A DNA stretch of 4,793 nucleotides, taken from a virus. Its lineage: Duplodnaviria; Heunggongvirae; Uroviricota; Caudoviricetes. This document shows, in pieces, positions 1-4,793 of this stretch. The notes beneath the pieces are model-generated. The model saw nothing but the letters and a program-made list of their open reading frames with translations, searched no databases and was not told where the DNA came from. Each line of letters opens with the position of its first letter. Positions within the stretch are counted from its first letter, which is position 1. The stretch covers positions 1-4,793 of the IMG/VR virus record IMGVR_UViG_2534682002_000009. The stretch is one strand, 5' to 3'. Made by a program: the position numbers and the translations under genes.

Positions 1-668
1 TGAACCTGACCTTTTGCCCGGCGCAGCTCGCGGTTAGCCACATGCAGCGATGGTAAAATCAGCCCATCCGGATGCTTTCTGGTGAACAACGGCTGTGACT
101 GCACTGTGACCGCCACACTTTCAGTTTTTATTTCTTCCTGTGTCGTCGTTTCCTGGACTGGTAACGCAACACCTGTTGGCTGAGGAAAGGCTTTACCATC
201 GGTTTCCGCTACGGATGCAGCTTCCGGCTCTGCCGGTAAATCAGCGCCCGGTATGCAGTAACGAAATTTACCGTTCTGATTTACGCGTGCCAGGCGCCCC
301 GTTGCTGTTACGACCGCCAACGTGGAAGCAACCTTGCGAATGCTAACACCGAACTTATCCGCCAGTTCCTCACACGTTTTAGCCCCATCCTGACAGATAA
401 ACTCAATCATCATGTCCGCGGTAACTTTTTGTTCGACCTCCCCGGTCAGCACATCCGGTACTTCAGACTGTGCTGGCTGCTCTTCGGTTACCCCGGATTC
501 ACCTTCACCAGCCAGAAACCAGGTGTGACCCGTTTTATCAACAACGCCATTTTTTTTGAGTTCCCACAGTTCGTTGAGAACTTCTTCACGGCTGATATCA
601 AGCCGCGCCGCCAGTTCAACAGAATTGGCTTTACCCATCGCTTTCAGTGCATGCAATACGGTTTCCAT
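1..668 (-). CDS. Hypothetical prophage protein with two winged-helix-like repeats; 3' end runs off the window (about 222 codons visible)
   Basis: Not in the ORF track because no stop lies in the window. Minus-strand ATG at 668..666 is preceded by GGAGG with an 8-nt spacer, 29 nt downstream of the DnaC-like stop. My manual translation is open to position 3 with no stop and begins [43 protein letters not shown], with a second similar repeat ([43 protein letters not shown]). Family assignment not possible without a search. Confidence 0.55.
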
Positions 669-697
669 TAAAACTTCCTCCGGATAAAAATTACTTC

Positions 698-1438
698 TCA
701 GTTCCTGTGCTGGCTGACGTTCGGACGCCAGCTCTCCCAGTTAAACGTCACCCAGCGACCACCGTTCATGGACATGCGGTCCATCACCCGCTCGCCGAGA
801 AGTGTATTCATCGCTGCATGGTTAAGATTTGTCAGCATCCCCACACTGAGTAACGATGCCGTTCTGCGGTCAACAATCTGATTCAGCGTGACCTGCTCAT
901 TACGCGTATCCCGTTGCATGCCAATTTCATCCAGTACCAGCAGGTCAACGCCACACAATCCCTGCAAAAATTTTTCGCCCGAGTTTTTGTTGTCGTAGCT
1001 GCCATGTAACGCCAGCATCACATCCGCCACTGTTATCACAATCACACTGCGACCTTTCGCCAGAAGGTGGTTGCCAATAGCCGCCGCCAGGTGGTTTTTT
1101 CCTGTGCCAGGCCGGCCACTGAACACAAAATTCGTACAGCCGCCTTCCAGCTCTGCCGCAATGGATTTCGCCTGACTCAGGGCATGGCGCTGACCATCGT
1201 TCTGCACCCGGTAGTTACCGAACGTACACTTCCGGTGAAGCGGCTGGATACCGGAGCGGTTAATGATTTTTTCAACCCGCGTCTGATGATTCAGACGATT
1301 AACCTCCTCGCTTCGCTTACGCCCTTCAGCAAGCTGCCATTCCCGCCACTCCGTCACCGTACGGTACGGAGGGATTGCATCCTGCGGCACAAATCTGCTG
1401 ACTCTTGCCAGAACACCACCTGACGTAATGTTTTTCAT
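698..1438 (-). CDS. DnaC-like AAA+ replicative helicase loader (phage replication protein)
   Basis: 246-aa ORF with Walker A ([15 protein letters not shown]) and Walker B (LLVLDEIG) motifs. ATG at 1438, GGGGG Shine-Dalgarno about 9 nt upstream, 6 nt after the stop of the upstream O-like gene. Gene order initiator then loader is typical of lambdoid replication modules. Confidence 0.88.
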
Positions 1439-1444
1439 GATGCG

Positions 1445-2410
1445 CTACCCCCTGAAACCCGGCGGAATTTCGGTATCCGGTTCAGAAATATGATTCACGC
1501 AACGCTGCGCGGGACCACGCCACAGTCGAATAACCAGTTCATCCCATTTCTCACGGAGTTTTTCCGGGCTCTTGATGTTTTTTATCCAGAACGGATCCCG
1601 TTGTGCCCGGCTGAACATTTCGCAAATTTGTCTGTGACTTCTTCCATCCAGCATCCGCATTGTGCGCACGTCATTGGCCCACGCCGTCCAGTTGGGCTCT
1701 TTCGGTCGCGTGATCTCACCATCGTCACTGGCAGCCTGTTCGTACAGGTTTACAACCCGCCCCCAGATCCACTGCGCACATGTCAAATCCTCCCGGGTTC
1801 CCCACTGGCGTTTTTTCACGCTGAACACAACAGCATCAGGATGGCGGGTTAAAAACGCCTGTTCAGCCGTCAACTCGTCCGGTTGCGAAGCGTCCGGACA
1901 AGAGAGTTTTTTATTCTCTGTTGTATTCTCTGTTGTATTCTCTGTAGGATCATCGGGCCATTTTGACCTGATGACATTGGGCCGTTTTGAACCAATGGAA
2001 CGTTTCATTTTGACCTCTTCCATCGTGTCATTTTGACCTGATGGAGTGGCGCATTTTGACCCGATGGATTCGTTCACTTTGCCATCATCTAAAAGCGCGC
2101 TATCGTAGTTAATTGTGTAAAAATTAGTCATATCACGCTTCGATTTATTGAGCTTTTCGCTACGCAAAAGCCCCAGCGCTTTCAGACTTGCAAACGCACG
2201 CTTTAACGTTGACTCTGACCAGAACGGAAACTGTTCCAGCCATTGTTCCGTTGTGTTGTAAATCCAGCGAACGCCATCACATTCCATGCCGGAACTGGTA
2301 TCCCTCAACCAGTAATGCAGTTGCTGCAACACAATGGCTTCGTTTAAACCAATCTTCATCGCCAGCTGTGTGTTTATAACCAGCGGGCGTTCAGCAAAAA
2401 GAAGGCTCAT
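1445..2410 (-). CDS. Replication initiator, lambda O-like (origin-binding), with iterons inside the coding sequence
   Basis: Long minus-strand ORF directly upstream of the DnaC-like gene. It contains five ~23-bp-spaced iterons (1957-2067), which produce a repeated SIGSK peptide, and a 12-bp tandem repeat encoding TENTTENTTEN. Start is uncertain: the track begins at a GTG at 2452 (335 aa); I prefer the first ATG at 2410 (321 aa, MSLLFAERPLV...). Neither has a clear SD, and either overlaps the upstream gene (20 or 62 nt), suggesting translational coupling. Confidence 0.8.
   Translation of the reverse strand: MSLLFAERPLVINTQLAMKIGLNEAIVLQQLHYWLRDTSSGMECDGVRWIYNTTEQWLEQFPFWSESTLKRAFASLKALGLLRSEKLNKSKRDMTNFYTINYDSALLDDGKVNESIGSKCATPSGQNDTMEEVKMKRSIGSKRPNVIRSKWPDDPTENTTENTTENKKLSCPDASQPDELTAEQAFLTRHPDAVVFSVKKRQWGTREDLTCAQWIWGRVVNLYEQAASDDGEITRPKEPNWTAWANDVRTMRMLDGRSHRQICEMFSRAQRDPFWIKNIKSPEKLREKWDELVIRLWRGPAQRCVNHISEPDTEIPPGFRG
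1912..1947. repeat. Direct tandem repeat, about three copies of a 12-bp unit (ATTCTCTGTTGT); encodes TENTTENTTEN in the O-like protein
   Basis: Read directly: ttattctctgttgtattctctgttgtattctctgtagg. It is in frame within the minus-strand CDS and lies next to the iteron array. Confidence 0.85.
1957..2067. repeat. Iteron array, putative prophage replication origin (five copies of CATTTTGACCYGATGG-like repeat)
   Basis: Copies begin near 1959 (cattttgacctgatg), 1982 (ccgttttgaaccaatgg), 2006 (cattttgacctcttcc), 2029 (cattttgacctgatgg) and 2052 (cattttgacccgatgg), spaced 23-24 bp. They sit inside the initiator gene as in lambda ori, flanked by moderately AT-rich DNA at about 2090-2135. Confidence 0.75.
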
Positions 2411-2912
2411 AATTCCATCCGGCTTTTTGTTGGTACTGGTGACGATAGGCACGCTTGAAAGCGATTGCTTTTTCTATAAGCTCGTCTGTCTCACGTTCCA
2501 CAACAGCTGGATCTGCAAAAAGCAGCCCGGACTCCACCACATCGCCATATTCTTTGTTTAACCCGGCAATCATGTACGTAATGCTTTTTCCGTCAGTAAT
2601 TTCGCGGTACAACCTGAAATCACTAATCCGGATAGCCTCCATAATTGCCGGAATCAGCGCCGTGAATTTTTCACGCTTATCCCTGGTGTCGATAGCCTTC
2701 CAGCGTTCGAATATCTTCACCCGGTTAACGCCAAGCGCACGCTGATCAACCCCGCCATCATCAAGCGTGACACGCTGAACATCGATGTTCGGGCGTTCCT
2801 GTAGAGCCCAGAAGGCTTCAGTAATTAATATCGTCGCCTGCTCCTGCGTCATTCCTGGTCTGCATACCCAGGCATCCAGAGCCTCGCAAACCTGTTCAGG
2901 TGTGATTTTCAT
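2391..2912 (-). CDS. Hypothetical prophage early protein in the YdaT/CII position
   Basis: 173-aa ORF. Its ATG at 2912 overlaps the 3' end of the Cro-like gene by 17 nt and its 3' end overlaps the initiator start. It occupies the slot between cro and the replication genes. No motif recognisable by eye; function is inferred from position only. Confidence 0.65.
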   Translation of the reverse strand: MKITPEQVCEALDAWVCRPGMTQEQATILITEAFWALQERPNIDVQRVTLDDGGVDQRALGVNRVKIFERWKAIDTRDKREKFTALIPAIMEAIRISDFRLYREITDGKSITYMIAGLNKEYGDVVESGLLFADPAVVERETDELIEKAIAFKRAYRHQYQQKAGWNYEPSFC

Positions 2913-3174
2913 TGTTCACCGCCAGTAATTCATTCGCTGTACTCTTACGTCCACAAGGCAGGCCATCGGTTGGGTTAGGGTAAATATCTGGTCGGAGCTC
3001 GTGGGGGGTGACAGTCCACGCCATAATCTCACATAGTTGTAAAACCCTTGATGCAGGGACCTGTTGCCCATTAACCCATCGACATACAACCTGCTGTGGC
3101 AACCCAATCAAGCGAGCAACACCCGCTTGGGATAACCCTATTTGGCGAATTTTATTTTTTAAACATTTATGCAT
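2896..3174 (-). CDS. Cro/YdaS-like HTH DNA-binding protein (lytic-side regulator)
   Basis: Track ORF 2896..3210 trimmed to the internal ATG at 3174, which has a GGAG SD 8 nt upstream (minus strand ggagttagcgatATG). Predicted HTH is SQAGVARLIGLPQQVVCRWVNG. It is divergent from the repressor gene and first in the leftward operon. Confidence 0.8.
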   Translation of the reverse strand: MHKCLKNKIRQIGLSQAGVARLIGLPQQVVCRWVNGQQVPASRVLQLCEIMAWTVTPHELRPDIYPNPTDGLPCGRKSTANELLAVNNENHT

Positions 3175-3281
3175 ATCGCTAACTCCAATCAATCGACACC
3201 ACTTATACACTTTAAAAGTTACACTATCAACACTTTCAAGCTGATTGTGCTGGCTACACTTTTTTTGTGTAAAATGAATGC
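3175..3281. promoter_or_regulatory. Divergent immunity region (OR-like): candidate operators and back-to-back promoters
   Basis: Palindromic ACTTTAAAAGT at 3209-3219, and ACACT(TT) repeated at 3207, 3221, 3230 and 3256. Minus-strand candidate promoter TTGATA (plus 3225-3230), 17-bp spacer, TATAAG (plus 3202-3207), about 25-30 nt upstream of the Cro-like ATG. Plus-strand TAAAAT at 3270-3275 lies immediately before the repressor ATG at 3282. Confidence 0.55.
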
Positions 3282-3689
3282 ATGAAGCGAATGACCACTC
3301 TTGAAATAACCACGTACCGGATAAAACTGGTGCTGGAAAAAACAGGGCTTAAGCAAGCAGAACTAGCCCGCAGAATAGGTGTTGCCCAACAATCGGTCCA
3401 AAAGTGGGTTCATGGCATCACAAGCCCATCAATGGCTAATCTTGATAAACTTTCTGAAGTAACAGGATTCCCTCCATATTGGTTTATGTTGCCACCAAGT
3501 GAGGACGAACAGATTGTGGTACCTGACACAATGAAAATAGGTCCGAAGCAAAGAGAGCTACTTCAGACATTTGGTGCATTCCCAGAGGAAGAACAGGGAC
3601 AAATGCTTCAGGAGATGAAAGACAAAAAAGAGTTAATGGAGCGCACAATTGAAAGATGGCTCGCTGCCCGGAAAGGGCATCGAGCATAA
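3282..3689 (+). CDS. paaR: XRE/CI-like HTH transcriptional repressor (PaaR-like); candidate prophage repressor and TA regulator
   Basis: 135-aa ORF with N-terminal HTH (LKQAELARRIGVAQQSVQKWVHG) and no LexA-like peptidase domain. Divergent from the Cro-like gene and first gene of the regulator-antitoxin-toxin cassette. The symbol is from remembered similarity to the O157:H7 PaaR-PaaA-ParE systems and is unverified. An alternative ATG at 3291 is possible. Confidence 0.8.
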   Translation: MKRMTTLEITTYRIKLVLEKTGLKQAELARRIGVAQQSVQKWVHGITSPSMANLDKLSEVTGFPPYWFMLPPSEDEQIVVPDTMKIGPKQRELLQTFGAFPEEEQGQMLQEMKDKKELMERTIERWLAARKGHRA

Positions 3690-3718
3690 TGACCACCATA
3701 CACAGACGGAGGTGTGCC

Positions 3719-3907
3719 ATGAATACGGCCCTTTCACCAATGGTTTCTGAGTTCGAAACCATTGAACAAGAAAACAGTTACAACGAATGGCTGCGTGCGA
3801 AAGTAGCAGCGAGCCTTGCAAATCCGCGCCCAGCAATTCCCCATGACGAGGTTGAGCGCAGAATGGCAGAACGCTTTGCTAAAATGCGCAAGGAACGGAG
3901 TAAGTAG
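3719..3907 (+). CDS. paaA: Small antitoxin (PaaA-like), partner of the ParE toxin
   Basis: Track ORF 3656..3907 trimmed to the ATG at 3719, which has a GGAGG SD with about 8-nt spacing; this gives 62 aa (MNTALSPMVSEFETIEQENSYNEWLRAKVAASLANPRPAIPHDEVERRMAERFAKMRKERSK). The stop is 3 nt before the ParE ATG. Size, charged helical character and position are typical of ParE antitoxins. I recall PaaA2 as 63 aa with a very similar sequence, unverified. Confidence 0.75.
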   Translation: MNTALSPMVSEFETIEQENSYNEWLRAKVAASLANPRPAIPHDEVERRMAERFAKMRKERSK

Positions 3908-3910
3908 TAA

Positions 3911-4198
3911 ATGTTACCCGTGTTATGGCTTGAAAGCGCAGATACCGACCTAGATGATATAACTAGTTATATTGCTCGTTTCGACATAGATGCGGCAGAA
4001 CGCTTATGGCAGCGATTAAGGGGGTGTGTGCTGCCGTTATCCGAACACCCGTATTTATACCCACCAAGCGACAGAGTACCTGGCTTGCGTGAGATTGTAG
4101 CTCACCCTAACTATATAATTCTTTACCGTGTAGCCACTTTAAGCATTGAGATCGTGAGTGTAGTACACGCCAGACGCCAATTCCCCAAGCAGAACTAA
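3911..4198 (+). CDS. parE: ParE/RelE-superfamily type II toxin (plasmid-stabilisation ParE-like)
   Basis: 95-aa ORF. The N-terminal LPVLWLESADTDLDDITSYIA and C-terminal YRV...IEIVSVVHARRQFP regions look like ParE-family toxins. It directly follows the small antitoxin ORF, has GGAG about 10 nt upstream, and is followed by a terminator. Confidence 0.88.
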   Translation: MLPVLWLESADTDLDDITSYIARFDIDAAERLWQRLRGCVLPLSEHPYLYPPSDRVPGLREIVAHPNYIILYRVATLSIEIVSVVHARRQFPKQN

Positions 4199-4211
4199 CC
4201 CTTTCACAGGG

Positions 4212-4235
4212 CCGTCTCATCTCGAGGCGGTTTTT
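4212..4235 (+). terminator. Rho-independent terminator ending the repressor-antitoxin-toxin operon
   Basis: Stem 4212-4218 (ccgtctc) pairs with 4224-4230 (gaggcgg), 7 bp with one G-U pair, 5-nt loop, then TTTTT at 4231-4235, 14 nt after the ParE stop. Confidence 0.6.
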
Positions 4236-4250
4236 GTTGCTCACAACCTA

Positions 4251-4284
4251 ACTTTATAAGTGTTGACATAATAACTTTAAAAGT
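4251..4284 (+). promoter_or_regulatory. OL-like region: two copies of the ACTTTAWAAGT operator motif flanking a candidate rightward promoter
   Basis: ACTTTATAAGT at 4251-4261 and ACTTTAAAAGT at 4274-4284, centres 23 bp apart; the second is identical to the site at 3209-3219. Between them are TTGACA (4263-4268) and an overlapping TGaCATAAT (4264-4272) resembling an extended -10. Which element acts as the promoter is not resolved. Confidence 0.45.
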
Positions 4285-4469
4285 GCATCCTTGTTTCACC
4301 AACCCACCCCATTCAACAGAACGCAGGGCAATACTTCGAGTTACCCGGCAGTGGTCAGGGGTTAAGTAGCCAGCCCGAGGCGTATGAACATGACGGCGGG
4401 AACACTTTGTATAACAGCGCAGCAGGTTTTTAGTTCCGCGACCCGGCGTTAAGGGTAAATGAGGTCAAC

Positions 4470-4622
4470 ATGGATATGCTCAATCTTGGCAACAATGAAT
4501 CTCTGGTGTGCGGAGTATTCCCCAACCACGACGGCACGTTTACCGCGATGACGTATACCAGAAGTAAAACGTTTAAAACCGAAGCTGGCGCGCATCGCTG
4601 GTTAGCAAGAAACGCTAACTGA
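4470..4622 (+). CDS. Small hypothetical prophage protein (50 aa), first gene of the rightward early operon
   Basis: Absent from the ORF track. ATG at 4470 with GAGG SD 5 nt upstream; my translation is MDMLNLGNNESLVCGVFPNHDGTFTAMTYTRSKTFKTEAGAHRWLARNAN, stop TGA at 4620-4622. It is in the position of the small ydaF/ydaG-type genes next to racR in Rac-like prophages; that family resemblance is from memory only. Confidence 0.5.
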   Translation: MDMLNLGNNESLVCGVFPNHDGTFTAMTYTRSKTFKTEAGAHRWLARNAN

Positions 4623-4660
4623 TTAGCGCCAGTAAAAACAGGTTTCCACAGGTTAATTTA

Positions 4661-4676
4661 CCCTGAAAAGTCAGGG
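4661..4676 (+). other. Short hairpin, CCCTGA-AAAG-TCAGGG (boxB-like shape)
   Basis: 6-bp perfect stem with a 4-nt A-rich loop, 39 nt after the small ORF stop. No T-run follows on either strand, so it is not a canonical terminator. Confidence 0.35.
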
Positions 4677-4686
4677 CATAACACGA

Positions 4687-4750
4687 AAGCGCACGGCGAA
4701 GTTAGTCTCTCTGTATAGGTCGTCGTTAAATTTAATTCGACCGTGCGCTT
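4687..4750. repeat. Long imperfect inverted repeat (10-bp perfect arms AAGCGCACGG / CCGTGCGCTT, 44-bp spacer)
   Basis: Read directly: aagcgcacgg at 4687-4696 and ccgtgcgctt at 4741-4750. The arms extend with one bulge (cgaa / ttcga) to about 14 bp. No flanking T-run. Confidence 0.5.
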
Positions 4751-4793
4751 CTGGTTGTGGCAATCCGCGAAATGGCGCGGCGGTAAGTATGGC

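Follow-up and report, generated by a model that had tools for sequence, protein, structure and literature searches.

Genes and features at the locus

The window, as we call the whole stretch of 4,793 nucleotides analysed here, carries a set of minus-strand genes around a putative replication initiator (Table 1). The initiator gene belongs to an E. coli lambdoid prophage; its start and the name of its product, 'hypothetical protein', are those of RefSeq (WP_000054520.1), and the same reading frame also opens at a GTG codon at 2452 (ORF 1445-2410/2452, minus strand). The genes ydaS and ydaT are upstream members of the same rightward-type operon as the initiator, and this gene order has been described for CP-933P (PMC8630535). 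The prophage region adjoins a paaR2-paaA2-parE2 toxin-antitoxin module.

The product of the gene that follows the initiator exceeded the cutoff of the DnaC-type NCBIfam model PRK12377 (474 bits, cutoff 389) and also matched Pfam IstB_IS21 and PHROG 50 ('DnaC-like helicase loader'). Since its score against the DnaC equivalog (E 1e-90, 303 bits) fell under the cutoff of 357 bits, we refer to it as DnaC-like and not as DnaC itself. Scanning positions 1400-3300 for promoters and terminators returned none above shuffled sequence and no internal promoter in the origin, and a promoter-like site near 3244-3273 was by itself not above chance.

Table 1. Features of the replication module, in window positions (amino acid positions where marked aa).
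Feature	Position	Strand	Basis or remark
DnaC-like AAA+ helicase-loader gene	698-1438	minus	directly downstream of initiator; NCBIfam, Pfam, PHROG
Initiator gene	1445-2410	minus	321 aa from ATG at 2410; ORF list
DnaT-like tail, last 23 codons of initiator	1448-1516	minus	resembles DnaT C-terminal tail, SEPDxxIPPGFRG
Three tandem 12-bp repeats, ACAGAGAATACA on gene strand	1910-1946	minus	peptide TENT x3; repeat search, TRF
Iteron array, six 23-bp units	1951-2089	minus	repeat search, alignment of relatives
Iteron units in gene order	2089-2067 (degenerate), 2066-2044, 2043-2021, 2020-1998, 1997-1975, 1973-1951		
Putative N-terminal DNA-binding domain, coding part	2087-2410	minus	AF2 model, Foldseek, profile alignment
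Upstream AT-rich stretch	2100-2135		codes for conserved end of N-domain, DMTNFYTINYD
Putative recognition helix, aa 66-78	2177-2215	minus	AF2 model, profile alignment
S67 codon, putative specificity residue	2210-2212	minus	predicts iteron base
cII-like ydaT	2391-2912	minus	Pfam YdaT_toxin; PHROG 163 'CII-like'; nearest genome annotation
cro-like ydaS	2896-3174	minus	Pfam YdaS_toxin; nearest genome annotation
Initiator domains	winged helix aa ~10-108; disordered linker aa ~110-174; lambda-O-like aa ~185-294; DnaT-like tail aa 299-321		

The initiator joins a predicted winged-helix domain to a lambda-O-like domain

The initiator matched PHROG 391 ('replication initiation O-like', E 8e-91), while a Pfam search extended to E 10 matched zero families and an NCBIfam search gave no family and a match to the DnaT tail only. 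When lambda O was aligned to the protein by BLASTP, the C-terminal domain was matched over aa 140-294 (about 155 aa) with 35% identity (E 7e-25), and the N-terminal half was left without any match; its DNA-binding domain likewise lacks the Phage_rep_O domain (PF04492). The label 'O-like', which an earlier note on this DNA had given to the whole gene, therefore fits the C-terminal domain and not the N-terminal one. The tail aligned, by phmmer and on its own, with the DnaT chains 6aep, 2ru8 and 9zbt (E 0.007-0.025), while full-length DnaT (NCBIfam NF002770) scored 17 bits against a cutoff of 201. Some phage records name relatives of the initiator DnaT (primosomal protein I). Identification either as a protein with the N-domain of lambda O or as DnaT was rejected, as no family was matched and the DnaT tail alone was.

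The AF2 model of the initiator is weak overall (mean pLDDT 58.8). It gives the N-domain a helix-helix-hairpin-helix-helix-wing topology at pLDDT 63-87, and places S67 where helix 66-78 of the winged-helix fold begins; in the N-domain profile this helix aligns with the wHTH of 2d1h. Foldseek returned winged-helix proteins only, RepA_N initiators among them, and because the E-values were weak (0.03-0.2) no family was assigned. When the PDB was searched by sequence and by profile, no relative of the N-domain with a solved structure came up, and the top match was a Sulfolobus wHTH (E 0.054); the 16 N-domains that were scanned gave generic wHTH matches only, all below threshold. In the linker, aa 110-174, pLDDT drops under 30, and this segment is exactly what the repeats encode. 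The initiator belongs to an unnamed family that is widespread in phages.

Six phased iterons lie in the linker-coding part of the initiator gene

The five repeats at 23-24-bp spacing that the earlier note had placed within the initiator coding sequence were recovered by repeat searching. Five full iterons of 23 nt occupy 1951-2066 at spacings of 24, 23, 23 and 23 nt, with CATCGGGCCATTTTGACCTGATG as the reference unit, and a sixth, degenerate unit lies in the same register at 2067-2089 (GATTCGTTCACTTTGCCATCATC). The consensus on the gene strand, CATCrGGTCAAAATGrCCCGATs, makes each of the six units an imperfect inverted repeat, with partial symmetry between outer arms CATC...GATG and inner arms GGTCA...TGrCC. 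The exact 10-mer CATTTTGACC has four copies in the window, all within the array, against an expectation of 0.03, and none of 200 shuffles reached four. A search of the window for the iteron core with two mismatches allowed found no second iteron-like cluster.

The repeats cover codons 108-167 of 321, between the two folded domains, and their units fall in all three reading frames. Two copies encode SIGSK (aa 115-119 and 138-142) and one IRSK; the others give GQND, VKMK and GKVN. The repeated SIGSK peptide, to which the earlier note had drawn attention, is hence real for those copies, and since the remaining ones are read in other frames we regard it as a by-product of the DNA repeat.

Comparison of the iterons across relatives, which the earlier note had recommended, shows the cores to be nearly frozen. 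Over 62 distinct close relatives, 81% of third-codon positions vary in the N-domain and 19% in the iteron 10-mers. Across 372 units from 62 relatives, C9-A10-A11-A12 is conserved at 98-100%, and G15 and the outer A2 and T22 at 100%. Taken together, the DNA-level conservation, the three frames, the linker position, the covariation described below and the homology of the C-domain support the proposal of an iteron-type origin of lambda type in the initiator gene. Judged from the sequence, the repeats are almost certainly the initiator-binding sites of a lambda-style origin within its own initiator gene.

A strictly conserved 12-bp repeat follows the iterons

The tandem 12-bp repeat lies on the downstream side of the iterons, as the earlier note had stated (TRF: 1912-1945, period 12, 100% matches). 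The sequence ACAGAGAATA has three exact minus-strand copies, which with a single one-mismatch site elsewhere make four matches against 0.13 expected. The stretch (gene nt 469-504) has a GC content of 0.28 and 81% purines on the sense strand and sits within an AT-rich segment at 1900-1949 (GC 0.275-0.325), although the 12-mers themselves are only moderately AT-rich (GC 0.28-0.38). In 16/19 relatives no part of the gene is less stable than this downstream stretch.

None of the 12 third-codon positions in the 12-mers varies among the 62 relatives. The glutamate codon is GAG in 156/168 cases in the motif and in 580/1221 elsewhere, and the first threonine codon is ACA in 152/155 and 229/1094 cases, respectively; the synonymous sites stay fixed across phages as far apart as those of Staphylococcus and Pseudomonas. 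The motif was found in 70/86 distinct relatives, with 12-nt spacing in 103/116 cases, and in 48/70 of the relatives that bear it the first 12-mer begins 18-21 nt past the last iteron core. We propose the 12-mers, with the A-run down to about 1905, as a candidate DNA unwinding and entry element. As their sequence is so strictly conserved, a specific recognition role beyond that of an 'unwinding element' is suggested, and we tentatively put forward the ACAGAGAnTAC repeats as a second element recognised by its sequence in a large class of phage origins that has no name, conserved between hosts as different as Staphylococcus or Bacillus and Pseudomonas or E. coli. One possibility, by analogy with DnaA-trios or the RK2 13-mers, is that they might serve as a strand-specific capture or helicase-entry site.

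The N-domain, iterons and 12-mers are inherited as one module

The order of N-domain coding part, three to six iterons with a 22-23-bp period and ACAGAGAnTAC repeats recurs throughout the family, in phages of Escherichia, Klebsiella, Pantoea, Erwinia, Providencia, Pseudomonas, Staphylococcus, Bacillus and Listeria. Phages of Hafnia, Vibrio and Stenotrophomonas have the iterons and gave no clear 12-mer repeat in the scan, and in about 11 chromosomal relatives from Bacillaceae the N-domain is present and in-gene iterons are absent. Mosaic boundaries set N-domain, iterons and 12-mers apart from the C-domain as one inherited module, so that the 12-mers are passed on with the winged-helix domain and not with the helicase-recruiting domain. 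Between a Staphylococcus phage and window positions 2005-2066 nucleotide identity is 85.5%, and among deposited phage genomes the module is found in mEp460_ev081 (88.7% nucleotide identity), PhiR42_1 and HannyBb. In all, it extends over thousands of protein clusters (4188 at E <=1e-5) in phages of Gram-negative and Gram-positive hosts and has no Pfam family. Our literature searches, in which subscription journals were thinly covered, returned no description of this origin class, of which an earlier one may exist (in reviews of phage replication modules, for example), and no experiment on any of its members.

One residue of the N-domain predicts one base of the iteron

The residue that precedes the conserved threonine in the motif F-W-S-x-X-T predicts the base 5' of CAAAATG: serine goes with T, aspartate with G, lysine or arginine with A, and asparagine with C. 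In the window initiator this residue is S67. The rule was fixed before its test set, from genome_contigs, was fetched; the viral_contigs scan had yielded close relatives only (76-100% identity, all of the S/T type), which served for the conservation statistics and were of no use for the rule. In the test set the rule fitted 26/28 clusters, whose phylogenetic independence is incomplete; permutations averaged 9.1, and 0/100000 of them scored as high; the iteron finder presupposed a core of the type CAnnnTG. The exceptions are L172 and L177, and mixed arrays occur in Bacillus BhaS171 and Listeria PLM34. Residue and base also switch together between sisters, namely Staphylococcus L-m44 (S, T) and Staphylococcus 96 (R, A), which are 93% identical, and Pantoea L115 (K, A) and L120 (D, G), which are 90% identical.

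The layout is that of the lambda origin

Lambda, like the Stx phages 933W and P27, has its origin midway along the initiator gene, and ori-lambda contains iterons with internal dyad symmetry at 20-24-bp spacing followed by an AT-rich tract that is purine-rich on the sense strand (PMC7466680, PMC5043065). When lambda O was put through the same analysis, its annotated iterons spanned gene nt 349-433, with the least stable stretch immediately after them, at nt 439-474 (GC 0.19; sense strand 75% purine). The window array spans nt 345-460, so that the two arrays begin at nt 349 in lambda and at nt 345 here, and the 12-mer stretch follows at nt 469-504. The window initiator gene also comes after cro-like and cII-like genes, as in lambda. 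The two systems differ in the N-terminal DNA-binding domain, which is unrelated in sequence, and in the iterons, which differ in sequence and form six units with a strict 23-bp period in the window and four of 18 bp in lambda. They differ further in the AT-rich tract, made up in the window of three exact 12-bp repeats conserved across phyla, and in the partner gene, which is DnaC-like and not P, with an extra DnaT-like tail on the initiator.

The earlier note had described the arrangement as opposite to that of lambda, with AT-rich DNA (about 2090-2135) upstream of the iterons. Such DNA does exist around 2100-2149 (GC 0.25-0.33), but 1900-1949, which the note had not counted, is equally deep, and the 12-mers there are AT-rich, purine-skewed and on the same side of the iterons as the lambda tract; the claim of reversal is not supported. 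The GC content of 70-nt flanks does not separate the two sides; 36-bp stability windows, strand bias and synonymous-site variation do. An origin with unwinding at 2090-2135 and 12-mers that are accessory or purely coding is an unlikely reading, even though 2100-2135 (GC 0.25) is the gene's least stable 36-bp segment (z 3.1, compared with 2.7 at the 12-mers), the same place ranks second or third in several relatives and a relaxed DnaA-box-like 9-mer, TTTTACACA, lies within it at 2114-2122. That 9-mer is one of two relaxed matches, a number at chance level (26/200 shuffles), and lambda too has a secondary minimum upstream (nt 268, z 1.9), distinct from the region where it unwinds. In the window, purines and pyrimidines are balanced between the strands of the upstream stretch (purine fraction 0.50), its GC content ranges from 0.25 to 0.47 among 62 close relatives, with the window at the extreme, and the global stability minimum lies on the other side of the iterons in the 16/19 relatives noted above. 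Of its third-codon positions 78% vary, compared with 81% for the rest of the N-domain, and it thus evolves like plain coding sequence; its composition follows from the conserved N/Y/I/F/K-rich protein motif that it encodes. The window element is of an ordinary kind, lambda-like in layout and not reversed.

It is scarcely credible that the repeats are a low-complexity coding linker that arose by slippage or duplication and has no function as DNA. The predicted disorder of the encoded segment would suit such an origin, as would a TExT peptide that is kept in one frame in 174/186 motif copies. However, with the iteron units falling in three frames, the array conserves no peptide repeat, and in Bacillus phages the 12-mer motif, spaced 10-11 nt apart, is consequently read in two. 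Within the iteron cores and 12-mers synonymous sites are frozen, and around them they vary freely; an iteron base covaries with a residue 50 codons upstream. The three-frame reading and the frozen synonymous sites already contradict a purely coding role. More substantial, and still very improbable in our view, is a reading in which the iterons are genuine initiator sites that serve autoregulation, copy control or exclusion by roadblock or titration, with replication starting elsewhere in the prophage. Covariation and DNA-level conservation establish a relationship between protein and DNA and not replication as such, plasmid iterons also serve in copy control (PMC5043065), and the N-domain can evidently work with sites elsewhere, since some Bacillaceae relatives lack in-gene iterons. 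Against this reading stand the AT-rich, strand-skewed stretch at its fixed distance after the array, the position and order that match the experimentally defined origin of lambda almost nucleotide for nucleotide, the same layout in proven origins of lambda (PMC7466680) and RepA_N plasmids (PMC5703833), and the lack of another iteron-like cluster in the window.

Proposed mechanism of initiation

The segment is probably the replication origin of the lambdoid prophage, built like ori-lambda and situated where the initiator gene encodes its disordered linker. The repeats are present, are constrained as DNA, covary with the N-domain and match lambda in their geometry. We infer that the initiator binds them and that melting, helicase recruitment and replication itself take place at this origin, in the following way. 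The winged-helix domain would bind the six iterons, with the start of its recognition helix, around S67, reading the base beside the core CAAAATG. The resulting nucleoprotein complex would destabilise the adjacent AT-rich, purine-skewed 12-mers (~1905-1946), which are promoter-distal to the iterons as in lambda and may be kept single-stranded in a sequence-specific manner. The C-terminal domain, whose lambda O homologue recruits P-DnaB and which here carries a DnaT-like tail, would then recruit the host helicase by way of the DnaC-like loader. Transcription from the cro side is proposed to start in the promoter region near 3244-3273 and would cross the origin, as it does in lambda. The prophage may be cryptic, and this copy may therefore never fire.

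Likenesses to other origins

A similar plan is found in theta plasmids of the RepA_N type from Gram-positive bacteria, such as pSK41 and pTZ2162, in which an N-terminal winged helix of about 120 aa binds repeats central in its own gene, origin DNA encodes the central linker, as in the window, and the C-terminal domain is host-specific (PMC5703833). Foldseek placed the RepA_N structures 5kbj, 4pql and 4pt7 among its best matches to the model, and a further likeness is an A-tract at the centre of the binding site. However, the RepA_N matches have E-values of only 0.04-0.15, no better than those of generic PadR, MarR and ArsR winged helices, and the initiator does not match PF06970. The window element also belongs to a phage and not a plasmid, and its C-domain is lambda-O-like and not DnaG-binding.

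The 12-mers resemble the repeated 13-mers in the unwinding elements of oriC and RK2 oriV, which are short AT-rich tandem repeats beside an array of initiator sites, whose exact sequence, number and arrangement matter and of which the initiator captures one strand (PMC5043065). Like these, the window 12-mers follow one another in tandem beside the array, are strand-skewed and have a constrained sequence; they differ in motif (ACAGAGAnTAC), in their period of 12 and in lying within a coding frame, and the window initiator is not an AAA+ protein. A further described origin, oriJ of the Rac prophage of K-12, was considered and rejected: as the YdaU of Rac is a DUF1376 protein, of another family, oriJ is not the window element, and the oriJ literature added nothing on the window origin.

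Significance

With these results, a RefSeq 'hypothetical protein' becomes an initiator with a probable origin mapped to ~1905-2089, and a defined replication module can be assigned to the prophage region beside paaR2-paaA2-parE2. Two of the findings merit further study, the conserved 12-mer and the one-residue rule of specificity. If both hold, origin specificity in this class would be predictable and reprogrammable; the rule would foretell which origin an initiator fires, which bears on compatibility and exclusion among co-resident prophages and on the engineering of phage replicons.

Genomic context and mosaic structure of the initiator

The window comprises the immunity and replication region of a CP-933P/Rac-type lambdoid prophage from E. 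coli. Its identity to the OkiPb01681 chromosome, from a bovine strain, is 99.2%, with a base-for-base match across 1900-2140. In the cI position lies a three-gene toxin-antitoxin module of the paaR2-paaA2-parE2 type, made up of an HTH repressor, a ParE toxin and an antitoxin in which Pfam detects the PaaA2 domain (E 3e-19), which agrees with the description for prophage CP-933P. A 9-bp tandem, a promoter-like site and one arm of an imperfect inverted repeat in the divergent promoter region are probably operators. Compared with the nearest genomes, the window is missing ~720 bp (7624-8342 of the relative locus L001), which include a 369-bp hypothetical gene, and ~37 bp are present instead.

The initiator is labelled 'hypothetical protein' in RefSeq, had no Pfam hit when E values as high as 10 were allowed, and matches PHROG 391, 'replication initiation O-like' (E 8e-91). 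For the gene in this place, an mBio study of CP-933P used the words 'a homolog of the o gene' and did not examine an origin (PMC8630535); our literature search on this initiator and origin family found no name and no experiments. In some records (P0004, P0007, P0010) YdaT (PF06254) is joined to the initiator in 448-aa proteins, which are probably gene-calling or frameshift products and could be real fusions. BLASTP paired lambda O with initiator residues 140-294 (35% identity, E 7e-25) and gave no match in the N-terminal half. The description of the gene as O-like in the earlier note thus holds for the C-terminal domain but not for the N-terminal half, and the initiator is a mosaic in which a C-terminal domain of the lambda O type is joined to an unrelated DNA-binding domain (N-domain).

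Features of the window, in order of decreasing position
Feature	Position	Strand	Remark
Sequence differing from nearest genomes	4623-4661		~37 bp
paaR2-like repressor, paaA2-like antitoxin, parE toxin	3291-4198	plus	toxin-antitoxin module
DUF1391 gene		plus	
Divergent promoter region	3203-3273		between cro-like and repressor genes
Promoter-like site	3273-3244	minus	TTTACA-18-CACAAT
Relaxed DnaA-box match, second	3266-3274		
9-bp tandem	3221-3239		ACACTATCA
Imperfect inverted repeat, 29 nt	3192-3220; 2665-2693		two arms
cro-like ydaS	2896-3174	minus	
cII-like ydaT	2391-2912	minus	
ydaT/initiator overlap	2391-2410		20 bp
Initiator gene	1445-2410	minus	321 aa
S67 codon	2210-2212	minus	start of putative recognition helix
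Upstream AT-rich stretch	2100-2135		
Relaxed DnaA-box match	2114-2122	minus	TTTTACACA
Sixth iteron unit	2067-2089		degenerate
Five iteron units	1951-2066		23 nt each
12-mers	1910-1946		three exact copies
Mosaic boundary	1874-1914		specificity module/C-domain
DnaT-like tail	1448-1516	minus	aa 299-321, GPAQRCVNHISEPDTEIPPGFRG
DnaC-like AAA+ gene	698-1438	minus	
DUF1627 gene		minus	

Iterons in the initiator gene

A repeat search of the window recovered the five copies at about 23-24-bp spacing that the earlier note had reported within the initiator gene (iterons; spacing 24, 23, 23 and 23 nt), plus a sixth unit in the same register. The window has four copies of the 10-mer CATTTTGACC, all within this array, against an expectation of 0.03, and 0 of 200 shuffles reached that number. 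In gene orientation the units start in codon phases 2, 2, 0, 1, 2 and 0 and encode VIRSKWP, SIGSKRP, EEVKMKR, PSGQNDT, SIGSKCA and DDGKVNE. The SIGSK peptide previously attributed to the repeats is therefore generated by two units that share a frame, as a side effect, but the others give different peptides; what repeats is the DNA itself.

Among 62 distinct close relatives (N-domain identity ~73% or more; IMG/VR and GTDB contigs), third-codon positions varied at 81% of sites in the N-domain, 19% inside the iteron 10-mers, 0 of 12 in the 12-bp tandem repeats that follow (12-mers) and 65% just past the repeats. Across 372 iteron units, the core C9-A10-A11-A12 was 98-100% conserved, and G15 and the outer A2 and T22 were invariant. 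This pattern of variation indicates that the repeats are under constraint as DNA.

A single residue covaries with the iteron sequence

In 18 phages we noticed that the base immediately 5' of the CAAAATG core follows residue X of the motif F-W-S-x-X-T (aa 63-68 of the initiator in the window, where X is S67), and framed this as a rule: S pairs with T, D with G, K or R with A, and N with C. The rule was recorded before the test set, 80 diverse loci from GTDB genomes, was retrieved and grouped into clusters at 90% linkage (n = 28). It held in 26 of the 28 clusters, which are not fully independent and whose arrays were located by a finder that presupposes a CAnnnTG-type core (permutation mean 9.1; 0 of 100000 permutations reached 26). 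Residue and iteron switch together between the 93% identical proteins of Staph L-m44 (S, GGTCA) and Staph 96 (R, GGACA), as they do between the 90% identical ones of Pantoea allii L115 (K, A) and P. dispersa L120 (D, G). The exceptions were loci L172 and L177 and two mixed arrays. Switching was noted at L008, L009, L115 and L120, and the rule spans phyla.

The AlphaFold model of the initiator is weak overall (mean pLDDT 58.8) and usable for residues 10-108 (block means 63-87), where its helices span 14-20, 22-37, 54-60 and 66-78, with residues 42-51 forming a hairpin and 82-100 a long wing; S67 lies at the N-terminal end of the last of these helices. The iterons and 12-mers encode precisely residues 110-174, for which pLDDT is below 30. 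Foldseek returned only winged-helix DNA binders (PadR, MarR and ArsR types) and the RepA_N plasmid initiators 5kbj, 4pql and 4pt7 (E 0.03-0.2), an N-domain profile matched the 2d1h wHTH through its helix-wing part (E 0.054), and individual family members gave sub-threshold PadR, MarR or Crp matches. A winged-helix fold is supported; membership of the N-domain in any named family was not shown by Foldseek at these E values, by the profile or by the member searches. The N-domain is predicted to read the iterons.

The 12-mers and the candidate unwinding side

The 12-bp tandem repeat was found on the downstream side of the iterons, as first reported. Of 86 distinct relatives, 70 carry its motif, with a spacing of 12 nt in 103 of 116 cases and the first copy beginning 18-21 nt past the last iteron core in 48 of the 70. 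As the motif nearly always reads T-E-x-T, frame alone cannot part peptide from DNA constraint, but codon choice can. Glu is GAG in 156/168 motif codons versus 580/1221 elsewhere in the same genes, and the first Thr is ACA in 152/155 versus 229/1094, a bias that holds in both GC-rich Pseudomonas and AT-rich Staphylococcus phages. In Bacillus phages, copies are spaced by 10-11 nt and so fall into two reading frames. The 12-mer is an element that acts at the level of DNA and belongs with the N-domain and iterons in one module.

The earlier note placed an AT-rich stretch upstream of the iterons, in an arrangement opposite to that of lambda. This stretch exists, and in the window it is marginally less stable than the other flank (z 3.1 versus 2.7), but a second AT-rich flank lies on the 12-mer side, and the point of lowest stability in the whole gene falls at or just past the downstream end of the array in 16 of 19 relatives. 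The upstream stretch has no strand bias (purine fraction 0.50), its GC content ranges from 0.25 to 0.47 among the 62 relatives, with the window as the extreme, and its third-codon variation is 78% versus 81% in the rest of the domain; it encodes a conserved N/Y/I/F-rich domain end, which explains its composition. When the lambda O gene was run through the same script, with iterons as annotated in NC_001416 (gene nt 349-433), the adjoining least stable 36-bp window was at 439-474 (GC 0.19; 75% sense-strand purines); in the initiator gene the iterons occupy gene nt 345-460 and the corresponding 36-bp stretch, at 469-504, falls on the 12-mers (GC 0.28; 81%). Strand asymmetry of the AT-rich tract is an established property of lambda (PMC5043065). 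Since stability minima, strand bias, GC and third-codon variation, and coding content favour the downstream side, we conclude that the layout is most likely the same as in lambda rather than reversed, with the 12-mer side as the candidate unwinding side. The most economical reading of the 12-mer is an unwinding and entry element, and its strict sequence suggests specific recognition, like that of the 13-mers of oriC and RK2 (PMC5043065).

A DnaA box in the upstream stretch was considered and rejected, as two relaxed matches in the window are at chance level (26/200 shuffles). Just past its AT-rich tract, the lambda linker (L181, gene nt ~476-486) carries one TCAGAGAATTC, similar to the ACAGAGAATAC motif, and BLASTP pairs lambda SSENSGESS with TENTTENTTEN; this likeness could be fortuitous or could go back to a shared ancestor.

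A module shared across phages

Using tblastn with the N-terminal 112 aa, 155 phage records were found, with hosts including Escherichia, Klebsiella, Erwinia, Pseudomonas, Providencia, Staphylococcus (49% identity), Bacillus, Listeria, Vibrio, Stenotrophomonas and others. In every phage inspected, 3-6 repeats of 22-23-bp period with a CAAAATG-like core come directly after the N-domain coding part, with only about two degenerate copies recognisable in Pseudomonas phage AF, and in most 2-4 tandem ACAGAGAnTAC copies then follow. Window positions 2005-2066 share 85.5% nucleotide identity with a Staphylococcus phage, the remaining gene not being alignable as DNA. C-terminal domains and partner genes vary from phage to phage: in Staphylococcus phages the C-domain is DnaD-like and is accompanied by a DnaB-like helicase, and the partner in phage AF is a primase-helicase. 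SfIV shares its C-domain with the window but differs in its N-domain and in its iterons, whose period is 15 bp; it lacks ACAGAGA repeats, and its homology to the window begins right after the last 12-mer. Because of this type of boundary and the differing C-domains and partners, we regard the N-domain, iterons and 12-mers as one inherited module.

The mosaic recombination boundary directly after the last 12-mer was observed with SfIV (L004) and mEp460_4F5 (L018), and a common stretch, TCTCGTCCGGACGCTTCGCAACCGGAC, starts there in phages with different N-domains. About 11 chromosomal relatives from Bacillaceae (Neobacillus/Bacillus; among L151-L168, L173 and L176) have the same N-domain but lack CAAAATG-type iterons downstream of it, which qualifies the residue-base rule; any sites bound by their N-domains must be located in other places. 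One of these relatives, L159, keeps ACAGAGAnTAC repeats.

Proposed helicase recruitment

The initiator C-domain, homologous to the P-cooperating part of lambda O, would recruit the helicase, and a DnaC-like gene comes next. At its very end the initiator matches the DnaT C-terminal tail over 23 residues (SEPDxxIPPGFRG; PDB chains 6aep, 2ru8 and 9zbt; E 0.007-0.025), the rest not being DnaT-like, and the PxGFRG ending is kept in relatives from Klebsiella, Pantoea and Hafnia and in SfIV. The tail may mimic a DnaT contact used for helicase loading; recent preprimosome structures give no role to the DnaT C-terminal tail. No loader gene follows the initiator in mEp460_ev081 (L002), Klebsiella ST147-VIM1phi7.2 (L003) or SfIV, where the next genes are LygF, Dam methylase or PerC. 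Such relatives presumably use host DnaC, and their existence makes the DnaC-like gene of the window an optional partner.

The lambda-type iteron origin read from the window is supported computationally by DNA-level constraint, family-wide layout and residue-base covariation. By such independent lines the interpretation of the element as an origin embedded in its own initiator gene, a kind known from lambda (PMC7466680) and RepA_N plasmids (PMC5703833), is well supported, and bench work would be rewarding on the conserved 12-mer and on the specificity rule based on one residue.

Follow-up and report, generated by a model that had tools for sequence, protein, structure and literature searches.

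The Locus and Its Gene Content

The window, by which we mean the whole stretch of 4,793 nucleotides (4.8 kb) analyzed here, is part of a lambdoid E. coli prophage and shares 100% identity with chromosomes of Shiga-toxin-producing strains, 2012C-4227 among them. In that genome, one flank carries the integrase, excisionase, exonuclease and dicB genes, while the other carries replication, antiterminator and tail genes. Our focus is an intergenic region of 107 bp (3175-3281), which is exactly the gap between the ATG of a Cro-like gene (3174, minus strand) and the first ATG of a divergent repressor open reading frame (3282). The genes on either side of it, with the terminator that follows the rightward operon, are the following.

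Window end, minus strand: DUF1627 protein, truncated by the end of the window
698-1438, minus strand: DnaC/IstB-like ATPase
1445-2452, minus strand: O-like replication protein
2391-2912, minus strand: YdaT-family protein
2896-3174, minus strand: Cro-like YdaS-type HTH protein, 92 aa (Pfam YdaS_toxin, 1e-10, and HTH_3; RefSeq coordinates agree)
3282-3689, plus strand: repressor, 135 aa (Pfam HTH_3, 1.3e-13)
3719-3907, plus strand: PaaA2-type antitoxin (Pfam PaaA2, 1.4e-19; PDB 3zbe PaaA2, E 4e-34)
3911-4198, plus strand: ParE2-type toxin (Pfam ParE_toxin; PDB 5cw7 ParE2, E 1e-57)
4212-4238, plus strand: intrinsic terminator with a 7-bp stem, 5-nt loop and U-tract, closing the repressor-toxin-antitoxin operon
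4470-4622, plus strand: DUF1391 protein, preceded by a gap

The names Cro-like and repressor, which the original prediction had given to the genes flanking the gap, agree with the Pfam assignments, the former being a YdaS/Cro-type HTH protein and the latter a short HTH_3 repressor. The Cro-like gene is the first gene of the transcript from the leftward promoter PR (below), and its product has the recognition helix PQQVVCRW. The repressor joins an N-terminal 434-like HTH to a C-terminal PaaR2-like domain; in Pfam it matched HTH families only, and no peptidase or autocleavage domain was found. In the repressor-paaA2-parE operon, a terminator is seen after parE alone, and folding of this terminator gave -15.3 kcal/mol for a 51-nt segment (z -2.5). 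A search of the whole window against Rfam at E<=1 returned no hits.

Predicted Operators and Promoters in the Intergenic Region

The gap had been proposed to carry ACACTTT half-sites at 3207, 3230 and 3256. Exact copies lie at all three positions, and they are far more frequent than chance would provide: the heptamer occurs five times in the window against 0.78 expected, a count reached by none of 200 shuffles, and three of the five copies are packed into 56 bp. A shorter form, ACACT, is also present at 3221. An 11-bp palindrome, ACTTTAAAAGT, lies at 3209-3219 and, as had been claimed, recurs downstream of the toxin gene, at 4274-4284. A motif search of the region past that gene, suggested along with the claim, returned both this exact copy and, at 4251-4261, another with one mismatch, ACTTTATAAGT. 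In the window, 0.12 occurrences of ACTTTAAAAGT are expected, and again its observed count was matched by 0 of 200 shuffles. Both motifs are in fact confined to the two regulatory gaps of the window. A repeat finder also listed an inverted copy of 31 nt (81%), pairing 3205-3235 with 4258-4288, such that the PR promoter-plus-operator block recurs in the opposite orientation just after the toxin gene.

The arrangement appears to be best described as three imperfect dyads of 15 bp whose left halves are the ACACTTT copies. These predicted operators have the form ACAC-N7-GTGT and are interleaved with two promoters as follows.

3183-3186, minus strand: Shine-Dalgarno GGAG, 8 nt before the Cro-like ATG
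3202-3207, minus strand: PR -10, TATAAG (plus-strand CTTATA)
3207-3221: predicted operator OR1, ACACTTTAAAAGTTA, which holds the palindrome, fills the PR spacer and touches the -10
3225-3230, minus strand: PR -35, TTGATA (plus-strand TATCAA)
3230-3244: predicted operator OR2, ACACTTTCAAGCTGA, left half strong and right half degenerate, abutting the PR -35
3256-3270: predicted operator OR3, ACACTTTTTTTGTGT, its last T being the first T of the PRM -10
3270-3275, plus strand: PRM -10, TAAAAT, 6 nt before the repressor ATG at 3282

The 11-bp palindrome is thus the core of OR1. The site centers are 23 bp (OR1-OR2) and 26 bp (OR2-OR3) apart; the first base of OR1 pairs with the first T of the PR -10, and OR2 reaches into the PR -35 with its first base. 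The leftward promoter of the original prediction, TTGATA-17-TATAAG on the minus strand, is present, with the palindrome inside its 17-nt spacer (3208-3224). Position 6 of the PR -10 hexamer, usually a T, is G here and G, A or C in close relatives; in more distant relatives the hexamer reads TAnnnT, and TCAAC is kept at the -35 across the family. A generic promoter scan of the window listed none of PR, PRM and PL (the last described below), in the case of PR because the scan demands a T at position 6. The same scan offered a minus-strand promoter, TTTACA-18-CACAAT (3273-3244), which we rejected; its -10 varies in close relatives, and the three hits of the scan equal the chance expectation.

On the rightward side, no convincing hexamer was recognizable as a PRM -35. 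The center of OR2 lies ~45 bp upstream of the predicted PRM start, a distance that exceeds that of lambda OR2 by 3 bp and hence leaves activation of PRM uncertain. Of the three sites, OR2 is the least certain. The YdaT site of prophage CP-933P (Sp12) of E. coli O157:H7, TTGATT-N6-AATCAA, gave 3 hits in the window against 2.88 expected, and no PRE-type site was identified. A literature search for the operator strings retrieved unrelated papers alone, the strings being absent from any relevant paper.

Conservation Among Close Relatives

Close relatives were defined as those whose repressor has an identical recognition helix, AQQSVQKW, which gave 12 distinct sequences; in three that were compared directly, repressor residues 1-50 are identical as well. 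The sites and promoter elements are conserved above their surroundings in this set. Invariant positions amount to 13/15 in OR1, 10/15 in OR2, 14/15 in OR3 and 14/15 from the PRM -10 through the ATG, as compared with 16/27 in the 5' UTR of the Cro-like gene and 4/11 in the gap between OR2 and OR3. One of the two variable positions of OR1 is its central base, which flips between A and T and leaves the dyad intact. CTCC, the complement of the Shine-Dalgarno sequence, is likewise conserved. We also considered a 12-mer, CCAATCAAGCGA / CCAATCAATCGA, but its UTR copy is unconserved in relatives and the match is probably due to chance.

The same alignment divides the claim of four ACACT(TT) repeats. 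All four copies exist; that at 3221, however, is unlikely to be a site, since 3222-3225 is the most variable stretch among the 12 relatives, reading CACT, CACA, TACA, GACA, TTCA, TATT, CTCA or GTTT. It is probably a chance occurrence.

The Three-Site Plan Across the Family

Homologues of the repressor, at ~53-100% identity, occur in Escherichia, Salmonella, Enterobacter, Klebsiella, Raoultella, Pluralibacter, Morganella and Sodalis, and share an invariant helix core, Q-Q-(S/T)-V-Q-x-W. A PDB search aligns the helix of the window, AQQSVQKW, with TQQSIEQL of the 434 repressor, which places Lys41 at the position of 434 Gln33; K-, Q- and R-type below refer to the residue found there. Homologue loci were drawn from assemblies, viral contigs, metagenomes and species genomes. 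Species-representative genomes gave no match in a single-protein scan and two loci only in a profile scan. The comparison set consisted of 111 loci with the helix motif, which reduce to 33 distinct operator sets.

The comparison with homologous prophages that the original prediction had called for revealed the same layout throughout. Three 15-bp sites of the form ACAn-N7-nTGT are found in 33/33 operator sets, with the caveat that registers were picked by a symmetry-aware score, which assumes dyad symmetry. Spacings fall within 22-25 bp and 24-26 bp. In these sets, site 1 lies in the PR spacer, site 2 abuts TCAAC of the -35, and site 3 ends on the first T of TAAAAT, TAGAAT or TATAAT. Near-perfect dyads of 15 bp fill these three positions in relatives whose repressor is of the Q or R type (e.g., ACAGTAAAATACTGT and ACACATTTATTGTGT). 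The perfect ACA-N9-TGT sites of relatives are concentrated at OR and OL, and matches elsewhere are isolated. A matrix built from other clades only returned OR3 as its top hit in the window (19.3 bits); OR2 was not in its top 12, and with three or four off-target hits the support that it lends is moderate. The proposal of a lytic promoter occluded by repressor is therefore supported comparatively, though its anatomy has to be refined from four half-sites and a palindrome to three dyads.

The distance from the PRM -10 to an in-frame ATG is 6-7 nt in 34/35 unique relatives. The paaR2 mRNA of CP-933P is leaderless, as established by 5' RACE and N-terminal sequencing (PMC8630535). RefSeq places the start of the window repressor at 3291 (132 aa); because the 6-7 nt spacing is conserved, as in leaderless paaR2, we favor 3282 as the true start, and the repressor mRNA is probably leaderless, beginning at that ATG.

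PaaA and ParE genes follow the repressor in 85 of 114 fetched loci, spanning K, Q, R and PaaR2 types. Among 5,426 complete E. coli genomes, 37 carry the immunity type of the window, most of them from Shiga-toxin-producing or livestock strains, and 510 carry the Q type, O157:H7 included. None of the sequenced phage isolates carries a repressor >60% identical.

A Second Predicted Operator Cluster at PL

Beyond the terminator, the second regulatory gap holds the inverted counterpart of the PR block, to which we assign the following features.

4249-4263: predicted operator OL2, TAACTTTATAAGTGT, its last T being the first T of the PL -35
4263-4268, plus strand: PL -35, TTGACA (perfect), invariant in the relatives L002, L003 and L011
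4272-4286: predicted operator OL1, TAACTTTAAAAGTGC, inside the PL spacer
4286-4291, plus strand: proposed PL -10, CATCCT, weak (3/6 matches)

The PL -10 was placed by inference, from its register with the PR inverted repeat and from TAGATT in L011. The block of OL2, -35, OL1 and -10 is nearly invariant in relatives, whereas the terminator region just upstream diverges. OL and OR are ~1.04 kb apart. For the PL leader RNA, RNAalifold yielded no convincing fold, and a covariance model of the leader found one copy per prophage, such that a put-like pair is unsupported.

One locus, L011, has a Q-type repressor and yet shares with the window its parE/paaA2 cargo, terminator position and PL leader. 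The two sites on its PL side match those in its own OR and stand in the register of OL2 and OL1 of the window, respectively: ACAATTAAAAACTGT supplies, with its last T, the first base of TTGACA, and ACAGTTTTTAATTGT has its end on TAGATT. L011 and CP-933P each carry their own operator type at both places, which indicates that operators follow the repressor rather than the flanking DNA. Moreover, the OL1-OL2 spacing equals the OR1-OR2 spacing within each type checked (23 bp for the window; 24 bp for the Q-type loci L006, L009 and L011), and such equality is what cooperative pairwise binding would require.

A Helix Residue That Co-varies With Operator Base 4

In the co-crystal work of Aggarwal and colleagues from 1988, base pair 4 of the operator is reported to be read by Gln33 of the 434 repressor, the equivalent of Lys41. 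Across the 33 operator sets, base 4 co-varies with the corresponding residue of both regulators. Where the repressor has Q, base 4 is G or A in 84/84 half-sites and C in none; where it has R, base 4 is C in 39/42; and where it has K, base 4 is C in 47/72, although all such counts come from loci that are phylogenetically non-independent. OR2 and OR3, in their weak right halves, account for most of the K-type exceptions, and one K-type locus, L089, prefers A at base 4 and is an exception to the pairing of K with C. The Cro-like proteins follow suit, in that those with R accompany C in 85/108 half-sites and those with Q, G, H or L in 0/84. Independent lineages number perhaps three with C (the clade of the window plus L005; the R clade; the distant L091) and five or six with other bases. 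Spacing differs along with the residue, the OR1-OR2 and OL1-OL2 distances being 22-23 bp in K- and R-type loci vs. 24 bp in most Q-type loci.

It is tempting to propose that this single helix position sets base 4, with the Cro-like partner changing in step, and that together with a 1-bp change in spacing it would act as a dial of heteroimmunity. Lys and Arg may select C, and Gln may select G or A. We regard this as a tentative proposal, slightly less apt to be right than wrong. In such a scheme, neither the C-terminal domain nor the toxin-antitoxin cargo nor the PL leader changes. If true, it could be used for the design of orthogonal repressor-operator pairs.

Alternative Explanations

A different account of the gap would make its functional units four same-strand ACACT(TT) direct repeats, bound head-to-tail, plus a separate palindrome, instead of dyads. 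All four copies do share the plus strand, conservation is far higher in the left than in the right halves of OR1-OR3, and the authors of the CP-933P study considered both direct and inverted repeats possible for their system (PMC8630535). What speaks for dyads is that the 3221 copy falls in the most variable stretch among close relatives, that the same three positions are occupied by near-perfect dyads in Q- and R-type relatives, and that the OL sites show the ACAC half on the opposite strand. We consider head-to-tail binding quite unlikely.

The presence of toxin-antitoxin genes downstream in the same transcription unit raises the prospect that the repeats form a canonical type II autoregulatory operator, bound by a PaaA2-ParE complex, and many antitoxins of type II recognize palindromes at the promoter that drives them. 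PaaA2, however, matches the short "stability determinant" family alone, with no DNA-binding domain found; the loci L005-L010, which have no toxin-antitoxin genes, still keep the three-site plan; and the window and L011 share cargo while their operators differ, following the repressor type. The regulator in CP-933P is, moreover, PaaR2 (PMC8630535), and toxin-antitoxin autoregulation is in our estimation scarcely credible. It could also be argued that the repressor alone uses these sites, the Cro-like protein acting elsewhere or being no DNA-binding antagonist here, given that this protein is just 25% identical to YdaS of CP-933P and that Pfam names its family a toxin. Yet the helix of this protein starts with Gln-Gln and carries Arg where, from clade to clade, the residue changes with base 4 just as it does in the repressor, and YdaS of CP-933P footprints the region of PaaR2 and represses both promoters (PMC8630535). 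We therefore consider exclusive use by the repressor unlikely.

The Proposed Switch

Taken together, we propose that 3175-3281 serves a lambdoid prophage as the right operator (OR) of its immunity switch, in which PR and PRM stand back-to-back over three dyads and a pair of OL sites covers a PL-like promoter; judged from sequence and comparative data, we put the probability of this reading at roughly 85%. Transcription from PR would run leftward (minus strand) through the Cro-like gene and then ydaT and the replication genes, and that from PRM rightward through the repressor and then the paaA2-parE genes, probably as a leaderless mRNA from the ATG at 3282. PL would serve the early-left genes, i.e., the DUF1391/ydfA-like gene followed, in the source genome, by dicB, exonuclease, xis and int.

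In the prophage state, repressor dimers would occupy OR1 and OR2, as well as OL1 and OL2, probably cooperatively, thereby keeping PR and PL off and PRM active. OR2-bound repressor might stimulate PRM, which appears to be -35-less, as PaaR2 does at low levels in CP-933P. Occupancy of OR3 would come later in such an order and provide negative autoregulation of the repressor. For the Cro-like protein, OR3 would probably be the site that is bound first, and repressor synthesis would in this manner be turned off, with both proteins presumably reading the same half-sites through recognition helices that start with Gln-Gln. The PaaR2-like C-terminal domain might permit higher oligomers and OL-OR looping over ~1.04 kb. 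Since the repressor has no autocleavage domain, induction would depend on an antirepressor, whose gene would lie beyond the window, in the way known for the repressors of Gifsy and for DicA. The weak points of this model are position 6 of the PR -10, the PL -10 CATCCT, the absence of a PRM -35 and the right half of OR2.

Significance

As read from its sequence, the switch of the window is a heteroimmune form of the known lambdoid switch, of a specificity that was previously uncharacterized. Operators, promoters and a predicted leaderless start are now assigned to an undescribed immunity type. The textbook picture of lambdoid switches is unchanged by this. The paaA2-parE cassette travels behind repressors of at least four DNA-binding specificities, a finding of relevance to the published suggestion that it protects immunity regions from being replaced through recombination. 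Finally, the tabulation of operators against helix residues across the family leads to directly testable predictions on the origin of heteroimmunity.

Comparison With Known Systems

The closest characterized relative is CP-933P, whose corresponding region Jurenas et al. (2021; PMC8630535) showed to work as a switch of this kind, using EMSA and DNase I footprinting along with 5' RACE and gfp fusions. In this prophage, PaaR2, YdaS and YdaT act like CI, Cro and CII, respectively, PR, PRM and PL have been mapped, and the gap is footprinted by PaaR2 and YdaS alike (PMC8630535). The gene order is that of the window, with a DnaC-like gene, O, ydaT, ydaS, the gap, the repressor, paaA2, parE2, a terminator, PL, a conserved leader and early-left genes. 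In both, the regulator sits at the cI position, directly upstream of paaA-parE in one operon, and the PRM -10 stands 6 nt before the ATG. The CP-933P type is further marked by an octameric regulator. PaaA2 and ParE of the window are near-identical to the crystallized CP-933P proteins, with few positions differing, and the PL leader and replication genes are homologous at ~84% DNA identity.

This likeness is interrupted by a cassette, 1915-3717, that has no DNA homology to CP-933P. Homology extends up to 1914 and is picked up again at 3718, the base that precedes the start codon of paaA2 (3719). Within the cassette, the Cro-like and YdaT proteins are 25% and 31% identical to their counterparts, and the last 55 aa of the repressor are 53% identical to PaaR2 while the N-terminal domains are unrelated, a partial homology that amounts to a domain chimera. 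The gap measures 107 bp in the window and 97 bp in CP-933P. The operators of the latter are of the GTTTAGTAA type, 18-bp GTTTAGT repeats with four in OR and three in OL, and are absent from the window, where OR has three 15-bp dyads of the form ACAC-N7-GTGT and OL has two. With ACACTTT-type vs. GTTTAGT-type sites, the two prophages would be heteroimmune and belong to different immunity types. The sequence from the N-terminus of O to the repressor, as it appears from this comparison, is a different immunity type grafted onto shared flanks.

With respect to lambda, the window has the architecture of a CI/Cro switch, namely divergent repressor and Cro genes, three dyads on the promoters (OR2 being weak) and a second cluster at PL. 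As in lambda, PR and PRM diverge, the three operators lie between the cI and cro genes, and the operators at PL lie past the cargo of the repressor operon, rexAB in one case and paaA2-parE in the other. The repressor mRNA of lambda is leaderless (PMC8630535), as is predicted for the window. Unlike in lambda, the repressor is 135 aa with no autocleavage domain, the operators are 15 rather than 17 bp, OL has two sites and is separated from OR by ~1.04 kb, and no N homologue follows PL.

For the HTH domain itself, the best PDB match is the 434 repressor (E ~1e-3, residues 12-68). The recognition helix begins Gln-Gln-Ser in both, and the operators of the window resemble those of 434 in having conserved outer bases starting ACA and an A/T-rich center. 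The sites of 434 are 14 bp long, with their outer 4+4 bases conserved and the center read indirectly (PMC1636474); the A/T-rich centers of the window sites fit this indirect-readout principle. The differences are nonetheless considerable. The window sites are 15 bp and not 14, base 4 is C and not A, Lys stands in place of Gln33, the C-terminal domain resembles PaaR2 where 434 has an S24 peptidase, and there is no detectable DNA similarity. The window as such has neither the 14-bp ACAA-N6-TTGT operators nor the S24 autocleaving domain of the 434 immunity type. A canonical type II toxin-antitoxin operator is similarly not what we find, in that the operators follow the repressor type.

In its overall build, the repressor is reminiscent of GfoR and GtgR of the Gifsy prophages and of DicA of Qin, which are likewise ~135 aa, combine an HTH with a short C-terminal domain and occupy the cI position. 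The Gifsy-1/-2 repressors and dicA-annotated genes were the nearest phage matches by tblastn, though distant at ~34% identity. Cognate antirepressors in this class come from elsewhere in the prophage and are often under LexA control. Repressors of the Gifsy/DicA class are inactivated by antirepressors and not by RecA-stimulated cleavage (PMC3121763; PMC10448788).

Possible immunity-region exchange and toxin-antitoxin cargo

Between positions 1915 and 3717, a stretch spanning the O N-terminus, ydaT, ydaS, OR and the repressor, the window is without DNA homology to L004, a locus of the type of CP-933P (the E. coli O157:H7 prophage with the characterised PaaR2/YdaS/YdaT switch and paaA2-parE2). 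Homology to CP-933P restarts at 3718, a single base ahead of the paaA2 start codon (3719). PaaA and ParE are encoded downstream of the repressor in 85 of the 114 fetched loci, behind at least four repressor specificity types, which is relevant to a published proposal in which the toxin-antitoxin cassette guards immunity regions against replacement. The same cargo accompanies the L011-type locus, a relative whose recognition helix carries glutamine at the residue aligned with Gln33 of the 434 repressor. Among 5,426 complete E. coli genomes, 510 carry this locus, many O157:H7 strains being among them; it may be the published paaR1 system.

A variant arrangement was also observed in viral contigs (L032, L033 and L080-L088), where the helix of the repressor homologue reads AQQSVQRW or TQQSVQRW and no divergent Cro-like gene lies upstream. 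The preceding gene instead has a PaaR-like C-terminus (...EDLVARWLAQQGRRA), suggesting a tandem pair of PaaR-like genes.

Repressor start and signals near OR

RefSeq places the repressor start at 3291, giving 132 aa, and the alternative start at 3282 gives 135 aa. In 34 of 35 relatives an in-frame ATG follows the PRM -10 element by 6-7 nt. Because this spacing is conserved and a Shine-Dalgarno sequence is absent at the repressor start, we favour, from the sequence, a leaderless start at 3282 over the RefSeq annotation.

Two further signals near OR were considered and set aside:

3104-3115 and 3185-3196, a directly repeated 12-mer (CCAATCAAGCGA / CCAATCAATCGA), present once within the Cro-like coding sequence and once in its 5' UTR
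3244-3273, minus strand, a promoter-like TTTACA-18-CACAAT from a generic scan, overlapping the operator site OR3

The repeat is probably due to chance, since the UTR copy varies in close relatives. The -10 of the promoter-like match is likewise variable in close relatives, and the number of matches in the scan equals the chance expectation. No YdaT site of the CP-933P type was found in the window.

A conserved leader downstream of the predicted PL

The predicted PL transcript begins with a stretch of ~110 nt (4292-4400, plus strand) that is kept in 94 of the 114 loci, spanning every immunity type with TA cargo present or absent, around an unchanging core of CAATACTTCGAGTTA ... TAAGTAGCCAGCCCGAGGCGTA-GAACATGACGGC. 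A covariance model detects no more than a single copy per prophage. Compensatory changes are seen in a 9-bp two-helix structure, picked by eye, with a covariation score of 0.232; shuffled controls gave 0.087, with 0 of 500 as high, and slid partners gave at most 0.087. RNAalifold returned no convincing fold for the leader, its single-sequence fold is not unusually stable, and an Rfam search of the window, leader included, gave no match. No N-like gene lies downstream of PL. The segment may be a cis-acting leader RNA.

Repeats within the O-like gene

The O-like gene carries two sets of repeats within 1912-2081:

1912-1945, a perfect tandem of the 12-mer TATTCTCTGTTG, 2.8 copies
1959, 2006, 2029 and 2052, four exact copies of CATTTTGACC, against 0.53 expected

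Together these look like an iteron-type replication origin inside the initiator gene, an arrangement that would parallel lambda, where the replication origin is likewise embedded in the initiator gene.

Follow-up and report, generated by a model that had tools for sequence, protein, structure and literature searches.

The closest described relative of the locus studied here is the paaR2-paaA2-parE2 system of CP-933P (Sp12) in E. coli O157:H7 (Hallez, 2010, as cited in PMC8630535), a cryptic prophage (PMC8630535; PMC9986795). In CP-933P, the double role of the regulator as prophage repressor and as regulator of the toxin-antitoxin (TA) pair was shown experimentally (Jurenas et al., 2021; PMC8630535): PaaR2 is the analogue of CI, YdaS that of Cro and YdaT that of CII, PaaR2 represses both PR and PL, operators are present at OR and OL, and the switch is bistable (PMC8630535). 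A second O157:H7 system, paaR1-paaA1-parE1 of CP-933M, presumably has the same three-gene layout (PMC8630535). Two other points of comparison are the cI-rexA-rexB operon of phage lambda (PMC9986795) and DicA of the Qin prophage of E. coli K-12. DicA-type repressors, which also include those of Gifsy-1/2 and the cI of PhiR42_1, occupy the same slot, upstream of the DUF1391/ydfA ... dicB operon.

In this study, we have analysed a stretch of 4,793 nucleotides from a virus of the Caudoviricetes (IMG/VR record IMGVR_UViG_2534682002_000009, positions 1 to 4,793), called the window below. The window very probably covers the region for immunity and replication in an E. coli prophage of the lambdoid Rac/Qin/CP-933P type, and the explanation that best accounts for the data, which we hold with high confidence, is a prophage repressor that has PaaA2-ParE2 as passengers. 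Judged by its sequence, the window is a hetero-immune allele of the CP-933P-type system. What is new relative to the published O157:H7 example is only the different DNA-binding domain of the repressor and its different operators.

Layout and genomic setting of the cassette

The ORF calls place three co-oriented genes at 3282-4198 on the plus strand, coding for an HTH regulator (135 aa), a PaaA antitoxin (62 aa) and a ParE toxin (95 aa). These genes and their surroundings are as follows.

2391 to 2912, minus strand: YdaT-family gene, analogue of CII, 173 aa (Pfam YdaT_toxin, E 1e-5)
2896 to 3174, minus strand: YdaS-family Cro-like gene, 92 aa, ATG at 3174 (Pfam YdaS_toxin, E 1.3e-10, and HTH_3)
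3202 to 3230, minus strand: predicted PR, toward the Cro-like gene (-35 TTGATA 3230-3225, 17-nt spacer, -10 TATAAG 3207-3202)
3208 to 3243, no strand: predicted OR operator pair, CACTTTAAAAGTT (3208-3220) and CACTTTCAAGCTG (3231-3243), centres 23 bp apart
3257 to 3269, no strand: candidate third operator (OR3-like), CACTTTTTTTGTG, weak, directly upstream of the PRM -10 box
3270 to 3275, plus strand: predicted PRM -10 box TAAAAT, 6 nt before ATG 3282, with a leaderless repressor mRNA predicted from the sequence
3282 to 3689, plus strand: repressor/regulator gene, 135 aa (Pfam HTH_3, E 1.3e-13)
3719 to 3907, plus strand: PaaA2-type antitoxin gene, 62 aa (Pfam PaaA2, PF21217, E 1.4e-19)
3911 to 4198, plus strand: ParE2-type toxin gene, 95 aa (Pfam ParE_toxin, PF05016, E 8e-16)
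4212 to 4238, plus strand: intrinsic terminator by RNA fold, a 7-bp hairpin (4212-4218/4224-4230) followed by UUUUUGUU
4250 to 4285, no strand: predicted OL operator pair, AACTTTATAAGTG (4250-4262) and AACTTTAAAAGTG (4273-4285), centres 23 bp apart
4263 to 4291, plus strand: predicted PL, toward the DUF1391 gene (-35 TTGACA 4263-4268, 17-nt spacer containing OL1, weak -10 CATCCT 4286-4291)

Gene identities and arrangement were thus observed directly, and they bear out much of the original prediction: three linked plus-strand genes (gaps of 29 nt between regulator and paaA and of 3 nt between paaA and parE), a divergent Cro-like gene (the YdaS-like ORF at 2896-3174) and a terminator after parE (the hairpin followed by its U-run). 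The PaaR-PaaA-ParE identity and the cI-rexAB position in a lambdoid immunity region, also proposed there, agree with PaaA and ParE being about 95% and 93% identical to PaaA2 and ParE2, and with flanks made up of YdaS/YdaT, O-like and DnaC-like genes on one side and DUF1391 on the other. The expectation that the genes are probably not new was correct, as the arrangement has already been described for the E. coli lambda-like prophage CP-933P (PMC8630535). A Shine-Dalgarno sequence had been claimed for each gene. This holds for paaA (GGAGG 3708-3712, 6 nt before the ATG) and parE (GGAG 3897-3900, 10 nt before the ATG), both read from the sequence, but not for the regulator gene, where the TAAAAT box at 3270-3275 sits 6 nt before ATG 3282 and no such sequence is present; the RefSeq start of the regulator is the second ATG, at window position 3291 (132 aa). 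The YdaS-like ORF has a Shine-Dalgarno sequence (GGAG) upstream of ATG 3174, which is also the RefSeq start within a 100%-identical segment, and the 173-aa YdaT-family protein matches PHROG 163, "CII-like transcriptional activator" (E 2.7e-41). The regulator is the first gene of an operon that has a single terminator, 3' of parE, and the consensus promoter scan found no promoter-like site before paaA. An Rfam scan of the whole window (E<=1) gave no RNA families. RefSeq labels these genes only as "helix-turn-helix domain-containing protein", "hypothetical protein" or "RelB family antitoxin".

The likeness to lambda lies in a single leftward operon in which passenger genes come after the repressor gene, in a leaderless repressor mRNA (predicted for the window; PMC9986795), in a cassette placed between operator/promoter sets that are inverted copies, and in Cro/CII/O/P-type genes on the other side. 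The differences are that the regulator has no homology to lambda CI beyond the generic HTH fold and no peptidase domain, that the passengers are a type II TA pair instead of RexAB, and that the window has only two strong predicted operators per side.

The closest fully assembled host, 2012C-4227, is 99.2% identical over positions 1-4626 of the window, and its prophage (about 47 kb, within ydfJ) has integrase, lysis, head and tail genes that are all annotated as intact. This prophage looks complete rather than cryptic and, judged from such relatives, that of the window would be intact as well. This bears on the possibility that the cassette is a decaying, functionless remnant in a defective prophage, for which one could cite the cryptic state of CP-933P, the frameshifted parE in the relative L004 (strain A19) and about 680 bp downstream of the DUF1391 gene that the closest relatives have and the window lacks. 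We give this reading very little credence: all three ORFs are intact, ParE does not deviate from the crystallised toxin in residues 1-73, the operators have changed less than the sequence around them and, as noted, the closest assembled prophage looks complete.

The regulator and its mosaic relation to CP-933P

The regulator is built from an N-terminal Cro/CI-type HTH, a linker and a C-terminal two-helix domain that is common to PaaR2 and DicA. The predicted HTH domain was recovered by Pfam (HTH_3, E 1.3e-13), the AlphaFold2 model (pLDDT 83) has two helices in its C-terminal part, and Foldseek matched this model to the HTH domains of P22 c2, 434, lambda and SinR; in a PDB sequence search, the sole match was the HTH domain of the 434 repressor (E 7.5e-4), and a structure of PaaR2 was absent. 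DicA has the same length (135 aa) and the same order of HTH, linker and helical C-terminal domain. The NCBIfam DicA model (NF007257) aligns over the full length of the protein (12-132 to 8-131 of 135, E 1.6e-17), but the score of 63.6 bits lies below the curated cutoff of 101 bits, and the regulator is therefore a distant relative of DicA and not a member by the curated criterion. By tblastn, it is 28-36% identical to genes annotated dicA or cI, with a distant likeness to the repressors of Gifsy-1/2. Homologues in Klebsiella, Morganella, Enterobacter and a metagenome hold the same position opposite YdaS/YdaT, carry no TA and have other cargo, and because the slot is the same with other cargo in other genera, we take the regulator to be primarily a DicA-like prophage repressor. 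Neither Pfam nor NCBIfam matches include an S24 or RecA-cleavable peptidase domain; therefore, induction of a prophage under its control would presumably occur by another route. Taken together, the regulator would be a short DicA/PaaR-type analogue of CI without a self-cleaving peptidase domain, its repressor function being transferred from CP-933P.

The window and CP-933P have in common the order regulator-PaaA-ParE-terminator-PL, with YdaS and YdaT read in the opposite direction, a set of operators at either end of the cassette, and paaA-parE DNA that is 92.8% identical. The C-terminal 55 aa of the regulator are also shared with PaaR2 (29/55 identical, 53%, BLASTP E 4e-16), whereas the N-terminal DNA-binding half is 18% identical to it and gives no significant BLASTP alignment; Pfam HTH_3 matches the window regulator and not PaaR2. 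Likewise, the Cro (YdaS) proteins are 22% and the YdaT proteins 35% identical, the operators have the form ACTTTnAAAGT in the window against a published half-site consensus of GTTTAGTAA in CP-933P, and the window ParE exceeds ParE2 by 3 aa and has another sequence in its C-terminal ~20 residues. The suggested alignment to PaaR2/PaaA2/ParE2 therefore succeeded for PaaA, ParE and the C-terminal 55 aa of the regulator and failed for its DNA-binding half. As the regulator is not an orthologue of PaaR2 in this half, the published CP-933P operators do not apply here.

The mosaic relation is visible in the DNA itself, where O157 matches the window only at 3718-4186 and 4298-4459 (the leader after PL). 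The HTH half and Cro, at 18% and 22% identity to O157, are 95-97% and 74-82% identical to the same-immunity relatives L003-L006. The HTH half co-varies with Cro, and the C-terminal half stays 50-81% identical across four immunity types. Since the HTH is unrelated in sequence, the transfer of function from PaaR2 rests on position, on the operator repeats and on the shared C-terminal domain. Repressor function, Cro competition, bistability and post-segregational killing come from the work on CP-933P (PMC8630535), and we infer that these functions would carry over to the window allele despite its different DNA-binding domain and operators. The dual repressor/TA-regulator role was part of the original prediction; it was already published for CP-933P (PMC8630535) and would apply to the window allele by analogy, with a different HTH and different operators.

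Operators, promoters and terminator

The regions 3175-3281 and 4245-4290 had been named as candidate binding regions of the regulator, and each contains two operator-like ACTTTnAAAGT palindromes (3208-3243 and 4250-4285). At up to two mismatches, the pattern CACTTTNAAAGTG matches the window only at 3208, 3231, 4250 and 4273, that is, four times against 0.33 expected (0/200 shuffles reach four). A 31-nt inverted repeat joins 3205-3235 to 4258-4288 (81% complementary), and the predicted PR region is an inverted copy of the PL region. Conservation was observed on both sides: the OR palindromes are kept in L003-L006, and the OL block CTAACTTTATAAGTGTTGACA-N5-ACTTTAAAAGTGCAT is almost invariant in the same relatives while its flanks diverge. 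In the Klebsiella relative (L011), the search for an operator layout gave no readable pattern, its one result being a second, directly repeated copy of the PR -35 region on the far side of the cargo gene. The OR3-like site is seen only when three mismatches are allowed, which by itself is chance level, and is backed by its position only: it lies within the PRM spacer, its distance from the centre of OR2 being 26 bp.

In silico, the palindromes at 3208-3220 and 3231-3243, within the 107-bp intergenic region between YdaS and the regulator, overlap the predicted PR. Its -35 box is invariant and its -10 region is kept in five relatives. The predicted PL is analogous to PL933P, the CP-933P promoter repressed by PaaR2 and YdaS (PMC8630535); its -35 box TTGACA is invariant in six loci and its -10 box is poor. 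The geometry -10-N6-ATG of the predicted PRM also occurs in CP-933P paaR2 (GATAAT-N6-ATG), in L007 and in the Klebsiella L011, and the paaR2 mRNA of CP-933P was found to be leaderless by 5' RACE and N-terminal sequencing (PMC8630535). The terminator hairpin and T-run are also present at the aligned position in L003-L006. PR, PL and the terminator all escaped a consensus promoter/terminator scan, which returned chance-level hits only; this scanner demands a T at position 6 of the -10 box, and that of PR is TATAAG. For these three elements, placement relied on a reading of the DNA, on the inverted repeat and on conservation. The published YdaT site TTGATT-N6-AATCAA had no match above chance and the ydaS/ydaT junction contains no short inverted repeats, so we do not propose a PRE analogue. 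The RNA structure of the conserved PL leader was no more stable than that of shuffles, with one compensatory pair only.

The 135-aa protein would most likely bind ACTTTnAAAGT in OR (3208-3243, possibly also 3257-3269) and in OL (4250-4285). Such binding would shut off PR, and with it the Cro-like YdaS, the CII-like YdaT and the replication genes, as well as PL and its DUF1391/dicB-type early-left operon. A different reading would make the regulator the detached DNA-binding half of a "split antitoxin" that serves the TA operon only, with the Cro-like neighbour being incidental. The antitoxin has indeed no DNA-binding domain, HTH_3 is common in antitoxins, the regulator has weak NCBIfam matches to the MqsA, HipB and Y4mF antitoxin families, and the system has historically been described as a three-component TA (PMC8630535, introduction). 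However, the same palindromes recur beyond the operon terminator, before the early-left genes, the regulator homologues sit in the identical position in other genera without any TA, the DicA model aligns over the full length, and repression of PR and PL by PaaR2 is experimental in CP-933P (PMC8630535). Based on this, we consider the split antitoxin highly improbable and retain the prophage repressor.

The toxin-antitoxin passengers and a possible portability of the cassette

Protein searches against PaaA and ParE/RelE models, which had been suggested as a check, recovered PF21217 (E 1.4e-19) and PF05016 (E 8e-16) and matched the crystallised PaaA2 and ParE2. PaaA scores 70.2 bits against PF21217 (cutoff 27) and 83.8 bits against NCBIfam NF050103 (cutoff 50), and 58/61 aligned residues are identical to PaaA2 in PDB 3zbe/5cw7 (E 4e-34, three substitutions). 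PaaA2 is its sole Pfam match, and no DNA-binding domain was detected in the 62 aa. ParE scores 58.8 bits against PF05016 (cutoff 23) and matches ParE2 in PDB 5cw7_B (E 1.2e-57), with weaker matches to Caulobacter ParE1 (3kxe) and 6x0a; its residues 1-73 equal those of ParE2 exactly, and the differences are concentrated in the final ~20 residues. Neutralisation of ParE2 toxicity by the cognate antitoxin was demonstrated for the O157 homologue only (PMC8630535).

The repressor mRNA probably begins at the A of ATG 3282, being leaderless, and would carry paaA2 and parE2 as passengers up to the terminator at 4212-4238, so that the TA would be co-expressed with the repressor in lysogeny, in the rexAB slot of lambda. 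PaaA would neutralise ParE by direct binding and, because it lacks a DNA-binding domain of its own, its transcription would depend on the phage switch. The most likely role of the TA would be addiction, in which losing or replacing the immunity region carries a penalty through a labile PaaA and a stable ParE; protection of this region against replacement by the TA was proposed by Jurenas et al. (PMC8630535). In CP-933P, toxin activity was no different between the two transcriptional states and ParE2 activity was undetected in either (PMC8630535), and for this reason a biological benefit of the TA is only proposed. The coupling of toxin expression to lysogeny put forward originally thus survives as the proposed co-expression of the TA with the repressor, but not in the sense of toxin release, since the CP-933P states are equal in toxin activity.

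PaaA2-ParE2 could also act mainly in anti-phage defence or exclusion, like RexAB, rather than in addiction, and the two roles are not mutually exclusive. Its position is equivalent to that of rexAB (PMC9986795) and, in the Klebsiella relative, PADLOC assigns the gene that follows the homologous repressor to its defence candidates (PDC-S42, E 1e-86), which suggests that the repressor-adjacent slot collects defence-type cargo. By contrast, neither PaaA nor ParE matches a PADLOC defence model (the PADLOC matches of the regulator are to its generic HTH domain only), and the sole phenotype demonstrated in the sister system is ClpAP/ClpXP-dependent post-segregational killing with plasmid stabilisation (PMC8630535). 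We found no phage challenge data, and we regard defence as the main function as unlikely, keeping addiction as the preferred role.

At least four different sets of repressor, Cro and operators occur with this TA, and the breakpoints lie where paaA begins and within the 3' end of parE. The C-terminus of PaaA is swapped together with the N-terminus of ParE as a specificity unit, and L005 and L006 have a second specificity type of these parts beside window-type regulators; megablast with this second-type cassette did not retrieve the second O157:H7 locus. The repressor C-terminal domain and the N-terminal 44 residues of PaaA are conserved across all types. A speculative reading, which we think quite unlikely as a whole, is that PaaA-ParE is a portable "immunity-region lock" that survives repressor swaps. 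If true, the TA complex could contact the C-terminal domain of the repressor and feed the toxin:antitoxin status into the lysis-lysogeny switch. The conservation of this domain and of PaaA may equally reflect oligomerisation constraints and recombination history.

Conceptually, there is little new here, as the repressor-plus-TA architecture and the CI-like logic are already published. Nevertheless, the allele is a natural specificity swap, with the same PaaA2-ParE2 cargo and the same type of repressor C-terminal domain combined with a different HTH, Cro and operators, and it can serve to study how PaaR-type repressors read their operators and whether the TA guards the immunity region against replacement. 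The prophage that carries the proposed lock is apparently intact and carries NleC.

Composition of the cassette

The original prediction described a regulator, an antitoxin-like ORF and a ParE-like toxin in tandem at 3282-4198, and this three-gene cassette proved to be real, with gaps of exactly 29 nt (regulator to 62-aa ORF) and 3 nt (62-aa to 95-aa ORF) and a terminator at its end.

Gene map of the window
698-1438, minus, DnaC-like loader
1445-2452, minus, O-like replication initiator
2391-2912, minus, YdaT-family gene
2896-3174, minus, YdaS/Cro-like gene
3282-3689, plus, 135-aa HTH protein
3719-3907, plus, 62-aa ORF
3911-4198, plus, 95-aa ORF
4212-4230, 7-bp hairpin followed by UUUUUGUU, terminator closing the operon (RNA fold)
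4470-4622, plus, DUF1391 gene

A Shine-Dalgarno (SD) sequence had been expected before each gene of the cassette. By sequence reading, this holds for the 62-aa ORF (GGAGG, 6 nt 5') and the 95-aa ORF (GGAG, 10 nt 5'), and not for the first gene, which has none. For the Cro-like gene, a mechanical ORF list extends the start to GTG 3210; the annotated start is ATG 3174, which has an SD. The O-like replication gene contains five 23-bp direct repeats of the CATCGGGCCATTTTGACCTGATG type, spaced by 23-24 bp (1951-2066), as well as three 12-bp tandem repeats (1909-1950), and these repeats resemble iterons, as in a lambdoid origin that lies within its initiator gene.

The assignment to the PaaR-PaaA-ParE type was borne out by Pfam and PDB searches. 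The 62-aa protein matches PaaA2 (E 1.4e-19), and its alignment to the crystallised E. coli O157:H7 PaaA2 shows 3 differences in 61 positions; the 95-aa protein matches ParE_toxin (E 8e-16) and the ParE2 structure 5cw7_B (E 1e-57), being the same through residue 73 and divergent over the last ~20 residues. A second toxin-antitoxin (TA) specificity type is present at three E. coli loci (L005, L006 and the diverged L007) and in O104. In this type, the C-terminal 18 residues of PaaA (17-33% identity) and the N-terminal 40 residues of ParE (50-52%) change together, and the PaaA N-terminus (84-95%) and the C-terminal part of ParE (73-91%) remain conserved. When window 3719-4198 is compared with L005, L006, L007 and L009, DNA identity drops to 37-60% over 3870-4049. 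From these alignments, the joint switch looks like an exchange of the cognate-recognition unit inside the TA pair. In E. coli A19 (L004), the ParE gene is frameshifted (3261-3540) beside an intact regulator and PaaA, a case of a decaying toxin in this family.

The regulator and its operators

The HTH domain of the 135-aa protein is of the Cro/CI type (HTH_3, E 1.3e-13), and the NCBIfam DicA repressor model spans the protein's full length at 63.6 bits, below the family cutoff of 101. The protein is 28-36% identical to dicA- or cI-annotated genes and to the Gifsy-1/2 repressors in phage records. Its AlphaFold model (mean pLDDT 83) comprises a five-helix HTH domain (6-69), which superposes on the DNA-binding domains of P22 c2, 434, lambda and SinR, a linker of low confidence and, at the C-terminus, a helix-turn-long-helix part (88-133); no peptidase domain was detected in the protein.

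A search of the window for CACTTTNAAAGTG at ≤2 mismatches returned 4 matches against 0.33 expected, a count reached by none of 200 shuffles. All four fall in the two regions that had been named for operators, and none elsewhere in the window.

Palindromes found with the CACTTTNAAAGTG pattern
3208-3220 and 3231-3243, OR, between the divergent genes
4250-4262 and 4273-4285, OL, 3' of the terminator

Within each pair the palindrome centres are 23 bp apart, and a 31-nt inverted repeat (81% complementary) joining 3205-3235 and 4258-4288 shows the OR and OL regions to be mirror copies. Both hold a -35 box (TTGATA or TTGACA) with an operator inside the 17-nt spacer, and the predicted promoters face outward, PR towards the Cro-like gene and PL towards DUF1391. 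Four E. coli relatives that share this HTH domain (L003-L006) keep these blocks almost unchanged, whereas the neighbouring spacer and terminator sequences diverge. Such conserved operators, together with intact ORFs, argue against the cassette being a decaying relic, which we hold to be very unlikely. A candidate third OR site (3257-3269) is no better than chance when taken alone.

The regulator gene has a -10 box (TAAAAT, 3270-3275) 6 nt 5' of ATG 3282 and no SD. This -10-N6-ATG spacing is common to L007, a Klebsiella homologue and paaR2 of CP-933P (a cryptic prophage of E. coli O157:H7), the last of which was shown by 5' RACE and N-terminal sequencing to be leaderless (PMC8630535); on these grounds we predict that the mRNA begins at 3282 and has no leader. 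RefSeq places the start at the second ATG (3291, 132 aa), whereas the promoter geometry favours the first (135 aa, leaderless).

Between the predicted PL and the DUF1391 gene, the leader (4298-4455) contains a ~90-nt core (about 4316-4398) that hardly varies among eight hetero-immune prophage loci and is conserved beyond the surrounding operators and genes. The core has no Rfam match and no conserved ORF; the leader does not fold more stably than its shuffles (z +1.44), with only one compensatory pair seen. A nutL-like site is possible, as is some other signal acting at the DNA or RNA level.

Comparison with CP-933P

Jurenas et al. (2021) examined paaR2-paaA2-parE2 in the CP-933P immunity region. 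They showed that PaaR2 functions as a CI analogue, repressing PR and PL and, at low level, activating PRM, that YdaS is the Cro counterpart and competes for the operators that PaaR2 uses, and that YdaT, the CII counterpart, activates a promoter of PRE type (PMC8630535). They also showed the locus to be bistable and the region to keep a plasmid stable through post-segregational killing, with no difference in ParE2 activity (SOS induction) between the states (PMC8630535). Reading our regulator as a prophage repressor is thus supported, and the idea that it serves both lysogeny and the TA genes had already been tested in this sister system (PMC8630535).

The two loci nevertheless differ. O157:H7 DNA matches the window only at 3718-4186 (92.8%, from the start of paaA almost to the end of parE) and in the leader after PL (about 4298-4459). 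Against CP-933P, the N-terminal half of the regulator is 18% identical and its C-terminal 58 aa 50% (BLASTP 53% over 55 aa, E 4e-16), with Cro at 22% and YdaT at 35%; the published CP-933P operator half-site GTTTAGTAA is absent here. Judged from sequence, the window is a hetero-immune allele that shares the TA cargo of CP-933P and differs from it in the repressor's DNA-binding domain, in Cro and in the operators. It is this allele that is new, its kind being known and experimentally characterised in CP-933P.

Gene identities, layout and operators are established in this analysis; the function of this allele is one that we infer by transfer from CP-933P, and on that analogy the following mechanism as a whole is very probable. 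The repressor would bind the OR and OL palindromes and silence PR and PL, probably as an oligomer via its C-domain, as suggested by the octamerisation cited for PaaR2 (PMC8630535). PRM would yield a leaderless repressor-paaA-parE transcript ending at 4231-4238, PaaA would neutralise ParE, and loss or replacement of the region would leave stable ParE unopposed.

Alternative cargos and the host prophage

Some match to the cassette occurs in 634 of 5,426 complete E. coli genomes, and this version in only about 20-23 of them. In an O104:H4 prophage the regulator is 166 aa long, and its HTH domain is different again. Regulator homologues (54-64% identity) in Klebsiella michiganensis, Morganella, Enterobacter asburiae and a metagenome contig all lie opposite YdaS/YdaT and replication genes, and are followed by genes other than PaaA/ParE.

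Alternative cargo genes in the slot after the repressor
L011 (Klebsiella relative), 3523-4443
L014 (regulator-homologue locus), 3665-4640
L013 (regulator-homologue locus), 1375-1806
L015 (regulator-homologue locus), 3618-4404

Since these homologues lack the TA genes in the same setting, the regulator family is first of all a prophage repressor and the slot behind it takes various cargos, the TA being one of them, in agreement with the TA insertion into the immunity region suggested in print (PMC8630535). With the OL sites, they also leave little room for a dedicated regulator serving the TA alone, to which we give hardly any weight. In the Klebsiella locus, the cargo gene matches PDC-S42, a candidate defence gene in PADLOC (E 1e-86), which lends something to the view that PaaA-ParE is a defence module like RexAB; this view is compatible with the repressor-plus-TA mechanism, but PaaA and ParE have no PADLOC match and phage-challenge data were not found, so we consider it improbable. 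Another non-E. coli locus carries a DUF6414 protein as cargo, and several others carry proteins without a family.

The closest assembled context of the window is strain 2012C-4227 (99.2% identical over 1-4626), where a roughly 47-kb prophage occupies ydfJ, the Qin site (NZ_CP013029.1, about 2,051,000-2,098,800). Integrase, excisionase, exonuclease, Q-type antiterminator, lysis, terminase, head and tail genes and nleC are annotated without frameshifts and, unlike CP-933P, this prophage seems complete. All close E. coli genomes have ~680 bp or more 3' of the DUF1391 gene that are absent from the window: after a gap at 4626-4658, the match picks up at 4658, further along in the relatives, and the missing segment removes the 'hypothetical protein' gene next after DUF1391 in 2012C-4227. 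Besides the effector gene nleC, the 2012C-4227 prophage has three tRNA genes and a SASA esterase at the stx-like position, and no stx genes; it directly adjoins the tail-fibre end of a second prophage.

What the first reader, a model, noticed from the sequence alone, without database searches (positions are those of the whole stretch)
4245..4290. Second copy of the operator motif downstream of the toxin gene, suggesting an OL/pL-like promoter under the same repressor
ACTTTATAAGT (4251-4261) and ACTTTAAAAGT (4274-4284), the latter identical to the site at 3209-3219, flank TTGACA and TGaCATAAT promoter-like elements just after the terminator of the TA operon. Their 23-bp centre-to-centre spacing would put two dimers on the same DNA face. 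Together with the divergent region this mirrors lambda OR / cI-rexAB / OL / pL, with the TA pair in the rexAB position.
Basis: partly seen in the sequence, partly recalled or inferred. Interest (0 to 1): 0.6.

Follow-up and report, generated by a model that had tools for sequence, protein, structure and literature searches.

The report
Prophage early-left operator and promoter (OL/PL)
The two repeated motifs after the toxin gene are very probably the left-hand operator and promoter of an E. coli lambda-like prophage, a new immunity flavour of a switch already shown experimentally in prophages CP-933P and Qin, so it is real but ordinary.

Summary
ACTTTWWAAGT occurs exactly three times in the window (3209, 4251, 4274); 0 of 200 shuffles gave as many. 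The two downstream copies flank TTGACA just after a terminator hairpin.

The window is the immunity region of a CP-933P/Qin-like E. coli prophage. It has ydaS(cro)/ydaT(cII)/O/DnaC on the minus strand. On the plus strand it has a short DicA/PaaR2-family repressor, paaA2-parE2, a terminator, this site, a conserved leader and ydfA.

In relatives with the same repressor, the OL2/-35/OL1 block is 93-98% identical while the adjacent terminator segment is 62-68%. In four other immunity types on the same scaffold, the segment is replaced by repeats matching that type's own OR.

Equivalent promoters were shown to be repressed by the cognate repressor: PL933P in CP-933P (Jurenas 2021) and dicBp in Qin.

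- The operators are better read as 15-bp sites (4249-4263, 4272-4286).
- I found only two OL sites.
- The promoter conserved across types is TTGACA-17-CATCCT, with a weak -10. The TGaCATAAT reading is specific to this type and is neither supported nor excluded.

Verdict: supported; a new heteroimmune member of a known kind; low-to-moderate interest.

The parts
2896..3174 (-). ydaS / cro-like HTH regulator gene (92 aa from ATG 3174)
   Evidence: Pfam YdaS_toxin 1e-10 and HTH_3. Annotated 'transcriptional regulator' in L001. Only 25% identical to CP-933P YdaS, so it is swapped together with the operators.
3201..3229 (-). Rightward promoter PR, inferred: -35 TTGATA (3229-3224), 17-bp spacer containing OR1, -10 TATAAG (3206-3201)
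   Evidence: Read from the minus strand. It is the partner arm of the 31-nt inverted repeat with the PL region (I1). The -10 varies as TATAAG/TATAAA/TATAAC in relatives. The register is uncertain by 1 nt.
3207..3221 (.). OR1, ACACTTTAAAAGTTA (contains the 3209-3219 motif)
   Evidence: Top PWM score in the window (a training site). Conserved in all same-type loci, with one mismatch in L001.
3230..3244 (.). OR2 (weak), ACACTTTCAAGCTGA, 23 bp from OR1
   Evidence: Second-best non-training PWM hit in the whole window (9.8). On its own it does not exceed the shuffle maximum. The left half-site is conserved in relatives.
3256..3270 (.). OR3 (weak by the PWM), ACACTTTTTTTGTGT, overlapping the PRM spacer
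   Evidence: Best non-training PWM hit (10.2). Conserved apart from G/A at one position. Identical to the OL2 site of the Oki immunity type, L016.
3270..3275 (+). PRM -10 candidate TAAAAT, 6 nt before ATG 3282, implying a leaderless repressor mRNA
   Evidence: Same geometry as CP-933P (GATAAT, 6 nt, ATG), where the leaderless start was shown by 5' RACE and N-terminal sequencing (PMC8630535). Invariant in 12 same-type loci. Inferred, not shown.
3282..3689 (+). Repressor, 135 aa (RefSeq aa from ATG 3291): DicA/PaaR2-family short cI analogue
   Evidence: Pfam HTH_3 1.3e-13, with no C-terminal domain family found. The best solved relatives are the 434 and P22 c2 repressor HTH domains. The C-terminal 55 aa are 53% identical to PaaR2 and the N-terminus is unrelated. 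It is 34% identical to Qin DicA over 109 aligned residues (query 25-131).
3719..3907 (+). paaA2-like antitoxin
   Evidence: Pfam PaaA2 1.4e-19. 95% DNA identity to the CP-933P gene.
3911..4198 (+). parE2-like toxin
   Evidence: Pfam ParE_toxin 8e-16. Near-identical to the ParE2 chains 5CW7/5CZE, E = 1e-57.
4212..4239 (+). Intrinsic terminator of the repressor-TA operon (7-bp stem at 4212-4218/4224-4230, then TTTTTGTT)
   Evidence: -15.3 kcal/mol, z = -3.2. A hairpin plus T-run with unrelated sequence sits at this position in all the loci folded from all five immunity types; it is weak in L004, -6.9 kcal/mol.
4249..4263 (.). OL2, TAACTTTATAAGTGT, abutting and overlapping the -35
   Evidence: Invariant in 11 of 12 same-type loci, with one A-to-G change in L011.
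4263..4268 (+). PL -35 hexamer TTGACA
   Evidence: Invariant in same-type loci. TTGAC(A/T) lies at the equivalent place in all five immunity types, and TTGACC in Qin dicBp.
4272..4286 (.). OL1, TAACTTTAAAAGTGC, filling the -35/-10 spacer
   Evidence: Only the central W varies among same-type loci. It has the same orientation relative to its promoter as OR1 has to PR.
4286..4291 (+). PL -10 candidate CATCCT (weak, 3 of 6), 17 bp after the -35
   Evidence: It ends 6 nt before the conserved leader, exactly like the TAAACT of the experimentally active PL933P. The variants CATTCT and CATCAT keep A at position 2 and T at position 6. Not called by the consensus scan.
4264..4272 (+).
   Evidence: Present as TGaCATCAT in L007 and TGaCACTAT in L008. 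Absent from the other four immunity types. Its conserved bases are also explained by the -35 hexamer and by OL1, so it is not excluded.
4298..4469 (+). 5' leader of the early-left transcript, conserved across heteroimmune prophages
   Evidence: 80-94% identical between immunity types whose operators are unrelated. About 87% identical in several phage records. No Rfam match and no stable fold, z = +1.6. The 5' end is C-rich.
4470..4622 (+). ydfA-like gene (DUF1391), first gene of the early-left operon
   Evidence: Pfam DUF1391 1.3e-28. It occupies the same position as ydfA downstream of dicBp in Qin.

Best explanation
Positions 4249-4291 are the left operator-promoter (OL/PL equivalent) of a lambdoid E. 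coli prophage of the CP-933P/Qin type that carries a previously uncharacterised immunity specificity.

Inferred mechanism: the 135-aa DicA/PaaR2-family repressor (3282-3689) binds as dimers to two 15-bp pseudo-palindromes. OL2 (4249-4263) abuts the -35 hexamer TTGACA. OL1 (4272-4286) fills the spacer up to the weak -10 CATCCT. Binding excludes RNA polymerase and silences the early-left operon (ydfA ... dicB/kil, exonuclease, xis, int). The same protein binds OR1-OR3 (3207-3270) between itself and the cro-like ydaS. The cro-like YdaS is expected to use the same sites.

The repressor-paaA2-parE2 transcript, probably leaderless from ATG 3282, ends at the hairpin at 4212-4230 just upstream. The toxin-antitoxin pair therefore sits where rexAB sits in lambda.

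Shown here: sequence anatomy, conservation, and co-variation of OL with OR and with the repressor's HTH domain across five immunity types.

Shown elsewhere for homologues: repression of PL933P and of dicBp by their cognate repressors.

Inferred only: binding, promoter activity and transcription start in this particular element, cooperative binding at the 23-bp spacing, and any OL-OR looping.
For: 1. Statistics: there are three exact copies of the 11-mer, all in the two regulatory gaps, with 0 of 200 shuffles matching. A 31-nt inverted repeat links the PR core to this site.

2. Context: Pfam and PDB identities of all genes. The near-identical locus L001 continues into dicB, exonuclease, xis and int next to potC.

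3. Purifying selection: in 11 loci with the same repressor type, the block CTAACTTTATAAGTGTTGACAnnnTAACTTTWAAAGTGCAT is nearly invariant. It is 93-98% identical where the neighbouring terminator segment is 62-68% and parE is 65-86%. The 23-bp spacing is kept in the nine loci where both exact 11-mers were scored.

4. Co-variation: in CP-933P-type, H16-type, IHE3034-type and Oki-type loci, the same position carries other repeats around TTGAC(A/T). That position lies just upstream of the conserved leader ACCAACCCACCCC. Those repeats match that locus's own OR. The OR-against-PL shared-8-mer matrix is block-diagonal. OL/PL (42-51%), OR (44-53%) and the HTH-coding part (42-59%) diverge together, while the leader (80-94%) and, against CP-933P, paaA/parE (95%/90%) stay conserved.

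5. Specificity to the repressor: the motif is absent from the heteroimmune loci L002, L003 and L009 (the only three checked), and it occurs nowhere else in the 14-kb L001.

6. Homologous experiments: PL933P with OL1-3 downstream of parE2 is repressed about 100-fold by PaaR2 and YdaS, and PaaR2 octamerises (PMC8630535). DicA is 34% identical to the window repressor and represses dicBp upstream of ydfA 22-fold (PMC10448788).

7. A terminator-like hairpin precedes the site in the ten loci folded, covering all five types.
Against: No binding or transcription data exist for this element.

The -10 hexamer in the conserved register is poor (CATCCT, 3 of 6), and the consensus scan did not call a promoter. 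PL may therefore be weak, or may start from another register.

Only two OL sites are detectable, against three reported for lambda, CP-933P and Qin.

OR2 and OR3 score no better individually than the best hit in shuffled sequence.

Same-type loci are related by descent, so conservation alone could partly reflect recent ancestry. The contrast with the flanking segments argues against this.
Confidence: 0.85

Rival explanations
1. The operators are the same, but the functional promoter is the first reader's extended -10 (TGaCATAAT, 4264-4272). Transcription would then start near 4279 inside OL1. TTGACA would not act as a -35, and OL1 would work as a roadblock at +1 rather than in the spacer.
For: TGnCATAAT is a good extended -10 (5 of 6 plus TG), whereas CATCCT is poor. 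The variants in L007 (CATCAT) and L008 (CACTAT) still keep A at position 2 and T at position 6.
Against: The bases that stay constant are already fixed by the -35 hexamer and by the first base of OL1, so they carry no independent information.

The four other immunity types and Qin have no such element at this offset (CACAAA, CTAACG, CTTAAG). All of them do share TTGAC(A/T/C), a 16-18 bp spacer, and a -10 ending 6 nt before the leader. The element's own PR has the same -35/operator/-10 layout.
Confidence: 0.15
2. The sites are functional repressor-binding sites, but the promoter is dead in this immunity type. They would serve mainly as a distal operator that strengthens repression at OR by looping, about 1.07 kb away, or they persist in a decaying cryptic prophage.
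For: The -10 is weak in every same-type locus (CATCCT, CATTCT, CATCAT). PaaR2 octamerises like CI, and the C-terminal domain is shared. Many such prophages are cryptic.
Against: The consensus -35 and the 17-bp spacing are invariant. A and T at the two most important -10 positions are kept. The downstream leader and early-left genes are intact and conserved. The homologous PL933P and dicBp are active promoters.
Confidence: 0.08
3. The repeats are a chance or relic duplication with no regulatory role, or they are a binding site for the PaaA2-ParE2 complex as in classical type II toxin-antitoxin autoregulation.
For: Classical type II antitoxins bind palindromes near their own operon. The motif is A/T-rich.
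Against: 0 of 200 shuffles reproduce the copies. The block is the best-conserved segment of the locus, and it co-varies with the repressor HTH, not with the TA genes. Against CP-933P the TA genes are 90-95% identical while the site is unrelated. PaaA2 has no DNA-binding domain, and regulation is by the third component (PMC8630535). The site lies downstream of the TA operon, not at its promoter.
Confidence: 0.02

Closest known systems
PL933P with OL1-OL3 of cryptic prophage CP-933P (E. coli O157:H7): the PaaR2 / YdaS / YdaT switch with paaR2-paaA2-parE2 (Jurenas et al., mBio 2021, PMC8630535)
   Same: Same gene order and the same scaffold. The paaA and parE genes are 95% and 90% identical in DNA, and the leader downstream of PL is 88% identical. 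There is a terminator, then the operators around TTGAC(A/T), and the -10 ends 6 nt before the leader. The repressor's C-terminal 55 aa are 53% identical. The leaderless-start geometry is the same.
   Different: The immunity differs. The repressor's N-terminal DNA-binding domain is unrelated, YdaS is only 25% identical, and YdaT is longer (173 aa). The operator sequence differs (TAACTTTWWAAGTG here; GTTTAGTAA-type repeats there). Two OL sites were found here against three there. The -10 is CATCCT here against TAAACT there. No CP-933P-type YdaT site is present. Nothing has been tested experimentally for this type.
dicBp and the DicA/DicC immunity locus of cryptic prophage Qin (E. coli K-12)
   Same: DicA is also 135 aa, is 34% identical over 109 aligned residues (query 25-131), and lacks a cleavage domain. 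Its promoter lies just downstream of the repressor gene, carries OR-like operators (TTAGnnAnnnCTAA) in and upstream of the spacer, and drives ydfA ... dicF-dicB. DicA represses it 22-fold, and the switch is bistable and RecA-independent.
   Different: Qin has no toxin-antitoxin pair between the repressor and the promoter. Most of the conserved leader is missing. The operator sequence and spacing differ.
Phage lambda OL/PL with cI-rexA-rexB
   Same: The logic matches. Divergent PRM/PR share operators, accessory genes are co-transcribed with the repressor and are followed by a terminator, and then a second operator set overlaps the leftward early promoter. Operator spacing is about 23-24 bp (lambda values from established knowledge).
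   Different: There is no sequence homology of repressor or operators. The repressor is short and has no RecA-cleavable C-terminal domain. There are two rather than three OL sites. No N gene or recognisable nut site follows PL. OR and OL are about 1.07 kb apart rather than about 2.4 kb.
Phage 434 repressor and operators (ACAA-N6-TTGT)
   Same: The best solved-structure relatives of the HTH domain are the 434 repressor and P22 c2. Half-sites in this family (ACACT/TAACT here, ACAAT/ACAGT in IHE3034, ACACA in the Oki type) around an A/T-rich centre resemble the 434 layout. The 434 consensus is quoted from memory.
   Different: The E-values are weak (about 1e-3), the site length is different, and the C-terminal domain is different. 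This is a resemblance, not membership.

Membership tests
Lambdoid left operator-promoter (OL/PL; PL933P / dicBp class) | Lies 3' of the repressor operon, in the same orientation, after its terminator, and faces the early-left genes | tested here: met
   Gene order. Hairpin plus T-run at 4212-4239. The early-left genes ydfA, dicB, exo, xis and int are present in L001.
Lambdoid left operator-promoter (OL/PL; PL933P / dicBp class) | Carries two or more copies of the operator sequence found between the repressor and cro genes, overlapping the promoter hexamers | tested here: met
   OL1 and OL2 match OR1. OL2 abuts the -35 and OL1 fills the spacer.
Lambdoid left operator-promoter (OL/PL; PL933P / dicBp class) | Three operators (OL1-OL3) | tested here: not met
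   The PWM scan finds no third site near 4200-4320. This is typical of the class rather than strictly defining.
Lambdoid left operator-promoter (OL/PL; PL933P / dicBp class) | A recognisable sigma-70 promoter | tested here: inconclusive
   The -35 is consensus and the spacer is 17 bp, but the -10 matches only 3 of 6 and was not called by the scan. The positional equivalence to the active PL933P is exact.
Lambdoid left operator-promoter (OL/PL; PL933P / dicBp class) | Operator sequence changes together with the repressor's DNA-binding domain in heteroimmune relatives | tested here: met
   Five immunity types were compared. The OR/PL word-sharing matrix is block-diagonal, and the segment identities follow the same pattern.
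Lambdoid left operator-promoter (OL/PL; PL933P / dicBp class) | Repressor (and Cro) binding, and repression of transcription | not testable with these tools
   Shown only for the homologues.
paaR-paaA-parE three-component toxin-antitoxin locus | A ParE2-type toxin and a PaaA2-type antitoxin (without a DNA-binding domain) downstream of, and co-oriented with, a separate regulator gene | tested here: met
   Pfam PaaA2 and ParE_toxin. Near-identity to the ParE2 structures. The gaps are 29 nt and 3 nt with no terminator between the genes.
paaR-paaA-parE three-component toxin-antitoxin locus | The regulator is homologous to PaaR2 | tested here: inconclusive
   Only the C-terminal 55 aa are homologous (53%). 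The N-terminal HTH domain is unrelated.
DicA/PaaR2-type short prophage repressors | N-terminal Cro/C1-type HTH, a short conserved C-terminal domain, and no S24 peptidase/cleavage domain | tested here: met
   HTH_3 only. 34% identity to DicA over 109 aligned residues (query 25-131). C-terminal homology to PaaR2.
DicA/PaaR2-type short prophage repressors | Higher-order oligomerisation (octamer) and antirepressor-type, RecA-independent induction | not testable with these tools
   Reported for PaaR2 and for DicA/Rem only.

The most novel reading that the evidence does not exclude
The locus family is a natural panel of at least five (six with Qin) matched repressor/operator specificities on one constant scaffold: a shared C-terminal domain, the TA cassette and the leader. 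The specificity determinants are split into two islands, cro-OR-HTH and terminator-OL-PL. These islands always match, although a conserved, freely exchanging TA cassette lies between them.

The window type may also show partial cross-talk. Its OR3 (ACACTTTTTTTGTGT) is identical to the OL2 site of another type (L016), so a co-resident heteroimmune prophage repressor could act on this prophage's PRM.

If true, this would give a compact system for reading an HTH recognition code, and an example of inter-prophage regulatory coupling.
Probability: 0.25. Interest if true: 0.45.

Novelty: new member of a known kind. Interest (0 to 1): 0.25.

Why it matters
It assigns a concrete operator (a 15-bp TAACTTTWWAAGTG-type site) and a promoter layout to an uncharacterised immunity type. 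That type occurs in roughly 37 of 5,426 complete E. coli genomes, several of them named STEC or isolated from cattle or bovine faeces.

It shows that the CP-933P/Qin switch architecture generalises across several heteroimmune variants. It also predicts what controls the cell-division inhibitors (dicB/kil) and the excision genes in these prophages.

It adds no new mechanism. The architecture, including a toxin-antitoxin pair in the rexAB position and a repressor-controlled PL just downstream, is already published.

Tried and rejected
- **Rfam search:** the whole window at E <= 1 gave no match, so no known RNA element lies in the leader or the operator region.
- **HK022 put-like antiterminator RNA just downstream of PL:** rejected. 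The 177-nt leader folds worse than its shuffles (z = +1.6), whereas put RNAs are two stable stem-loops (PMC9378689).
- **Third OL site:** not found by PWM scan.
- **CP-933P-type YdaT site (TTGATT-N6-AATCAA):** none within 2 mismatches.
- **Consensus promoter and terminator scan:** called neither PL nor the terminator. I relied instead on folding and on positional homology.
- **Phage database search:** no phage record carries this immunity type. Only the TA region plus leader (phage Evi, CP-933P-type immunity) or the leader alone were found.
- **Supplementary tables of the mBio paper:** these gave primers but no operator sequences. I used a primer to retrieve the CP-933P locus.
- **PaaR1 (CP-933M) as a possible match:** no O157:H7 genome appeared among the 60 listed of the 132 DNA hits to the repressor gene. 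This was not pursued at the protein level.
- **Motif at relaxed stringency (2 mismatches):** not significant.

Full report
**What is in the window**

The 4,793-bp window is the immunity and replication region of a lambdoid E. coli prophage.

On the minus strand lie:
- a DUF1627 gene;
- a DnaC/IstB-like ATPase (698-1438);
- an O-like replication gene (1445-2410);
- a YdaT-family gene (2391-2912);
- a YdaS/Cro-like HTH gene (2896-3174).

On the plus strand lie:
- an HTH_3 repressor (3282-3689);
- a PaaA2-family antitoxin (3719-3907);
- a ParE toxin (3911-4198);
- a DUF1391/ydfA-like gene (4470-4622).

The toxin is almost identical to the crystallised ParE2 of E. coli O157:H7. The closest complete genomes are about 99% identical. 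In them the plus-strand genes continue into dicB, an exonuclease, xis and int next to potC. The segment after the toxin gene therefore faces the early-left genes of the prophage.

**Checking the observation**

ACTTTWWAAGT occurs exactly at 3209, 4251 and 4274 and nowhere else. Dinucleotide shuffles gave a mean of 0.01 matches, and none of 200 reached the observed count. With two mismatches allowed the pattern is no longer significant.

The repeat finder shows more than the 11-mer. A 31-nt inverted repeat (3205-3235 against 4258-4288, 81%) makes the downstream site a reversed copy of the core of the rightward promoter. On the minus strand that promoter reads TTGATA, then 17 bp containing the motif, then TATAAG.

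The hairpin at 4212-4230 followed by TTTTTGTT is significantly stable (-15.3 kcal/mol, z = -3.2). The consensus scan called neither this terminator nor a promoter at 4263. The promoter was missed because the hexamer 17 bp after TTGACA, CATCCT, matches TATAAT at only three positions.

**Published homologues**

The arrangement is already known.

- *CP-933P.* Jurenas et al. (mBio 2021, PMC8630535) showed that in cryptic prophage CP-933P the paaR2-paaA2-parE2 operon sits in the immunity region. [quoted passage not shown] A promoter PL933P with three operators lies beyond parE2. It is repressed about 100-fold by PaaR2 and by YdaS. PaaR2 octamerises like CI.
- *Qin.* In K-12 prophage Qin, DicA represses dicBp upstream of ydfA 22-fold. 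The switch is bistable and RecA-independent, and an antirepressor (Rem) relieves repression (PMC10448788).

I retrieved both loci.

The window's repressor is not PaaR2. Only its C-terminal 55 residues are homologous (53% identity), and the N-terminal DNA-binding domain is unrelated. Its YdaS is 25% identical to the CP-933P protein. It is 34% identical to DicA over 109 aligned residues (query 25-131). Its operators also differ from the GTTTAGTAA-type repeats of CP-933P. The window is therefore a heteroimmune relative of two experimentally characterised systems.

**Conservation within the same immunity type**

About 37 of 5,426 complete E. coli genomes carry this repressor at 85% DNA identity or more. 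The exact PL module was found in 20 of them by megablast.

I aligned 12 loci of this type. The block CTAACTTTATAAGTGTTGACAnnnTAACTTTWAAAGTGCAT is almost invariant, while the sequence between the parE stop codon and the block is heavily diverged. Measured against the window:

| Segment | L004 | L008 |
|---|---|---|
| OL2/-35/OL1 block | 98% | 93% |
| Terminator segment | 62% | 68% |
| parE | 86% | 65% |

The 23-bp spacing of the two sites is kept in the nine loci where both exact 11-mers were scored. The motif occurs nowhere else in the 14-kb L001 locus.

**Co-variation between immunity types**

Four other types share the scaffold:
- CP-933P type (L002; phage Evi, L003);
- an O157:H16 type (L009, L017);
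- an IHE3034 type (L015);
- an 'Oki' type (L016).

In each, the segment just upstream of the conserved leader (ACCAACCCACCCC...ACAGAAYGCAGGG) contains TTGAC(A/T) flanked by repeats. Those repeats are unrelated to the window's motif but match that locus's own OR. Examples are ACAATTAAAAACTGT in IHE3034 and ACACWWWWWWWGTGT in L016.

A matrix of 8-mers shared between each OR and each PL segment is block-diagonal. There is one exception, noted under things seen in passing.

Segment identities show two specificity islands:
- cro, OR and the HTH-coding part are 30-59% identical between types.
- Terminator, OL and PL are 36-51% identical between types.
- The leader (80-94%) and, against CP-933P, paaA/parE (95%/90%) remain conserved.

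A hairpin plus T-run of unrelated sequence precedes the operators in the ten loci folded, covering all five types, although it is weak in L004.

**Anatomy and likely mechanism**

The sites read best as 15-bp pseudo-palindromes:

| Site | Coordinates | Sequence |
|---|---|---|
| OL2 | 4249-4263 | TAACTTTATAAGTGT |
| OL1 | 4272-4286 | TAACTTTAAAAGTGC |
| OR1 | 3207-3221 | ACACTTTAAAAGTTA |

OR2 (3230-3244) and OR3 (3256-3270) are weaker sites, 23 and 26 bp further on. They are the two best non-training hits of a PWM scan of the whole window. Individually, though, they are no better than the best hit in shuffled sequence. No third OL site was found.

OL2 abuts the -35 and OL1 fills the spacer, as OR2 and OR1 do at PR. 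Bound repressor dimers would therefore exclude RNA polymerase. The 23-bp spacing is close to lambda's 24 bp and compatible with cooperative binding. The shared C-terminal domain makes PaaR2-like oligomerisation and OL-OR looping over 1.07 kb plausible. All of this is inferred, not shown.

The -10 that fits all types is the hexamer ending 6 nt before the leader:

| Immunity type | -10 hexamer |
|---|---|
| CP-933P (active PL933P) | TAAACT |
| IHE3034 | TAGATT |
| Oki (L016) | TATGAT |
| Window type | CATCCT / CATTCT / CATCAT |

However, it has no counterpart in the other types, and its constant bases are already fixed by the -35 hexamer and OL1. I keep it as a rival at about 0.15. Transcription start mapping would decide between a start near 4298 and one near 4279.

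On the other side, TAAAAT (3270-3275) lies 6 nt before ATG 3282. This is the same geometry as the proven leaderless paaR2 start. It favours the 135-aa reading over RefSeq's 132-aa annotation.

**Rivals considered**

- *Dead promoter, with the sites serving only as distal operators.* Possible given the weak -10, but disfavoured by the invariant consensus -35, the fixed spacing and the intact conserved downstream operon.
- *Chance.* Excluded by the statistics and by conservation.
- *Classical autoregulation by the TA complex.* Excluded because the site co-varies with the repressor HTH and not with the TA genes. PaaA2 also has no DNA-binding domain.

**Things seen in passing**

- The leader (4298-4469) is conserved across heteroimmune prophages and several phage records. 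It has no Rfam match, does not fold stably, and has a C-rich 5' end. I rejected a put-like RNA; its function is open.
- L009 and L017 carry two PaaR-family regulators in tandem.
- The window's OR3 is identical to the Oki-type OL2. This is the one off-diagonal signal in the matrix.

**Verdict**

The element is a new heteroimmune member of a known, experimentally characterised kind. It is useful for annotation and as part of a natural specificity panel, but it is not a new mechanism. Interest is 0.25.

Noticed in passing
window 4298-4469: The roughly 170-nt leader between the PL site and ydfA is 80-94% identical among prophages whose operators are unrelated, and about 87% identical in several phage records. 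It has no Rfam match, folds worse than its shuffles (z = +1.6), and starts with a C-rich, G-poor stretch. Its function (rut site? nut-like site?) is unknown. No N-like gene follows PL.
   Followed up: partly
L009 1336-2199 and L017 1732-2536: These loci carry two PaaR-family regulators in tandem. A PaaR2-like gene (74% identical to PaaR2) sits at the cI position with its own OR and PL repeats. A second gene, 62% identical to the window's repressor in L009, lies directly upstream of the TA pair with only about 30 nt between them. L017 has an equivalent second regulator that was not scored. No window-type motif exists in L009; L017 was not scanned.
   Followed up: partly
window 3256-3270 and L016 (PL region after parE, about 2960-2975): The window's OR3 (ACACTTTTTTTGTGT) is identical to the upstream PL operator of a different immunity type (L016). 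That type's repressor is a homologue with a diverged HTH. This produces the only off-diagonal signal in the OR/PL matrix and hints at possible cross-talk between co-resident prophages.
   Followed up: no
window 3282-3293: RefSeq annotates the repressor in related genomes as 132 aa, starting at the ATG equivalent to 3291. The -10-like TAAAAT lies 6 nt before ATG 3282, which mirrors the proven leaderless paaR2 start and suggests a leaderless 135-aa product.
   Followed up: partly
window about 4623-4660: Relative to the closest genomes (for example L001), the window lacks about 0.7 kb after ydfA, including a 122-aa hypothetical gene. Window 4661-4793 resumes at L001 8244-8376, upstream of dicB.
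   Followed up: partly
L011 1471-1750 and its PL site: In strain A19 (from a vampire bat) the parE gene is frameshifted, and OL2 carries the only substitution seen inside a half-site (ATAAGTG to ATAGGTG). The conserved leader also has a 10-nt deletion.
   Followed up: no
window 3104-3115 and 3185-3196: There is a direct repeat CCAATCAAGCGA / CCAATCAATCGA, 81 bp apart. One copy is in the ydaS 5' UTR and one is inside ydaS (D6). No CP-933P-type YdaT site (TTGATT-N6-AATCAA) is present. Whether the repeat relates to a PRE-like, YdaT-dependent promoter is unknown.
   Followed up: no
window 3244-3273, minus strand: The consensus scan called a second leftward-facing promoter-like site, TTTACA-18-CACAAT, overlapping OR3 and OR2 upstream of PR. 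The -10 is not well conserved in relatives (TACAAA in L004), so it is probably a chance match.
   Followed up: partly
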